A DNA stretch of 64,000 nucleotides from Dehalococcoidia bacterium (GTDB lineage: Bacteria; Chloroflexota; Dehalococcoidia; UBA2979), in contig OZ253555.1 of the NCBI GenBank assembly GCA_965262725.1, positions 1,120,001-1,184,000 on the forward strand, written 5' to 3'. A model generated the notes under the pieces. That model was given only the letters and a program-made list of their open reading frames with translations, did not search any database and was not told the DNA's origin. The translations under genes were made by a program, and so were the position numbers. Positions 1 to 64,000 of the stretch are shown here, piece after piece. How positions within the stretch are numbered: position 1 is the first letter of the stretch; the number at the start of each line of letters is the position of its first letter.

Positions 1-287
1 CGCTGATCCTGATGCTCGTCGTCTTCGGCACGGCGATCGACGGCCGCGGGCCCAAGCTCGGCGGATTCGCGATCGGCCTGACGATCACGCTCGACATCCT
101 CTTCGGCGGGCCGTTGACCGGCGCTGCGATGAACCCGGCCCGGGCGTTCGGTCCGGCGCTCGCGCAGCTGTCGTGGGATAGCCATCTCGTCTACTGGATC
201 GGGCCGCTAGTTGGCGCCGTGGCGGGTGCCCTGATCTACCACTACGTCTTCATGCCCGACGAAGAGGAGGTCATGGCCACCGGCTGA
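1..287 (+). CDS. MIP/aquaporin family channel (5' truncated by window edge)
   Basis: GPLTGAAMNPARAFGPAL second NPA motif and the YWIGPLVGA C-terminal signature. Confidence 0.9.
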   Translation, partial: LILMLVVFGTAIDGRGPKLGGFAIGLTITLDILFGGPLTGAAMNPARAFGPALAQLSWDSHLVYWIGPLVGAVAGALIYHYVFMPDEEEVMATG

Positions 288-491
288 TCCGCGGTACGCC
301 GCGGCCGCACCCACAGAAACCAGCATCTGCCCCACCCAACTACCCCCGCCGCGCGGCAGATGTCTGGTCAGAGAGCGGGCCTCGGTGGCCCGCTCTCGCT
401 CTCTCTGGCGCGATGGCACCGAGGGGCCGGCCTCGGGCAAAACGCTCCGCGACCTGGCACGCCGCCGCGGCGCGCGTGCGGTTGATCGTGA

Positions 492-995
492 CTACCGGCC
501 GGTCGAGCCGTGACCTCCCGCCCCTCGAGACGTCGCGTCGAGCTCGGAGACGACTCTCCAGTTGACGGGCTCGAGGCGCGCCACGACGAGCTGCGCGATG
601 CGGTCGCCGTCTCGCAGCATATGTCCCTCGGAGCCGGGCAGGCAGTACATGGTCACGAACAGCTCTCCGCGGTAGTCCGCGTCAAGCGTTCCGAGGGTCG
701 TCATAACGCCGCGCAGCGAGAGCCCGGAGCGCGGCCGGATCTGGACATCCACCCCCGGGGGAGCGCCGACGGCGAGCCCGGTCGGTACCATCGTGGGCGA
801 TGCGCGGAGTCGGAGGTGGCCGCCCTCCAGGCAGGCATGCAGGTCGTAGCCCGACGCGAGGGCGCTCTGGCGCTCGGGCAGGCGCGCGCCCGGACGCAGG
901 AGCACGACGTCAAGCGTCGGCTCGCCGGTGCCGGGCACCGTCTCTGGTGAGCGCGCGCCCACCTCCGCGTGGTGGGTGCGTCCGGTCGTGGTCAT
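492..995 (-). CDS. dut: dUTP diphosphatase
   Basis: Motifs ASGYDL, PRSGLS, GTLDADYRGE, GDRIAQLV, RGAGGHGSTG; start taken at ATG 995. Confidence 0.93.
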   Translation of the reverse strand: MTTTGRTHHAEVGARSPETVPGTGEPTLDVVLLRPGARLPERQSALASGYDLHACLEGGHLRLRASPTMVPTGLAVGAPPGVDVQIRPRSGLSLRGVMTTLGTLDADYRGELFVTMYCLPGSEGHMLRDGDRIAQLVVARLEPVNWRVVSELDATSRGAGGHGSTGR

Positions 996-1105
996 CGCAG
1001 GGCACGCTAGCGGGCAGCGTCCCGCCCGGGGGGCGACTGCCCACAGCCATATCGACGGCATGCGAACGCCGGGCGGCGATGATCCCGCGTGGCGGTGGGC
1101 GAGGG

Positions 1106-1618
1106 CTAGGTGGTCTGACGCTCGCGGGCGCGTGCGATGCCCTTCCCCTTCTTGGGGGTCAGCACCTCGATCGGGTAGATCGTCTTCTTGAGCATCTCGC
1201 GCGGCGGGTCGATGTAGATCGCCGCCCAGCCGCACGCCTCCTCACAGAGACGGCAGCCGACGCACTTCTTCGCGTCCACGATGGTGATCCCGTAGAAGTC
1301 GTGGCTGTTGGGCGCGTCGGAGAGAGAGAGGGCATCGAACGGGCAGATGTTGATGCAGAGTTCGCAGCCAGAGCCGATGCAATTCTCCTCGACGACCTTC
1401 GCGAGGGGAAGCTCCTTCCGCGGGAAGGTGCGGCAGATGTCACCGATCTCGTCGAGGATCGCCTCCGGCGGGCACACGGCTCCGCACGCACCGCAGTCGA
1501 TGCACAGCTCGGGGTCGATGACGTGCAACTCGTCCCGCAGCCCGGTGATCGCCTCGACGGGGCACTTCAGGGTGCACGCTGTGCAGCCGATGCAGGTCTC
1601 GATGATGGTGTAGGTCAC
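1106..1618 (-). CDS. Polyferredoxin (four 4Fe-4S motifs)
   Basis: CIGCTACTLKCP, CIDCGACGAVCP, CIGSGCELCINICP, CVGCRLCEEAC; AGGAGG RBS upstream. Confidence 0.9.
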   Translation of the reverse strand: MTYTIIETCIGCTACTLKCPVEAITGLRDELHVIDPELCIDCGACGAVCPPEAILDEIGDICRTFPRKELPLAKVVEENCIGSGCELCINICPFDALSLSDAPNSHDFYGITIVDAKKCVGCRLCEEACGWAAIYIDPPREMLKKTIYPIEVLTPKKGKGIARARERQTT

Positions 1619-1869
1619 GAGTCCTCCTGCGATGCCGCGCGCCGCTCACCCTGTGCGCGGTCAGGCTAGCATCGGCAGGTATGGCCAGCAAGAAAGGACC
1701 GGAGACCGGCGCACGCGGACATCCGACCGTACTCCGACGCGTCGACTGGGCCGCGCGGCCGAGGCGCCCGGCCTGAGGCGCCCGCGTGACCGGCATGAGT
1801 CCTATCCCGGTGTCCACGCCACCGGACGGCGCGGCCGCTGGTAGGATTTCGGGGCGGGAAGGGCGAGCG

Positions 1870-2730
1870 GTGGGGGTCACTGTCGGCGCGCACGTCTCAA
1901 GCTCGGGCGGCATATTCACGGCGGTCGAACGCGCGGTGGCGATCGAGGCGGAGGCCGTTCAGATCTTCCCCAGCGCGCCGCAGATGTGGCGGCCCACCAA
2001 CCACAAGCCCGAGGCCATCTCGCGGTTCCGCGAACTCCGCGAGCAGCACGGGATCGTCCAGGTGTGGCTCCACAACATCTACCTCGCGAACCTCGCGGCG
2101 GAGGATCCGGAGCAGCTGAGGAAGTCCGTCGATTCCGTCGTGAACGCGCTGCGCGTCGCCGATGCGATCGGCGCCGACGGTGTAGTCCTGCACACCGGTT
2201 CCCACCGGGGCCGTGGTTTCGACGCGGTGGTCGAGCAGGTGGTCCGCGCGCTCGAGCACATCCTCGAGGCGGCTCCGGGAGACGCTCTACTGGCGCTGGA
2301 GAACACCGCGGGACAGGGGGGCACGATTGGCGCGCGGTTCGCGGAGGTCGGCGTCCTCCTCCACGCCGTCGGCTCTGCTCGTCTCGCTCTCTGCTTCGAC
2401 ACCTGCCACGCGTTCGCCGCTGGCTACGATGTCGCCCGTCCGGAGGGGCTCGACGCCACGATGGAGGAGGTCGACCGGGAAGTGGGTCTCGATCGACTCG
2501 TCGTCGTGCACGCCAACGACGCGATGATGGAGCTGGGCAGCGGGCGGGACCGTCACGAGAATATCGGCGACGGGCACATCGGGCTCGACGGCTTCCACGG
2601 CCTGCTGGCGCACCCGGCGTTCGCCGATCGCGCGTTCATCTTGGAGGTGCCGGGCCTTCCCCCCGAAGGCGGGGGGAAGGCGGACGGTCCCGACGTCGAG
2701 AACGTGCGCCGCCTGCGCGCACTCCTTTAG
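1870..2730 (+). CDS. nfo: Endonuclease IV (AP endonuclease)
   Basis: VGAHVS, YLANLA, VVLHTGS, LENTAGQG, CFDTCHAFAAGYD, HAND, DRHENIGDGHIG; GTG start inferred. Confidence 0.93.
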   Translation: MGVTVGAHVSSSGGIFTAVERAVAIEAEAVQIFPSAPQMWRPTNHKPEAISRFRELREQHGIVQVWLHNIYLANLAAEDPEQLRKSVDSVVNALRVADAIGADGVVLHTGSHRGRGFDAVVEQVVRALEHILEAAPGDALLALENTAGQGGTIGARFAEVGVLLHAVGSARLALCFDTCHAFAAGYDVARPEGLDATMEEVDREVGLDRLVVVHANDAMMELGSGRDRHENIGDGHIGLDGFHGLLAHPAFADRAFILEVPGLPPEGGGKADGPDVENVRRLRALL

Positions 2731-3906
2731 GGATGGTCTGAACAACTCGCCTGAGGGAGTGAGCGGATGCGATCATGGGGCGACCCGGAGAGGGGTGCCT
2801 GATGCAACAGCGTTCGTTCGGCAGCGTCGAGTACGAGTACAAGAGGGTCAAGACGAAGCGGCAGACGTTCCTCGAGCGCATGGACAGGCTCGTCCCCTGG
2901 GCTGAGCTGGAGGAGCGCATCGCGCCCGTCTACCCGAAGCGCGGCCGCGGACGCCGCCCCTACCCGCTGCGGGTGATGCTACGCATCCACTGCCTCCAGC
3001 TGTGGTTCAACCTCAGCGACCCCGGCATGGAGCAGGAACTCTACGATTCCCGTTCGATGCTCGAGTTCGCCGGTCTCAGCCTCTCCGAGCCGATTCCCGG
3101 TGAGACGACGATCCTCCATTTCCGCCACCTGCTGGAGCGTCACCAGTTGGGAACGGCGCTGTTTGCCACGATCAACGCGCACCTCGCAGCGCGCGGTCTG
3201 CTGGTGCGCGAGGGGACGATCGTGGACTCCACGATCATCAGCGCGCCGTCATCGACGAAGAATCAGGAGCATGAGCGCGACCCCGAGATGCATCAGACCA
3301 GGAAGGGCCGGCAGTGGTTCTTCGGGATGAAGCTGCGCACCGGCACGGATGCGCGGACGGGGCTGGTCCACAGCGTGAGCACGACGGCGGCGAACGTCTC
3401 CGACGTGACCGAGGCGCATCGCCTGTTGCACGGAGGTGAGACCGCGGTGTGGGGCGATGCCGGCTACCAGGGAGCGGAGAAGCGCCCGGAGCACGCGCGG
3501 TCGGGGGTGAGCTGGCAGGTGGCGATGCGCCCGGGTGTGAGGCGGCAGCTGGTGCCAGGGGGCGATGAGGCACAGGCGGAGCGGCGGAAGGCCTCGGTGC
3601 GTGCGAAGGCTGAGCATCCGTTCCTCTACGTGAAGCGGCACTTCGGGTACGCGAAGGTCCGCTACCGGGGTCTTGAGAAGAACCGCCAGCGTCTCGCGCT
3701 GCTGCTCGGTTTCACGAACCTGCTGCGAGCCGAGCCTCAGCTCGCCTGATCGCGGGAGCGCTGCGTCCGGAATCGCTCGTGCGGGCGATCCCGCAGCGGA
3801 ATGGGAGCGGGATCGCCCCCTGCACCGCGGCATCGGCTCCCGCAGCGCAGCGCGGCACGCCGATCGGCCCGCACCGCGCCCGATACGCCACCTGTTCAGA
3901 CCATCC
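2731..3906 (+). mobile_element. IS5-family insertion sequence, complete (1176 bp)
   Basis: Perfect 14-bp TIRs GGATGGTCTGAACA (2731-2744) and TGTTCAGACCATCC (3893-3906); TTAG duplicated at 2727-2730 and 3907-3910. Confidence 0.95.
2802..3749 (+). CDS. IS5-family DDE transposase
   Basis: GRRPYPL..MLRIH, LSDPGME, IVDSTII, ERDPEMHQT, WGDAGYQG, KASVRAKAEHPF, KVRYRGL. Confidence 0.95.
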   Translation: MQQRSFGSVEYEYKRVKTKRQTFLERMDRLVPWAELEERIAPVYPKRGRGRRPYPLRVMLRIHCLQLWFNLSDPGMEQELYDSRSMLEFAGLSLSEPIPGETTILHFRHLLERHQLGTALFATINAHLAARGLLVREGTIVDSTIISAPSSTKNQEHERDPEMHQTRKGRQWFFGMKLRTGTDARTGLVHSVSTTAANVSDVTEAHRLLHGGETAVWGDAGYQGAEKRPEHARSGVSWQVAMRPGVRRQLVPGGDEAQAERRKASVRAKAEHPFLYVKRHFGYAKVRYRGLEKNRQRLALLLGFTNLLRAEPQLA

Positions 3907-4001
3907 TTAGCTCCTCGCCGCCGGTGAGCGGTCGCGTCCGTGCGCCGCTCGGCGCCGCTGCTCCGGCCGGTCCCGTGGCGGAAACGGAACGTGAGTCCGG
4001 T

Positions 4002-4364
4002 CTACGCGGACGGGCGGACCCGTCGAGCGTAGCCGGCGAGACTCAGGAACTCGTCCTCCCAGTGGAGCAGCTCCACCAGTACCTCGCGTGTGAGGGCGCC
4101 AGGCTTCACCGGCACGCCCTCGGCCTCGAAGCGATCGACGAGGTGAAGCGACATCGAGTGGTGGTCCATCTCGGGATCGTCGAAATCGGCCCGGACCACC
4201 CGTTCCAGCTCCATCATGAGGTCGACCAGCTCGGCGGGGACGAAGCCGCCCAGCTCCTCGGAGACCTGCTCGGCGATCCAGTCAGCGCCCTCTTCGGTGA
4301 GCCGCGGGGGCAACGCGCCGGAGTCGCCCGTCGCTGGCTCGTCCGCTCCCGGGGGCGGGGGCAT
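4002..4364 (-). CDS. Hypothetical acidic protein
   Basis: Protein-like composition; RBS GGAG; directly downstream of the CoA-transferase pair. Confidence 0.7.
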   Translation of the reverse strand: MPPPPGADEPATGDSGALPPRLTEEGADWIAEQVSEELGGFVPAELVDLMMELERVVRADFDDPEMDHHSMSLHLVDRFEAEGVPVKPGALTREVLVELLHWEDEFLSLAGYARRVRPSA

Positions 4365-4384
4365 CGCGCTCTCCTGCCCGGCCG

Positions 4385-5632
4385 CTACTGCAGGACCCCC
4401 TCGGCAACGAGATCCGCGATCTCGTCGGCCGAGAGGCCGAGCAGGTCGAGCGCCACCTCGAACGTGTGCTCGCCGAGCATCGGTGCGGCGCGCTCAAGCC
4501 CCACCGGACTCTCCGACATCTCCCATCCGGGGCCGTCGTACCAGCGCAGGCCGGCTTCGGCGTGCTCGAGCTGGACGAAGTAGCCCCGCTCGCGCACGTG
4601 CTGATCCTCCAGCACCTCGCGCGCGTTCTGGACGAGGCCCGCGGGGATGCCGGCGCGCTGGAGCCGGTGGACCAGCTCGTCGCCGTCCTGCTCGGCAGCC
4701 CATCCGGCGATCAACTGGTCGAGGCTGTCCTGGTTTGCGAGGCGGTCGTCGAGGGTGCGGAAGCGCGCATCATCCGCCCACTCCGGGTATCCGCAGATCT
4801 CGGCGGCGAGGGTGCGCCACTGCCCCTCGTCGAGGCAGGCGAGCGCCACCCAGCGGTCCGAACGATCGGGCGCATCCTGTGTTCGATAGGCCCCGTGGGG
4901 CGCGGCGTAGGGAACGCGGTTTCCGGCGCGCACGTAGGTGCCGCCTCCGTTGTCGTGGGCGAAGAGCGCCAGCGACATGGCGGCGATCGACGACTCGTCC
5001 TGCGAGACATCGATCATCTGGCCCTCGCCGGTCTTGCGCGCGTGGCGGAGCGCCGCGAGCGTGGCGATGTAGGCGTGCATCGGGTTGACGACGTAGTCGG
5101 GGTAGTTCGTGCCCACGCCTACGGGACGGTTCCCGGCGAAGCCGGAGAGGTAGTTCATTCCGCTGATCGCCGTGAGCATCGCGCCGAATCCCTGGAAGTC
5201 CTTGTGTGGGCCAGTGGTCCCCATCATCGGCATGTAGACGGCGACGAGGCGCGGGTTCTCGCGCGACACGACGTCCCACCCCATGCCGACCTGGCGCACG
5301 GCGCGGTTGGTCATGTTGGTGATCATCACGTCGGCCCAGCGAATGAGACTGAGACCCAGTTCATGACCGCGCTCGGTGGTGAGATCGATCGTGACCGATC
5401 GCTTGTTCGCGTTGTAGTTGTTGAAGTAGCCGGAGAGGTTGTAGCCGCGCGCGCCGCGCGGACGTGGCGCCATGGCGCGCAGCCCGTCGATGCGCTTGAC
5501 CGTCTCGACCTTGATGACATCCGCGCCGGCGGCGGCGAGCGCCCGTCCGGCGATCGGGCCGGCGCCGAACCACGAGAGATCCAGCACGTTGACGCCGGCG
5601 AGCGGCTTCCCGGTCGTGGGCGCACTCGTCAT
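4385..5632 (-). CDS. Family III CoA-transferase (CaiB/BaiF), probable catalytic subunit
   Basis: VLDLS..AGP, GADVIKVE, NANKRSVTIDL, NYPD, APMLGEHT. Confidence 0.92.
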   Translation of the reverse strand: MTSAPTTGKPLAGVNVLDLSWFGAGPIAGRALAAAGADVIKVETVKRIDGLRAMAPRPRGARGYNLSGYFNNYNANKRSVTIDLTTERGHELGLSLIRWADVMITNMTNRAVRQVGMGWDVVSRENPRLVAVYMPMMGTTGPHKDFQGFGAMLTAISGMNYLSGFAGNRPVGVGTNYPDYVVNPMHAYIATLAALRHARKTGEGQMIDVSQDESSIAAMSLALFAHDNGGGTYVRAGNRVPYAAPHGAYRTQDAPDRSDRWVALACLDEGQWRTLAAEICGYPEWADDARFRTLDDRLANQDSLDQLIAGWAAEQDGDELVHRLQRAGIPAGLVQNAREVLEDQHVRERGYFVQLEHAEAGLRWYDGPGWEMSESPVGLERAAPMLGEHTFEVALDLLGLSADEIADLVAEGVLQ

Positions 5633-6906
5633 GCCGTCACCTCCAGGGCTGCGATCTCGTCGTCGTCGAGACCGGCCTCAGCGAGTACCTCCGAAGTGTG
5701 CTCGCCGAGCAGCGGCGCGGGGCGGCGCAGCGTAGTCGGCGTCGCCTGCAGGCGGAAGGGGAAGCCGGGATAGCGCAGGGTCGCCCCCCGGGCGGCGTCC
5801 TCGATCTCCAAGAACCAGTCGCGTGCCAGGAGGTGCGGGTCGGCGGAGATGTCGGCCGGCGTTGCGATCAGGCCCACGAGTACCCGGCGCCTCTGCCCCT
5901 CCTCGTAGATGTAGCGAGCGGCGTGGGCGCGCATGAACGCGGTGACTAGCTGCTCCAGGTGGTCGAGAAAGCGCTGAACATCGGTGCGGCTCTCGTCGTC
6001 GGTCAGGAGGCGACGGAGGTTCGCGCCGTCCATCTGCGTCTGGATGAAACTCCAGTGCGGCTCATCTTTCAGGTCGCCGGCCTGTCCGTGCTCGTCCATC
6101 ATCTCGACGAGGCCGGCGAAGCCGGCGCCCGCCGTGCCGGTCGTCATGATGTAGACCATCCCCTCCCGGCACTCGTAGAGCCCGAACCCGGGGAGGTTCA
6201 TAGGGTTGACTTGGCTCGCCTCACCGAGTCGCTCGAGGATGACATCGCGGATGTCATAGTTCTGCAGCGCGGTCTCCTGGGCGATGCTGAGTGCCTCCTG
6301 CATCGAGACCTCGACGAGCTGTCCGGGTCCCCCGAGGTCGCGATGGAGCAGCGCCGTCAGCGTGCCGGCCACGGCGTCCAGAGAAGCGCAGTGGTAACCC
6401 TGGTGGTCGGGCAACGACTCGGGCGGGCCGTCGGGGAACCCCGCGAGGTTCATCACCCCCGACGTCGCGACGCCGACGATATCCGCGTAGGCCCACTCGG
6501 CGTGCGGGCCGCTCAGCCCGAAGCCGGTGATCGAGGTGTGGATCAGCGCCGGATTCGCCTCGCGCAGCTCGGCGTCGGTCAGGCGCAGCCGCCGCGCCTC
6601 CTGGGGCCGCCACGATTCGAGGACTATGTCGGCGCCCGCGACGAGGCGGAGAAGCGCCGCCCGGCCGCGCTCATGGTCGAGGTCGAGCAAGGCTCCGCGC
6701 TTGTTCGCGTTCAGCAGCAGGAACTGGAGCCCGCCCTCCAGCGGTGCGATCTGCGGAAGCGCGGGCCTGTAGCGGCGGGCGGCATCGCCCCCGGGAGGCT
6801 CCACCTTGATCACATCGGCGCCGAGATCGGCCAGTAGACGGCCCGCGTAGTGGCCGATCGGACCCGTGATGTCGAGCACACGCACGTCGGCGAGCGCTCC
6901 GCTCAC
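5629..6906 (-). CDS. Family III CoA-transferase (CaiB/BaiF), partner subunit
   Basis: LADLGADVIKVEPPGGD, NANKR, SITGFGLSGP, PAPLLGEHT; ATGA overlap with the next gene. Confidence 0.92.
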   Translation of the reverse strand: MSGALADVRVLDITGPIGHYAGRLLADLGADVIKVEPPGGDAARRYRPALPQIAPLEGGLQFLLLNANKRGALLDLDHERGRAALLRLVAGADIVLESWRPQEARRLRLTDAELREANPALIHTSITGFGLSGPHAEWAYADIVGVATSGVMNLAGFPDGPPESLPDHQGYHCASLDAVAGTLTALLHRDLGGPGQLVEVSMQEALSIAQETALQNYDIRDVILERLGEASQVNPMNLPGFGLYECREGMVYIMTTGTAGAGFAGLVEMMDEHGQAGDLKDEPHWSFIQTQMDGANLRRLLTDDESRTDVQRFLDHLEQLVTAFMRAHAARYIYEEGQRRRVLVGLIATPADISADPHLLARDWFLEIEDAARGATLRYPGFPFRLQATPTTLRRPAPLLGEHTSEVLAEAGLDDDEIAALEVTA

Positions 6907-7070
6907 GACTGCACCCGCGACCGTCCGCCGTTCATGCGCGCCTCCCTGAGCGGCGCCAGCTACTCCCAGGCCGCATTGGCAACGTGGGCGGGCGCCCGCC
7001 CATTCTGTTGGCGGCTGTGTGGGCCGTCAACGACGCACCAACGGTGATCATCGCGGGGACAAGCCTGACG

Positions 7071-7099
7071 TTGACGGGAAGATCACCCGAACCTAGGCT
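7071..7099 (+). promoter_or_regulatory. Putative sigma70 promoter for the MFS gene
   Basis: TTGACG (7071-7076), 17-bp spacer, TAGGCT (7094-7099) in a divergent intergenic region. Confidence 0.5.
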
Positions 7100-7196
7100 G
7101 GCGCAGCCTTCACGATCTCGGTCGTGTCGCGTTCGACGCGAGACGCGGCACCGGGCCACGCCAACACCGCGGAGCGGTTTCCACCCCGGACGAGGA

Positions 7197-8480
7197 TTGA
7201 GCGCCGTGCGCCTACCTGCCGACACCGGCCTCCGCGAACGCACCTTCGGGTCACTGCGTCACCGCGGATACCGGCTGCTCTGGTTCTCGATGCTCGCCTC
7301 GTTCGTCGGCAACCAGATGAGCATGGTGGCGCGCGGCTGGCTCGCGTTTCACCTGACCGGCGAGGCGAGCGCGATCGGCCTCGTGATGGTGGCGTGGGGA
7401 GTCCCGATGGCGGCGCTCGCGCTGATCGGCGGCGTGGTGGCGGATCGCTACAACAAGCGCCGCACGCTGCTCGGCACGCAGAGCGCGCAGGGGCTGATGG
7501 GCGTGGCCATCGCGATCTTGCTCTTCGCCGATGGGCTGGAACTGTGGCACCTCGTGGCATCCGGGTTCCTACAGGGCACGATGTTCGCCTTCATGGGGCC
7601 GACCCGGCAGGCTCTGCTTCCGCTGCTCGTGGGACCGAACCAGCTCGGCAACGCGATCGCGCTCAACAACGCGGCGATGAACCTCACGCGCATTCTGGGT
7701 CCCACCGCGGCCGGCATCCTGCTCGGCGTCGGCGGCGCGGCCTGGGTCTACGTGACTATGGCCTCCGCGTTCGCTCTGGTCGTGCTCCTGATCTGGCTCC
7801 TTCCCGACCCCGAAAGGGGCGCCGAGCACCGCGCCGCGCGCGCGGCGCAGGGCAGCGTGCTTGAGGAGATGGGGAAGGGGCTGCGCTACGTCTTCCACGA
7901 CAACCGGCTTCTCGCGTGGCTGATCGCGCTCGGGATGGTGCCGGTGATCCTCGGCTTTCCGTACCAGATGCTGCTCCCGGTCTTCCAGGAGGTCGTCTTC
8001 GAGGTCGAGCCATGGGGCCTTGGCGTCATGTACGGCGTCGGCGGCGTCGGCGCCCTCGTCGGTTCGCTTGTGGTCGCGGCCTACGCCGATCATCCGCGGG
8101 CGCCGCTGCTTCAGATCGCGGCGGGCGTCGGCTTTGGGGCCACGCTCGCCGCCTTCGCCTGGTCGCCGAGCTTCTGGGCGGCGCTGCCGCTCCTGGCCGT
8201 CGTCGGGCTGGTCTCGATGATGTTCATGTCGCTCAACAACACCCTCGTGCTCGGGGCCGCCGATCCGGGCTACCACGGGCGCGTGATGAGCATCTACATG
8301 ATGACGTTCTCGCTCGTGCCGCTCGGCGTGGTCCCGCTCTCTCTCGCGACCGACGCCTTCGGTGCGCCCGGCACGGTGGGCGCGTGCGGGATCGCGATCG
8401 CGGTGTTCATCGTGCTGATGGCGCGCCCGATGTTCGGGGCTGCCGAGCGCTCCCGCGTGCCGCACCCGGTGCGGAGTTAG
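7197..8480 (+). CDS. MFS transporter
   Basis: TFGSLRHRGYRLLW, GGVVADRYNKRR motif A, YHGRVMS, about 12 hydrophobic segments; start uncertain (TTG 7197 or GTG 7206). Confidence 0.9.
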   Translation: MSAVRLPADTGLRERTFGSLRHRGYRLLWFSMLASFVGNQMSMVARGWLAFHLTGEASAIGLVMVAWGVPMAALALIGGVVADRYNKRRTLLGTQSAQGLMGVAIAILLFADGLELWHLVASGFLQGTMFAFMGPTRQALLPLLVGPNQLGNAIALNNAAMNLTRILGPTAAGILLGVGGAAWVYVTMASAFALVVLLIWLLPDPERGAEHRAARAAQGSVLEEMGKGLRYVFHDNRLLAWLIALGMVPVILGFPYQMLLPVFQEVVFEVEPWGLGVMYGVGGVGALVGSLVVAAYADHPRAPLLQIAAGVGFGATLAAFAWSPSFWAALPLLAVVGLVSMMFMSLNNTLVLGAADPGYHGRVMSIYMMTFSLVPLGVVPLSLATDAFGAPGTVGACGIAIAVFIVLMARPMFGAAERSRVPHPVRS

Positions 8481-8627
8481 TCTCCTGCCGGCGTCCCGGC
8501 GGGCATAAGCTCGGCCCCGCCCGGCGGGTCGGCGCGCGGGCCACGCCGGGGGAGGCGCTGATGCGATGGCCCGGATCACCCCCGCGCAGAGCCGCGCGGA
8601 CCGGCGCCGTGGCGCCGAAGTCGGGTC

Positions 8628-9611
8628 TCAGCTCCCGAGACCGAGCGTCTCGATGAGCTCCCGCCATTCGCGGGGAGCGAGCCCGGAGCCCGGCCGCAGC
8701 GCCTCCGCTTCCTCCCGGCGGCCGGCGAGGAGTGCTCTGATCACGTCGAGCGCTCCCGCGGAGAGGTGCGCTCCCCCCAGCCGATAGTCGCAGAACGCCT
8801 CGTAGGCGGCGGGAACCCAGCGCCTCACCACCTCGTTCAGGATCGTCTCCGCATAGACCCGGATCTCGTACTGAGCGTGCGCGTCCGCCCGGAGGGAGAG
8901 GAAGTGCAGCAGGTTGTGCAGGTCCACCTTCCAGTACCATTGCGTGTAGAAGTTGAGGGAGATGCTCATGCGTGCGAGTTCGCGCGCGAGGCCGGACCGG
9001 TCGGGGTCGCGCGCACCGCCGCCGGGCCGCTCGTTCACGAGTTCCTCGTAGCGATCGTAGGCGCGCTCCGCATCCTCGCGCAGCAGCGCGAGGACCCGCC
9101 CCGCCTCCTCGCTTCCCATCAGCTCACCGCGCCCCTGCCGGTTGCTCGTGGACTGCTCCGCGAGCTGGGCCTCCTCCGGGACGTAAAACTCGCGGTCGAG
9201 GATGGAGTAGCGCGCCGAGTATTCATTGACGTTCGCGGTGCGGTGCCGGATCCACTGCCGCGCCACGAAGATTGGCAGCTTGACGTGCAGCTTGAGCTCG
9301 CACATCTCGAACGGTGTCGTGTGCCGGTGGCGCATCAGGTAGCGGATGAGCCCGCGGTCCTCGGAGACGCGACGCGTGCCCCGTCCGTAGGAGACGCGCG
9401 CCGCCTGGACGATCGCACCGTCGTCGCCCATGTAGTCGACGACGCGAACGAAGCCACGATCGAGGACCGGGAATGGGGTGTAGATCACGTCTTCGAGCGC
9501 AGGGACGGTGGCGCGCCTAGTCTCGCGGTGCTGCTCACGCAGCGCCTCCACCTCGATGCTCTGCTCCGGCGTCAGCCGTTCCTCGCCCGTTCTGCCGCTC
9601 CCCGCTCGCAT
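8628..9611 (-). CDS. thyX: FAD-dependent thymidylate synthase
   Basis: [27 protein letters not shown] ThyX motif, HAQYEIR. Confidence 0.95.
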
Positions 9612-9711
9612 CGCTCTCTCGCCAGCCGACGCATTCTATCGGTGCGCGCGTTTCCCGCGAGCACGGCACCGCCCGGTCCTCACCGCCGACCGTGTCGGCT
9701 ACCATGCCGCC

Positions 9712-10149
9712 ATGGCGGTCGGAGCGGGCCGGATCCGCGGCGAAGTGGTCCAGCGGCAGGAGCTGCTGGACGGGACCGTTCACCTCGTGCTCGAGGGCGG
9801 TGCGGGCGGGCTGCACCTGTCGGCGACCTTCTCGTGGCGGCTCGCCGGGGCGGGCGACGTCGAGCTCCGGGAAGGCGATCTCACGCTGGAGGACGGCTCG
9901 GATCCCGACGCCGCGAGTGAGCTCTATGCGCTCCTGGACTCGGGGACGTGCAGGGCCGACCCGGAGTCCGGCGATCTCCGCATCGAGTGCCTCTACCTGG
10001 TCGACGGCGTCGTCGGCGAGTGGCTGGTGCTGGGAGGAGCCGGCCGGGAGAACGGGCGCCTGACCTGTCGATTCGAGGTCGCTGCTGCCGAGTGGGTGGG
10101 CGAACTGGACGTTCCGGCTCCCGAGCTCCCCGGCGTTCCGGTGGGCTAG
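9712..10149 (+). CDS. Hypothetical beta-rich protein
   Basis: Protein-like ORF divergent from thyX; its TAG stop is the IS481 target site. Confidence 0.65.
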   Translation: MAVGAGRIRGEVVQRQELLDGTVHLVLEGGAGGLHLSATFSWRLAGAGDVELREGDLTLEDGSDPDAASELYALLDSGTCRADPESGDLRIECLYLVDGVVGEWLVLGGAGRENGRLTCRFEVAAAEWVGELDVPAPELPGVPVG

Positions 10150-10150
10150 C

Positions 10151-10658
10151 TCCACTGCCCACGAACGTTGTCTACAGACGCGAGGCGTGGACAGCGTCGT
10201 CGATGCCGCCGTGCGGTCGTCGCGCATTGTATCGATAGAGCCACCGCGGGAGCTCGCGTAGCCGCTGGGCGTTGGAGCGGTACGGACGGGCATACGCCCA
10301 CTCGTCTTGCAGTATCCGGATGAAGCGCTCGGCCTTCCCGTTGGTCTGCGGGCGGTTCGGCCGCGTGTGCAACAGGCGCACGTGGGACGCCTCGGCCGCC
10401 GCAGGAAGGCTCGGGCGCTGGTGTAGTTCTTGGCGTTGTCGGTGAGCATGCCGCGCACCGCGCAGATGGCGCGCTCCAGCTGCGGCGCGATGCGCCGGGG
10501 GTGGGGTGCCGGGCTGCGGTCCTCGAGGCCCGGGGTTCCCGCCTCGCGGTAGCGGCGCACCCACATCGCGACCGTGGCGCGGGAGACTCGGAAGCGTCGG
10601 GCGACCGCGGCCTGAGACGACCGCCCCCTACCTGTACACAACCTCTATGGGAGCGACA
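10151..10658 (-). mobile_element. Internally deleted, frameshifted IS481-family remnant (about 508 bp)
   Basis: 6-bp duplication GCTAGC (10145-10150, 10659-10664); imperfect ends ...ACGTTGT and ACAACCT...GCGACA; HTH fragment (AARRFRVSRATV..WVRRYR-like), LTDNA, and PQTNGKAERF..YN..RPHGG integrase pieces in two frames. Confidence 0.85.
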
Positions 10659-10659
10659 G

Positions 10660-11931
10660 CTAGCCCCCGACGTACCGTCGGAAGAGGGCGCTCGCGTTCT
10701 GGCCGCCCAGGCCGAAGGAGTTGGAGAGCACCGCTCCCAGCCCGGGGGCCGGGCGCGCGTCGTTGGGGACGATATCCAGATCGCACTCCGGATCGGGCGT
10801 CTCGTGGTTGATGGTGGGCGGAATGCACTCCCTGGTGATCGCGAGCACCGAGGCGATCGCCTCGATGCCACCCGCCCCCGAGACGAGGTGCCCCGTCATC
10901 GACTTCGTCGACGAGATCGGGATCGCGTGCGCCCGCTCCTCGCCGAGCGCGAGCTTGATGGCGGCCGTCTCGGTGCGGTCGTTCAGCAGCGTGCTCGTCC
11001 CGTGGGCGTTGATGTAGTCGATCTCGCCCGGCGTCAGACCGGCGTCCTCCATTGCGCGGAGCATCGCGAGTGACTGGCCCTCGGCGTCAGGTGCCGTGTC
11101 GTCGGTGGCGTCAAAGGACCAGCCGACACCGGCCAGTTCGGCGTAGATGCGCGCTCCACGCGCCCGCGCGCCGTCCTCCGTCTCCAGCAGCAACACGCCG
11201 GCCCCCTCGCTGAGCACGAAGCCGTCCCGCCGCGCGTCGAACGGGCGGGAGGCGTGCTCCGGGTCTCCATTGTTCCTCGAGAGCGCGCCGAGGCGGCCCA
11301 TCGAGGCGAGCGCGAGGGGCGTCACCATTGCGTCGGAGCCTCCGGCCAGCACGGCGCGCGCACGCCCCAGGCGTATGAGCGAGAGCGCATGCCCGAGCGC
11401 GTCCGTCCCGGAGGCGCAGGCCGTGTTGATCGTCGTGTTGGGCCCGCGCACGCCCAGCAGACGCGCCACGCGCGCTGCGGCCATGTGCTGGCCGCGCTTG
11501 GTGATGATGAAGGGGTCGGCGCGGCCGGGACCGCGCTCCTCCGTGAGCTTCCACTCCTCGCCCATCTTGAAGGCGTCGCCCGAACTGGCCATCACCACGC
11601 CGAGCTCGTCGCGGACCGCGGGGTCCGCCGCGCCGTCCTCAAGCAGACCCGCATCCTCGAGCGCCTGGACGGCGGCTCCGACGGCGAGCTGGGCGAAGCG
11701 GCCCGTGCGCCGCGCCGTGCGTCGATCGAGATAGCGCTCGGGATCGAAGTCGAGCACTTCTCCTGCGATCTGGACGGGGTAGTCCGCGGGATCGAAGCAG
11801 CGGACGCGGCCGATCCCGTTCCTGCCCGAGCGTAGCCCCTCCCAGTACGACTCCACGTCGGTGCCGATCGGCGTGATGGCTCCGAGACCGGTGACGACCA
11901 CGCGGGGTAGAACGCGCGGCCCGCGGGTCAT
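10660..11931 (-). CDS. fabF: Beta-ketoacyl-ACP synthase II
   Basis: RVVVTGLG, TACASG (catalytic Cys), SRPFD..RDGFV, NAHGTST, KSMTGH, SNSFGLGG. Confidence 0.9.
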   Translation of the reverse strand: MTRGPRVLPRVVVTGLGAITPIGTDVESYWEGLRSGRNGIGRVRCFDPADYPVQIAGEVLDFDPERYLDRRTARRTGRFAQLAVGAAVQALEDAGLLEDGAADPAVRDELGVVMASSGDAFKMGEEWKLTEERGPGRADPFIITKRGQHMAAARVARLLGVRGPNTTINTACASGTDALGHALSLIRLGRARAVLAGGSDAMVTPLALASMGRLGALSRNNGDPEHASRPFDARRDGFVLSEGAGVLLLETEDGARARGARIYAELAGVGWSFDATDDTAPDAEGQSLAMLRAMEDAGLTPGEIDYINAHGTSTLLNDRTETAAIKLALGEERAHAIPISSTKSMTGHLVSGAGGIEAIASVLAITRECIPPTINHETPDPECDLDIVPNDARPAPGLGAVLSNSFGLGGQNASALFRRYVGG

Positions 11932-12803
11932 ACAGAGTTCGCTTGGAGGTTCTGCAGGAACTCGCGGATGTTCAGGGCGAGATGGGCCGGCTGATCGGAG
12001 GGCACCGGATGGCCGGCGTCCTCGATGAGCGACACCCGCGACCCGACGATGCGTCGGTGCAGCCGCTGGATCGCCTCCGGCGTCAGCATGTCCGTCTCCG
12101 CGCCGCGCACGATCATCACCGGGCACTGCACGCGATCGGCGCACTCCCAGAGATCGGCGAGCCGGCGCTGTCCGGGATCGGGCTCCGGCGGGCGCAGGGA
12201 CGCGTCGCGCAGTGCGGGGTCGAAAGCCCACACCAGCCCGCCGTCCGTCCCCTCGGCGAGCGCGCTGCGCGCGCGGCGCCCCAGCTGCTCGTCGGTGGCG
12301 TAGGGGAAGAAGGGTCGCATCGACTCGACGGCCTCATCGAGGCTCTCGAACTCGTCGGCGCTGCCAACCATGCGGCGCAGTCGCTCGACGCCCCCGCGCA
12401 GAACCTCCGGAGCCGCCTCGACCACGATCAGCGCCGTGACGATGTCCGGGTGCTCGCTTCCGTAGCAGAGGGCGTTTGCGCCTCCCATGCCGTGGCCGAC
12501 GAGCGTGAGGCTGCGCAGCCCCAGGTTCTCCACGAAGGCCTCGATGTCCTCGACCTGCGTGGCACGGGTGTAGTCGAAGTCGGGAGCGTGAGCGCTCTGC
12601 CCGTGGCCACGCTGGTCAAGCGCGAGCACGCGGTACTCACGTGCGAGATCCTGGGCAGTCTCGTCCCAGACGGAGGCCGTCTCCGCGTAGCCGTGAAGCA
12701 TCAATACAGCTTGCCGAGTACGGACGTCGCTCCACTCGCGGTAGTGGAGGCGCAAGCCGTTGACCTCGACGAACTCGTCGCGTGCCTTGTTGCTGCTCGC
12801 CAT
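11928..12803 (-). CDS. Alpha/beta fold hydrolase with atypical nucleophile motif GHGMGG
   Basis: LMLHGY, DQRGHGQS, VQCPVMIVRG, DAGH; overlaps the fabF start. Confidence 0.88.
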   Translation of the reverse strand: MASSNKARDEFVEVNGLRLHYREWSDVRTRQAVLMLHGYAETASVWDETAQDLAREYRVLALDQRGHGQSAHAPDFDYTRATQVEDIEAFVENLGLRSLTLVGHGMGGANALCYGSEHPDIVTALIVVEAAPEVLRGGVERLRRMVGSADEFESLDEAVESMRPFFPYATDEQLGRRARSALAEGTDGGLVWAFDPALRDASLRPPEPDPGQRRLADLWECADRVQCPVMIVRGAETDMLTPEAIQRLHRRIVGSRVSLIEDAGHPVPSDQPAHLALNIREFLQNLQANSV

Positions 12804-13010
12804 GGGCGGGCGTATCCCTTCGGTGGCGCTTCGCTCGGTCCGCTGCTGCCGCATCCACCCGGGAATCGGCCGGGCCTGGTGCGCGACCATCCGATGAGCG
12901 ACGGGCGGGATCGGCTTCGCTCTGCGGCCTCTCGTCGTGGCCGGGGGGCTCGGATCTCATCCTAGCATCGCCTGCTGCAAGCCGCCCCGCGGGCCGCGGC
13001 GACCCGAGAC

Positions 13011-13991
13011 CTAGAGCACGGCCACGAGCGCGAGCGCCTCGGGCACGCTCTCAGCGAGCATGCGCCACTGTCCGCCGCGGTCGTGGGAGGCCCAGAGGCA
13101 TCCGCCCGCGGCCACGAAGGCAGTGTCGGCGACGCCGTGCAGGCGGCAGATGGCGGGCAACGCTGGCCAGGAGTCGGCGTCACCCAGCGTCACCCGCCGC
13201 CACGCGACCCCGCCGTCGGTCGAGCGGAAGAGAGCGGCCTCCGAGCCCTCCCGGCCGGGGCGTGATCGTCGGGCGGCGGCCAGCAGGATCACATCGCTCA
13301 CCCCGGGGAGAACGGCCGCGTCCCCAATCAGGCTCCGGTCGAGTCCGCCGAGCGACTGCACCCAGCTGGCGCTCCCGTCCTGGCTGCGGAAGAAGCCGGC
13401 CCTGGTGGCGGCGTAGGCGTACTCGGGCTGCTCGGGGTGCTCCCAGACACCGCGCACGTCGGAGGGGAGGCCTTCTGCGGAGCGCAGCCAGCTCCATCCA
13501 CCATCGTGGGAGATCCACGCGCCAGCGCCGTCGACGCCGGCGAGCCAGCCGTCGCCGGCGAAGCAGAGCCCCGTCACCGCAAGCGCCCCGTGGACGGGTC
13601 GCCGGACACTCGGTGTGTTGCGGAGCGCGGCGCCGAGACCCGGGCGCTCCTGCCAGCTCTCCCCTCCGTCGTCCGAGGTGACGACGCCGGCTGGCTCGAC
13701 TCCGGCGAGGAGCAACCCGCCCGGTCCGACACGAACGCAGTGCGCCGATCCTTCCCGGCATCGACGCCAATCGCCAGCTCCGCGGCGAACCCAGATGCCC
13801 GCCGTCGACCCGGCGATCGCGAGAACGCTCGGCAGCCGTCCGTCGCGGCCGGTCTGCGGTGCGGCATCGAGCGAGGTGACGGGCACGCCGCCGAGCTCGG
13901 CGGACGAGAGCTCTAGGACGAGCGGCTCGCCCGGGACGAGGCGCGAGATGCCCTGGGCGCCGCCGAGGAGCACGCCGAGCGCGGGATGCAC
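13011..13991 (-). CDS. BNR/Asp-box repeat beta-propeller protein
   Basis: Repeated S-x-D-x-G-x-x-W motifs (SDDGGESW, SHDGGWSW, SQDGSASW, STDGGVAW, SHDRGGQW). Confidence 0.8.
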   Translation of the reverse strand: MHPALGVLLGGAQGISRLVPGEPLVLELSSAELGGVPVTSLDAAPQTGRDGRLPSVLAIAGSTAGIWVRRGAGDWRRCREGSAHCVRVGPGGLLLAGVEPAGVVTSDDGGESWQERPGLGAALRNTPSVRRPVHGALAVTGLCFAGDGWLAGVDGAGAWISHDGGWSWLRSAEGLPSDVRGVWEHPEQPEYAYAATRAGFFRSQDGSASWVQSLGGLDRSLIGDAAVLPGVSDVILLAAARRSRPGREGSEAALFRSTDGGVAWRRVTLGDADSWPALPAICRLHGVADTAFVAAGGCLWASHDRGGQWRMLAESVPEALALVAVL

Positions 13992-14003
13992 CGGCTACCG
14001 TGC

Positions 14004-14852
14004 TCAGGTGCGCGCGGCTCGACGCGCGCGCACCGCGGATATCAGCTCCGGCAGGATGTCGCCCGCAGGGCCGCGGCAGCTCACCTCGGCGTATCCGGTG
14101 AGCGGCGTCGGCTCCGGGTTCACCTCGACGAGCGTCGCACCGCGCTGCCACGCGAGCAGCGGGAAGCCCGCAGCCGGCATCACGACGGCCGATGTGCCCA
14201 CGACGAGAAAGCAATCGGCGCGGCGCGTCTCGGTGTCGCATCGTGTGAGCGCCTCGGCGGGAATCGGCTCGCCGAACATCACGGTGTCGTCCTTCACCAC
14301 GCCCGCGCAGCCAGGGCGGCTGCACCGCGGCGGGAGCGTGCTCTCGTCGACGGGGAACTCGCGCGCCGGCCAGCGCGCGCCGCAGTCCAGGCAGCGCATC
14401 CAGTGCCGGTTGCCGTGGATCTCCGTGATCTCCTGCTGCCCCGCGCGGCGGTGCAGGTCGTCGACGTTCTGCGTGATCAGGTGACGCACGATGCCGAGGC
14501 GCTCGAGTTCCGCAATCGCCTCGTGGGCGGCGTTCGGCTGCGCCTCGTCCACGGCGCGCGCGAAGCTCTCCGGGTCTGCCTGCTCCGTCCGTCGCCGGTC
14601 GAGCCGTTGCCGCCACCATCCAGCGGTGTCCTCGAGGAAGACTTGGAAGCCGTTCATCGGCGGCTCGCCGTTGACCGTCCACAGTCCGCCCTCGCCGCGG
14701 AACGTCGGGATGCCCGACTCCTTCGACACGCCGGCGCCCGTCAGCACGACTACGTACTGCGCCCGGGCGAGGAACTCGCCGGCGCGATCGATCTCCGCTG
14801 CGAGTCCGCCGTCGCGCTGCCCGTCGGCCGCCGAGGAATCCGCGTCGCCCAT
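14004..14852 (-). CDS. cobB: NAD-dependent protein deacylase (Sir2/CobB family)
   Basis: [28 protein letters not shown], Zn-binding CLDC...C....C, VGTS, EVNP. Confidence 0.9.
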
Positions 14853-14967
14853 GGAGCCATCGTAACGGCCCGGCGAGCAGGGACGCGACGGTCTGTCTCC
14901 GACGCATCTCCTATGCTGTCTATGGTGAGAAGGCCGCGCAGAGGGCGGAGCATGCAGGAGGCAGGCG

Positions 14968-15579
14968 GTGGCGCGGTTGCGTGATGTCAGGACGCTGGGC
15001 CGCGCCGCGGTCGTCGCCGCCGTCGTGCTCACGATCGCGGGGATCGTCCTCCAGCGCGAGGTGCTGACCCGGGACGACGGTGAGCGGATCGGCGCCACCG
15101 ACGGACAGCGCCCCCGCGAGGGGGAGCCCGCGCCGGACTTCACTTTGCTCTCCGCGGAGGGGGAGCGCGTCGCGCTCTCCGACTTCCGCGGCAAGACGGT
15201 CGTCCTCAATTTCTGGGCGACTTGGTGCCCCCCTTGCCGTGCCGAGATGCCGGAGCTGCAGGCGGTGTGGGAGGAACGCGGCGAGGGTGAGGACCTGGTC
15301 GTTCTCGCGGTCGACGTCGGGGAACGTGCAGATGAGGTGCTGGCCTTCGTCGAGAACTTCGAACTGACGTTCCCCGTCGCTCTCGATGTCGACGGCTCCG
15401 TTGCCGACCACTACGGTCTCCCCGGGCTCCCGTCGACGTTCTTCATCGACGCCGAAGGCGTGCTGCGCTCACAGGTTCTAGGCCCCGTCTTCGGAGATCT
15501 CCTGGAGGCGGGTATCGCGGCAGCGGACGCGGGCGGCGCCCCCGAGCGCCCGACCTCTGCTCGCCCGCCGGCGCGGTGA
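14968..15579 (+). CDS. TlpA/ResA-like membrane-anchored thiol-disulfide oxidoreductase
   Basis: N-terminal TM segment, [32 protein letters not shown]. Confidence 0.92.
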
Positions 15580-15595
15580 GCGTCGGGGACGCGCG

Positions 15596-17236
15596 GTGTT
15601 CGTCTACCGCTACGAGGATCTGCGTTTCGAATCGCGACGCTCGCCGCTGATCACGCGGCGCGCCGCCGTCGCGACCAGCCAGCCTCTCGCCGCTCATGTC
15701 GGTCTCGAGATCCTGCAATCGGGCGGCAACGCTGCCGACGCCGCCGTCGCCACGGCGGCCGCGCTGAACGTCGTTGAGCCGACGATGACGGGGATCGGCG
15801 GGGACTGCTTCGCGCTCTACTTCGATGCGGCGAGCCGGGCGGTGCACGCCGTCAACGGGAGCGGACGCGCCCCGGCGGCACTCACCCTCGCCGAGCTCAA
15901 GCGCCGGGGCGTGCGCGGCGTTCTGCCGCAGCGGAGCGCGCTGGCGGTCACAGTGCCCGGTGCCGCGGCGGGGTGGTCCGACACGGTGGATCGGCACGGG
16001 CGCCTCGCGCTCGCCGACGTGCTCGCCCCGGCGATCGCGCTCGCCGAGGAGGGGGCTCCGGTCTCGCCGCTCGTGGCCTACCTCTGGGCCCAGGGGGAGC
16101 CGCACCTTAGGCAGGGGCCGCACGCGGACGAGATGCTGCTCGGGGGCCGCCCCCCCCGGGCCGGGGAGATCTGGCGCAATCCGACTCTCGCGCGAACCCT
16201 CCGAGCCGTAGCCGGAGGCGGAGCCGAGGGCTTCTACACCGGTCGCATCGCCGAGGCGATTTGCGCAGTCGTGCACGAGCTCGGCGGCGTGCTGACGACC
16301 GGCGACCTCGCCGCGCACCGCTCGACCTTCGAGGCGCCGATCCGCGCCCGCTACGGGGATCACTGGATCTACGAGTGTGCCCCGCCCGGGCAGGGTCTGG
16401 CGGCGCTGATGGCGCTTCAAATCGCCGCAGGACTCCCGCTGGAGGGTCGGGAACCGCGCTCGGCCGAGGCGCTCCATCTGCTGATCGAGGCGATGCGGCT
16501 TGCCTTCGCTGACGCCCGACGCTATGTCGCCGATCCGGCCTTCGCCGACGTGCCGGTCGAGGCGCTGCTCGATCCCTCCTACGCCGCCGGACGGCGCGCG
16601 CTCATCGACGCGACGCGCGCGACGATCGACCCGGTTGCGGGCTCGCCGGGTGCGACATCGGACACGGTTTATCTCGCCGTGGTCGACGAGGAGGGGAACG
16701 CCTGCAGCTTCATCAACAGCAACTACAACGGGTTCGGCACCGGCATCGTGCCGGAGGGATGCGGCTTCACGCTGCAGAACCGCGGCCGGGGATTCTCGCT
16801 CGATCCGGCGCATCCGAACGCGGTGGCGCCCGGGAAGCGGCCGTACCACACGATCCTTCCCGGGCTTGTGACGCACGCCGATGGAGAGCTCTACGCCTGC
16901 TTCGGCGTGATGGGCGCCTTCATGCAACCGCAGGGCCACCTGCAGCTACTGGTGAACCTCCTGACGCACCGGATGGATCCGCAGTCGGCCCTCGACGCGC
17001 CGCGCTTCCGCATCGTTGCCGAGGAGGAGGGCGGTCGCATCCAGGTCGAGGACGGGATCCCCGATCACGTGATCGAGCGGCTCGCTCGGCTCGGCCATCC
17101 CGTGGAGCGCGTGACCGGCGTCTATCGCGCGAGCGGTAGACTGGGCCGCGGGCAGGTGATCGCGCGCGATCGCGACTCCGGGGTGCTGTGGTCGGGGTCG
17201 GACGGGCGCGCCGACGGCGCGGCGGTCGGCTACTAG
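15596..17236 (+). CDS. ggt: Gamma-glutamyltransferase family protein
   Basis: GGNAADAAVA, GIGGDCF, VTVPG, DTVY (nucleophile Thr), LQNRG, KRPYHTI, GVMG..MQPQGH. Confidence 0.92.
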   Translation: MFVYRYEDLRFESRRSPLITRRAAVATSQPLAAHVGLEILQSGGNAADAAVATAAALNVVEPTMTGIGGDCFALYFDAASRAVHAVNGSGRAPAALTLAELKRRGVRGVLPQRSALAVTVPGAAAGWSDTVDRHGRLALADVLAPAIALAEEGAPVSPLVAYLWAQGEPHLRQGPHADEMLLGGRPPRAGEIWRNPTLARTLRAVAGGGAEGFYTGRIAEAICAVVHELGGVLTTGDLAAHRSTFEAPIRARYGDHWIYECAPPGQGLAALMALQIAAGLPLEGREPRSAEALHLLIEAMRLAFADARRYVADPAFADVPVEALLDPSYAAGRRALIDATRATIDPVAGSPGATSDTVYLAVVDEEGNACSFINSNYNGFGTGIVPEGCGFTLQNRGRGFSLDPAHPNAVAPGKRPYHTILPGLVTHADGELYACFGVMGAFMQPQGHLQLLVNLLTHRMDPQSALDAPRFRIVAEEEGGRIQVEDGIPDHVIERLARLGHPVERVTGVYRASGRLGRGQVIARDRDSGVLWSGSDGRADGAAVGY

Positions 17237-17281
17237 GGAGTAGACGCGGCCGGACGAGCGTGCGGCGGCGAGGAGGGCGAG

Positions 17282-17716
17282 ATGGTCGACTCGATGACGG
17301 CGAAGGAGATGCTCTCCTTCCTCGATGAGAAGCCGCGCGCCGGCTATCTGGTCTTCACTTCGATCGGTCCCCGCGGCTACCCCCACTCGGTGCCGCTCTC
17401 CTACTTTCGGGTCGGCACCGACCTTGTGATGGGGGCCCGCGCTGGCACGCAGAAGCTGCGCAACGTGGAGCGTGACCCCCGCGTCTCAATCTCCCTAGAA
17501 GACGGCAACTCTCTCGATACGCTGCGCGGCCTGCTGATCGAGGGGGACGCCCGCGTCGTTGCCGGGGGCGCGGAGTCGCTGGAGCTAGCACGGGAGGGCG
17601 CGCGGGCACGCGGTACGCCCGAGTCGGAGCTCCCGACGGAGCTTCGGCCCGGCACCGCCTACATCCGCGTCACGCCGCGGCGGTGGATCTCGTGGGACTA
17701 CTCGAAGAGCGAGTAG
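17282..17716 (+). CDS. Pyridoxamine 5'-phosphate oxidase-like (PPOX/F420-binding) protein
   Basis: GYPHSVP, QKLRNVERDPRVSI, LRG, ISWDYSK split-barrel motifs. Confidence 0.88.
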   Translation: MVDSMTAKEMLSFLDEKPRAGYLVFTSIGPRGYPHSVPLSYFRVGTDLVMGARAGTQKLRNVERDPRVSISLEDGNSLDTLRGLLIEGDARVVAGGAESLELAREGARARGTPESELPTELRPGTAYIRVTPRRWISWDYSKSE

Positions 17717-17782
17717 GATTGCACTCGGACGGTGCGCTGCTTGACTGCCCGCTCAGCGGAGGCGCAGAGGGGAACATCGGTG

Positions 17783-18592
17783 ATGAGGGCTTCGCGTCGT
17801 TCCCTGTGGCCCCTAACCCTAGGGCTGGCGATGCTGGTCGCCTGCACCTCGTCTGCCGACCAACCACCAGCTGTGACGGCGCCGGCAGAGTCCGGGAGGA
17901 CGGCTCCGACCGCCTCCGCGGCCGCGGTGCCGACGGAGTCCGGGAGGACGGCTCCGACCGCCTCCGCGGCCGCGGTGCCGACGGAGTCCGGGAGGACGGC
18001 TCCGACCGCCTCCGCGGCCGCGGTGCCGACGGAGTCCGGGAGGACGGCTCCGACCGCCTCCGCGGCCGCAGCGCCGACGGAGTCCGGGAGCACGGCTCCG
18101 GCCGCGCCCGCCGGCACAGCTCCGACCTCCTCCGGGAGCGCGGCACCGAACGCGCCCGCCGCCGTAGCGACCGCGCCTCCGGACGTCGGCTTCCCGACTG
18201 GCCCGGCCGTCCTGGTCGTGGCCAACTATGAGCCGCCGCCCGACCGCGTGGACTCGACGGGCGCCTTCCTGCCGGCGAACGGGAAGCCGACGCTGGTCTT
18301 CGTCGATGCGATTTGGTGACCGTCCTGCGCGCTCGCGCGGCCCGTCGTGCACGGGCTTCGGAACGAGTACCAGGACCGAGTGAATTTCGTCATTCTCGAC
18401 TTCGACCGGGACGACGAGCGCGACCTCGCGAGTGCCATGGGCGTGGGACGGCATCCGGCGTATGCGGTCGTGCCACCCGCCTCGCCGCCCGGTGATGCCC
18501 TCCTGCAGCGATTCGGACCGCTCACCGAGGATCATCTGCGTGCTTTGCTCGTGGAGGTCGCGGAGCTCTTTCCGACCGAGGGGGGCAGCTGA
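17783..18592 (+). CDS. Probable selenoprotein: lipoprotein with Pro/Thr/Ala repeat stalk and thioredoxin-like domain (UxxC), 269 aa
   Basis: Signal peptide with LVAC lipobox; GKPTLVFVDAIW-TGA-PSC continues in frame into VHGLRNEYQDRVNFVILDFD...GRHPAY; hairpin downstream of the TGA. Confidence 0.8.
17888..18100 (+). repeat. In-frame 48-bp tandem repeat, about 4.4 copies (ESGRTAPTASAAAVPT)
   Basis: Unit GAGTCCGGGAGGACGGCTCCGACCGCCTCCGCGGCCGCGGTGCCGACG at 17888, 17936, 17984; variant at 18032; partial at 18080. Confidence 0.95.
18331..18368 (+). promoter_or_regulatory. Putative bacterial SECIS element
   Basis: Stem GCCCGT/ACGGGC (18340-18345/18351-18356) with loop CGTGC starting 26 nt after the TGA; G at loop position 2; lower stem GCTCG/CGAGT. 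Confidence 0.65.
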
Positions 18593-18604
18593 GGACCGGG
18601 GTCG

Positions 18605-19933
18605 CTACGCCGGTTCGCACACGGCCCGCACGCCGCAGAAGAGGATCTCGATCCCGAGGCGCAGGTTCTCGATCGAGAGGCGCTCGTCATTGCCGTGGGC
18701 CCGTCCGCTCTCCCCCTCCGAGAGGAGCACCGGCACGAAGCCGTAGGCGGGGATGCCGCGCCGTCGGAAGACGCGAGAGTCGGTGAAGCCCGTCGAGACG
18801 CCGGGGACGACCGCCGCCGCCTCGACGACCGAGAGCGCTGCCGCCTCCAGAGCACGGTAGAGTTCGGTATCGACGGATGAGGCGCGCGTCGACGACGAGA
18901 ACACGGTCTCAACCTCGACCGTCGGATCGTCGATCACACGCGCGAGCTCCGCGAGAAAGCCCTGCGGGTTGTCGCCGGGCAGGAGCCGGACATCGAGCGT
19001 CGCCTCGGCGAGCGAGGGGATGACGTTGTGCTTCACACCGGCCGTGACGCTGGTGACGGCGATGGAGGCGCGCTCCAGCGAGCGTAGCCGGGGCTCAGTG
19101 GCTGCGAGCCTGGCGAGCGCCTCGACCGTGGGCGGGCCCTTCAGCGCGCCGGCCCGGTGCAGCGCCCTCAGGTATGCGGTGACCTCCGGCACGAGCCGCG
19201 CCGGGCGCTGCCACCCCTCGATCCGCGAGAGCGCGCGCACCAGCCGCTCGATCGCCGCGTCGGCGTGCGGCACCGACCCGTGGCCGGCCTGGCCCGTCGC
19301 GCGCAGCGTGAGCCAGAGCGGTCCCTTCTCGGAGACGCCGATGGTGAAGATCGGGCGCTTCACCCCGAACGTCTCCTGAGCGCCCATGCCGCCCTCGTTG
19401 ATCACGTAGGCGCAATCGAGCAGTTCCGGGTGGTCGCGGTCGAGGAACTCGATCCCCCAGCCGCCACCAGCCTCCTCGTCGGGCACGGCCATCAGCATGA
19501 GATCGCGCCCCAGCGGGAGCCCGAGTCGCCGGTGCAGGAGCAGCACGAGCAGCTCCATCACGCCCATCCCCTTCATGTCGATCGTGCCGCGTCCCCACAC
19601 GTGACCGTCGCTCACGGCGCCCGCGAACGGATCGACCGACCAGTGACCGCGCTCGGCGGGAACGACGTCGGTGTGATGCAGGAGCACCAGCGGTCCGCCG
19701 CGCGAGCCGTCGCCGGCGAGCTGCGCGATGAGGCTCGTGCGCGAGGCACCCGCCCCGGGGCCCGGGTCGATCCGGCGCGACGGTATTCCCTCGGCGTCAA
19801 GCACCTCGGCCAGCCAGTCGCAGGCACCGATTTCGTTGCCCGGCGGGTTCGTCGTGTCGATGCGCACGTACGTCGAGAGCAGCTCCACCGCCTCGGCGGT
19901 GACGGCCTCCCAGTCCACCTGCGGAGGGCTCAT
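18605..19933 (-). CDS. M20/M25/M40 family metallopeptidase
   Basis: HHTDVVP, GRGTIDMKG, PDEEAGG, INEGG, GHGSVP, GFTDSR, AHGNDERL. Confidence 0.92.
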   Translation of the reverse strand: MSPPQVDWEAVTAEAVELLSTYVRIDTTNPPGNEIGACDWLAEVLDAEGIPSRRIDPGPGAGASRTSLIAQLAGDGSRGGPLVLLHHTDVVPAERGHWSVDPFAGAVSDGHVWGRGTIDMKGMGVMELLVLLLHRRLGLPLGRDLMLMAVPDEEAGGGWGIEFLDRDHPELLDCAYVINEGGMGAQETFGVKRPIFTIGVSEKGPLWLTLRATGQAGHGSVPHADAAIERLVRALSRIEGWQRPARLVPEVTAYLRALHRAGALKGPPTVEALARLAATEPRLRSLERASIAVTSVTAGVKHNVIPSLAEATLDVRLLPGDNPQGFLAELARVIDDPTVEVETVFSSSTRASSVDTELYRALEAAALSVVEAAAVVPGVSTGFTDSRVFRRRGIPAYGFVPVLLSEGESGRAHGNDERLSIENLRLGIEILFCGVRAVCEPA

Positions 19934-20814
19934 CCGCCGACCCCCGCCTCCCGGCAGCACCCGGCGAAGACGGTCATCGCCTCGATGTGGGACCCCGCGC
20001 CGCGCAGCCCCGCCCCCATCGTGTTCAGTGTGAGGTGCGTGGCCCCCGCCTCCTCCCAGGCGCGGGCTGCGGCGACCTGTTCACGCACGTTCCGTCCAGC
20101 GATCTGCACGCGCGTCTCGACGCCGATCGAGGCGGGGTCGCGCCCCGCGCGGCGGATCTCGCGGTGCAGTTCCGTGAGCGGGCCCGCGAGCGAGGCCGGG
20201 TCCCCGCGCAGGCGGGGCGTGATCAGCCATCCGTCGGCGTGGCGCGCGATCCGGGAGAAGACGGCGGGCGCGCCGCCACCCATCCAGAGCGGTACCCTCC
20301 CGCCGGGTGGTCGGGGCTTCACGCCGGCCGAGCTGACGCGATGGAAGCGGCCCTCGAAGCGCACGGACGGCCGCTCCCACAGGGCGCGCATCAGCGCGAT
20401 CTGCTCCTCGATTCGCTTGCCTCGCGTGTGGTAGTCGACGTCCAGGGCCTCGAACGGCGGACGCTGCGAGCCGACGCCGACGCCGAGCCAAAGGCGGCCG
20501 TCGGAGAGCACGGCGAGCTCTGCGGCTTGCTTCGCCACGAGGGCGCCCTGTCGCGGCGGCAGGACCAGCACGCCCGTCAGGAAGCGCAGGCGGCTTGTCA
20601 CGGCCGCCATGTACGCGAAGAGCACCAGCGGCTCGTGCCGGGTCCGCTCGGCGGGATCGCGCAGCACGCCCGGGTGGTCGGGATCCGCGCCGAAGACGTG
20701 GTCGAAGGCGACGGCGTAGTGGTAGCCGGCCTCCTCGGCGGCGCGCGCCCACTCGGCGACGGCGTTCGGCTCTGTGATCGGATCGAGCTGCGGAAAGACC
20801 ACACCCAGCGGCAT
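19930..20814 (-). CDS. LLM-class (probably F420-dependent) oxidoreductase
   Basis: FDHVFG, HEPLVLFAYMAA, TGVLVLP.RQ..LVAKQAA, LWMGG. Confidence 0.9.
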   Translation of the reverse strand: MPLGVVFPQLDPITEPNAVAEWARAAEEAGYHYAVAFDHVFGADPDHPGVLRDPAERTRHEPLVLFAYMAAVTSRLRFLTGVLVLPPRQGALVAKQAAELAVLSDGRLWLGVGVGSQRPPFEALDVDYHTRGKRIEEQIALMRALWERPSVRFEGRFHRVSSAGVKPRPPGGRVPLWMGGGAPAVFSRIARHADGWLITPRLRGDPASLAGPLTELHREIRRAGRDPASIGVETRVQIAGRNVREQVAAARAWEEAGATHLTLNTMGAGLRGAGSHIEAMTVFAGCCREAGVGG

Positions 20815-20822
20815 TGCCCCGC

Positions 20823-21713
20823 CTACTCCATCCGGTCCAGCGCTTCGCGGAAGCGCTCGAGGACCTCGGCATGTTGTTGTGGCGCGCTCCAGCCGGCGCC
20901 CATTGTGTTGACGGCGAGGTGGCTGACGCCGCTCTCCTCCCATCGGCGCGCCTGCTGCGCGGCGCCTTCATAGTCGATCGCTGCGCCGCGACTCTCGCCC
21001 GGTGCGAGAGGGAGGTGGACCTCGACGCCGATGGAGCTTGGCTCTCGGCCGGCGGCGGCCGCCGCCTCGTGCACGCGGGCGAGATCGGGCGCGAGGGTCT
21101 CGGGCTCGCCGTGCGGTGGGAACCACCCCTCCGCGAGTCGTCCCACACGCGACAGAACGCGGGGTGCCGTCCCCCCCATCCAGATCGGGATCGCACCCCT
21201 GGCCGGACGGGGGCGCATCGGCCCGCGGACGCGGTGGTAGCTCCCCTCGAACGTCACCTCGTCCTGCGCCCAGAGTGCCCTGACCAACGCAATCTGCTCC
21301 TCGATGATCCGACCGCGCTGCGCAAAGTCTACGCCGAGCGCCTCGTATTCGACGGCGTTCCAGCCGACACCGACGCCCAGCCTCAGCCGACCCCCGGCGA
21401 GCTGCGCGAGCGTCGCGGCCTGCTGTGCCACCAGCACCGCCTGCCGCTGGGGCAGGACTAGGACGTCGGTCACGAACTCAAGCCGCTCCGTGCACGCCGC
21501 GAGGTGAGCGAACAGCAGCAGCGGCTCGTGGAACGGCGTCTCGTGGGTGTAGGCACCGCGCCAGCCCCCCGGCCGGACGGGGTCGACTCCGAGCACGTGG
21601 TCGAAGGCGAGGAGGTGCGAGTAGCCCGCCCGCTCCACGTCTCGCGCGAATCCTCGCAGCGCCGCGGCGTCGCCCTCGATCTCGGTCTGCGGGAAGATAG
21701 CGCCGAGCCGCAC
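20823..21713 (-). CDS. LLM-class (probably F420-dependent) oxidoreductase
   Basis: LGAIFPQTEI, FDHVLG, FHEPLLLF, LRLGVGVGWN..EY, IPIWMGG; paralog of the adjacent gene. Confidence 0.9.
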   Translation of the reverse strand: MRLGAIFPQTEIEGDAAALRGFARDVERAGYSHLLAFDHVLGVDPVRPGGWRGAYTHETPFHEPLLLFAHLAACTERLEFVTDVLVLPQRQAVLVAQQAATLAQLAGGRLRLGVGVGWNAVEYEALGVDFAQRGRIIEEQIALVRALWAQDEVTFEGSYHRVRGPMRPRPARGAIPIWMGGTAPRVLSRVGRLAEGWFPPHGEPETLAPDLARVHEAAAAAGREPSSIGVEVHLPLAPGESRGAAIDYEGAAQQARRWEESGVSHLAVNTMGAGWSAPQQHAEVLERFREALDRME

Positions 21714-21837
21714 GGATCGCCTCCGCCCTCGGGGCGCGCATCGCGCCTCATCGCGAGGCACTCTATACACCGGATCCGCTCCGGTACGCAGGGACACCGC
21801 TCTCCCGCGCGCCGAGGCGGGCCCGTACGCTGCTCGC

Positions 21838-22728
21838 GTGTACGTCGTTGTTCTTGTTGCCGCAGTCGTCGCGATCTCCTGGGCGGCGCCGTTGATCCGG
21901 CTGGCCGAGGCACCGGTACTCGTCATCGCCGCTCTCCGGATCGGCTTCGCCGCCGCGCCGATGGCGGCGGCCGCGGCCTGGTGGCGTCGCGATGAGCTGA
22001 GGATGCTCGGCCGAGACGGGCCCGCTCGTCGCGACGCGGCGTTCGTCGCGTTGGCCGGCGCGGCGCTCGCCGGCCACTTCTGGGCATGGGTGTCGGCCAT
22101 CGATCGGACGTCGGTGATCACGAGCGTCGTGCTCGTCGCCCTCCAGCCCTTGATCGCCGCGCTTGGCGCGTGGCTGTTGCTCCGCGAGCGGCCTCCACGC
22201 GTGACGCTCGTGGGGATGGCGATCGCGTTCGGCGGGGCGTTGCTCCTCATCGCCGACGACCTCGGCGAACGCGGCTCGCTCACGGGTGACGGCCTCGCGC
22301 TCCTCGCCGCGGTGCTGGCGAGCGGCTATCTGGTCGCCGGCCGCCGCGCGCGGCGCCGACTCTCGAACCTCACCTACGGGGCCGTCGTCTACTCCGGGGC
22401 GGCGGCGATCCTGCTCGTGGCGATCGCCGGCTCGGGGACGCGCCTGAGCGGCCACCCGGCCGAAGCGTACCTGTTGATCGTCGCGCTCGCGCTCGGGCCC
22501 CAGATGATCGGACATAACGCTCTCAACTGGGCGCTCGGCGCGCTGCCGGCTGCGACGGTGGCGGTCGTGACTCTGGGCGAGCCGGTGGGCGCGGCCGTAA
22601 TCGCCGCACTCTTGCTCGACGAGCTGCCGAGCGCATCCGAGATCTTGGGTTCGGTGGTGGTGCTCGTCGGGGTCGGTGTGGCCCTGGCGCCTCTGTATTC
22701 GCCGGCGACTCGTCGCCAGCTTCTTTGA
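21838..22728 (+). CDS. DMT/EamA family transporter
   Basis: About 10 TM segments; GPQMIGH, LGEPVGA motifs; start approximate. Confidence 0.88.
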   Translation: MYVVVLVAAVVAISWAAPLIRLAEAPVLVIAALRIGFAAAPMAAAAAWWRRDELRMLGRDGPARRDAAFVALAGAALAGHFWAWVSAIDRTSVITSVVLVALQPLIAALGAWLLLRERPPRVTLVGMAIAFGGALLLIADDLGERGSLTGDGLALLAAVLASGYLVAGRRARRRLSNLTYGAVVYSGAAAILLVAIAGSGTRLSGHPAEAYLLIVALALGPQMIGHNALNWALGALPAATVAVVTLGEPVGAAVIAALLLDELPSASEILGSVVVLVGVGVALAPLYSPATRRQLL

Positions 22729-22775
22729 TGCTCCATGACTCCTCCGCCCTGCCTCAGGGGTGCGCACGATTCGCG

Positions 22776-22927
22776 CGGCACGGAGGCGGGGCTATCGTTA
22801 TTCTCGTCACGTGCCGGAGTGATACCAAGATGTCGCGCGAACTCGAAGAACGGATCGTTGCGTACGTCTCGCACTTGTTGTAGATCTTGAGTCGTTCGCG
22901 ATGACCTTCAACGCCGCCGTCGTGCCG
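22776..22927. ncRNA. Candidate rod-shaped structured RNA (6S-like architecture)
   Basis: Nested inverted repeats form a closing stem, an asymmetric bubble, an inner stem and an apical loop in an AT-enriched intergenic region; no family sequence motif recognised. Confidence 0.3.
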
Positions 22928-23017
22928 TGGCAGGACTGTCAGATAGAATGGCCGGTTCCCAAGGAATCGATCTTGGGTTAGTCTGGTAGAAACTGGTTGT
23001 CTAGAAGGGGGCGTTTC

Positions 23018-23269
23018 ATGCCGAAGTTTGAGAAGGTGGATCCGAAAGATGTCGCCGTCGGCCGCGGGCGAGCGGCGATGGCCGAGCGCGCGCCCTACAT
23101 CGAGGCCCTGAAGGCCGGAGCCGCCGGGCGCATCGAGCTCCAGCGCGGGGAGAAGCAGGCGATCGTCAAGCGACGGCTCCAGGAGGCGTCCCGCGAGTGC
23201 GGGATCAAGATCCGCTCCTCCTGGGAGAACCCCCGCATGCTCGTCTGGAAGCGAACCCGCACGAAGTAG
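23018..23269 (+). CDS. Small basic hypothetical protein (83 aa)
   Basis: AAGGGGG RBS, clean codon usage, K/R-rich; TAGAAT -10-like hexamer at 22944. Confidence 0.75.
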   Translation: MPKFEKVDPKDVAVGRGRAAMAERAPYIEALKAGAAGRIELQRGEKQAIVKRRLQEASRECGIKIRSSWENPRMLVWKRTRTK

Positions 23270-23530
23270 CACCCCGGCGCGCCCCTCTGCGACATCGCAG
23301 CCGATCACGCGGATGGCGGGGCGGCGCCGCCGAGCGATCGGGCTCCGCGCACGGGCCGCGCGCGCGCGGAAGGGCGCCCCTCAGGGTGCCCGGACGGCGA
23401 CGGCGCGCGCTTGCCGGATTGTGAGAGATCGCGCAATATGAGAGGCCGTCCGGCGCGACGGACGGGTATGATTCTCTCCTCGGAGTGCAGCGGCCGGAAC
23501 CTCCCGATCGTTGGGTAGCGAAGGAAGCCC

Positions 23531-26500
23531 GTGGTGGCACAGGGCAGAGCCCCGGTATTCCCCGAACGCTCCGGTGGCGGGCTGTCGCGTGGGGCCTCCG
23601 TCGAGGAGGTGGCCGCCGGACGCCTGCTCTACCATCCAGCGCACGAGCACGACGCGTGCGGCACGGGTTTCATCGCGCGGGTGGACGGCACACGTTCGCA
23701 CCGCATCGTCGAACTCGCCGTCGAGGGTGTGGTCAACCTCACCCACCGCGGCGCCGTCTCCGCGGATGCGACCTCCGGCGACGGCGCGGGCGTCACCATT
23801 CAGATCCCCTTCGAGCTCCTGGTGGAGGACGCGGCGCGTCTGGGTCGGACGCTGGTTGACCGCGATCGGCTCGCGGTGGCTATGGTCTTCCTGCCGCACG
23901 AGGAGGCGGATCGACCGTCGGCGCGGGCGATTCTGGAGGAGTCGCTTGCTCTCACCGGCGTCGATGTTATCGGGTGGCGCGCGGTGCCGACCAACCCCTC
24001 GGTCCTCGGTGGATTGGCGCTCGACAGCCTCCCCGGGATCGAGCAGTTGCTTCTCGCGCGGCCCGACGGCCTCCAGCCCGGTCCAGACTTCGATCGTGCG
24101 CTCTACCTCGCGCGACGGCGGGCGGAGCAGCGCTACCGCGAGGAGGGCGTCGACTGCTATGTCGTCTCGCTGTCGGCGCGCACCGTCGTCTACAAGGGAC
24201 TGATGGCGGCGCCGCAACTCGGCGCCTTCTACCCGGACCTCGGCGACAAGCGCACGGTCTCCGCGCTCGCGCTTCTACATCAGCGCTTCGCGACCAACAC
24301 GCTGCCGAACTGGAAGCTGGCGCAACCCTTCCGGATGGCTGCGCACAACGGCGAGATCAACACGCTCCTCGGTAATCGCAACTGGATGAGCGCGCGCGAA
24401 CCGGAGCTCACGTCCGCGCTGTGGGGTGAGCAGCTGTCGGAACTCCTTCCCGTGATCTGGCCGATCGGTTCCGATACGGCCTCCTTCGACGAGGCACTCG
24501 AACTCCTCGTTCACTCCGGCCGCGGCCTCCTCCATGCGCTGATGTTGCTCATCCCGGAGGCCTGGGAGAACATGCCGCAGATGGACGCCACGCTACGGGC
24601 GTTCTACGAGTACCATGCGTGCCTCTCGGAGCCGTGGGACGGGCCCGCCGCTGTCGCCGTCACTAACGGGAGCATGGTCGCCGCGGTGCTCGATCGCAAC
24701 GGGCTGCGTCCCGCGCGGTACCAGGTGACGCGCGACGGTCTCGTCGTGATGGCGTCCGAGGTGGGTCTGGTCGACATTTTCCCCGGCGATATCGTGGAGT
24801 CGGGGCGCCTCGGCCCGGGTCAGATGATCGCCATCGATACCGCCCGGAGGCGGCTGATCCACAACGACGAGATCAAGCGCGAGATCTCCTCGCGTCGTCC
24901 CTACGGGGAGTGGGTGAGCCGCAACCTCCACCACCTCCCCCGCGCCTCCGGCCGCGCCGGCGAGGCGCGCGAGGAGGTGGCTCGAGGAAACGGTCGGGCA
25001 CCCGGCGCCTTGGATGGCACGTACCTGGCCGATGCGGATGTCGCACGGCTGCAGCGCCTCTACGGCTACACGCGCGAGGAGCTGCAGTACGTCATCAAGC
25101 CGATGGCCGTTGACGGCAAGGAGCCGACGGGCTCCATGGGTGACGACACGCCGCCGTCCACTCTGCAGGACGACTCGCGGCTGCTCTACACCTACTTTCG
25201 CCAGCGCTTCGCGCAGGTGACCAACCCACCGATCGACTCCGTCCGCGAGGAGATCGTGATGTCCCTCGACACCTACCTCGGGCGTCGCCATTCACTGCTC
25301 GAGGCAACGCCCGAGGCGGCGCGACTGGTCCACCTGACGAGCCCGCTGATGACGGACGAGGAGATCGTGGCTCTCAGGCAGGTGCCGCTCGCGGACATCT
25401 CCGTGACCACGTTGCACGCGCGCTTCCTCGCCGCCGATGGCGAGGCGGGGCTGCGGCGGGGGCTTGAGGAGATCTGCTCCGCGGCCGTTCTCGCCGTCGA
25501 CGAGGGGCAAACGGTGCTCATCCTCAGCGATCGCCTCACCGACGAGCAGTGGGCGCCGATCCCGCTGTTGCTCGCGGTTTCGACCGTGCACCACCACCTG
25601 ATCCGCGAGAGACGACGGATGCGCGTGAGCATCGTGGCGGAGGCGGGCGACGCCCGCGACGTCCACCATCTCGCCTGTCTGGTCGGTTTCGGGGCCTCGG
25701 CGGTGAACCCGTACCTCGCATTCGAGACCCTGCGGCAGATGCACGAGCAGGGGGAGTTCGGTGAGCGCCCGCTCGACGAGACGCTCCAGCGCTACGAGCA
25801 GGCCGTCGACACCGGGATCCTAAAGATCATGTCGAAGATGGGGATCTCCGCCGTCTCCTCCTACCACGGAGCACAGATCTTCGAGGCTCTGGGCATCTCC
25901 AACGAAGTCGTGGAGGCGAGCTTCCCCGGAACGACTTCGCGCATCGGCGGCATCGGATTCGCCGAGATTGCCCGCGACGCGTGCGAGCGGCACGAGGCCG
26001 CCTATCGCGAGACCAACCTCCCGCACGGCGGTTGGTACAAGTACCGCCGGGACGGCGACTATCACGCGAACGAGCCTCCAGTGTGGCGCCAGCTTCAGAA
26101 GGTCGCGCAAGGATCCGGTGCCGAGGGGTACCGCGACTTCACCCAGCTGGTCTACGAGCGCCCGCCGACCGCTCTCCGCGACCTGCTCGAACTGGTCCCC
26201 GACCGCGAGCCGATCGCGATCGAGCGAGTCGAGCCGGTGCACGCGATCACGCAGCGCTTCCAGACGGGGGCGATGTCTCTGGGCGCGCTCTCGCCCGAGG
26301 CGCACGAGGACATGGCGCGCGGCATGAACATGCTCGGCGGGCGCTCCAATACCGGCGAGGGCGGCGAGGACCCCCAGCGCTACCTGCCGCGTGGTGAGAA
26401 GCGGGACGCGAACTCGCTTGTGAAGCAGGTCGCGTCGGGCCGATTCGGCGTCACGCCGGCCTACTTGGCCGCGGCCGCCGAACTCGAGATCAAGATGTCG

Positions 26501-28192
26501 CAAGGCTCGAAGCCGGGTGAGGGCGGGCAGCTGCCCGGGCACAAGGTGTCGCCGTACATCGCGCAGCTGCGCCACGTCATGCCGGGAACGACCCTGATCT
26601 CACCGCCGCCGCATCATGACATCTACTCGATTGAGGATCTCGCGCAGCTCATCTACGACCTCAAGATCGCGAACCCGCGCGCCCGCGTCTGCGTGAAGCT
26701 CGTGGCGTCCGAGGGGGTCGGCACGATCGCGGCCGGCGTTGCGAAGGGCTACGCCGACGTGATCCAGATCTCCGGCGCCGACGGGGGCACGGGTGCGAGC
26801 CCTCTCTCCTCGATCAAGTACGCGGGGGCGCCGTGGGAGCTCGGTCTGGCCGAGACCCAGCAGGTGCTCGTGATGAACGACCTGCGCGGCAGAGTGATCC
26901 TGCGCGCGGACGGCGGCATGCACACGGGGCGCGATGTCGTGGTCGCGGCCCTGTTCGGCGCGGAGCAGTACGGCTTCGGCACGGCCGCGATGGTGGCGCT
27001 TGGCTGCAAGATGGCGCGCCAGTGTCACCTCAACACCTGCCCGGTAGGCGTCGCGACCCAGCGCGAGGATCTGCGCGAGAAGTACTTTGGCGAGCCGGCG
27101 ATGCTGCACAACTACCTTTCGCACGTGGGCCAGGAGGTGCGCGAGATCCTCGCCTACCTCGGGTACGAGCGGCTCGACGATCTGATCGGCCGAGCCGGCC
27201 TGCTCCGGCAGCGCACAGACCTCGCCCCCGGGCACCGCTACGAGGGCGCGGATCTCTCGCGTGTGATCACGGCGGTCGATCCGGAGGAGAGCCGTCCGCA
27301 CCGCCAGCTCCAGCCTCGGAACGACCGTCCGGGCGACGAACCGCTCGACGACCGCGTGCTCGCCGACATCGGCGACGCGATCGACCGCGGCCAGCAGGCG
27401 GCGCGCTCCTACCCCATTCGCAACACCGATCGCACCGTGGGGGCGCGGATCTCCGGGATGATCGCGCACGAGCGCGGCGACGAGGGCCTCCCTGACGGCA
27501 CCGTCGACCTCACCTTCCACGGCTCCGCTGGGCAGTCCTTCGGCGCCTTCCTGGTGCGCGGGGTGCGCTTGCGGCTCGTTGGCGAGGCAAATGACTACGT
27601 GGGCAAGGGGATGGGGGGCGGCGAGATCACGATCCGCCCGTCCGACGACGCTGGCTTTCCCTCGCACGAGGGCGTGCTGGTGGGAAACACCGTCCTGTAT
27701 GGCGCCACGGGCGGGAACCTCTTCGTCGCCGGCCGGGCCGGGGAGCGCTTCGCGGTGCGTAACTCGGGTGCGCGCGCCGTGGTCGAGGGGATCGGCGACC
27801 ACGGCTGCGAGTACATGACGGACGGCGTCGTCGTCATCCTCGGCACCACCGGGCGGAACTTCGGCGCCGGCATGTCGAACGGCGTCGCCTTTGTCCTCGA
27901 CGAGGCGGGGGATTTTCGCACGCGCGTGAACCCGGAGCTGGTCGGTCTGGAGCAGGTCACCACGCCGGAGGGCTTGGAGCTGCTCGAGGCGCTGATCCAA
28001 CGCCACCTCGAGCTCACGGGCTCCGCGCGCGCCTCCCAGATCCTCCGCGACTGGCGGCACTACCTGCCCCAGTTCTGGCGGGTCGCGCCGAAGTTTGCCG
28101 TCACCGAGGACGGTGCGATGGTGGTGGTCCGGCGTCATCTCCACACGCTGCGGGCCATCCAGCAGGGCACGACCGCCGTCGCGAGGCGCTAG
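23531..28192 (+). CDS. gltB: Glutamate synthase large subunit
   Basis: EHDACGTGF (Ntn Cys), HQRFATNT, HNGEINT, EPWDGPA, KPGEGGQLPG, CHLNTCPVG, GAGMSNG. Confidence 0.97.
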   Translation: MVAQGRAPVFPERSGGGLSRGASVEEVAAGRLLYHPAHEHDACGTGFIARVDGTRSHRIVELAVEGVVNLTHRGAVSADATSGDGAGVTIQIPFELLVEDAARLGRTLVDRDRLAVAMVFLPHEEADRPSARAILEESLALTGVDVIGWRAVPTNPSVLGGLALDSLPGIEQLLLARPDGLQPGPDFDRALYLARRRAEQRYREEGVDCYVVSLSARTVVYKGLMAAPQLGAFYPDLGDKRTVSALALLHQRFATNTLPNWKLAQPFRMAAHNGEINTLLGNRNWMSAREPELTSALWGEQLSELLPVIWPIGSDTASFDEALELLVHSGRGLLHALMLLIPEAWENMPQMDATLRAFYEYHACLSEPWDGPAAVAVTNGSMVAAVLDRNGLRPARYQVTRDGLVVMASEVGLVDIFPGDIVESGRLGPGQMIAIDTARRRLIHNDEIKREISSRRPYGEWVSRNLHHLPRASGRAGEAREEVARGNGRAPGALDGTYLADADVARLQRLYGYTREELQYVIKPMAVDGKEPTGSMGDDTPPSTLQDDSRLLYTYFRQRFAQVTNPPIDSVREEIVMSLDTYLGRRHSLLEATPEAARLVHLTSPLMTDEEIVALRQVPLADISVTTLHARFLAADGEAGLRRGLEEICSAAVLAVDEGQTVLILSDRLTDEQWAPIPLLLAVSTVHHHLIRERRRMRVSIVAEAGDARDVHHLACLVGFGASAVNPYLAFETLRQMHEQGEFGERPLDETLQRYEQAVDTGILKIMSKMGISAVSSYHGAQIFEALGISNEVVEASFPGTTSRIGGIGFAEIARDACERHEAAYRETNLPHGGWYKYRRDGDYHANEPPVWRQLQKVAQGSGAEGYRDFTQLVYERPPTALRDLLELVPDREPIAIERVEPVHAITQRFQTGAMSLGALSPEAHEDMARGMNMLGGRSNTGEGGEDPQRYLPRGEKRDANSLVKQVASGRFGVTPAYLAAAAELEIKMSQGSKPGEGGQLPGHKVSPYIAQLRHVMPGTTLISPPPHHDIYSIEDLAQLIYDLKIANPRARVCVKLVASEGVGTIAAGVAKGYADVIQISGADGGTGASPLSSIKYAGAPWELGLAETQQVLVMNDLRGRVILRADGGMHTGRDVVVAALFGAEQYGFGTAAMVALGCKMARQCHLNTCPVGVATQREDLREKYFGEPAMLHNYLSHVGQEVREILAYLGYERLDDLIGRAGLLRQRTDLAPGHRYEGADLSRVITAVDPEESRPHRQLQPRNDRPGDEPLDDRVLADIGDAIDRGQQAARSYPIRNTDRTVGARISGMIAHERGDEGLPDGTVDLTFHGSAGQSFGAFLVRGVRLRLVGEANDYVGKGMGGGEITIRPSDDAGFPSHEGVLVGNTVLYGATGGNLFVAGRAGERFAVRNSGARAVVEGIGDHGCEYMTDGVVVILGTTGRNFGAGMSNGVAFVLDEAGDFRTRVNPELVGLEQVTTPEGLELLEALIQRHLELTGSARASQILRDWRHYLPQFWRVAPKFAVTEDGAMVVVRRHLHTLRAIQQGTTAVARR

Positions 28193-28229
28193 CGCCGGGC
28201 GGCTTCCCCGATCCGCGGGTCCGGAGGCG

Positions 28230-31200
28230 CTACTCGTAGCGCAGCGCCTCCGCGACTGGTACGCGCGACGCGGCGCGTGCCGGTGCCAGCGTCATCAGGG
28301 CCGAGGCACCGTAGGCGATCCCCGAGATCAAGAAGATGCGGAGCCACGGGACGCGGAAGGCAACATCGGTTCCTCCGGTGAACGCCGGATCGGTCAGCAG
28401 GTTGTAGGAGAGCGCGGTCCCGAGAACCAGTCCGAGCACGATGCCGGTCAACGCGATGAAGGACGATTCCATGAAGAACGAGAGCGCGACGAGCCTCCGG
28501 GAGTAGCCCAGGGCGCGCAGCATGCCGATCTGCTGGCGCCGCTCGACCACCGTCCGGAAGGCGATCACACCGAGCGCGGCGATCCCCACGATGAGTCCCA
28601 GGCCCATGAAGCCCTCGAACAGCAGCTGGAACTGCGTGGAGGCGCTCGCCTGGTCATCGATCACCTGCTGGATCGATGTGGCCTGAACGCCGCGCTCGAG
28701 GAGCGTCGACTCGATGCTGTCGGCGAGCGCGCGAAGCTCGGCCGTCGAGGGCGTCCCCGAGGCCGCGACGAAGAACGTCTCGGGGATCCGCCCATCGGAG
28801 GAGAATCTCTCGATGCCCGCGTCGTACACGAAGATCCCGCTGAGCTGAGGGAGGATCCCGGAGACCTGAGCCTCCATGAATCCGATGATTCGGAGCTCCA
28901 GCTCGTTCCCGCTCTCGGGATCGATCACCGTCACGCGCACGGGCTCGTAGAGGACGCCCTGGCGGATGGACGCGGAGAGATCGCCGGAGAGGGCGAAGAG
29001 CTCCTCCGCTCCTCCGAAGCCGTCCGTGCCGAGAATAGCATCGTCGGCGATCGCCGTGCCGGGATCGCTGCGCAGCGCCTCACGCACGTCGGCATCGCTG
29101 TCGTAACCCAGCGCGCGGCTCGCCAGCGCGATGTCGGCGACATCCAGGAACTCTCCGTCGATCTCGACGAGGCGATAGAAGCCGTCCTCCAGCGGAGCCG
29201 GCCGGGCCTCCTCTAGGATGCGGAGCGAGAGCGCACGCGTGCGCCCGACGCCAGCCAGCTTCTCGTCGTTGCCGAAGCCACCCTCGGCGAGTGTGCGCCT
29301 CAGGTCGCCGATCGGGTTCGAGGCGTTGCCGTCGACGACGATGTCGAATCCTGCCTTCGCCTCGTTGCTGAAGAAGAGCTGGGAGAAGTTGTAGTTGAGC
29401 GTCGCCATCACCACGAGGCTGAAGACGATGAGCACGAACATGGCAAGCGTCATGCCGGTGCGGAAGCGTGCCGCGAGCGGATAGGCGATTGCCATCTTCA
29501 CGGCCGGGGCGATGCCGCGCAGCACCGTTCCCGCGGCTCCGACCCCCGCGAGGAGCAGCTGTGCGTTGAAGACCACGAGCAGCGTGGAGGAGATCGTGAT
29601 CGCCATCCCCGAGACGAAGAACATCTCGACGTTGCCCTCGATCTCCCGTGGCTCGTCGAGGAAGGGGATCAGGGCGGCGAGCCATCGCACCGGGTCGGTG
29701 TCGGTAGCGGTCACGTCGGCGAAGAGGGAGAACGGTAGCGGGCTCAGCCAGAAGAGCAGCAGCAGCCCCGCCGAGATGGTGAAGGCGACCCGGGTGGCCG
29801 CACCGAAGTAGACGGCGAGCATCGCCGCGGCCAGAAGCAACAGCGTCAGGCCGGCCGTGTACGGGGCGGCCTGTCCCCACACCCAGCCGCCGAGCCAGAG
29901 ACCGACCAGACCTGAGATCAGCATCCAGACCGCCCAACCGCCTGCGTTGCGGTGCCGGGCCGACCAGCCCCGCGTGCGCAGGAGCAGCCAGGTCGTGAGG
30001 GCGAGGAGCGAGAAGAGCAATATCCAGAGCGCCCACAGGAGCCGGCGCCGCCAGCCGCCCCTCGGGAGGAAGCGGTCCCGCGGGACGCTACGCGCCCCCA
30101 GGACAAAGAGCGTCGCCCCAAGGAGCAGGGCGAGCATGCCCAGCCCGTACGTCGCTAGGGCGACAAGGAAGGCGCCGAATCCGATGGCGGCCCACAGGCC
30201 GACGAGCGCGAGCCACGCGAGCACCCAGAGCGCGCCGACCGTGGCACGCGCGAGACCGGCGACGGAACGATCGGCGCCGCGCAGCGGCTGCGGCTCGGGC
30301 AGGTCGCGGATCGCGCGCACGATGTTCAGGTTGGCGGCGCGAATCGACGAGAACGCGATGGTGGCGAAGGTCAGGACGATCCCCAGGGAGAACGCGATCA
30401 CGAAGCCCTGGGGATTGAAGTGGAACGCGATGGAGATGCCGAAGTCGTCGAAGGCGATCCCGAGCAGCCACGTGATGCCGAAGGCCACGGCGACGCCGAG
30501 CAGCGCCCCGACCACCGCGGCGCCGAGGTTGTAGCCGCTCCCCTCGGCGAGGAACATCTCGGTGAGGTGCAGGCGCCTCATCCCGATGGCGCGCGCCATC
30601 CCCATCTCCGAGCGCCTCTCGGCCGCCAGCATCACGAAGATCAGAAAGATCAGCATCACCCCGGCCGCGATTGAGAAGAGACCGAAGAGGAGGAAGAACG
30701 TCACGAAGACCGAGCCGATGAGCTCGGCAATCGCGACGCTCTCCGCCTTGGTGAACGCGATCTCGGCCGGAGCCCCGGTGCGCTCGAGATAGTCATCGAC
30801 GCGGTCTTCGACGGCGCTCGCGGCGTCGAGGGAGCCGCGGGTGCCGCCGAACGCCGAGAGAAGGATGAAGGTCAGCTCGTCGGGCTTACCATCGAGATCG
30901 CGCATCGTGTCGATGTGGCCGATGAGGCCGCCGCCCGTCACGTTGACGCCGATCCCCGTGAGCGACGAGTCCTGCACGATGTCGAGCACGCGAACGGTGT
31001 ACGGCTCGTTGCCGGCGAATAGCTGGAGGCCGGAACCGGGTTCCGCGTTGATCTCCTCGGCGAGCTGCCTTGAGATGAACACGCGATCCCCGGTGAGCGC
31101 TTGCGCACTGACGTAGCCGCCGTCGAGCCTCCGCAGCGCTTGGAATGGATCGATCGTCGCCGGGTCAACGCCGACCACGACGGCCCTCGGCTCCGACAGG

Positions 31201-31640
31201 CGAGCCTCGGAGTTCAGAGCGGGGAGCTCGCGAAGGAAGACTCCCGTGATGGCGTCCACGTCGGGATCAGCAGCGAACTCATCGTGGAGGTCGGCGAGGA
31301 GGTCCGAGGTGATGTAGCCCGACGAGCCCCCCAGGACGCGCTCGCCGTCGTGCGCGACGACGAGGTCGATCTCCTCGAAGGAGTCGTAGACCGCGGATGT
31401 GATCGAATAGCCGACCGTATCGCCGGTGGCGAAGGCCGCGCTGACGATCAGCGTGGAGAGCGTGAGGCCCACGACGATCAGCGTCGTCTGCGCGGGGCGA
31501 CGACCGAGGTTGCGGATGCCCATCCGGAAGAGGATTGGCTGGCGGACCCACACCCAGCCGACGACGGCGAGCGAGAGCCCTAGGAGGATCAGAAGCCCGA
31601 TCAGAATGCTCGTGAGGGGAACGCCGAAGAGGCTATCCAC
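28230..31640 (-). CDS. Large FtsX/MacB-like ABC transporter permease
   Basis: Two FtsX modules (ERRSEMGMARAIG, ERRQQIGMLRALG) and large extracytoplasmic domains. Confidence 0.92.
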   Translation of the reverse strand: MDSLFGVPLTSILIGLLILLGLSLAVVGWVWVRQPILFRMGIRNLGRRPAQTTLIVVGLTLSTLIVSAAFATGDTVGYSITSAVYDSFEEIDLVVAHDGERVLGGSSGYITSDLLADLHDEFAADPDVDAITGVFLRELPALNSEARLSEPRAVVVGVDPATIDPFQALRRLDGGYVSAQALTGDRVFISRQLAEEINAEPGSGLQLFAGNEPYTVRVLDIVQDSSLTGIGVNVTGGGLIGHIDTMRDLDGKPDELTFILLSAFGGTRGSLDAASAVEDRVDDYLERTGAPAEIAFTKAESVAIAELIGSVFVTFFLLFGLFSIAAGVMLIFLIFVMLAAERRSEMGMARAIGMRRLHLTEMFLAEGSGYNLGAAVVGALLGVAVAFGITWLLGIAFDDFGISIAFHFNPQGFVIAFSLGIVLTFATIAFSSIRAANLNIVRAIRDLPEPQPLRGADRSVAGLARATVGALWVLAWLALVGLWAAIGFGAFLVALATYGLGMLALLLGATLFVLGARSVPRDRFLPRGGWRRRLLWALWILLFSLLALTTWLLLRTRGWSARHRNAGGWAVWMLISGLVGLWLGGWVWGQAAPYTAGLTLLLLAAAMLAVYFGAATRVAFTISAGLLLLFWLSPLPFSLFADVTATDTDPVRWLAALIPFLDEPREIEGNVEMFFVSGMAITISSTLLVVFNAQLLLAGVGAAGTVLRGIAPAVKMAIAYPLAARFRTGMTLAMFVLIVFSLVVMATLNYNFSQLFFSNEAKAGFDIVVDGNASNPIGDLRRTLAEGGFGNDEKLAGVGRTRALSLRILEEARPAPLEDGFYRLVEIDGEFLDVADIALASRALGYDSDADVREALRSDPGTAIADDAILGTDGFGGAEELFALSGDLSASIRQGVLYEPVRVTVIDPESGNELELRIIGFMEAQVSGILPQLSGIFVYDAGIERFSSDGRIPETFFVAASGTPSTAELRALADSIESTLLERGVQATSIQQVIDDQASASTQFQLLFEGFMGLGLIVGIAALGVIAFRTVVERRQQIGMLRALGYSRRLVALSFFMESSFIALTGIVLGLVLGTALSYNLLTDPAFTGGTDVAFRVPWLRIFLISGIAYGASALMTLAPARAASRVPVAEALRYE

Positions 31641-32355
31641 CGATCGCGACTTCGCTCCGGGTCTCCTCCCGAGTGATGAGACCGTCCTGCATGTGGATCG
31701 TGCGGTGGCAGCGCGCCGCGATGTCCGGGTCGTGCGTGACGATCACGAACGTCTGGTGCCGCTCCCGGTTCAGCTGCTGCATGAGGGACATGATCTCGTT
31801 GGCGTTGGCCGTGTCGAGATCGCCGGTGGGCTCGTCGGCCCACACGATCGCGGGGTGGTTGACCAAGGCCCGCGCGATCGTGACGCGCTGCCGCTGGCCG
31901 CCCGATAGCTGCGCGGGTCGGTGCTCCTGCCACTCGGTCAGCCCGACCCGCGCGAGGGAGGCGAGGGCCCGCTCGCGCGACTCGGCGGCGGGGATGCCGG
32001 AGATGAGCAGAGGCAACTCGACGTTCTCGGCTGCGGAGAGAACGGGGAGCAGGTTGTAGAACTGGAAGATGAAGCCCATGTGCCGGGCGCGGTAGCCCGT
32101 GCGCGTGTCGTCGTCGAGAGTGGCGAGGTCGGTGCCATCGACGCGGACGACGCCGGCGGAGGGGTCGTCGATGCCCGAGAGGCAGTTGAGCAGCGTGGTC
32201 TTCCCGCAGCCGGAGGGCCCCATCACCGCCAGCATCTCGCCGCGTTCGACGCGGAGGTCGACGCCTCGCAGAGCGTGCGTCTTCACATCGCCGCTGAGGT
32301 AGACTTTCTTGAGGCCCTCGATCTCGATGATGGGCTCGCCCACGCCGGGCTCCAC
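31633..32355 (-). CDS. ABC transporter ATP-binding protein (LolD/MacB type)
   Basis: GPSGCGKTT, LSGGQRQRV, WADEPTG, VTHD. Confidence 0.95.
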   Translation of the reverse strand: MEPGVGEPIIEIEGLKKVYLSGDVKTHALRGVDLRVERGEMLAVMGPSGCGKTTLLNCLSGIDDPSAGVVRVDGTDLATLDDDTRTGYRARHMGFIFQFYNLLPVLSAAENVELPLLISGIPAAESRERALASLARVGLTEWQEHRPAQLSGGQRQRVTIARALVNHPAIVWADEPTGDLDTANANEIMSLMQQLNRERHQTFVIVTHDPDIAARCHRTIHMQDGLITREETRSEVAIGG

Positions 32356-32547
32356 TCGCGTGCGTCCGCTCCCCGACCGGTGGGATCACACGATACCGCC
32401 TGCTCCTCTCACGATCCCGTGGGGTGTGCCGCGTGCCCCGACGCCCCGGTCGCGCCGGGGTTGCCGCCGGTCCGACCCTCGATGTGGGCGGGCGTACACT
32501 CGCGGCAGCGGGGACGCCGGGCCGGTCCGGCTGGCGAGGGGGTGGAA

Positions 32548-32709
32548 ATGGCGCTCGGTGTCGCGCTCATCATCATGGGCGCGATCTTTCTCTTGGAGTC
32601 GCTCGGCGTGACCGACGTCGGGATCGGGGAGCTGTGGCCTCTCATCCTGATCGGGATCGGCGGGGTGATCCTGTATAAGCGGCTGCGCCGTGCGCTCCGC
32701 CACGGCTGA
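32548..32709 (+). CDS. Small two-TM protein (LiaI/LiaF TM-domain like)
   Basis: GVALIIMGAIFLLESLG...LWPLILIGIG pattern; GAGGGG RBS. Confidence 0.7.
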   Translation: MALGVALIIMGAIFLLESLGVTDVGIGELWPLILIGIGGVILYKRLRRALRHG

Positions 32710-32730
32710 GACGCCGGGAGTCGCACCGCC

Positions 32731-33244
<514 letters not shown>

Positions 33245-33301
33245 TCGACGCGCCACGTCCCTCTGGTTGACCGCGGAACGCGGCGCGGGCGGTGCGAGCA
33301 C

Positions 33302-33984
33302 TCACCGCTTGTGGCGGGGGTCCTGCGCCGCGCCGGTTCGGGCCATCGGCGCGCTATCGCGTAGCGGGCAGGCGGAGCAGCGCTCAAGCGCGGGGGGATC
33401 CGACGCGACGCCCCCGATCGCGGCGAGCAGGCGCCGCGCGCTCCACAGCGGCAGGCCGATCACCGAACAGAGGCAGCCCTCGGCCTCCGCAGCCGGGGCG
33501 AACTCCGGATCCTGGATGGCGTAGCCGCCGGCCTTGTCGAAGGGCTCGCCTCGAGCGACATAACGCTCAATCTCGGCGTGCGAGTAGCTTCGCATGCGCA
33601 CAGCGGTCGAGGCGCACTCCGTGCCGATCCGGCCGCTCTGGACCGCGGCAACGCCGGTCACGACGCGGTGGCTTGGCCGCGCAGCGCCCACAGCATCGCG
33701 CGCGCCGACTCGATGTCGGGGGGCTTGCCGAGCAGCGCGCCATCGGGCGCGACGACGATCGTGTCGGCCCCGAGCGCGAGCGCCCCTCGGGTTCGCCGGC
33801 TCACTGCCCTCGCCTTCGCGAGCGCGAGCGTCGTCGCGCGACGGGCCGGATCGGGCTCGGCGCTCGACTCGTCGATCGCGGCGGGGTGAGCCACGAACTC
33901 CACACCGAGGGCGGCGAGCAGTTCGTATCGTCTCGGCGACTCCGACGCGAGCACGATCTCCAGACGGGCGCCGCCCTCCGTCAC
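33302..33984 (-). pseudogene. maf: Maf family nucleoside triphosphate pyrophosphatase, frameshifted
   Basis: LASESPRR, GADTIVV, LGKP in one frame; HRVVTGV, GEPFDKAGGYAIQ, VIGLP in another; shift near 33675. Confidence 0.85.
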
Positions 33985-35384
33985 GGCTCCGCGGAGAGCA
34001 CCCCGCTGGAGTTCGGGGCGCCGGTCCGGGGCCGATCGGGTGAGGGCGGCACCGCTGCCCGATCCAGCGTGGCGACACATTCCACGTGCTGCGTGTGCGG
34101 GAACATGTCGAGTGGGTGGACCGACGTCAGCGAGAAGCCGGCGCCTGCCGCGGCGTTGCCGTCGACGAGCAGACGGAGGTCGCGGGCGAGTGTGGCCGGG
34201 TCGCAGGAGACGTAGACGAGGCGGCGGCACGCCGAAACGAGCAGCGCGTCGACGATGCTTGCGGCGAGCCCCGTGCGCGGCGGGTCGACGATGACGACAT
34301 CGGGCGCAGGGTCGAGTCCGGGCAACAGACTCTCGACGCTTCCGACCAGACGCGTCACGTTGTCCACGCTGGCGAGATTCGTCTCCGCGTCGTCGCCGGC
34401 GGCTACCGATTCCTCGATCGTGATCACGCGCCAAGGTCCGTCGTCGGCGAGCAGGGCGGCGAACGTCCCGACGCCGGAGTAGGCGTCGACGACGACGTCC
34501 GGCCGCGCCTCGCGGACGCGATCGCGCACCATCCGAACCAGCTGCTGGGCCTGCCGGGTGTTGACCTGGAAGAACGCGGCGGCGGAGATGCGGAAGAGAC
34601 GGCCGCCCAGCCCCTCCTGGTAGTGCTCCTGTCCGGAGGCGAGCGGTCGGCGGCCGGGTCGCCAGCGAAGCGCCGGCTGGATCATCAACTCGCCGGTCGC
34701 CTCTCCCACCCGCACGGAGAGTTGCCGCGTTCCCGTCGTCTTCCGCTGCGCGCGCTTCAATACTCCGTTCACGGCGTCGTGCGCGATCAGGCAGCGGTCG
34801 ACGCGAAGGAAATGGTGCGTCCCGCGCCGCATGAAGCCGATGTCGCCGTTGCGGCGCACCGTGAAGCGCATGTGGTTGCGGTATCCCCAGGGATGCACCA
34901 TCCCCCGAGTCGGAGCGACGGGGGGATCGTCGAACCGCCCGATCCGTCGCAGTTGATCGCGCACGAGTCCCGTCTTCAGGGCGAGCTGCTCCTCGTAGTC
35001 GACGTGCTGGAGCTGGCAGCCGCCGCAGGTCCCGAAGTAAGTGCAGGGGGGCTCGACCCGCGCGGGCGAGGCCTCCAGGATCTCGATCGCACGGGCCTCG
35101 AGGTAGGAGGGAGACTCCGAGGTGATCTCGGCAAGCACGCGCTCTCCCGGTAGGGCGTACTCGACAAAGACGACGCGGCCGTCCGGGGCTCGGCCCACGC
35201 CCGTGCCGCCGGCCGCGAAGCTGTCGATGGTCAGCTCGAAGGGAGGCGGGAGCTCGCCGCGCGCGCGCCGCCGGCGCTTGCGACGCCGCTCCCGTTTGTC
35301 CTCGCGAGGTGGCCCGCCGACCGGGGCGATCTCTGGTGTCGGCGCTGGTGCGGTGTCGGGTTGCGTATCGTCGGGGTGGGGCAT
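33981..35384 (-). CDS. 23S rRNA m5U methyltransferase (RlmD/TrmA family)
   Basis: TRAM domain, C....TCGGCQLQH Fe-S motif, AFFQVN, DAYSGVG, VDPPRTGL, YVSCDPATLARD, DMFPHTQHVE. Confidence 0.92.
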   Translation of the reverse strand: MPHPDDTQPDTAPAPTPEIAPVGGPPREDKRERRRKRRRRARGELPPPFELTIDSFAAGGTGVGRAPDGRVVFVEYALPGERVLAEITSESPSYLEARAIEILEASPARVEPPCTYFGTCGGCQLQHVDYEEQLALKTGLVRDQLRRIGRFDDPPVAPTRGMVHPWGYRNHMRFTVRRNGDIGFMRRGTHHFLRVDRCLIAHDAVNGVLKRAQRKTTGTRQLSVRVGEATGELMIQPALRWRPGRRPLASGQEHYQEGLGGRLFRISAAAFFQVNTRQAQQLVRMVRDRVREARPDVVVDAYSGVGTFAALLADDGPWRVITIEESVAAGDDAETNLASVDNVTRLVGSVESLLPGLDPAPDVVIVDPPRTGLAASIVDALLVSACRRLVYVSCDPATLARDLRLLVDGNAAAGAGFSLTSVHPLDMFPHTQHVECVATLDRAAVPPSPDRPRTGAPNSSGVLSAEP

Positions 35385-35449
35385 GGCGCGATCGTAGCGC
35401 GTAACCTGCCTTGTGGCGTAGCCCGCCCAGGCTCGCGAGAGGAGCGGCG

Positions 35450-36703
35450 ATGCCGGCTGCGAAGAGGCCTCCGGCCGGGGCCTCACGGACACCCCGGCGG
35501 AGGGCGTCGCCCGCCCGTCGCGAGCCGACGCCGATCGAGGACATCGCGCGTCAGCTGCTACCGATTCCCACGGCCCCTTACCTCGAGCAGGACGTGCTCG
35601 CCTACGTCCGGCGCTTCGCGCAGGAGCGCGGCCTCGCCTTCGACGTCGACCGCTTCGGGAACGGCTACGTCCGTCACGTCGGGCGGCGCCGTCGGGGCGC
35701 CGGCTCGCGGCCGCTTGTGCTCAGCGCGCACGCCGACCACCCCGGCTTCGTGGTGACGGCCGTGCGGAACCGGCAGCTCGAGCTCGAGTTCCGCGGCGGT
35801 CTCTCCGCCTCGTACGGCCGCGGTGAGCGCCTGCGTCTCTTCGCAGCCCCCTCGGGCGAGGACACGACCGGCGGGCGCGCGGGGACCCTCGGCCTGGCCG
35901 TTATCGACTCCGTCCGCGCCGACGAGCGCGGGCGCCTCCGGTCGGCGCTCGCGACCGCCGCCGCCGACGCGTCGCCGCAGTCCGGCGATCTCGCGCTGTG
36001 GGACGTGGAGCCGGCGCGCGTGCGCGGACGGCGCCTCGTGGCGCGCGGCTGCGACGATCTCGTTGGCTGCGTCGCCGTGCTCGCCGCCCTCGACCGCGCG
36101 GCGGCGTCGCGAGCATCCGGCGAGCTCATCGGTCTCTTCACTCGCGCCGAGGAGGTGGGTCTGCTCGGCGCCTCGGCGGCCGCGCGCGCCCGGCTGCTCC
36201 CCGACGATGCGGTGGTGGTCGCGGTTGAGACCTCCTCGGCGGCAGGCGGCCGCGCGCGCCCGGGCGCGGGACCGATCGTGCGGGTCGGCGACGCGATGCA
36301 CCTCTTTTCTCCGGGGGTGGCCTTGTGGATGACCGGGGTCGCGCAGGGTCTCGCGCGCGAGGACGATGGCTTCCGATACCAGCGCAAGCTGATGGATGGC
36401 GGAGTGACGGAGGCCACGGCCTACGATCTCTACGGATACGAAACCGGGGCGCTCTGCGTTGCGCTCGCGAACTACCACAATGGAGGCCGAGGCGGACGGG
36501 TCGCCGCCGAGAGCGTCGACATGGGTGATCTCCAGGCGCTGGCCAGACTGATGTCGCTGCTGCTCGATGAACTGCCGCGGCTGCCGAGAGCGCGCCGGGA
36601 TCTGCTCGCCCGCTATGACGGTCTCGCCCGCGAGGCGGGGCCGCAGCTGCGGGCCCGGCGTGCGCGCACCGTCGCCCGTGGATCCCGCTCCCGAACGACG
36701 TAG
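35450..36703 (+). CDS. M42/M20-like metallopeptidase
   Basis: AHADH, GCDDLVG, TRAEEVG, NYHN metal ligands. Confidence 0.8.
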   Translation: MPAAKRPPAGASRTPRRRASPARREPTPIEDIARQLLPIPTAPYLEQDVLAYVRRFAQERGLAFDVDRFGNGYVRHVGRRRRGAGSRPLVLSAHADHPGFVVTAVRNRQLELEFRGGLSASYGRGERLRLFAAPSGEDTTGGRAGTLGLAVIDSVRADERGRLRSALATAAADASPQSGDLALWDVEPARVRGRRLVARGCDDLVGCVAVLAALDRAAASRASGELIGLFTRAEEVGLLGASAAARARLLPDDAVVVAVETSSAAGGRARPGAGPIVRVGDAMHLFSPGVALWMTGVAQGLAREDDGFRYQRKLMDGGVTEATAYDLYGYETGALCVALANYHNGGRGGRVAAESVDMGDLQALARLMSLLLDELPRLPRARRDLLARYDGLAREAGPQLRARRARTVARGSRSRTT

Positions 36704-36752
36704 GATCTCGCCGGCGGCGTCGGACGGGGAGGGGCGGGCAGACCCTCGTGTG

Positions 36753-37853
36753 TCAGGCCGCGAGCGCGGCCGGAACGTCGCGCAAGGAGGCGACCAGCGC
36801 CGCGAAGCGCTCGCGCTCATCGGCGTCGAGGGCGCGGTCGGGAAGCGGGAGCTCCAGCTGCGTCACCGCGCCCGCACAGCGGTCGGTCGCGATCGCCGGC
36901 AGCTCTTCCCAGGTGCCGGACACGCAGAACTCGTCGAGCATCTCGTCGCTCACTTCCGCCGACAGCTCGTTCCAACGCCCGCGGGCGGCGACCCGGCGCA
37001 TCCGCTCCGCGCGGTCTTCCCAGCCGTGGAGTTCGATGACGCCTGCGACCGCGCGGGTCACCAGAGCCCGCGCCAGATCGTTGCGGGCGCGCTCGCGTTC
37101 CGCGCCGACCGTGCGCTCATCGGGGCCGGTCGCGACGTAGCCGGCGCCCCGTAGTTCCAGGGGCAGAGGCCCGGTGTCCCTCCCGGTCGTGGCGCCCCGG
37201 CCCTCGTCCCGGGCCTCCCGCGCCCCGTCGACGAGCGCGGGGAGAAGCACATCGCGCGCGTAGCGGAAGCTCACCGCCTGAGGCACGATCGCGCCGTCGG
37301 CGATGCTCCCGGCGAGTCGCGCCGTGAACGGCGTGACCGCCGAGATGAGGATCGGGATGCGCGGGTGGGCGATGGGGCCGGGATTGAAGGCCGGAGCCGT
37401 CAGCCGGTACTGATAGAACTCGCCCGCGTACGCTGGCCGCGTGCCGTGCTGCCAGGAGTCCCAGATCGCGCGCAGGCAGCCGATGTAGTCGAGGATCCGC
37501 GGGCCGGGCGGAGCCCACGGCACGGAGAAGCGACGCTCGTTGTGGCCCTTCACCTGCGTCCCGAGACCGAGCACGAAGCGCCCGCCCGAGTAGCTGGCGA
37601 GGTCCCACGCGAGATTGGCCGTGATGTGCGGGGCGCGCGGGAACGCGATCGCCACCGCCGTGCCCAGCGTGATCGTGGTGGTGTGCTCTGCCGCGAGCGC
37701 CAAGGGGAGAAAGGGGTGGTGCTTGGTCTCCCCGACGGAGAGCGTATCGAAGCCCAGAGCCTCGGCCTCCCGTGCGCCCCGGGCGATTGTCGAGAGCTCC
37801 GCTGCGGCCGTGCCGCCGATGCGCATCGGCGGCGGATCGATGGGGAGCGACAT
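36753..37853 (-). CDS. LLM-class F420-dependent oxidoreductase (TIGR03617-like)
   Basis: ETKHHPFLPL, GTAVAIAFPRAP, GRFVLGLGTQVKGHNERRFSVPW. Confidence 0.9.
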   Translation of the reverse strand: MSLPIDPPPMRIGGTAAAELSTIARGAREAEALGFDTLSVGETKHHPFLPLALAAEHTTTITLGTAVAIAFPRAPHITANLAWDLASYSGGRFVLGLGTQVKGHNERRFSVPWAPPGPRILDYIGCLRAIWDSWQHGTRPAYAGEFYQYRLTAPAFNPGPIAHPRIPILISAVTPFTARLAGSIADGAIVPQAVSFRYARDVLLPALVDGAREARDEGRGATTGRDTGPLPLELRGAGYVATGPDERTVGAERERARNDLARALVTRAVAGVIELHGWEDRAERMRRVAARGRWNELSAEVSDEMLDEFCVSGTWEELPAIATDRCAGAVTQLELPLPDRALDADERERFAALVASLRDVPAALAA

Positions 37854-37864
37854 GGGCCGTCGAC

Positions 37865-38536
37865 TTACCCGGGGTCCCCGGGTTCGGAGCCGGGATCGTC
37901 GCGGAGGGTCTCCGCATCGGGCGGCTGCCCATCGGCATCGGACGCCGGCCCGGCCTGCCCGGAACGGTCGGCCGGCGCCAGATTCGGCCGGCCGTTCTCG
38001 AGTAGCTGCCACACCGCTTCCTCGGTGGCGGTGTGCACGTGGCCCTCGCGGGCGAGCCGCGTGATCAGCCGCCCGTCCCAGCCGCTGGCTCGCAGGACAC
38101 GCGCGATCTCGGTCGCTCGGTCCGTGTTGTCGAGGACCACGGAGAGCAGGAGCTCCCACTCCAGGGGGGTGGCCATGACGGTCACGCCGTTGCACGGCAG
38201 GCGGACGCGGGCGTCCCAGAGCGCGGGGATGTCCCGTGGCCGTAGGACGTCGTAGCGGCCTTGGAACTGGGCGTCCCCGAAGACGAAAACTGGGACCGAG
38301 TCCCGCAGGAAGTGGAGGCGCTGCGCGGCGAGCCGCCGCCCGGCCAGCCAGCGTGCATCGAGGTCGAGCATCTCCGCGAGCTGCCCGGACGTCGTCGCGG
38401 TGGTGATGAACTCTAGGTTCGGTGACGGGGCGTCCGCCCCTTGTAGCCTCGCCGAGGCTGCCCCGATCAGCGCCCAGACATCGTCCCCGGCTGCCTCCTG
38501 GACGACGCGCACGAGTGCGCTGAGTACGGCGCCCAT
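37865..38536 (-). CDS. Hypothetical protein, possibly a degenerate nucleotidyltransferase fold
   Basis: WALIGAASARLQG...PNLEF resembles the NTase hG[GS]...DxD region. Confidence 0.6.
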   Translation of the reverse strand: MGAVLSALVRVVQEAAGDDVWALIGAASARLQGADAPSPNLEFITTATTSGQLAEMLDLDARWLAGRRLAAQRLHFLRDSVPVFVFGDAQFQGRYDVLRPRDIPALWDARVRLPCNGVTVMATPLEWELLLSVVLDNTDRATEIARVLRASGWDGRLITRLAREGHVHTATEEAVWQLLENGRPNLAPADRSGQAGPASDADGQPPDAETLRDDPGSEPGDPG

Positions 38537-38718
38537 GTCGGGCTGGGATGGTGAGGCGCTCTCGATGTGGACGGTTCGACCTCCGAAGCCTGTCGCGCCG
38601 AAAGCCGGATCATAACGCGCGTAGGCGACACGTGCCCCTCGGCGATCCCCGCACGATGCCGGGAAAGCGCGTTGCCCCACCGTCGCCGTGCGTGGGACGA
38701 TGCCGTGCAGGAGGCACA

Positions 38719-39381
38719 GTGCCGAAGCAGGTGACGAACGTCGCATCCGACGACGCCCTGACGACGATCTACCGGCTCGCCCACGACGAGCACGAGGAGG
38801 TGATCGCGGCGCGTGTAGCGGAGCGCCTCGGCATCCGGCCGGCCTCGGCGGCCGGGATGCTCTCGCGTCTGGCGCGCGACCGGCTGGTTGCGGTGGACGG
38901 TCGCAAGCGTATCTCGCTCACGGAAGCCGGATTCGCCCGCGCCGAGCACATGGTTCGACGCCACCGGCTCGCCGAGTGCCTGCTCGTCGAGACGCTTGGC
39001 CTTGAGTGGTGGCGTGCCTACGAGGAGGCGCATCTCATGGAGCACGCGATCTCCGACCACACCGAGGCCCTCATTGTCGATCGGCTTGGCGACCCTGCCG
39101 TCTCGCCGTTCGGGTACCCGGTTCCGGGTCACCCGCGTGCGCCGCAGCTCTCCGATCGACGCCTCTCGGATCTCGCGGCCGGCGACCGCGCCATCGTGCA
39201 GCGCGTCTACGAGGAAGACGAGCAGCTCTTGCGATTCTTCGACGGGGAGGGCATCCGACCCGGGGCGCGTCTGCTCCTCCGCGAGGTGGCGCCGTATCGC
39301 GGAACCGTGACCATCGCGTTGGGCGAGCGCGATCTCGTCCTCGGTCTCGAGGCGGCGAGACGTATCTGGGTCGAGCACTAG
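38719..39381 (+). CDS. DtxR/MntR family metal-dependent regulator with FeoA domain
   Basis: wHTH, LTEAG, RRHRLAE, EAHLMEH, SPFGYPVP, GIRPG. Confidence 0.92.
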   Translation: MPKQVTNVASDDALTTIYRLAHDEHEEVIAARVAERLGIRPASAAGMLSRLARDRLVAVDGRKRISLTEAGFARAEHMVRRHRLAECLLVETLGLEWWRAYEEAHLMEHAISDHTEALIVDRLGDPAVSPFGYPVPGHPRAPQLSDRRLSDLAAGDRAIVQRVYEEDEQLLRFFDGEGIRPGARLLLREVAPYRGTVTIALGERDLVLGLEAARRIWVEH

Positions 39382-40774
39382 CAGGGTCGGGAAAAAGGCC
39401 CCCTTTGGCGCGGCCACGGAGCGAATCACCGCCAAGAGGGCGTATGCGGCGTCATTTCGGGGCCGATTCTGGCCCCCTCCGGGGCTCTCTCAGCCCGTCC
39501 GGGCGCCCCGGGACCTACTCCGGGCGCACTACGCCCGTGACAGCGCGGCGTCGATATTGGCCACGCGCACCAGGTTGTACGCGGCAGCGCCCATCTCCAT
39601 CCAGAAACCGTTGACCTGTTCGCCGATGTAGCGGAGCTTGCGCCCGCCCCCCACGGTCTTCAGCCACCCGAAGCTCTCCTCCACCATCTTGCGCCGGCGC
39701 TGACTCACCTCGTAGCCGGGCGTCTGCGCCACCTCCTCGGGGATGGCGCTGTGCTTCGCTCGCCGTGCCACGTGCGGCACGACCCCGAGTTCGCACAGCC
39801 CCTCCACGAAGTGCTTCGCGTCGTATCCCTTGTCGGCGCCCAGCGTCGCCCCCGGTGTCAGGCTGCGCTCGGCCATGGCCAGCGCCGCATCCCGCTCCGC
39901 CCGCCCGTGCGCCGTCGTGAGCTCGACATCGACGATGAGCCCGTTGCGGTTCTCCGTCATCACATGCCCGATGTAGCTCGGGCGCGCCGCCTGCCCGTTC
40001 CCCTTCCGGTACAGGTGCGCGCCGGGATCGGTCGTGCTGACGTGGGTGTCCCGGTGCCGGCGCTCGCCGCGGAAGTCGACGTCCGGATTGCGGCCCGCAG
40101 GCTTGTCCCCGTCCTGCTCGTCGCGTGACCGGTAGCTCTTGTGCGACGCCCACGCCTCGAGCTGCGACCCGTCGACCGTGAAGTGCTCCTCGGACAGCAG
40201 GTTCCGCTCCCTCGCCTCCCTCACGACTTCCTCGAAGAACCCCCGGGCGATGTCGCCGTCAAGGAGCCGGGAGCGGTTCTTCGAGAACGTGGAGCGGTCG
40301 AAGGAACCGGGGTCTCCCGGGAGGTCGAGGAACCACTTGAACGCCATGTCGGACCGCAGCCGCTCGCAGAACTGGCTCTCGCTACGAATCGAGAAGAAGG
40401 CGATGAGGAGTGTCGACTTGAGCAGCGTCTCGGGCGGAATCGACGGTCGCCCGGACTCGCTGTAGAGACCGTCGAAGCGCGGGGAGAGATTGGCGAGCGC
40501 CCGGTCGACGATGGGCTTGATGCGTCGGAGCGGGTGGTCGCTGGGGACGAACATCTCCGGGCAGGTGAGAGTGGCGCGGCCCTGGTCCTCGCTCTGTCCT
40601 CGCATCGATATCCTCCCTCGTGGGGGTCCCTCTTGTATGATCGTTAGTATACTCGTCTTATCAGTTACAGTCGACCACTACCTGGGGCTTCTGACAGCTA
40701 CCGGGGGCGTTTGTTGCACCCGCGGGGCACCGCCGGCCATGCTCCGGGCACCCAGGGAGAAAATCACAACCCTG
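39382..40774 (-). mobile_element. IS5-family insertion sequence (about 1393 bp)
   Basis: CTAG flanks at 39378-39381 and 40775-40778; imperfect TIRs CAGGGTCGGGA / TCACAACCCTG. Confidence 0.85.
39529..40605 (-). CDS. IS5-family DDE transposase
   Basis: VPSDHPLR, GRPSIPPE, FSKNRSRL, FTVDGS, ENRNGL, GADKGYD, SQRRRKMVEESFGWLK. Confidence 0.93.
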   Translation of the reverse strand: MRGQSEDQGRATLTCPEMFVPSDHPLRRIKPIVDRALANLSPRFDGLYSESGRPSIPPETLLKSTLLIAFFSIRSESQFCERLRSDMAFKWFLDLPGDPGSFDRSTFSKNRSRLLDGDIARGFFEEVVREARERNLLSEEHFTVDGSQLEAWASHKSYRSRDEQDGDKPAGRNPDVDFRGERRHRDTHVSTTDPGAHLYRKGNGQAARPSYIGHVMTENRNGLIVDVELTTAHGRAERDAALAMAERSLTPGATLGADKGYDAKHFVEGLCELGVVPHVARRAKHSAIPEEVAQTPGYEVSQRRRKMVEESFGWLKTVGGGRKLRYIGEQVNGFWMEMGAAAYNLVRVANIDAALSRA

Positions 40775-40815
40775 CTAGGGCCGGCGATTCATCGCGCGGG
40801 CCCTGTATATCGGCC

Positions 40816-43152
40816 TCAGCGCGGAAGCGGGGGCACTTCCGGTGCTCCGCGCGCGCCCGCGAGCTCGGCGCGGACGACGCGGGCCGCCTCGACCATGTTC
40901 CTGAGGGCTGGTTCCGTCTCTTCGTAGCGGCGTGTCTTGAGCCCGCAGTCGGGGTTGACCCACAGCAGGGGCGCCCGTAGTGCCGCGGCCGCCTCGCGAA
41001 GCCGCTGTGCCATCTCACCGGTGGGCGGCACGCGCGGCGAGTGGATGTCGTATACGCCGGGGCCGATCCCCTTGTGATACGCGTGCTCCCGGAAGACTCG
41101 CAGTAGCTCCGCGCCGGAGCGCGCGTTCTCGATCGAGATCACGTCCGCGTCGAGATCGGAGATCGCCTCGATGATGTCGTTGAACTCGGCATAGCACATG
41201 TGCGTGTGTATCTGCGTCTCGTCGGCGACGCCGGACGTCGCGAGCCGGAAGCACGCGACGGCCCACGCTAGGTACGAGGTCCAGTCGTCGCGGCGCAGGG
41301 GCAACCCCTCGCGCAGGGCGGGTTCGTCGATCTGGATCACGGAGATGCCGGCCGCCTCCAGCGCCACTGTCTCGTCGCGAATCGCCAGGGCGATCTGGCG
41401 GCAGGTCTCGGAGCGCGGCTGGTCGTCGCGCACGAACGACCAGTTGAGAATAGTGACCGGCCCGGTCAGCATCCCCTTCACGGGCCGGTCGGTCAGAGAC
41501 TGCGCGTAGCGCGACCATCGAACGGTCATCGCTCCGGGGCGTGCGACGTCGCCGTAGATGATCGGCGGCTTGACGTAGCGCGAGCCGTAGGACTGCACCC
41601 AGCCGGATCGCGTGAACGCGAACCCCTCGAGCTCCCGTCCGAAGTGCTCGACCATGTCGCCGCGCTCGGGTTCGCCGTGGACGAGCACGTCGAGCCCGAT
41701 CTCCTCCTGTAACCGGATCACTCGCTCGATCGTGGACTCGATCACGCTCTCGTAGGCCGACTCGTCGAGGTCGCCGGCGTCGCGCTCCCGTCGAGCACGT
41801 CGGAGCTCCGGCGTCTGCGGGAAGGAACCGATGGTGGTGGTCGGGAGGAGGGGAAGCCCGAGGCGCTGCTGCTGAATGGCCCGGCGCTCGGCACCGGGCG
41901 TGGCGCGCCTGTACGCCGCATTCCCGGTCGCGGCGACTCGCTCGCGCACGGTCGATTCGCGTGCGCGGAGCGCGGCCCGCCGGGCGGCGGCGATGCGCTC
42001 GCTCTCGGCGAGTCGCGTCGCCACCTCCTCGTCGTCCGGGTCGTCGACGGCGCGGGCTAGCGTCGCGACCTCCTCGATCTTCTGATCGGCGAAGGCGAGC
42101 CACGGGCGCAGCTCCTCGTCGAGCCGATCCTCGCGCATCGCATCCATCGGGACGTGGAGCAGGGAGCACGAGCTCCCGACGATGAGCCGATCCTTCCCGA
42201 CCACGGCTCGGAGCTCGCGCAGCTCGGCGAGCGCCGCACGGAGGTCGGTGCGCCAGATGTTGCGCCCGTCGACGACGCCGGCGACGAGGTGCTTGCCTGC
42301 GAGCCCGTGGCGCCGCACCAGCTCGGTGTTGCGCCGGCCCCGCCTCAGGTCGAGGCCGATCGCCGCTACCGGAAGCCCGCGCAGTGTGTGGAAGGCCTCG
42401 CCCACGTCGCCGAAATACGTCTGCACCAGAAGGCCGGCGTCGCCGCTCGCGGGCGCGAGCGCCTGGTAGGCGTCGCCCAGTGCAGCGAGCTCGCGCGGGT
42501 CACGGTCCTGCACCAGAACCGGCTCGTCGAGCTGCACCCAGATGGCGCCCGCCGCGGTCAGCGCGCGCAGCACCTCGGCGTAGACCTCCGCGAGTGCCGG
42601 CAGCAGGGAAAGGCGGTCGAAGCCCGGATCGTCCGGCGATTTCGCCAACAGCAGGAAGGAGAGCGGACCCAGCAGGACTGGCACGGTCTCTATTCCGGCC
42701 TCGCGTGCCTCCCGGTACTCGTCGAGTGGCTTCTGCGAGGCGAGGGAAAAGCGCGTCTCCGGCCCGAGCTCGGGGACGATGTAGTGGTAGTTGGTGTCGA
42801 ACCACTTCGTCATCTCCATCGCTGTGACGTCGAGGCGGTCACGCTGCGCGCCGCGCGCCATCGCGAAGTAGGTGTCGATGTCGACGCGCTCGCCATCCCA
42901 TCGATAGCGCGGTGGCACCGCCCCGACCAGAGCGGCGGTGTCGAGGACGTGGTCGTAGAGCGAGAACGTGTTCGAGGGGATGAGGTCGATGCCGGCCTCC
43001 CGCATCCGCCGCCACGCGGCGAGCCGCAGATCGCGGCCGGTCGAGAGCAGCTCGTCCTCGCTGGCCTTTCCGGCCCAGTAGCGCTCGGTTGCGCGCTTGA
43101 GCTCCCGGTCTCGGCCGATGCGTGGATAGCCTTGGACGGCGGAGGCGGTCAC
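40816..43152 (-). CDS. metE: Cobalamin-independent methionine synthase
   Basis: GYPRIG..RELK, KWFDTNYHY, TTTIGSFPQT, HGEPER, HTHMCY, WVNPDCGLKTR; GTG start. Confidence 0.96.
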   Translation of the reverse strand: MTASAVQGYPRIGRDRELKRATERYWAGKASEDELLSTGRDLRLAAWRRMREAGIDLIPSNTFSLYDHVLDTAALVGAVPPRYRWDGERVDIDTYFAMARGAQRDRLDVTAMEMTKWFDTNYHYIVPELGPETRFSLASQKPLDEYREAREAGIETVPVLLGPLSFLLLAKSPDDPGFDRLSLLPALAEVYAEVLRALTAAGAIWVQLDEPVLVQDRDPRELAALGDAYQALAPASGDAGLLVQTYFGDVGEAFHTLRGLPVAAIGLDLRRGRRNTELVRRHGLAGKHLVAGVVDGRNIWRTDLRAALAELRELRAVVGKDRLIVGSSCSLLHVPMDAMREDRLDEELRPWLAFADQKIEEVATLARAVDDPDDEEVATRLAESERIAAARRAALRARESTVRERVAATGNAAYRRATPGAERRAIQQQRLGLPLLPTTTIGSFPQTPELRRARRERDAGDLDESAYESVIESTIERVIRLQEEIGLDVLVHGEPERGDMVEHFGRELEGFAFTRSGWVQSYGSRYVKPPIIYGDVARPGAMTVRWSRYAQSLTDRPVKGMLTGPVTILNWSFVRDDQPRSETCRQIALAIRDETVALEAAGISVIQIDEPALREGLPLRRDDWTSYLAWAVACFRLATSGVADETQIHTHMCYAEFNDIIEAISDLDADVISIENARSGAELLRVFREHAYHKGIGPGVYDIHSPRVPPTGEMAQRLREAAAALRAPLLWVNPDCGLKTRRYEETEPALRNMVEAARVVRAELAGARGAPEVPPLPR

Positions 43153-43538
43153 GGGCCCGACCCCAGGCTGTTGTGCGGACTCCCGTTCGGTGCCGCGGGT
43201 CGGTCGTGCGGCGCATCGGCTTCTCGGCGGGTGGGCGGTCTCCCCTCGTCGACCGGATAGCCGACTGCCAGCGCGGCTTGCGCGGGTCCGGGGCTCTCCC
43301 CCGGTTCCGCGGGCGGCGGAACGAGCAGCACGTCGCGCAGCTCGAAGCGCTCCCCAGCGCGCGTGGCGATGCGCATCCCGCCGAGGTGGGGCAAAGCCTC
43401 CGGGTCGCCGGTGAGGAAGATGCGCACGCGCCCCCTCGCGTCCCGGCGTTGCTCCCGCGCATGGACCAGGGTGCGACGGCCGTGGATGCGGGTGGTCAGC
43501 ACCTCGTCGACGCGCGGTCGGCCCGGGCACTCTCTCAT
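43149..43538 (-). CDS. Hypothetical protein coupled to metE
   Basis: 4-bp start/stop overlaps with both neighbours. Confidence 0.55.
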   Translation of the reverse strand: MRECPGRPRVDEVLTTRIHGRRTLVHAREQRRDARGRVRIFLTGDPEALPHLGGMRIATRAGERFELRDVLLVPPPAEPGESPGPAQAALAVGYPVDEGRPPTRREADAPHDRPAAPNGSPHNSLGSGP

Positions 43539-43846
43539 GAGAGGCGGCGCGTCAGCGCGACCGCGTGGTAGACGCGCTGCACCTCGTATCCCTGGTCGTC
43601 CTGGCCCACGAGCGGCTTGATCCAGCTGACGCGGAAGCGCCGCCCGTCCGAGGTGGCGAAGACGCCCCCCTCGAGACCGCTGAAGGCGTCGGGCTCGCCG
43701 ACGAGGCGGAACAGCGCCTCATCGGCGCGAAACTCGAAGGCCGCGAGCCGCGCGCGGCGCTCCTCGCGGGCGTGCAGCTCGCGACGGCGCGGCGGTCGCT
43801 CTGTCTCGACCGTGACGAACTCGTTGATCGCGACCGGCTCGCCCAT
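43535..43846 (-). CDS. Hypothetical protein
   Basis: Protein-like composition; ATGA overlap with the next ORF. Confidence 0.65.
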   Translation of the reverse strand: MGEPVAINEFVTVETERPPRRRELHAREERRARLAAFEFRADEALFRLVGEPDAFSGLEGGVFATSDGRRFRVSWIKPLVGQDDQGYEVQRVYHAVALTRRLS

Positions 43847-44016
43847 GCACCCATCGTGGATCAGAGGTCAGACCGAGCGCCAGTGGCCCGGCATCCGGCG
43901 CGGGTCGCTTCTGCGGCCGTGCAGGCGCGCCGTGACGATCGGTTTCGGATCCGGGCCGGGCACGGCGCCGGTCATCTTCCGCGAGTAGGTCGCCGCGACC
44001 CGGATGGGAGCGACGC

Positions 44017-47000
44017 CTAGCTGCATCCGCTTGTGGAGCCGCAACTCATGCACTTCAGGCACGTGCCGTTGCGCACCATCATCATCTGGCCGCACTCATC
44101 GCAGGGATCCCCCTCGAAACCCTGCTGCCGAGCCCGTGCGACCGCCTCGTAGCTCCCCTTGACGGCCTCCGCCACGGTGACGCGCGCGATCACGGGCGCG
44201 TTCACGTGCTCGCCGTCGCGACCCCGGGAGATGATCGCGGCCGCCGGGAGGCCTTCGCGGAGAGCCGGTTGATCGGCAATCGCTGCCGCCTCGACCCGAC
44301 CGGGCGGCATGGGCGAGGGCTCCTCCTCCACCTCGGCGGTCGAGCCCGAGTCGAGATCGATGGGGCCGAAGTGCGCGAGGTCGTCCCGTTCGAGGTAGCT
44401 GATGCCCAGCTCTCGGAAGACGTAGTCGATGATCGACGTTGCCATCTGGATCCGGTCGTGCCCGGTGACGATGCCGTTCGGCTCGAATTTCGTGAAGACG
44501 AACGAGTCGACGTAGGCGGACAGCGGCACGCCGTGCTGCAGCCCGATCGAGACCGCGATGGCGAAACAGTTCATCAGCGAGCGGAACGCCGCCCCGTCCT
44601 TCGACATGGAGATGAACAGCTCGCCGAGCCGGGGCCGTCCGGTGTCAGGATCGTTCGACTCGAAGTGGCCGGTGTGCAGGTAGATGGTGTGCCCGCCGAC
44701 CTTGGCCTTCTGTGCATAGCCGTTGCGCCGTGACGGGAGCGGTTCGCGGCTGCCGCGGCCGAGCGCCCGTTCGGTCGCGGGGGTGAGGCCGCGCTCGGCG
44801 CGGTGCGCGAGGTGGCCCGCCACCGCGAGCACCCGGTCTGGCGCACTCGCGGCCGCCAGCTCGTCGAGCATCTCGGCGATCACGTCTTCGGTCTCGGTGT
44901 CGAACGTGTCGGCGGCCTCGAAGAGCGCCGCGGCGAGCGGCTGCGACAGCTTCGAGCCGTCACGATAGAGCGCGATCGCCTTCAGCATCGACTCGGCGGA
45001 GGCCATATAGACCTGCTTCACGTCGTCGACGGTGGCCGAGTTCGGCATGTTGATCGTCTTGCTGATCGCCCCGGAAAGGAACGGTTGCGCCGCCGCCATG
45101 ATCCGGACGTGCGCCATTGGTTCGATGTAGCGCGTGCCGTAGCGCCCGCAGGTGGTCGCGCAATCGAAGACCGGGTAGTCCTTCTCGCGCAGATGCGGAG
45201 CTCCCTCGATCGTCATGCGGCCGAGGATGTGGTCGTTGGCGGCCTCGACCTGTCGCTCGTCGAAGCCCAGCGCCGTCAGCATGTCGAAGTCCGGGTCGTC
45301 GAGCTCTTCCTCCGGGATTCCCAGCACATCCGCGCAGAGCTGCTCACCCAGCGTGTACCGGTTGAAGACGAAGCGGATGTGGAAGGCCGTGCGGAGTGCC
45401 TCGTCGATGCGGTCGAGCGCGGGCTGCGTCAGCCCGGCCTGCGCCAGGGTGTGGCGGTTGATGAAGGGGGCACCCTCCAGCCGGCTCGTGCCGGCGCAGT
45501 AGTCGATAATCTCATCGATCTGCTCGCGCCGGTACCCGAGGCGGGCGAGCGCCCGCGGCACCGCGTGATTGATGATGCGGAAGTAGCCGCCGCCCGCGAG
45601 CTTCTTGAACTTCACGAGCGCGAAGTCCGGCTCGACTCCGGTCGTGTCGCAGTCCATCAGCAGGCCGATGGTCCCGGTGGGAGCGATCAACGTGGCCTGC
45701 GCGTTGCGGTAGCCGTGCGCCTCGCCGAGTCGAACCGCGCGGTCCCATGAACTGCGAGCCGCGGCCAGTAGATCGGGCGGGCACGTGCTCTCGTCGAGGG
45801 GAGCCGGCAAGACGGAGAGACCCTCGTATTCGTCGGCAGGAACGGCGTAGGCCGCGCGCCGGTGGTTGTGCACCACGCGCAGCATCGCGGCGCGGTTCTC
45901 GGCGAATCGCGCGAACGGGCCAAGGTCGGCCGCCAGCTCCGCCGACGCCGCGTAGGAGGTGCCGGTGAGGATCGCAGAGAGCGCCCCGGTCCACGCGAGT
46001 GCCTCCGGGGAGTCGTACGGGATGCCCTGCACCATCAGCAGCGCGCCAATGTTGGCGTAGCCGAGGCCCAGGGTGCGGTAGTCGTAGGAGCGCTGAGCGA
46101 TCTCGCGGCTGGGGAACTGCGCCATCAGGACGGAGATCTCAAGGACGATCGTCCACAGCCGCGCGGCGTGTTCGTACGCCTTGGTGTCGAAGACACCCGT
46201 CTCCTCGTCAAGGAACGGGAGGAGGTTGAGGGAGGCGAGGTTGCATGCCGTGTCGTCGAGGAACATGTACTCGGAGCAGGGGTTGGAGCCGTTGATGCGC
46301 CCCCCGGCCGGCGAGGTGTGCCACTCGTTGACCGTGGTGTCGAATTGGAGCCCGGGGTCGGCGCTCTGCCACGCGGCTCGAGCGACGCGCTCCCAGAGGC
46401 TGCTTGCGGGAAGCGTGCTGGACACCGATCCGTCGGTGCGGCGCCGGAGCGACCACTCTCGCCCATCGCGAACGGCGGCGAGGAACTGTTCTGTAACCCG
46501 CACTGAGTTGTTGGAGTTTTGCCCGGAGACGCTCTGGTAGGCCTCTCCCTGCCAGTCCGTATCGAAGGTGCGGAGATCCAGTTCCTGCTCGCCCTGTTTG
46601 GCGAGCTGCAACACGCGCTGCACGTAGAGCTCGGGCACTCCGTCCCGCCGCGCCCGCCGGATGGCGCGTCTCAGGGGTCGGTTCGTCGCCGGGTCGAGCA
46701 CCAGGCCGTCGTGCTCGGTGTCGCCGTGGCGCGCCGCGTCCAAGATTGCGGCGAGGTGGCGACGCAGCACGCGCGAGCCCGCAACCATGGTCGCGACCTT
46801 GTGCTCCTCGTCGACCTTCCAGTCGATGAACTTCTCCACATCGGGGTGGTCGGCGTTGACGATCACCATCTTCGCGGCGCGGCGCGTCGTGCCGCCGGAC
46901 TTGATCGCGCCGGCGGCGCGATCCCCGATCTTCAGGAACGACATCAGCCCGGACGATCGTCCCCCGCCGGAAAGCGGCTCTTCCTCGCCACGGATCGCCG

Positions 47001-47682
47001 AGAAGTTGGATCCCGTGCCGGAGCCGTACTTGAAGACGCGTGCCTCGCGCGTCCAGAGGTCCATGATGCCGCCGTCGTTAACGAGGTCGTCCGCCACGGA
47101 CTGAATGAAGCAGGCGTGCGGCTGCGGGCGCTCGTAGGCGCTGGTGGAGCGGGCGGGCTCCCCCGACTCCAGGTCGACGTAGTGGTGGCCCTGTGGAGGT
47201 CCGGTGATCCCGTATGCCCAGTGCAGGCCGGTGTTGAACCACTGCGGCGAGTTCGGCGCCGCGCGCTGCGTGGAGAGCATGTAGCAGAGCTCGTCGTAGA
47301 AGGCGCGCGCGTCGTCCTCAGCATCGAAGTAGCCGTGTTTCCAGCCCCAGTAGGCCCAGGTCCCGGCGAGGCGGTGAAACGCCTGGCGCGCGTCGCGCTC
47401 GGCCCCGAACGAGGCACCGGGCTCCGGCTCGGAGCGCCACAGCCACTTCGGGACGCCCTCTTCCGGGATGCGGCGCACCGACTCCGGCACGCCCGCCTTC
47501 CGGAAGTACTTCTGCGCGAGGATGTCTGTTGCGACCTGTGACCACTGCGAGGGCACGTGCAGATCCGTCGCTTGGAAGACGACGGAGCCGTCTGGGTTGA
47601 CGATGCGTGAGCCCCTGTCGTCGAAGGAGACGCCCTCGTAAGGGTCGTTTCCGGCGGTGGTGAAGTGGCGGTGAATATGCAT
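44017..47682 (-). CDS. nrdJ: Class II (B12-dependent) ribonucleotide reductase
   Basis: [50 protein letters not shown]-terminal Cys motifs ending SGCS. Confidence 0.96.
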
Positions 47683-48037
47683 CGGGCGGTCCTTTGGGTG
47701 ATGCTGACTGCCGGGCCTCGCTGTGGGGTCTGCGGCATCCGCTTCGGATGGTAGTCCACCCATGCGGTCCGCTGACTAGACAGCGGGGGGGAAGGCAAGA
47801 TAGGCAGCCGGGATGGCGTTTGTCAAACGCGCCTATTCCCTTGATTCGAATCTCGTGTCTGCGCGAAATTATGTTCTGTTCTCTCACGCTATCGGATCTC
47901 GACACCGCTGCCAACGCCGGGTGTCGGCGAGGCCGACTGGGGAAGCCGGGCTCGCGCTGTGGGAGCGACGGCCCGTACCGGCTCGGCCTCTAGACGGCCT
48001 CGCGCTACGCTGTTCCGCGCGCTGAGCGAGGGTGACG

Positions 48038-48670
48038 ATGGCCGAGGTCTACTACACGTGGCGTCGGGATCCGGCGCTGCGCCACTTCGCCGAGGACTTC
48101 CGCACCATTCTTGCGGGCGGCACGCGGGGACGCGCGTTGCTCGATGCGCTGCGCGTTCCCCTCGAATGCCTGCTCGACTCGCGAGGGTGGCTCGAGGCGT
48201 CGTTCCTGCGCCCGGTTCCCGGCGATGTCGCGGCATGGGCGCTCTACCGCTCGCACGATCCCGACCTGTGCCTCTTTACGATGGTCGTGCCGCCCGGCAT
48301 GAGGACGCGTGTCCACAATCACCTGACCGATGGGTGGGTCGCTCTGCTGCAGGGTGGACAGGTGGAGCACATCTACCGCCGCACGGACGATGGCTCTCGT
48401 GCCGGCTTCGCCGAGTTGGAACGCGTCAGCGCCAACCCGGTTGCCGAGGGGGAACTGACGCCGCTGCTCCATCCTGACCTCGACATCCACGCGGTCGAAA
48501 CCACCTCCGTCGACGCGTCGGTCTCCTTACACGTGCTCGCCAACGACCTCGGGACGGTGGAACGCCAGAGCTTCGATCCCGAGGCGCACACGGTGGAGAG
48601 CTTCGTCTCGGGCTACAGCAACGTGGACGGCGGCTCCGCGATCGGGCGCACCGATCCGTCCCGGGAATAG
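48038..48670 (+). CDS. Thiol dioxygenase-like cupin (cysteine/3-mercaptopropionate dioxygenase family)
   Basis: VHNH..W, DIHAV and SLHV 3-His-type motifs. Confidence 0.75.
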   Translation: MAEVYYTWRRDPALRHFAEDFRTILAGGTRGRALLDALRVPLECLLDSRGWLEASFLRPVPGDVAAWALYRSHDPDLCLFTMVVPPGMRTRVHNHLTDGWVALLQGGQVEHIYRRTDDGSRAGFAELERVSANPVAEGELTPLLHPDLDIHAVETTSVDASVSLHVLANDLGTVERQSFDPEAHTVESFVSGYSNVDGGSAIGRTDPSRE

Positions 48671-48741
48671 CGGGGAGCGCGCCTCATGCTGATCCGCCAC
48701 CAGCCCGTCGGCCGGGCATTCGGAGGACGGGAGCGGCGCGG

Positions 48742-50118
48742 ATGACCGGCGCCACGGCCGAGGAGGGGCAAGTCGCGGGGGAGGCGAGGGCGCCGGCCCT
48801 CGACACCGCTCTGTTTGCGCAGCGGCGCGAGCGGCTGATGGCGATGCTGGGGGAGGGCGCGGCCGCCGTCTTTGTCGGTGCGAGCGAGGTGCGGCGCAAC
48901 GGCGATGTCGACTACGCGTTCCGCCAGACGTCGACCATCCACTACCTGACGGGCTTCGACGAGCCGTCCGCGGCCTGCGTGCTGCGCCCCGGCGCCGACA
49001 AGCCCTACACGCTCTTCGTGCGGCCGCGCGATGCCGACCAGGAGCTGTGGTCGGGCGCGCGTGCGGGCGTGGAGGGTGCGGTCGGCGACTTCGGAGCCGA
49101 CGCTGCGCTTCCCATCGACGAGATGGAGCACCTACTACCGGAGCTGCTCGAGGGCGCGGGTTCGCTCTACTACTCACTCGGCCCCGCGGCCGGTCTCGCC
49201 GGCCGCGTTCAGGAGTCGCTGCTCGGCGCGCTGGCTCATCGCCGCGCCGAGGCTGTGCGCGGAGAGCGCGCGATCGAGCGCGTGCTCGACCCGTTCCCGC
49301 TCGTATCGGAGCTGCGGCTCCGGAAAGACCCGGCCGAGGTGGAGGCGCTGCGGCGGGCCGTGGACATAACCGCTTTCGGTATCGCGCGAGCCATGCGCAT
49401 GGCTCGCGCGGGTGTACACGAGTACGAGGTCCAGGCGGATCTGGAGGCGGAGTACCGTCGGCGGGGATCGCCGCGGACCGCCTTCCCCTCCATCGTCGCG
49501 GCCGGCTCCAATGCGTGCACGCTCCACTATGTGGCGAACCGCGCGCGTATCGAAGATGGCGATCTCCTGCTCGTCGACACGGGCGCGGAGGTCGATTACT
49601 ACGCCGCCGACGTGACCCGGACCTTCCCTGTGGGGAGTCGGTTCTCCGCTCCCCAGCGTGCGGTCTACGAGCTGGTGCTCGCGGCTCAGCGGGCGGCGAT
49701 CGCCGCCGTCGCCCCGGGGGTGCGCTTCCAGGACGTGCACGCGGAGGCGCTGCGGACGCTCGCCGCGGGTCTTCGGGATCTGGGGCTGATCGAGGGGGAG
49801 CTCACCTCGGACGCGGGGGCCGATGCCGTGCGCGCGTACTACCCGCACGCGACATCGCATTGGCTCGGTCTGGACGTGCATGACGCCGGGCCCTACCGCG
49901 TCGGCGGGGAGTCTGTGGTGCTTGAGCCGGGCATGGTGCTGACCGTCGAGCCGGGACTCTACATGAGGCCGGATGCCGAAGACGTGCCCGCCGCGTACCG
50001 CGGGATCGGTGTTCGCATAGAGGACGACGTGCTCGTCACGGAGACGGGGCACGACGTGCTCTCCGCAGCCATCCCCTCCGACCCCGATGAGCTCGAGCGC
50101 ATGGTCGCCGGCTCGTAG
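48742..50118 (+). CDS. pepP: Xaa-Pro aminopeptidase
   Basis: FRQ...YLTGF.EP, TLHY, DTG..YAADVTRT, HWLGLDVHD, TVEPGLY, GVRIEDD. Confidence 0.95.
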   Translation: MTGATAEEGQVAGEARAPALDTALFAQRRERLMAMLGEGAAAVFVGASEVRRNGDVDYAFRQTSTIHYLTGFDEPSAACVLRPGADKPYTLFVRPRDADQELWSGARAGVEGAVGDFGADAALPIDEMEHLLPELLEGAGSLYYSLGPAAGLAGRVQESLLGALAHRRAEAVRGERAIERVLDPFPLVSELRLRKDPAEVEALRRAVDITAFGIARAMRMARAGVHEYEVQADLEAEYRRRGSPRTAFPSIVAAGSNACTLHYVANRARIEDGDLLLVDTGAEVDYYAADVTRTFPVGSRFSAPQRAVYELVLAAQRAAIAAVAPGVRFQDVHAEALRTLAAGLRDLGLIEGELTSDAGADAVRAYYPHATSHWLGLDVHDAGPYRVGGESVVLEPGMVLTVEPGLYMRPDAEDVPAAYRGIGVRIEDDVLVTETGHDVLSAAIPSDPDELERMVAGS

Positions 50119-50126
50119 CGACGCGG

Positions 50127-50705
50127 TCAGACAGCGCGCAGCCCGTCGACGACGAGTCCGGCGCCGACGATGACCAGCAGCGCCGCGAGGAGCCTGGCGG
50201 CGGCCTCAAGCCAGAGCTCGAGCCGCCGCGGCAACGGCGCCGGAACCGCGGCCGAGGCGATCGCGGCGGCGCCGAGCGCGATCGCCGCGCCGACCAGCGT
50301 CGCGCCGGCACCGGAGCGCTCGCCGTAGGCGATCGCGGCGGCGATCACCGCGGGGCCGGCTAGGGCGGGGAAGGCGAGCGCAGAGGCGTACGCGGCCCCC
50401 GAGCGGGTGGCGAGAAGCCCCGCCTCCACCGCGCGGCCGCGCACGAGCGTGACGACGCCTGCCGCGAGCATCACGATTCCGGCGGCCAGAGCGAAGCTCG
50501 CGGCCGAGACGTCGAGCAGATCGCGCCAGCGCTCGTTGAGCAGCGCGCTGCCACCGACCAGTACGCCTGCGAGCGCCAGGGCGGGCAGCGCGAGCCTCCG
50601 TCGCCGCTCGAGGTCGGGCGCCTCGCCGCGGGTGGCCGCCAGTGTCACCGCCGGCGGGTTCACCACCGCGAGCATCGAGAGCACGAGGAGCGGCAGCGCA
50701 CTCAT
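50127..50705 (-). CDS. MarC family membrane protein
   Basis: AVVNPP and LAFPALAGPAVI motifs; about 6 TM segments. Confidence 0.75.
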   Translation of the reverse strand: MSALPLLVLSMLAVVNPPAVTLAATRGEAPDLERRRRLALPALALAGVLVGGSALLNERWRDLLDVSAASFALAAGIVMLAAGVVTLVRGRAVEAGLLATRSGAAYASALAFPALAGPAVIAAAIAYGERSGAGATLVGAAIALGAAAIASAAVPAPLPRRLELWLEAAARLLAALLVIVGAGLVVDGLRAV

Positions 50706-51937
50706 CGACCGAACCGCGGGAGAGCGGCTGACACGGCCGCGAGCTGACGATCGGGCTCCCGGTGCGTGCGCCCCTCGAGCGCGTCGCCCGCGTAGAGGAG
50801 CCCGGAAAACGCGTGCTGCTGGTCGTCCATGCGTGTCTCGCCGTCGTAGAACCACGCCCCCTCCGTGAGCGCCGGGCGGGCGGCGGCGGCCGCCTCCCCT
50901 GCACCCGCCTGCCGGCGCGCGAGGATCGCTGCACCGCAGGCCAGCCGCTCCTTGATCGCCGGCTGCATGTCGGCCAGTCGCGGGTCGGCCGCAGCGAGCC
51001 GCCAGATCGCGGCCAGCCCCTCCACCAGCACGCCGAGGGAGCCGCCGGAGAGTCGGGCCGGCTTGCCGAGCACGGGTCTGAGCCCGCCCTCTTGCGCCTC
51101 CGTCCGGATCAACAGCCCGAAGCGTCCGCCAAGCGCACGCACGAAGGCCTCGTCGGCCGGTGGGGCCCACTCTGCCATCTCGGCGAGGCCGTAGGCCAGC
51201 CAGTGGTCGGGAAGTGGCGGGAAGGGGATCGCTTCGTCCTCGTCGCGCTGTTCGACGAGGTAGCGCGCCGCATCCAATGCACGCCGATCCCACCCCTCGC
51301 CCGGGAACGCCTCGTGTAGCAGGGTCAGAGCCCACAGCGCCTCGCCGGGATAGAACCTCGATGTGGCGGTTGTGTCGACCGAGTCGCCATCGAAGAGCCA
51401 GATCGCATGGAAGCCTCCATCGGGCCGCTGCATCGCGGCGATGAAGGCGCCCAGCTCACGCATCAGCGCGTCGTAGCGGTCCTCGCCGGTCGCTGCACGA
51501 CGCTCGGCCAGTGCCACCACGGCGAGACTGGTCGAACCGAGCTTGGCACGTCGCCCGTCCGGCGTCGGCAGCGCGGCCCAGCCGTTGCGATGCTTGAGGC
51601 GATCCTCAATCCACGTGACGCCCGCGTCGGCCGCGACCAGGGCGGCGGTGTGATCCAGTCGTCCGGCAGCCTGGTAGAGCGCCATCGTCACTCCGGCGTG
51701 GCGCACCTCGTTGTAGCCGGAGGAGACGAGGTCCGACTCGCGGTCGTAGCCGTAGACGTACTTCCCCCCGGGTTGCGCGGCCCGCGTCATCCATTCCGCT
51801 GCGGAGGTGGCCGCCTGCCGGATGCGCGGCAGGGCGGCGTTGCCGCACGTCTCGGCAGGCGCGATCAAGACGCGTGTCGCGACGAGCACGATGGCCCAGA
51901 AGCAGGCGACGACGATTGTCGAGCGCAGGGCGATCAT
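50702..51937 (-). CDS. Uncharacterised exported alpha/alpha-barrel-like protein
   Basis: N-terminal hydrophobic anchor; motifs YNEVRHAG, KLG, QRPDGGF, FYPGEA, DHW, RMDDQQH. Confidence 0.7.
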   Translation of the reverse strand: MIALRSTIVVACFWAIVLVATRVLIAPAETCGNAALPRIRQAATSAAEWMTRAAQPGGKYVYGYDRESDLVSSGYNEVRHAGVTMALYQAAGRLDHTAALVAADAGVTWIEDRLKHRNGWAALPTPDGRRAKLGSTSLAVVALAERRAATGEDRYDALMRELGAFIAAMQRPDGGFHAIWLFDGDSVDTTATSRFYPGEALWALTLLHEAFPGEGWDRRALDAARYLVEQRDEDEAIPFPPLPDHWLAYGLAEMAEWAPPADEAFVRALGGRFGLLIRTEAQEGGLRPVLGKPARLSGGSLGVLVEGLAAIWRLAAADPRLADMQPAIKERLACGAAILARRQAGAGEAAAAARPALTEGAWFYDGETRMDDQQHAFSGLLYAGDALEGRTHREPDRQLAAVSAALPRFGR

Positions 51938-51999
51938 CTCGTGCACAGTGCCGACGCACGCCCGAGCGCGCAACGAGCGCCCTCCCGCGGGGCTGGGCA

Positions 52000-52723
52000 C
52001 TACCGCACGGGGTGCACGTACCAGCCCCTCCAGAACGCTTTCCGGCGTCGGAGCAACGCGATGAGGGAGGGATTGGTCCAGATCAGGATCTTCCACACCG
52101 GCCAGTCGTCGAAGCGGCGGCAGGACGGCCAAACGCGCGGATCCCGCATGAGCCGGCTCGATCGGCCCGTGTCCCGCGCGAGTCGCCTGAGGCTTGAGAA
52201 GAAGTTGACGTCCTCGCCCATCCAGACGCTCTCGTCGTAGCCCCCGATGTGTTCGAAGGCGTGTCTGCGGCAGAACTGTGTGGCGCCCTGCGCCATCCCC
52301 GTGAGGCGGGACAGCAGCCGCCACGCGCGGAGGTAGAGTCCGATCGCGAAGTGGCGGGGCCGGTACTCGATGTCGACGGCGCCCCCGACGGACGCCGGAT
52401 CCTGCATCGCCGCGTGGATCGCGCCGAGGAGCGTGCGCGGCACGGTCACGTCGGCATCGACGAACACGAGCACGTCTCCCGCCGCCCGTCGGGCCCCGGT
52501 GTTGCGCGCGCGCAATGCCCTGGACCGGCTCGCGCACGACCGTCGCGCCCCTGCTCCGGGCGACCGCAGCGGTCTCGTCGGAGCTGTTGTTGCCGACGAC
52601 GATGGTCTCGACCTCGACTCCGGAGGACGCATGTAGATGTGCCGCGGACGCCGCGATCGAATCCAGCGTAGACGCGAGGTACGCTTGCTCGTTGAAGGCG
52701 GGAACGATGACGGAGAGCCTCAC
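52000..52723 (-). pseudogene. Family 2 glycosyltransferase, frameshifted
   Basis: LSVIVPAFNE...SSDET in one frame; ARNTG...FVDAD...GGYDE...GED in another; shift in a (GC)n run near 52504-52513. Confidence 0.82.
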
Positions 52724-52746
52724 GGACCGCAGACCTTGGCTGAGAT

Positions 52747-52821
52747 TGGTACCCCCGGGAGGACTCGAACCTCCGCACGCGGTTTAGGAAACCGCTGCTC
52801 TATCCCCTGAGCTACGGGGGC
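52747..52821 (-). tRNA. tRNA-Arg(CCT)
   Basis: GCCCCCGTAGCTCAG...GCGGT-TTCCTAA-ACCGC...GTTCGAGTC...ACCA cloverleaf with encoded CCA. Confidence 0.96.
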
Positions 52822-52968
52822 ACTTGCCAGCTTCAAGGTTCGCACGGCGGAGACGTGAGCGGGGTGCCTCGATACGTTCCGGCTCAGGCCACCGCAGGGC
52901 GGCCCACCCGCCCAAGCCCCGGACTCCCGTCCGCGATGGGCGTCTTCACACGCGCCCCGTCCCGGCGC

Positions 52969-54903
52969 TTACGGGGGCGAGCCCAGCGCCTCCAGATCGG
53001 CCGATGCACGTTCCCACTCCACCATGAGCGCGTCGAGTTGGCCCCGGAGCGTGCGCTGGCGGCGGGTGTCGTCGTCGACCTGATCGCGGGGCGTGCTCGC
53101 GTAGTAGTCACGGGAGATGAATCGGGTCTCCAGTTCGCGGATCTTCCGTTCGAGGTCGGCGACCGCGAGCTCGTGTCCCTCCACGGCGCGCGTCAGCCGC
53201 GACACTGCGGACGCGCGCTCGCGCTCTCTCGTGCGCGTGGGCGCCTCTGTCGCTCTCGCGCGGCGCGCCGTGCTCCGGCGTGGCAGGGAGCCCTCTCCTG
53301 CGAGGTAGTCGGCACCTAGGCGCTCGAGATACTCCTCGTAGGTGCCAGCGAAATCCTCCACGATCCCGCCCGGCGCGATCGCCAGCACGCGCGTGCCGAC
53401 ACTCGAGACGAAGTGCCGATCGTGGCTCACGAAGAGGACAGTCCCGTCGTACGCGCGCAGCGCCCGCATCAGGGCGTCCCGCGCTTCGAGGTCGAGGTGG
53501 TTGGTGGGCTCATCGACGATCATCAGGTTCGGGCGGCGCACCATCAATCCGGCGAGCAGCAGCCTGGCCGCCTCCCCGCCGCTGAGGTGCGAGCAGCGCT
53601 TCTCCGCCTCGTCGCCGCCGAGCAGCACCGCGCCCAGTGCACCGCGCACGGTCGCGACGTCCGGCGCCGACTCCGGGTCCGCGCCGGAGAGCCACGCGAG
53701 CACGCTCTGCTCTCCGCCGAGCAGCTCGCGGTGGTTCTGCGCGAAGTACCCGGCACTCACCGCGTGCCCGAACTCAACGCTCCCGGCGTCGGGCGCGAGC
53801 ACGCCCGCCACCGTCTTGAGCAGCGTCGACTTGCCCACGCCGTTCGGTCCCACTACCGCCACGCGTTCGCCGCGTCTCACGGAAAGGCTCACGCCGCGGA
53901 ACACGGGGGCCCCGCCGTATCCGCGAGCAAGCTCGCGGACGCGCAGCACGTCGCGCCCCGGGCGGCGCTTCGAGTGGAAGCGGAAGCTCGGCGCGCGGCG
54001 CGACGACCGCGTCACCTCCGGCAGCACGATGCGCTCGATCTGCTTCTTACGCGCCGAGGCCTGGCGCGCCTTTGTGGCCTTGGCGCGGAAGCGCTCGACG
54101 AAGCGCTGCAACTCCTGCACGCGCGCCTCGGTGCGGGCGATCTCCGCCTCCTTCTGTCGCACGGCCAGTGCCTTCCCGTCCTCGAAGGCGTCGTAGCGGC
54201 CGGGGTAGAGCCGCAGCTCTCCGTAGTCCAAATCGGCGATGGTGTCGGCGATCGCGTTGAGGAAATGCCGATCGTGGGAGACGACGACGAAAGTCCCGCG
54301 GAAGGCGCGGAGATAGCCTTCGAGCCATGCGATCGAGGGTATGTCGAGGTGGTTTGTCGGCTCATCGAGTAGCAGCAGTTCGGGATCGGCGAAGAGCGTC
54401 TGCGCCAGCAACACGCGCAGCCGGAGGCCGCTCGATAGCTCGCGCATCGGCCGAGCGTGACGCCGGTGCTCGATGCCGAGTCCCGCGAGCAGCCCTGCCG
54501 CGTGGGACTCCAATGCGTAGCCGTCGAGGTCGCCGATCGTGACCTCGAGCTCGGCGAGCCGTTCGCCCGTCTCCGCGGTCTCGTTCTGCTCCGCGAGCAG
54601 GCGCTCACGTTCGGCGAGCGCGGACCCGAGCGCCGGCCTCCCCATCAGCACGACGTCCAGTGCCCGGGCATCGTCGTAGTCGAAATGATCCTGGATGAGC
54701 GTGCCGATGCGCAGGGCCCCTGGCCGCGATACCTGGCCCTCCTCCGGCGTCAGCTCGCCCGCGAGCACCCGGAGGAGCGTTGACTTGCCGGAGCCGTTGG
54801 CGCCGACCAGTCCGTAATGGCCGCCCGTGCGCAGCTGCCAGCTCACGCCCGTGTAGAGCAGCTGAGCGCCGAAGCGCACGGTGACGTCGGAGAGGCCGAT
54901 CAT
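52969..54903 (-). CDS. ABC-F family ATPase
   Basis: Two NBDs (GANGSGKST, LSSG, DEPTNHLD; GPNGVGKST, LSGGE), no TM segments, C-terminal coiled coil. Confidence 0.93.
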   Translation of the reverse strand: MIGLSDVTVRFGAQLLYTGVSWQLRTGGHYGLVGANGSGKSTLLRVLAGELTPEEGQVSRPGALRIGTLIQDHFDYDDARALDVVLMGRPALGSALAERERLLAEQNETAETGERLAELEVTIGDLDGYALESHAAGLLAGLGIEHRRHARPMRELSSGLRLRVLLAQTLFADPELLLLDEPTNHLDIPSIAWLEGYLRAFRGTFVVVSHDRHFLNAIADTIADLDYGELRLYPGRYDAFEDGKALAVRQKEAEIARTEARVQELQRFVERFRAKATKARQASARKKQIERIVLPEVTRSSRRAPSFRFHSKRRPGRDVLRVRELARGYGGAPVFRGVSLSVRRGERVAVVGPNGVGKSTLLKTVAGVLAPDAGSVEFGHAVSAGYFAQNHRELLGGEQSVLAWLSGADPESAPDVATVRGALGAVLLGGDEAEKRCSHLSGGEAARLLLAGLMVRRPNLMIVDEPTNHLDLEARDALMRALRAYDGTVLFVSHDRHFVSSVGTRVLAIAPGGIVEDFAGTYEEYLERLGADYLAGEGSLPRRSTARRARATEAPTRTRERERASAVSRLTRAVEGHELAVADLERKIRELETRFISRDYYASTPRDQVDDDTRRQRTLRGQLDALMVEWERASADLEALGSPP

Positions 54904-55206
54904 GGGTGAAGCGCTCTCGGCTGCCCGCGGGAATCTCCGCCGGGGGTGCCGCTCACCTTAGCCCGGCCGGAGCCCGTGATCGATCTAGGACCGATGGTGG
55001 GAATGCTCTCTGCCCGCGGTCGAGGCGCGGGTGCCAAGGGGCATCTCCCGCGCCTCGCGCCGGTGATCGGCGGGACGGCATCACGAACTCGGAGCGCCAG
55101 CTACCGCTGCGAGGAGCATTGCGCCCCCTGCGGGAATGGCTTAGCCGCCCTCAGCCCTCACGAGAGGCGAGGACTGTCTTCCCCGTGAGAGTCCCGTGCG
55201 CGGGCT

Positions 55207-55407
55207 CTACCAGAGCCGGCCCTCGGCGAGCCACACCTTCACGGTAGCCGCCTTCTCCTGCGCCTGCTCCAGCCTCGGGTACTTCCAGACTGTGCGCGGC
55301 TCGCCGTCCCAGCCGAGGATGCACGCTTCGTGCCAGGCGCCACGCGTCCGCACGACGACCTCCTCGACGCGTCCGTCGATCTTCTCGCGACTGACTTCGA
55401 CCACCAT
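55207..55407 (-). CDS. Small hypothetical protein
   Basis: GAGAGGG RBS; directly downstream of the ACAD pair. Confidence 0.55.
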   Translation of the reverse strand: MVVEVSREKIDGRVEEVVVRTRGAWHEACILGWDGEPRTVWKYPRLEQAQEKAATVKVWLAEGRLW

Positions 55408-55456
55408 CGATAGGGTGCCCTCTCTCGCTCGCTCGTCTCGCTCGTGTGCGCGCGGC

Positions 55457-56638
55457 CTAGCGCGGCAGGCCGAGCACGCGCAGCGCGACCGTGTTGAGAA
55501 TGTTCTCCGGCGTCCCGCCGTTGTGCGCTCCGGCGATCGCTCCCATGTAGCGGCGCTCCCAGCGCGCCAGCATCGGCGCGTGCTCGGGCGAGTACTTCCC
55601 GACCTGCCCCGCCATCCCCATCACCTCGTTCGCGAACTTGACGTGCTTTTGGCCGTAGACCTTGGTCCACACGCCGCGCACCGATGTCTCCTTGTCCGGA
55701 GCCGGGCCGCCGCTCTCGAGCATCGACGCGACGCGGTAGGCCAGGAGCCGCGAGATGCGCACGTAGGTGGCGAAGTCGGCGATTCCGTCGGCGATCCAGG
55801 AGTCCTCGATGAGCGGCGTGCCGTTCTCGGTTGTCTCCATGGCGTAGCGGACGAGGTCGTCGAGGTCGCCCTGGCTCTCAGTCCATGCGCCGAGACCAGA
55901 GGAGCGCATCGTGTTGAGCGTCATCGCGAGGTGGTAGAAGCCGCGATTCTCCTCGCCGATCAGCGCGTCGCCCGGGACGCGAACGTCCTCGAAGAAGACT
56001 TGGTTGACGCGGTAGCCGTCCATCGTCCACAGCGGGACGAGGATGATTCCAGGGGTTCTCGGGTCCACCACGATGATGGAGACACCGCGGTGCTTCGGGG
56101 CCTCGACGTCAGTGCGCGTGATCAGGAAGTAGTGGTCGGCGTCCTGTACGTGCTCGGTGAACATCTTGGAGCCGTTGAGCACCCAGTCGTCGCCGTCGCG
56201 GACGGCACGCAACTCGACGGAGGCGAGGTCCGTACCGGCGTTCGGCTCCGTGAGACCGATGCCCCACGTGCTCTCGCCACGGGTGATCGGCGGGAGCAGC
56301 TTCTGCTTCTGCTCGTCAGTGGCGAAGTGGACGACCGCGGGGCCGGCGAAGTTCGCCGAGACCTGATGCGCGGCGATCGGACAGTGGTGCGCGGCCATCT
56401 CCTCGTCGAAGACGACGCGCTCCCAGACCGAGGCGTCTTTGCCGCCGACCTCCTTGGGCCAGGTGAGCGTCAGCCAGCCGCGCTCGCCGAGCTTCTTGGT
56501 GATCGCCTTGTTGAAGCCGTGCGGATAGTCCGTGCAGTGTTCGTACTCGTCCCGGATCTCCGGAGTGAGCTCGCGCTCCATGAACTCCCGGACTTCCTTG
56601 CGGAATTCCTCGACCTCTGGCGGGAAGGTGAAGTCCAT
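55457..56638 (-). CDS. Acyl-CoA dehydrogenase family protein
   Basis: WPKEVGG, GLTEPNAGTDLAS, LNGSKMFT, PKHRGVS, GEENRGF, GGTPE. Confidence 0.9.
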   Translation of the reverse strand: MDFTFPPEVEEFRKEVREFMERELTPEIRDEYEHCTDYPHGFNKAITKKLGERGWLTLTWPKEVGGKDASVWERVVFDEEMAAHHCPIAAHQVSANFAGPAVVHFATDEQKQKLLPPITRGESTWGIGLTEPNAGTDLASVELRAVRDGDDWVLNGSKMFTEHVQDADHYFLITRTDVEAPKHRGVSIIVVDPRTPGIILVPLWTMDGYRVNQVFFEDVRVPGDALIGEENRGFYHLAMTLNTMRSSGLGAWTESQGDLDDLVRYAMETTENGTPLIEDSWIADGIADFATYVRISRLLAYRVASMLESGGPAPDKETSVRGVWTKVYGQKHVKFANEVMGMAGQVGKYSPEHAPMLARWERRYMGAIAGAHNGGTPENILNTVALRVLGLPR

Positions 56639-56702
56639 CGTGCCGTCCTTTCGTGGTCTCCTCGGCGGCCGCCGTGCGGGCGGATGCGTTCGCTAGGTCC
56701 CG

Positions 56703-57854
56703 CTAGTGGCTGGCCGGCACCGAGCGTTCGGCGAGCAGCCGCGTGACGCGCTTGCGGTGCCAGCGCGGATCGCCCATGAGCACCTCGGCTCCTTTTGCCC
56801 GGCGGAAGTGGAGCTGGATTTCCGCCTCCCTCATGAAGCCGGCTCCACCGAAGATGTGCGTCCCTTCGATCGAGCACGTGGAGTATGCCCCGCTGGCGGC
56901 GGCCTTTGCCATCGGCACCTCGAGGCTCGCATCCAGCCCCGCTGCGAGGCGCCACGCCGCTTCGTACACGAGCAGCTGCGCGCCGGTCACCTCGGTCACC
57001 ATGCGAGCCATCTTGTGCTGCAACGCCTGGAAGGATCCGATCGGGCGCCCGAATTGGACGCGCTCCTTCGAGTAGTCGACGGCGAGCTCCAGCGAGCGCT
57101 CGGCACCGCCGATCGACTCGGCGGCGACGACGACCGCCGCGCGATCCAGCACCTCCTGGATCGTCGGCCACCCCCCGCCGACCGCTCCGAGCACTTGGTC
57201 GGCGTTCACCGAGACGTCGTTGAGCACGACCTCGAACTGGTGGTCCTGGAAGATCGTGTCGAGGATGGTCAGCGTGACGCCGGCGGCGCCGGTGTCGACG
57301 AGGAAGAGCGTGACCCCCTCGGGTCCGGTACCCGCCTCTGTGCGAGCCGCCACGATCAGCGTGTTGGCCGAGTCGGCATACGGGACGTAGAGCTTGGTGC
57401 CGTTCAGCTTCCATCCGGTGCCATCCGGCGTGGCCGCGGTCTGCACACCCCACGGCTCGTAGGTGCCGGAGGACTCGTTGAGCGCGAGCGTGACGATCGA
57501 CGTGCCACTCGCGATGCTCGGCAGCAGGCGTTGCTTTTGATCGTCGCTACCCGCCGCCATCACGGTGAGCGCGCCGACCACGCTGCTCGCGAAGAGCGGG
57601 CTCGGGAGCAGCACGCGCCCGATCTCTTCGGCGAGCACGGCCATGTCGGTCATGTCGCCGCCGAAGCCGCCGTACTCTTCGGGGATGAGCATCCCCGCCC
57701 ACCCGAAGTCGGAGACCTGCGCCCAGATGGCCGGGTCGAACCCCGCCGCGTCCTCCTCCATCGCCCGCACGTGCTCAGTTGGGCAGGCATCCTCCAGGAA
57801 CTGACGTGCGTTGGTCTTGATGATTTGCTGGGCTTCGTTGGGTCCGAGATCCAT
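56703..57854 (-). CDS. Acyl-CoA dehydrogenase family protein (short partner subunit)
   Basis: IPEEYGG, LNGTK, RVQFGRPIGSFQALQHK, FGGAGF. Confidence 0.9.
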   Translation of the reverse strand: MDLGPNEAQQIIKTNARQFLEDACPTEHVRAMEEDAAGFDPAIWAQVSDFGWAGMLIPEEYGGFGGDMTDMAVLAEEIGRVLLPSPLFASSVVGALTVMAAGSDDQKQRLLPSIASGTSIVTLALNESSGTYEPWGVQTAATPDGTGWKLNGTKLYVPYADSANTLIVAARTEAGTGPEGVTLFLVDTGAAGVTLTILDTIFQDHQFEVVLNDVSVNADQVLGAVGGGWPTIQEVLDRAAVVVAAESIGGAERSLELAVDYSKERVQFGRPIGSFQALQHKMARMVTEVTGAQLLVYEAAWRLAAGLDASLEVPMAKAAASGAYSTCSIEGTHIFGGAGFMREAEIQLHFRRAKGAEVLMGDPRWHRKRVTRLLAERSVPASH

Positions 57855-58046
57855 ACGCTGCTCTCCTTCGGCCTCGCAGGCGATCTGACGGGCCGGCATC
57901 ACGCGGCGGCGCGATGTTTGCCCTCGGCTGGGGGAGGGACGCTCGACTGAAGGAACGCAGCCCCGCCCTGCCCCCTAGCGGCGCATCATGTTCCGTGTCG
58001 GCTCGTGAAGGCAACCGGGAACGGACATGCCGACCGGAGAGCGGGG

Positions 58047-59060
58047 TCATTGTGTGCGCCGCCGCGACGCGGCGGCGCTGCGGACAGCGCGCCGGAGCGC
58101 CGGTTGTGCCAGCTCCAGTGCCGGAAGCCGGGCATCGACGGACTGGCGGACGGTGGGCGGCACGCCTGCGCTCGCTGCGCGCCCGTCGGCGAGAGCGAGC
58201 GCGAGGGGGATCACGGTGTTCCAGATCTCGCTTGCGATCATGAGCGACGCCAGCAGATTGATCTCGGCCGTGTCGAGCGGGGGCTCGGCGTGCGCGGCGT
58301 ATCCCCCCAGCCAGCGCTGGATTCTCTCGCCATCGGTGCCGCACTCGATGACGAGGCTGCGCGCGATGTCGGCGGCGCGGGCGTCGCGGTGCGCGAAGTC
58401 GAAATCGAGGATTCCTGTCACCTCGTCGTTCTTGAAGAGGACGTTGGCGCCCAGGCACTCGTAGTGCACCACGGCGTCGGGGAGCGCGTTGTACCCGAGG
58501 AAGTCGAGGGCCGCGACGTTTCGCTCGCGGATGCCTTTGAGCGAATCGGCGCGCGCCGCATCGTCCCGGGCGAAGCGGTCGATGAGCTCGTCGACCGTCG
58601 TCCGACCGCGCGTCGTCAGGTAGAGGTCGAGGTCGGTGACGCGGCCGAACGTGGGGCGTTGCTCGGCCGCGCCCGGCCACGCGGCGAGATCGGCGTGCAG
58701 GAGCGCGAGCAGTGCCCCCATACGCTGCAGCGCCCGGGGCGAGTCGGCAAGGGGCGAGCCGGGAAGGAACGGGAACAGCGACCAGCGCCCGTCGTCTGTC
58801 TCCGCGAGGGTCTCGCCGGGGGGCGTCGCGAGTGGGGCGGCGACGGGCCAGCCGTTGCCATCGAGGTAGCGCAGCAGGGCATGCTCGTACGGTGTCGCCT
58901 CGGCCGCATGCGCCGGGTGGTAGCGGCGTAGCACGAGCGAACCCGCGGACGCCTCGACCCGCCAGTGCTCGTTGACGGCGCCGCCGGAGAGGGGCGCGAT
59001 CGCGCGCGGCTCGATGCCCCAGGCGTCGAGTGCCGCGAGCGTTGCCTGCTCCATATGCAT
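58047..59060 (-). CDS. APH/homoserine kinase II-like phosphotransferase
   Basis: GGAVN, LVLR, LALLH, HYECLGANVLF, GILDFD. Confidence 0.82.
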   Translation of the reverse strand: MHMEQATLAALDAWGIEPRAIAPLSGGAVNEHWRVEASAGSLVLRRYHPAHAAEATPYEHALLRYLDGNGWPVAAPLATPPGETLAETDDGRWSLFPFLPGSPLADSPRALQRMGALLALLHADLAAWPGAAEQRPTFGRVTDLDLYLTTRGRTTVDELIDRFARDDAARADSLKGIRERNVAALDFLGYNALPDAVVHYECLGANVLFKNDEVTGILDFDFAHRDARAADIARSLVIECGTDGERIQRWLGGYAAHAEPPLDTAEINLLASLMIASEIWNTVIPLALALADGRAASAGVPPTVRQSVDARLPALELAQPALRRAVRSAAASRRRTQ

Positions 59061-59170
59061 CTCCAGGCGCCTCGGCCGGGGGGACGGCCCATGGTAGACG
59101 GGTCCCCGGCCGGGGCGCCGACCGCCGCGCGTGGCCGTGCGCTAAGCTAAGCGCTCTGTGCGGGTGCGTG

Positions 59171-60436
59171 ATGGTGACGGACGGAGCGGGCCAATTGGAC
59201 TGGGCTGACACGGCGGACCAGGCGTCTTTCCGAGACGCGGTGCGGCGCTTCGTGCGGGAGCGGGCACCCGCCCGCTACCGCGACCAGGCGGACGAGGAGT
59301 GGGCGCCCTCGCCGCGATATGAGAGCTGGCAGTTCGATCTGGTGTGTGGCGACGCCGAGGCCAGCGGGGCCGCGCGCGAGTGGGCGGAGGCGCTCGCCGA
59401 GCGCGGCTGGGGCGCGCCGCACTGGCCGCCCGAGTACGGCGGCGCGGGGCTCACGCCTGTCGAACAGTTCATCCTCAACCAGGAGCTCGCGCTCGCCGGG
59501 CTCCCCGTGGTCGGGGGCCCCGGCGTACAGATGCTCGGTCCGACGATCATGGTGCACGGCACGGAGGAGCAGAAGCGGCGTTTCCTCCCGCCGACGCTCG
59601 CCGGCGAGATGGCTTGGGCGCAGGGCTACTCGGAGCCCGGAGCGGGATCGGACCTCGCATCGCTCTCGACGCGCGCCGTCCGCGACGCCGACGACTACGT
59701 GATCACGGGACAGAAGATCTGGACCTCCATGGGGCACATGGCGAACTGGCTCTTCATGCTCGTTCGCACCGACACCGAGGCGCCGAAGCACCGCGGGATC
59801 TCCTTCGTGCTGCTGCCGCTCGATTCGCCCGGCGTCGATATCCGGCCCCTGATCTCTGCGGGCTGGGAGCACCGCACCAACGAGTCGTTCTACGACGCGG
59901 TGCGCGTCCCCGTGTCACACCGGATCGGCGAGGAGAACCGTGGCTGGTACGTGGCGATGACGCTCCTCGACCACGAGCGCTCCAACGTCGGGGGAGCGGT
60001 GGCGCAGCGCAAGAACGTGGAGCAACTCGTCCGCTACGTCGGGAGCGACGAGGGGCGCCTCCGATCGCGCGTGGCGGAATTCGACTCGGTGCGTCAGAAG
60101 ATCGTGCAGCACTACGTGGAGACCGAGGTGATGGCGCAGTTCTCCTTCCGCATCATCTCGCTCCAGATCGCCGGGCAGATCCCCAACTACGAGGCGTCGA
60201 TGGCATCGGCGTTCGGCTCGACTTTCTCACAGGAGTTCCAGCAGACGGGCATCAAGGCCTTCGGTCTCTACGGGACGATCTGGTCGAATCCTGACGGGGC
60301 ACCGGCGTACGCTCCGCTGGATGGCCGCTTCACGCAGAACTCGGTCGACATGATCTCGGCTTCGATCGCCGGCGGCACGCGAGAGATCCAGCGCAACATC
60401 GTGGCCACGAGGGGGCTCGGCCTCCCGCGCGGCTAG
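59171..60436 (+). CDS. Acyl-CoA dehydrogenase
   Basis: WPPEYGG, QGYSEPGAGSDLASL, GQKIWTS, PKHRGIS, LDHER, IAGGTREIQRNIVA..LGLPR. Confidence 0.93.
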   Translation: MVTDGAGQLDWADTADQASFRDAVRRFVRERAPARYRDQADEEWAPSPRYESWQFDLVCGDAEASGAAREWAEALAERGWGAPHWPPEYGGAGLTPVEQFILNQELALAGLPVVGGPGVQMLGPTIMVHGTEEQKRRFLPPTLAGEMAWAQGYSEPGAGSDLASLSTRAVRDADDYVITGQKIWTSMGHMANWLFMLVRTDTEAPKHRGISFVLLPLDSPGVDIRPLISAGWEHRTNESFYDAVRVPVSHRIGEENRGWYVAMTLLDHERSNVGGAVAQRKNVEQLVRYVGSDEGRLRSRVAEFDSVRQKIVQHYVETEVMAQFSFRIISLQIAGQIPNYEASMASAFGSTFSQEFQQTGIKAFGLYGTIWSNPDGAPAYAPLDGRFTQNSVDMISASIAGGTREIQRNIVATRGLGLPRG

Positions 60437-60479
60437 ATCCCGCTCCGAGTGCCGGCCACACCGGCCGCGGGCCATCCGG

Positions 60480-60555
60480 TGGTGGAGACGGGGGGATTCG
60501 AACCCCCGGCCTCCGCATTGCGAACGCGGCGCTCTACCAGCTGAGCTACGTCCCC
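60480..60555 (-). tRNA. tRNA-Ala(CGC)
   Basis: GGGGACGTAGCTCAGCTGG...CCGCG-TTCGCAA-TGCGG...GTTCGAATC...CTCCACCA; G3:U70 pair. Confidence 0.96.
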
Positions 60556-60707
60556 ACCGGGGTGCCGTGCGATGCGGATGCCGAGTATAGGGATCGCCGT
60601 CCGCGAGCGGCAATCAGGGCCCCGTCGGCGGGGAGGCCCCCGCCGGCCTTGACCCTGAGCGCGTGCACGTCGGGTTCTCGGCGATCGGGTGGCTCGGCCC
60701 CGCCACG

Positions 60708-61286
60708 CTAGCCATCGAGCAGGCCGGGGAGCGGCTCGATCAGGAGGCGGCGGCCGGCGAGGTCGACGTCGCGGACGATTTCGGCGGTGGCGGGGATGAG
60801 TGCCTCGCGGCCCTCCTCGTCGCGGACGACGTAGACGTCGTTCGCTCCCGTGCCCAGCACGTCAACCAGCTCGCCGACGTGCACGCCCGCGACCGTCATC
60901 ACTGAGAGCCCGATCATGTCGTGGACGTAGTGCCGGCCCTCGGGCGGCGGGGGCAGTTCGTCCCCCTCGATCTCGATCGCCGCGCCGCGCAGCGCCTCGG
61001 CGCCCTCGCGCCCATCGACGCCGGAGAAACGCACCACCGGGTGGCCACGCCGCGTGATCAGCGCCTCCACGCGGCGGGTCACGCCGGCCACCAGGAGCTC
61101 CGCGCCGACCCGGAAGCGCTCGGGATTCGAGCTGAGCGTGATGATGTTCACGTGCCCGGCGAGGCCCCAAGGCGCGCCAACGCGCCCCACCGTGACGCGC
61201 TCGGCGCGAGTCTGGCCCGGTATCGTGGCCGTCTCCGGTTCTCGGTGCTCTGAGTTCGTGCCGCGTTCGGGGGACGGCGTAGGCAC
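60708..61286 (-). CDS. rimM: 16S rRNA processing protein RimM
   Basis: VGRVGAPWGLAG, YVHDMIG, TGANDVYVV, LIPA, PLPGLL; operon context. Confidence 0.92.
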   Translation of the reverse strand: MPTPSPERGTNSEHREPETATIPGQTRAERVTVGRVGAPWGLAGHVNIITLSSNPERFRVGAELLVAGVTRRVEALITRRGHPVVRFSGVDGREGAEALRGAAIEIEGDELPPPPEGRHYVHDMIGLSVMTVAGVHVGELVDVLGTGANDVYVVRDEEGREALIPATAEIVRDVDLAGRRLLIEPLPGLLDG

Positions 61287-61301
61287 GGCCCCTCCGCTGG
61301 G

Positions 61302-61529
61302 TCAGTCGATCGAGAGAGTGGCGTCGACGCCAGCGCGCATCGACGCGACGTGCAGCAGTGAGCGCATCGCATTGGCGACGCGGCCGTCTCGACCGATGAT
61401 CCGGCCCTTGTCCTCGTCCGAGACGTGGAGGTAGATGACGACCCGGTCGCCCTCGACGACTTCCTCGACCTGGACCTCGTCGGGTTCCTCCGCGATCGTG
61501 CGGGCGAGGTACGCGATCAGATCGCCCAC
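61302..61529 (-). CDS. khpA: KH-domain RNA-binding protein
   Basis: DKGRIIGRDGRVANAMRSLL; lies between rpsP and rimM. Confidence 0.9.
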   Translation of the reverse strand: MGDLIAYLARTIAEEPDEVQVEEVVEGDRVVIYLHVSDEDKGRIIGRDGRVANAMRSLLHVASMRAGVDATLSID

Positions 61530-61532
61530 CGT

Positions 61533-61850
61533 CTAGGCCTCCGCCTCGGCGGCGCTCGCGTCAGTCCCCGCGTCGGCTCCGGCGGCAGTCGCCCGTCTCC
61601 GCGGCGGCTTCTCGATCAGTCCGCGAGCATGCAGCAGGCGGTGCACCGTCTCCGAGGGTGTCGCCCCGACGGAGAGCCAATGCCGGATCCGCTCCTCCTT
61701 CAGCTCCAGCGTCTTCGGCGAGGCCGCGGGGTTGTAGTGCCCGACGATCTCGACGAAGTCGCCGTCTCGCGGGTCACGACCGTCAGCGACCACGACCCTG
61801 TACGACGGCGCCTTGCGCCGCCCGGTCCGACGGAGCCGAATTCGGAGCAC
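61533..61850 (-). CDS. rpsP: 30S ribosomal protein S16
   Basis: LRIRLRRTG.RK.PSYRVVVAD.R.PRDG..E..GHYNP; GTG start with GGAGG RBS. Confidence 0.96.
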   Translation of the reverse strand: MLRIRLRRTGRRKAPSYRVVVADGRDPRDGDFVEIVGHYNPAASPKTLELKEERIRHWLSVGATPSETVHRLLHARGLIEKPPRRRATAAGADAGTDASAAEAEA

Positions 61851-61938
61851 GTGACCCTCCCATCGCGCCGCGCGTCGATCAGGCAGCGCCTGCCCGGGAA
61901 CGAGGTTCCCGAGACACCCGGCGCGCCGACCGGAGCAA

Positions 61939-63264
61939 CTACATACCCATGAGTTCGCGGAGAGCGCTGCCGCCACCGCGGCCGCCACCGGCCATAGCCT
62001 GCATGAGTTTCCTAGCTTTCGCGAACTGATTCAAGAGCCTGTTCACATCGGCGGGCGCTGTGCCGGAGCCCGCAGCGACGCGTCGGCGGCGGGATCCGTT
62101 GAGGATCTGGGGCCGCCTCCGCTCCTCCGGTGTCATCGAGCGGATGATCGCCTCGCTCCTCACGAGCTCGCGGTCGTCGACTTGGCTCTGCATCCCGGAC
62201 ATACCCGGCATCATCTCGAGGAGTCCGGCGAGCGAGCCCATCTGCTTCAGGTTCTGCATCTGGTCCAGGAAGTCCTGCAGGTCAAAGTCACCGCTGGCGA
62301 CGCGCTTGGCCACCGCCTTCGCGTCGCTCGCGCCGACCGTCTCCTTGGCGCGCTCGACGAGCGTGACCACGTCGCCCATGCCGAGCACGCGCGAGGCGAA
62401 TCGCTCCGGATGGAACTGCTCCAGCGCCTCCAGCCGTTCGCCGGTCGTGATGAACTTCACCGGGAGGCCCGTCACCGTTCGGACCGAGAGCACGGCGCCA
62501 CCCCGGGTGTCCGAGTCGACCTTCGTGACGACGATGCCCGTCCCTTCCAGCACCTCGTGGAACTCGCTGGCGAGCTCGACGGCGGATTGTCCGGTCATGG
62601 CATCGACGACGATCAAGACCTCGGTCGGGTCGATCGCGTCGGCGAGATCGATCAGGTCGTCGGCGAGGTCGTCGTCGAGGTCGACGCCGCCGCGCGTGTC
62701 GAAGACGACGGCGGTCGCTCCCGAGCGTCTCGCCTCCGCGAGCGCCCGCGTCCCGATCTCGGCGGTGGGCGCCTCCCGCTCCTCGGCGTAGACGGAGAGA
62801 CCGCTCGGTGCGCTCAGGGCCCGGAGCTGTTCGATCGCGGCGACGCGCTCGAAGTCGGTGGCGACCAGCAGCGGCTTCTCGCCGCGCTTCGCGAGATAGA
62901 GGCCGAGCCTCGCAGCGAGCGTGGTCTTCCCCGAGCCCTTGCTGCCGACGAGGAGGTAGACGGACGGGCCCTTCTCGGCGCTCCGGAGCTCGTGGGCGTC
63001 GCCGCCGAGCACCGCGGTCAGCTCCTCGTGCACGATGCCGACCACCTGCTGGCCCGGTGTCAGTGAACGGAGAACCTCTTGCCCGAGCGCGCGCTCGCGC
63101 ACGTGGGACATGAACTCGCGCACGACCTGAAAGTGGACGTCGGCCTCCAGCAGGGCGACGCGCACGTCGCGCAGAGCCTCGTCCAGCTGCGCCTCGGTGA
63201 TGCGGCCGCCCCTCCGCAAGCGCGAAAACGTTCGCGTGAGCCGCTCCGACAGCGCGTCTAGCAT
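61939..63264 (-). CDS. ffh: Signal recognition particle protein
   Basis: ALLEADV, NG GTPase domain, FHPERFASRVLGMGDV, M domain SMTPEER...SRRRRVA.GSG. Confidence 0.93.
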   Translation of the reverse strand: MLDALSERLTRTFSRLRRGGRITEAQLDEALRDVRVALLEADVHFQVVREFMSHVRERALGQEVLRSLTPGQQVVGIVHEELTAVLGGDAHELRSAEKGPSVYLLVGSKGSGKTTLAARLGLYLAKRGEKPLLVATDFERVAAIEQLRALSAPSGLSVYAEEREAPTAEIGTRALAEARRSGATAVVFDTRGGVDLDDDLADDLIDLADAIDPTEVLIVVDAMTGQSAVELASEFHEVLEGTGIVVTKVDSDTRGGAVLSVRTVTGLPVKFITTGERLEALEQFHPERFASRVLGMGDVVTLVERAKETVGASDAKAVAKRVASGDFDLQDFLDQMQNLKQMGSLAGLLEMMPGMSGMQSQVDDRELVRSEAIIRSMTPEERRRPQILNGSRRRRVAAGSGTAPADVNRLLNQFAKARKLMQAMAGGGRGGGSALRELMGM

Positions 63265-63388
63265 CAGGCGAGTCTATCCGCCGGGCGCGCTACGGACCGC
63301 GGCGTCGCGCGCGCGGGGCCGACGGAGTCCGCGCTCCGAGCGCTGCCGCCGCCCACGCGCGCGGGTGATGCCGCGGCGCACATGGCCC

Positions 63389-63434
63389 CTAGTGTCCTGA
63401 ATTGGAAATGCGATTGAGATATCCGGTGAGGTTG
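63389..63434 (+). mobile_element. Probable terminal sequence of an IS (IS630-like) interrupted by a group II intron
   Basis: CTAGTGTCCTGAATTGGAAAT at an abrupt drop in GC; resembles recalled TA-flanked IS630 ends; partner end not in window. Confidence 0.4.
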
Positions 63435-64000
63435 GTGTGTCCCGAAGTCGAAGGGCGGGTGACGTGATGACGTAACCGGTCTGGAGACATGCTCGTCGTT
63501 GCCAGCCGGTGCGAGTCCGGCACGGGTAACTGTCAGGAGGCCCGTTAGCAGGTCGGCGGCGCGGACGGGAAACGGTCCACGTCGAAGCCCGACGTCAAGA
63601 GCCCTATCAGGGGGAGCAACCAAGCGGTCCGCAGCATCAAGCGAAGCCTGCCGCGTCGTTAACGGATAGTGGAGGAGCCGAGCCCGGCAATTCAGGGCGA
63701 AGGCCATGGACGAGGTGAAGATCCTGAATGCGCGTTGCGCTGCAGCCTCAAGGAACCTCCCGGCGTAAGGGGCGTGGAACGTTTGGAAGGTAGCGACGGG
63801 AACGGGAGAAGCCCTCCCCGGCCCGGCACCCTGCGAGATGGTGTCGGAGCGAGGTGCCCTATAACCGGTCAAAGCCGGGAAGTGGGCAGCTAGCCGGAAG
63901 GGTGACGGAGGGGGTCGTAGTACCGCTTGAGCCGGACGGACAACACAACCGCCGGTGATGGGAAGGACCCCTGCTTTGCTCACGCGTGGGGAGTAGGGAT
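63435..64000 (+). mobile_element. Group II intron, 5' ribozyme part (domains I-III), truncated by window edge
   Basis: GTGTG 5' end, GGTGCGAGTCC D1 motif (63508), GGGAAC near the D1 3' end, D3-like GAGGGGGTCGTAGTA...GGGAAGGACCCCT. Confidence 0.8.

What the first reader, a model, noticed from the sequence alone, without database searches (positions are those of the whole stretch)
17783..18592. Hidden selenoprotein: surface lipoprotein with a repeat stalk and a UxxC thioredoxin domain
Seen: the ORFs 17732..18319 and 18347..18592 are in the same frame, separated only by TGA 18317-18319. Read-through gives KPTLVFVDAIW-U-PSC, placing the TGA exactly at the first Cys of a thioredoxin WCxxC motif, followed by the rest of the fold (EYQDRVNFVILDFD, cis-Pro-like HP). 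A GCCCGT-CGTGC-ACGGGC hairpin begins its loop 26 nt downstream with G at loop position 2. Known: this fits the bacterial SECIS consensus, and UxxC Trx-fold selenoproteins exist. Inference: the architecture (lipobox, long P/T/A stalk, Sec redox head) would be an extracytoplasmic Sec oxidoreductase that standard annotation misses. It ends a co-directional run with TlpA, GGT and a PPOX protein, which suggests an exported thiol/selenol redox module.
Basis: partly seen in the sequence, partly recalled or inferred. Interest (0 to 1): 0.8.

Follow-up and report, generated by a model that had tools for sequence, protein, structure and literature searches.

The report
Selenocysteine thioredoxin lipoprotein gene, mis-split
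The two small reading frames are one gene for a membrane-tethered, exported thioredoxin-like enzyme whose reactive cysteine is replaced by selenocysteine, a real gene that annotation cuts in two but an expected kind of protein in a bacterial group already known to be rich in selenoproteins.

Summary
Window 17783-18592 (+) is one 269-codon frame interrupted only by TGA 18317-18319, which sits at the first Cys of a thioredoxin WCxxC motif.

The TGA is almost certainly selenocysteine:
- The genome has tRNA-Sec, selA, selB and a TGA-containing selD.
- All 26 strong matches in 24 related genomes carry exactly one in-frame TGA.
- It lies in the same column in 22 of 22 and 54 of 56 copies. The other two have TGC.
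- 20 full-length Cys homologues exist.
- The downstream hairpin meets the published bacterial SECIS constraints and is 97.3% paired over 58 distinct sequences, with compensatory changes in 4 of 7 pairs. It is absent from both Cys forms.
- Independent assemblies from four studies show no change at the TGA.

63 of 66 distinct copies have a signal peptide with a lipobox. The fold is classical thioredoxin.

Function as an extracytoplasmic selenol/thiol oxidoreductase is inferred. The proposed module with GGT and PPOX is weakly supported; only the TlpA-like neighbour recurs in the same co-directional run.

It is a new member of a known kind (UxxC thioredoxin-fold selenoproteins). This scan found the same family earlier on other Dehalococcoidia DNA.

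The parts
17783..18592 (+). Whole selenoprotein gene: 269 codons from ATG 17783 (GTG 17780 adjacent), Sec at codon 179, stop TGA 18590-18592
   Evidence: Orthologues share the start and the architecture.
17783..17845 (+). Signal peptide ending in the lipobox L-V-A-C. The Cys codon 17843-17845 is the predicted lipid-attachment site.
   Evidence: Read. A signal peptide with lipobox is found in 63 of 66 distinct family members. lgt and lspA are in the genome above cut-off.
17846..18184 (+). Low-complexity P/T/A/S-rich stalk. It holds a 48-bp (16-residue) tandem repeat, 4.8 copies, at 17877-18105.
   Evidence: The distance from the lipid Cys to Sec varies from 60 to 275 residues among relatives.
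18185..18589 (+). Conserved 135-residue head: a family-specific N-terminal extension plus a thioredoxin fold
   Evidence: Pfam PF00085 scores 27.6 bits against a cut-off of 23.5. AF2 model has pLDDT 87.9 and pTM 0.85. The best Foldseek and PDB sequence matches are classical thioredoxins.
18317..18319 (+). In-frame TGA read as selenocysteine; first residue of the U-P-S-C redox motif (18317-18328)
   Evidence: It aligns with the N-terminal Cys of the thioredoxin WCGPC motif. No variant appears in contigs of four studies.
18339..18357 (+). SECIS-type hairpin: 7-bp stem (18339-18345 with 18351-18357) and loop CGUGC (18346-18350). It encodes part of helix alpha-1 (R-P-V-V-H-G-L).
   Evidence: The constraints are taken from PMC13188914.
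18452..18457 (+). H-P, with Pro at the position of the thioredoxin cis-proline
   Evidence: H90 and P91 are nearly invariant in alignment A2. They align with the I-P of thioredoxin.
14968..15579 (+). Neighbour: membrane-anchored TlpA-like (AhpC/TSA-Redoxin) protein with WCPPC. It is the only neighbour in the same co-directional run that recurs widely.
   Evidence: A relative lies within 4 kb upstream in 15 of 35 related loci and directly upstream in L063, L069 and L075.

Best explanation
Window 17783-18592 is one gene for a selenoprotein. A SelB/tRNA-Sec complex, recruited by the hairpin at 18339-18357, decodes UGA 18317-18319 as selenocysteine.

The product would be exported, lipid-modified at Cys21 and anchored to the outer face of the cytoplasmic membrane. 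A flexible P/T/A-rich stalk would hold out a compact thioredoxin domain with active site W-U-P-S-C.

The selenolate at the position of the attacking Cys of thioredoxin would attack substrate disulfides or other oxidised sulfur species, giving a mixed selenenylsulfide. The second Cys of the motif would resolve it. The oxidised head would then be re-reduced through the extracytoplasmic reducing pathway (a CcdA-type conduit, possibly by way of the adjacent TlpA-like protein).

Shown by computation:
- one conserved frame;
- TGA/Cys pairing at the redox site;
- a conserved, covarying hairpin;
- Sec machinery in the genome;
- lipobox;
- thioredoxin fold.

Inferred: actual Sec insertion, lipidation, surface location, the direction of the redox reaction, and the partners.

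My sub-odds are: TGA = Sec 0.93; extracytoplasmic lipoprotein 0.85; reductase rather than oxidase 0.55.
For: Sec machinery in the same genome:
- tRNA-Sec at 71.6 bits, called SeC/tca by ARAGORN.
- selA at 542.9 bits and selB at 284.9 bits.
- selD at 356.9 bits, with its own in-frame TGA followed by a hairpin.

Conservation of the TGA:
- All 26 matches with E <= 3.7e-20, in 24 of 61 genomes searched, carry exactly one in-frame TGA.
- It is in the same column in 22 of 22 copies and in 54 of 56 copies in 35 further loci. The other 2 have TGC.
- 20 full-length homologues have WCxxC.

Link to the machinery:
- selA was found in 22 of the 24 TGA-form genomes. The 2 without are 73% and 92% complete.
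- The 4 same-family genomes with neither a selA match nor the TGA form (91-96% complete) have no orthologue at all.
- Neither of the 2 Cys-form genomes has selA or selB above cut-off.

Hairpin:
- 7-bp stem, 5-nt loop xGU.., 26 nt after the UGA, -10.6 kcal/mol. This meets all four constraints quoted in PMC13188914.
- 97.3% of 406 cells are paired. 4 of 7 pairs show changes on both sides (23 cells). 0 of 500 shuffles reach the covariation score, and slid controls pair only 6-53%.
- Some compensatory changes alter amino acids (V to I or G, H to A, G to R).
- The hairpin folds at <= -7.5 kcal/mol in 52 of 58 distinct Sec forms, against 0.0 and -1.2 in the two Cys forms.

Not an assembly error: contigs from 4 runs of 4 studies cover the site without change.

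Architecture:
- Lipobox in 63 of 66 distinct members; lgt and lspA present.
- Thioredoxin fold.

Context:
- A TlpA-like neighbour in 15 of 35 loci.
- A DsbD_TM/CcdA-type gene in the genome at 44.1 bits.
Against: - There is no experimental evidence of selenium incorporation, lipidation or activity.
- On the single sequence, the downstream fold is no better than shuffles (z = -0.97).
- The hairpin lies in a conserved peptide segment, so part of its nucleotide conservation is due to the protein.
- 6 of 58 distinct hairpins fold weaker than -7.5 kcal/mol.
- 2 of 24 TGA-form genomes showed no selA; both are incomplete assemblies.
- One copy (L061/L035) lacks a signal peptide and has an extra TAA, so it may be decaying.
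- On function: nothing tells reductase from oxidase. The CcdA-type gene is far from the locus. GGT and PNPOx are not conserved neighbours.
Confidence: 0.85

Rival explanations
1. Same selenoprotein, opposite chemistry. The surface Sec-thioredoxin acts as an oxidant or isomerase (DsbA/DsbC-like) that introduces or shuffles disulfides in exported proteins, or as a scavenger of peroxides or metals. It would not be a reductase fed by a CcdA/TlpA pathway.
For: - The location is extracytoplasmic.
- DsbA-like and DsbG-like UxxC selenoproteins are listed as predicted families (PMC13188914, table passages read).
- In other genera the genes sit beside a MerR-type regulator, DUF3179 and an EamA transporter, which could point to metal or stress handling.
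Against: - The closest sequence and fold relatives are classical reducing thioredoxins, not DsbA.
- There is no DsbA-type helical insertion in the model.
- The recurrent neighbour is a TlpA-like protein. That family is usually reductive; this is my recall, not a test made here.
Confidence: 0.25
2. The TGA is a true stop. The locus would hold a truncated lipoprotein ending at ...DAIW and a separate 81-codon ORF (GTG 18347), as public gene calls have it. Alternatively, it is a recent nonsense mutation or pseudogene.
For: - Gene callers split it this way.
- One related copy looks degraded (L061/L035).
Against: - The stop falls exactly on the catalytic Cys column in 22 of 22 and 54 of 56 copies across many genera, while both halves stay conserved and in frame.
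- Neither half alone is a thioredoxin fold.
- Cys forms are full length.
- A nonsense mutation would not be inherited across more than 14 genera together with a covarying hairpin.
Confidence: 0.03
3. Sequencing or assembly error: the true codon is TGC or TGT.
For: None was found.
Against: - Contigs of four runs from four studies cover 18283-18700 with no change at 18317-18319. The listed variants at 18313, 18323 and 18324 come from related contigs.
- The same TGA is present in 54 of 56 related copies.
Confidence: 0.01
4. UGA is recoded here, but to another residue, for example Cys delivered by a Sec-like tRNA or near-cognate read-through as Trp or Cys. The protein would then be an ordinary CxxC thioredoxin made by an unusual route.
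For: The comparative data (conserved TGA, hairpin, Cys homologues) cannot by themselves tell which residue is inserted.
Against: - The complete canonical pathway is present, with selA and selD above cut-off.
- The tRNA is a standard tRNA-Sec by Rfam and ARAGORN.
- The TGA forms occur almost only in genomes where selA was found.
Confidence: 0.03

Closest known systems
Thioredoxin selenoproteins with a UxxC centre (PF00085). PMC13188914 and PMC9312934 list them among experimentally verified prokaryotic selenoproteins (table passages read).
   Same: - Thioredoxin fold.
- Sec at the attacking-Cys position of WCxxC.
- A SECIS hairpin just after the UGA.
- Pfam PF00085 above cut-off.
   Different: - Here the domain is exported and lipid-anchored on a long low-complexity stalk.
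- It has a conserved ~44-residue N-terminal extension.
- The motif is W-U-P-x-C rather than W-C-G-P-C.
- It forms tandem gene arrays in some genera.
[quoted passage not shown] Sources: PMC1088965, PMC13188914, PMC9312934 (passages and tables read).
   Same: UxxC in a thioredoxin-superfamily domain, a presumed thiol-disulfide exchange role, and discovery by Sec/Cys pairing.
   Different: The window protein scores below the Pfam cut-offs of PF13098 (22.4 against 27), PF13905 (24.9 against 27) and PF08534 (14.9 against 26.6). I could not compare it with the accession numbers given in those tables, so identity with one of these bins is neither shown nor excluded.
TlpA / ResA / CcmG-type membrane-tethered extracytoplasmic thiol-disulfide reductases
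   Same: Tethered to the outer face of the membrane with a CxxC-type head. A Cys homologue (P0017) is named 'TlpA family protein disulfide reductase' by its source. A true TlpA-like gene lies beside it.
   Different: The Redoxin and AhpC-TSA models do not reach cut-off. The best solved relatives are plain thioredoxins. The anchor is a lipid rather than a transmembrane helix.
Cys-type lipoprotein thioredoxins of other bacteria (for example P0083, P0088, P0098, P0163)
   Same: The same architecture: signal peptide, lipobox, acidic or low-complexity linker, and a thioredoxin domain with WCxxC.
   Different: They are Cys, not Sec, and only distantly related. They form the outgroup in the quick tree with 100% SH-aLRT.

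Membership tests
Bacterial (SelB/SECIS-dependent) selenoprotein | In-frame UGA conserved among orthologues | tested here: met
   26 of 26 strong matches carry one TGA. It is in the same column in 22 of 22 and 54 of 56 copies.
Bacterial (SelB/SECIS-dependent) selenoprotein | Cys-containing homologues align with the UGA | tested here: met
   20 full-length WCxxC homologues and 2 TGC loci.
Bacterial (SelB/SECIS-dependent) selenoprotein | bSECIS hairpin as quoted in PMC13188914: 3-9 nt apical loop, 4-16 bp stem, G in the first two loop positions, 16-37 nt from the UGA, MFE <= -7.5 kcal/mol | tested here: met
   5-nt loop CGUGC, 7-bp stem, 26 nt spacing, -10.6 kcal/mol. 97.3% paired, with 4 of 7 pairs compensatory.
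Bacterial (SelB/SECIS-dependent) selenoprotein | tRNA-Sec, SelA, SelB and SelD in the genome | tested here: met
   all are above the curated cut-offs.
Bacterial (SelB/SECIS-dependent) selenoprotein | Selenium shown in the protein (75Se labelling or mass spectrometry) | not testable with these tools
No RNA run was listed either.
Thioredoxin family (PF00085) | Profile score above Pfam's gathering cut-off | tested here: met
   27.6 bits against 23.5, residues 168-233 of P0001.
Thioredoxin family (PF00085) | Thioredoxin fold with the CxxC at the start of helix 1 and a cis-Pro loop | tested here: met
   The model has strands and helices in thioredoxin order. Foldseek TM-scores on the target are 0.69-0.83 to thioredoxins. 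U aligns with the first Cys, and H-P with the I-P of thioredoxin. The cis conformation itself was not checked.
TlpA/ResA/CcmG (Redoxin, AhpC-TSA) family | Profile score above cut-off for PF08534 or PF00578 | tested here: not met
   PF08534 scores 14.9 bits against 26.6. PF00578 is not listed at E <= 1.
Bacterial lipoprotein | Signal peptide with a lipobox Cys, plus Lgt and LspA in the genome | tested here: met
   L-V-A-C at codons 18-21. 63 of 66 distinct relatives have one. lgt scores 130.7 bits and lspA 105.1 bits. Lipidation itself is not testable here.
NCBIfam-modelled thioredoxin-like selenoprotein families (SaoT NF040730, HUIPC NF047660, VPGUxxT NF041383, GOS_C NF045500) | A match to the family model | tested here: not met
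   None of these appears among the NCBIfam matches at E <= 1. The best is the generic thioredoxin TIGR01068, at 25.7 bits against a cut-off of 96.8.

The most novel reading that the evidence does not exclude
This could be a distinct, lineage-specific selenoprotein family not yet separated out in the published catalogues. It would be a lipid-anchored surface thioredoxin of one Dehalococcoidia family in which Sec, not Cys, is the ancestral state. Reversion to Cys would have happened where the Sec machinery was lost. The genes would have been amplified into tandem arrays, and would form an envelope redox or metal-stress module with TlpA-like, DUF3179, MerR and EamA genes. The SECIS hairpin would also visibly dictate amino-acid choices in helix alpha-1.
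Probability: 0.3. Interest if true: 0.5.

Novelty: new member of a known kind. Interest (0 to 1): 0.35.

Why it matters
In practice, it is another case where standard gene calling cuts a real redox enzyme into a 'hypothetical protein' and an orphan small ORF. This happens across a whole bacterial family, so selenoproteomes and envelope redox capacity of uncultivated Dehalococcoidia are undercounted.

Biologically, it adds a lipid-anchored, surface-exposed selenoenzyme to a group already reported as selenoprotein-rich (PMC13326102, one section read). It also gives a clean natural pairing: Sec forms with the hairpin where selA was found, against Cys forms without the hairpin where no selA or selB was found. 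That pairing could be used to study why Sec is kept at an extracytoplasmic site.

It does not change what is known about how selenocysteine is encoded.

Tried and rejected
- Single-sequence fold of 18310-18380: z = -0.97, with 31 of 200 shuffles folding as well. It is not usable as evidence in this G+C-rich DNA, so I relied on comparative counts instead.
- Expression: no RNA holder was listed. Contigs cannot show transcripts.
- Short-read contigs leave 17972-18039, inside the 48-bp repeat, uncovered. I read this as assembly breakage at a repeat, not as a finding.
- My first lipobox pattern was too strict (54 of 78) because it forbade Cys and Pro in the hydrophobic core. I replaced it with a looser rule on distinct proteins (63 of 66).
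- The careful maximum-likelihood tree did not finish in 300 s. Only the quick tree (SH-aLRT, 130 columns, many open forks) is reported. It needs at least 4 Sec/Cys changes, but starred branches force only 1, so the direction of change is a suggestion.
- Membership in TlpA/Redoxin, Thioredoxin_2 or Thioredoxin_8 is rejected, because all are below cut-off. No selenoprotein-specific NCBIfam model matched.
- 'Redox module with GGT and PPOX': GGT lies within 4 kb in 6 of 35 loci and PNPOx in 12 of 35, so I did not adopt it. The + strand ORF 13986-14984 has no Pfam match and overlaps a longer ORF on the minus strand.
- Literature: three searches for this family in Chloroflexi, SAR202 or Dehalococcoidia found no paper describing it. 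These searches cover open-access full text only. I could not query BSepDB itself, or the accession numbers in the review tables, so the family may already be filed there under a broad bin.
- The search of earlier findings near this place returned nothing.
- I did not run complex prediction for the TlpA-like neighbour, because I claim no binding.

Full report
OBSERVATION

The window lies at G000:C1:1120001-1184000 of a 3.67-Mb single-contig genome, 91.55% complete. From ATG 17783 (GTG 17780 is adjacent) to the stop at 18590-18592 there is one frame of 269 codons. It is broken only by TGA 18317-18319.

Read through, the protein has these parts:
- A signal peptide ending in the lipobox L-V-A-C, with the Cys codon at 17843-17845.
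- A P/T/A/S-rich stalk. It contains a 48-bp tandem repeat with 4.8 copies and 96% matches at 17877-18105.
- A 135-residue head in which the TGA is the first position of W-U-P-S-C.

Pfam Thioredoxin (PF00085) scores 27.6 bits against a cut-off of 23.5. Redoxin, Thioredoxin_2 and Thioredoxin_8 stay below their cut-offs.

IS THE TGA SELENOCYSTEINE?

1. Machinery. The genome has a tRNA-Sec: Rfam gives 71.6 bits, and ARAGORN calls it SeC with anticodon tca. It also has selA (542.9 bits), selB (284.9 bits) and selD (356.9 bits). The selD gene itself carries an in-frame TGA at the known Sec/Cys site, followed by a hairpin.

2. Conservation.
- A six-frame search of 61 genomes (own, same genus, same family, same class) gave 26 matches with E <= 3.7e-20 in 24 genomes.
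- Every one of the 26 had exactly one in-frame TGA.
- All 24 genomes belong to the window's own taxonomic family: 23 of its 36 sampled genomes, plus the window's genome. None of the 24 genomes from other families of the class had such a match.
- Extending the frames shows the TGA in the same column (DAIW-TGA-xxC) in 22 of 22 copies.
- A pattern scan of one genome per species returned 35 loci. All are records titled as Dehalococcoidia or Chloroflexota metagenome-assembled genomes.
- Those loci hold 56 copies: 54 with TGA and 2 with TGC at that column.

3. Cys homologues. A protein search found 20 full-length homologues (150-210 aa) with WCxxC. It also found N-terminal pieces that stop at ...DAIW.

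4. Link with the machinery.
- selA was found in 22 of the 24 TGA-form genomes. The two without are 73% and 92% complete.
- Four same-family genomes with neither a selA match nor the TGA form (91-96% complete) have no orthologue at all.
- The two Cys-form genomes have no selA and no selB above cut-off. Their completeness was not given.

5. Hairpin.
- The bacterial SECIS constraints quoted in the Fig. 2 legend of PMC13188914 (passages read) are a 3-9 nt loop, a 4-16 bp stem, G in the first two loop positions, 16-37 nt from the UGA, and MFE <= -7.5 kcal/mol.
- This hairpin has a 5-nt loop CGUGC, a 7-bp stem, 26 nt spacing and -10.6 kcal/mol.
- On 70 sequences (58 distinct), 97.3% of 406 cells pair.
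- 4 of 7 pairs have changes on both sides, in 23 cells.
- 0 of 500 shuffles reach the covariation score.
- Sliding the partner by 1-3 columns drops pairing to 6-53%. A first set of 22 sequences gave the same picture.
- Several compensatory changes alter the encoded residues (V to I or G, H to A, G to R). So the RNA structure is kept at some cost to the protein.
- 52 of 58 distinct Sec-form hairpins fold at <= -7.5 kcal/mol. The same columns in the two Cys forms give 0.0 and -1.2 kcal/mol.
- Caveat 1: on the single sequence, the 71-nt fold is not better than shuffles (z = -0.97).
- Caveat 2: the stretch also encodes a conserved peptide.

6. Not an error. 19 runs hold at least half of the sampled words of the stretch. 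Contigs of four runs from four studies cover 18283-18700 with no change at 18317-18319.

Together these leave little room for a pseudogene, two separate genes or a sequencing error.

ARCHITECTURE AND FOLD

63 of 66 distinct family members have a signal peptide with a lipobox. Two of the three exceptions are cut by contig ends, and the third may be decaying. The genome has lgt and lspA above cut-off.

The distance from the lipid Cys to Sec ranges from 60 to 275 residues, with a median of 80 and 157 in this window. The stalk is therefore a variable spacer.

An AlphaFold2 model of the head, built from a 23-row alignment, has pLDDT 87.9 and pTM 0.85, with thioredoxin-order strands and helices. Its best Foldseek matches in the PDB are classical thioredoxins, with E about 1e-6, rmsd 1.9-2.5 A and TM-score on the target 0.69-0.83.

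A profile search of PDB sequences also ranks thioredoxins first, at 1.8e-8. It places U on the attacking Cys and H-P on the cis-Pro position. A conserved extension of about 44 residues precedes the fold and is specific to the family.

CONTEXT

The gene ends a co-directional run:
- A membrane-anchored TlpA-like protein with WCPPC at 14968-15579.
- Gamma-glutamyltranspeptidase at 15596-17236.
- A PNPOx-like protein at 17282-17716.

Within 4 kb of 35 related loci, the TlpA-like gene recurs in 15, PNPOx in 12 and GGT in 6. The convergent M20 peptidase recurs in 19.

In three other loci (L063, L069, L075) the order is DUF3179, then one or two TlpA-like genes, then one or two Sec-thioredoxin genes. 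In L063 and L069 a MerR-type regulator, a long-stalk Sec-thioredoxin paralogue and an EamA transporter follow; in L075 the paralogue and the EamA gene follow without a MerR gene among the ORFs I scanned.

A DsbD_TM/CcdA-type gene exists elsewhere in the genome, at 44.1 bits.

MECHANISM, INFERRED

The protein would be exported, lipidated at Cys21 and tethered to the outer face of the membrane. The selenolate would attack oxidised substrates, and Cys182 would resolve the mixed selenenylsulfide. The head would be recycled by the extracytoplasmic reducing pathway.

Whether it reduces or oxidises its substrates is open. I favour reduction, with odds of about 0.55. The nearest relatives are reducing thioredoxins, and the recurrent neighbour is TlpA-like.

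EVOLUTION

A quick tree used 91 rows (62 Sec, 23 Cys, 6 distant Cys lipoprotein-thioredoxins as outgroup) and 130 columns. It puts all Sec forms and the close Cys forms in one clade with 100% SH-aLRT. The Cys forms nest in about four places.

This fits Sec being ancestral here, with reversions to Cys. Many forks are open, however, and the careful search did not finish.

WHAT IS KNOWN

UxxC thioredoxin-superfamily selenoproteins have been catalogued since 2005. They include thioredoxin, thiol:disulfide interchange protein, thiol-disulfide isomerase-like protein, Redoxin family protein, and DsbA-like and DsbG-like proteins. The sources are PMC1088965, PMC9312934 and PMC13188914 (passages and tables read).

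BSepDB lists two Dehalococcoidia genomes among the ten richest in selenoprotein genes, with 46 and 49 genes (PMC13326102, one section read).

No NCBIfam selenoprotein-specific model matches this protein. Three full-text searches found no paper describing this lipoprotein family. I could not query BSepDB or the listed accession numbers.

Public gene calls split the gene:
- 48 of the 150 best representative clusters end at the profile position of ...DAIW.
- 12 of the 150 begin just after it. I checked four of these by sequence.
- The window's own C-terminal piece is on record as an 81-aa protein.
- A relative's N-terminal piece is named 'hypothetical protein'.

Earlier notes of this scan describe the same family on other Dehalococcoidia DNA and reach the same verdict. 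I read them only after my own tests.

VERDICT

It is a new member of a known kind and of modest interest.

Noticed in passing
window 17877-18105: A 48-bp tandem repeat (16-residue units, 4.8 copies, 96% matches) lies inside the stalk. Short-read contigs of four runs leave 17972-18039 uncovered, so the copy number may vary or be hard to assemble.
   Followed up: partly
L075:4829-4894: The second tandem copy has a second TGA at the resolving-Cys position (U-P-H-TGA), where its near relative L076 has TGC. It is either a UxxU centre or a broken copy.
   Followed up: no
L063, L069, L075 (whole loci): In other genera the Sec-thioredoxin genes sit in a cluster: DUF3179, one or two TlpA-like genes, the Sec-thioredoxin genes and an EamA transporter, with a MerR-type regulator between the paralogues in L063 and L069. 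DUF3179 is itself listed as a selenoprotein family in PMC13188914, but these copies have no in-frame stop.
   Followed up: partly
G000:C1:2792527-2793462 (outside the window): The selD gene of this genome is itself a selenoprotein gene, with TGA at the ...CAG-U-AGK site and a hairpin downstream.
   Followed up: partly
window 14004-15209 (-) and 13986-14984 (+): The minus-strand ORF looks like a Sir2-type deacetylase by eye; I did not scan it. The overlapping plus-strand ORF has no Pfam match and is probably its antisense shadow, although it gave tblastn matches in 5 loci.
   Followed up: no
L061 / L035 (same genome, G034): This copy has no recognisable signal peptide upstream and an extra in-frame TAA near its end. 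It may be a decaying copy or an assembly fault.
   Followed up: no
window 18278-18345: In run X14 the summed contig depth rises to 237 here, against about 17 beside it. Several variant contigs contribute, which suggests that many relatives sharing the conserved TGA/hairpin stretch live in the same community.
   Followed up: no
window 19930-20943 (-) and 20823-22283 (-): Two adjacent luciferase-like monooxygenase genes lie downstream of the M20 peptidase. They are conserved beside it in 13-14 of 35 related loci.
   Followed up: no
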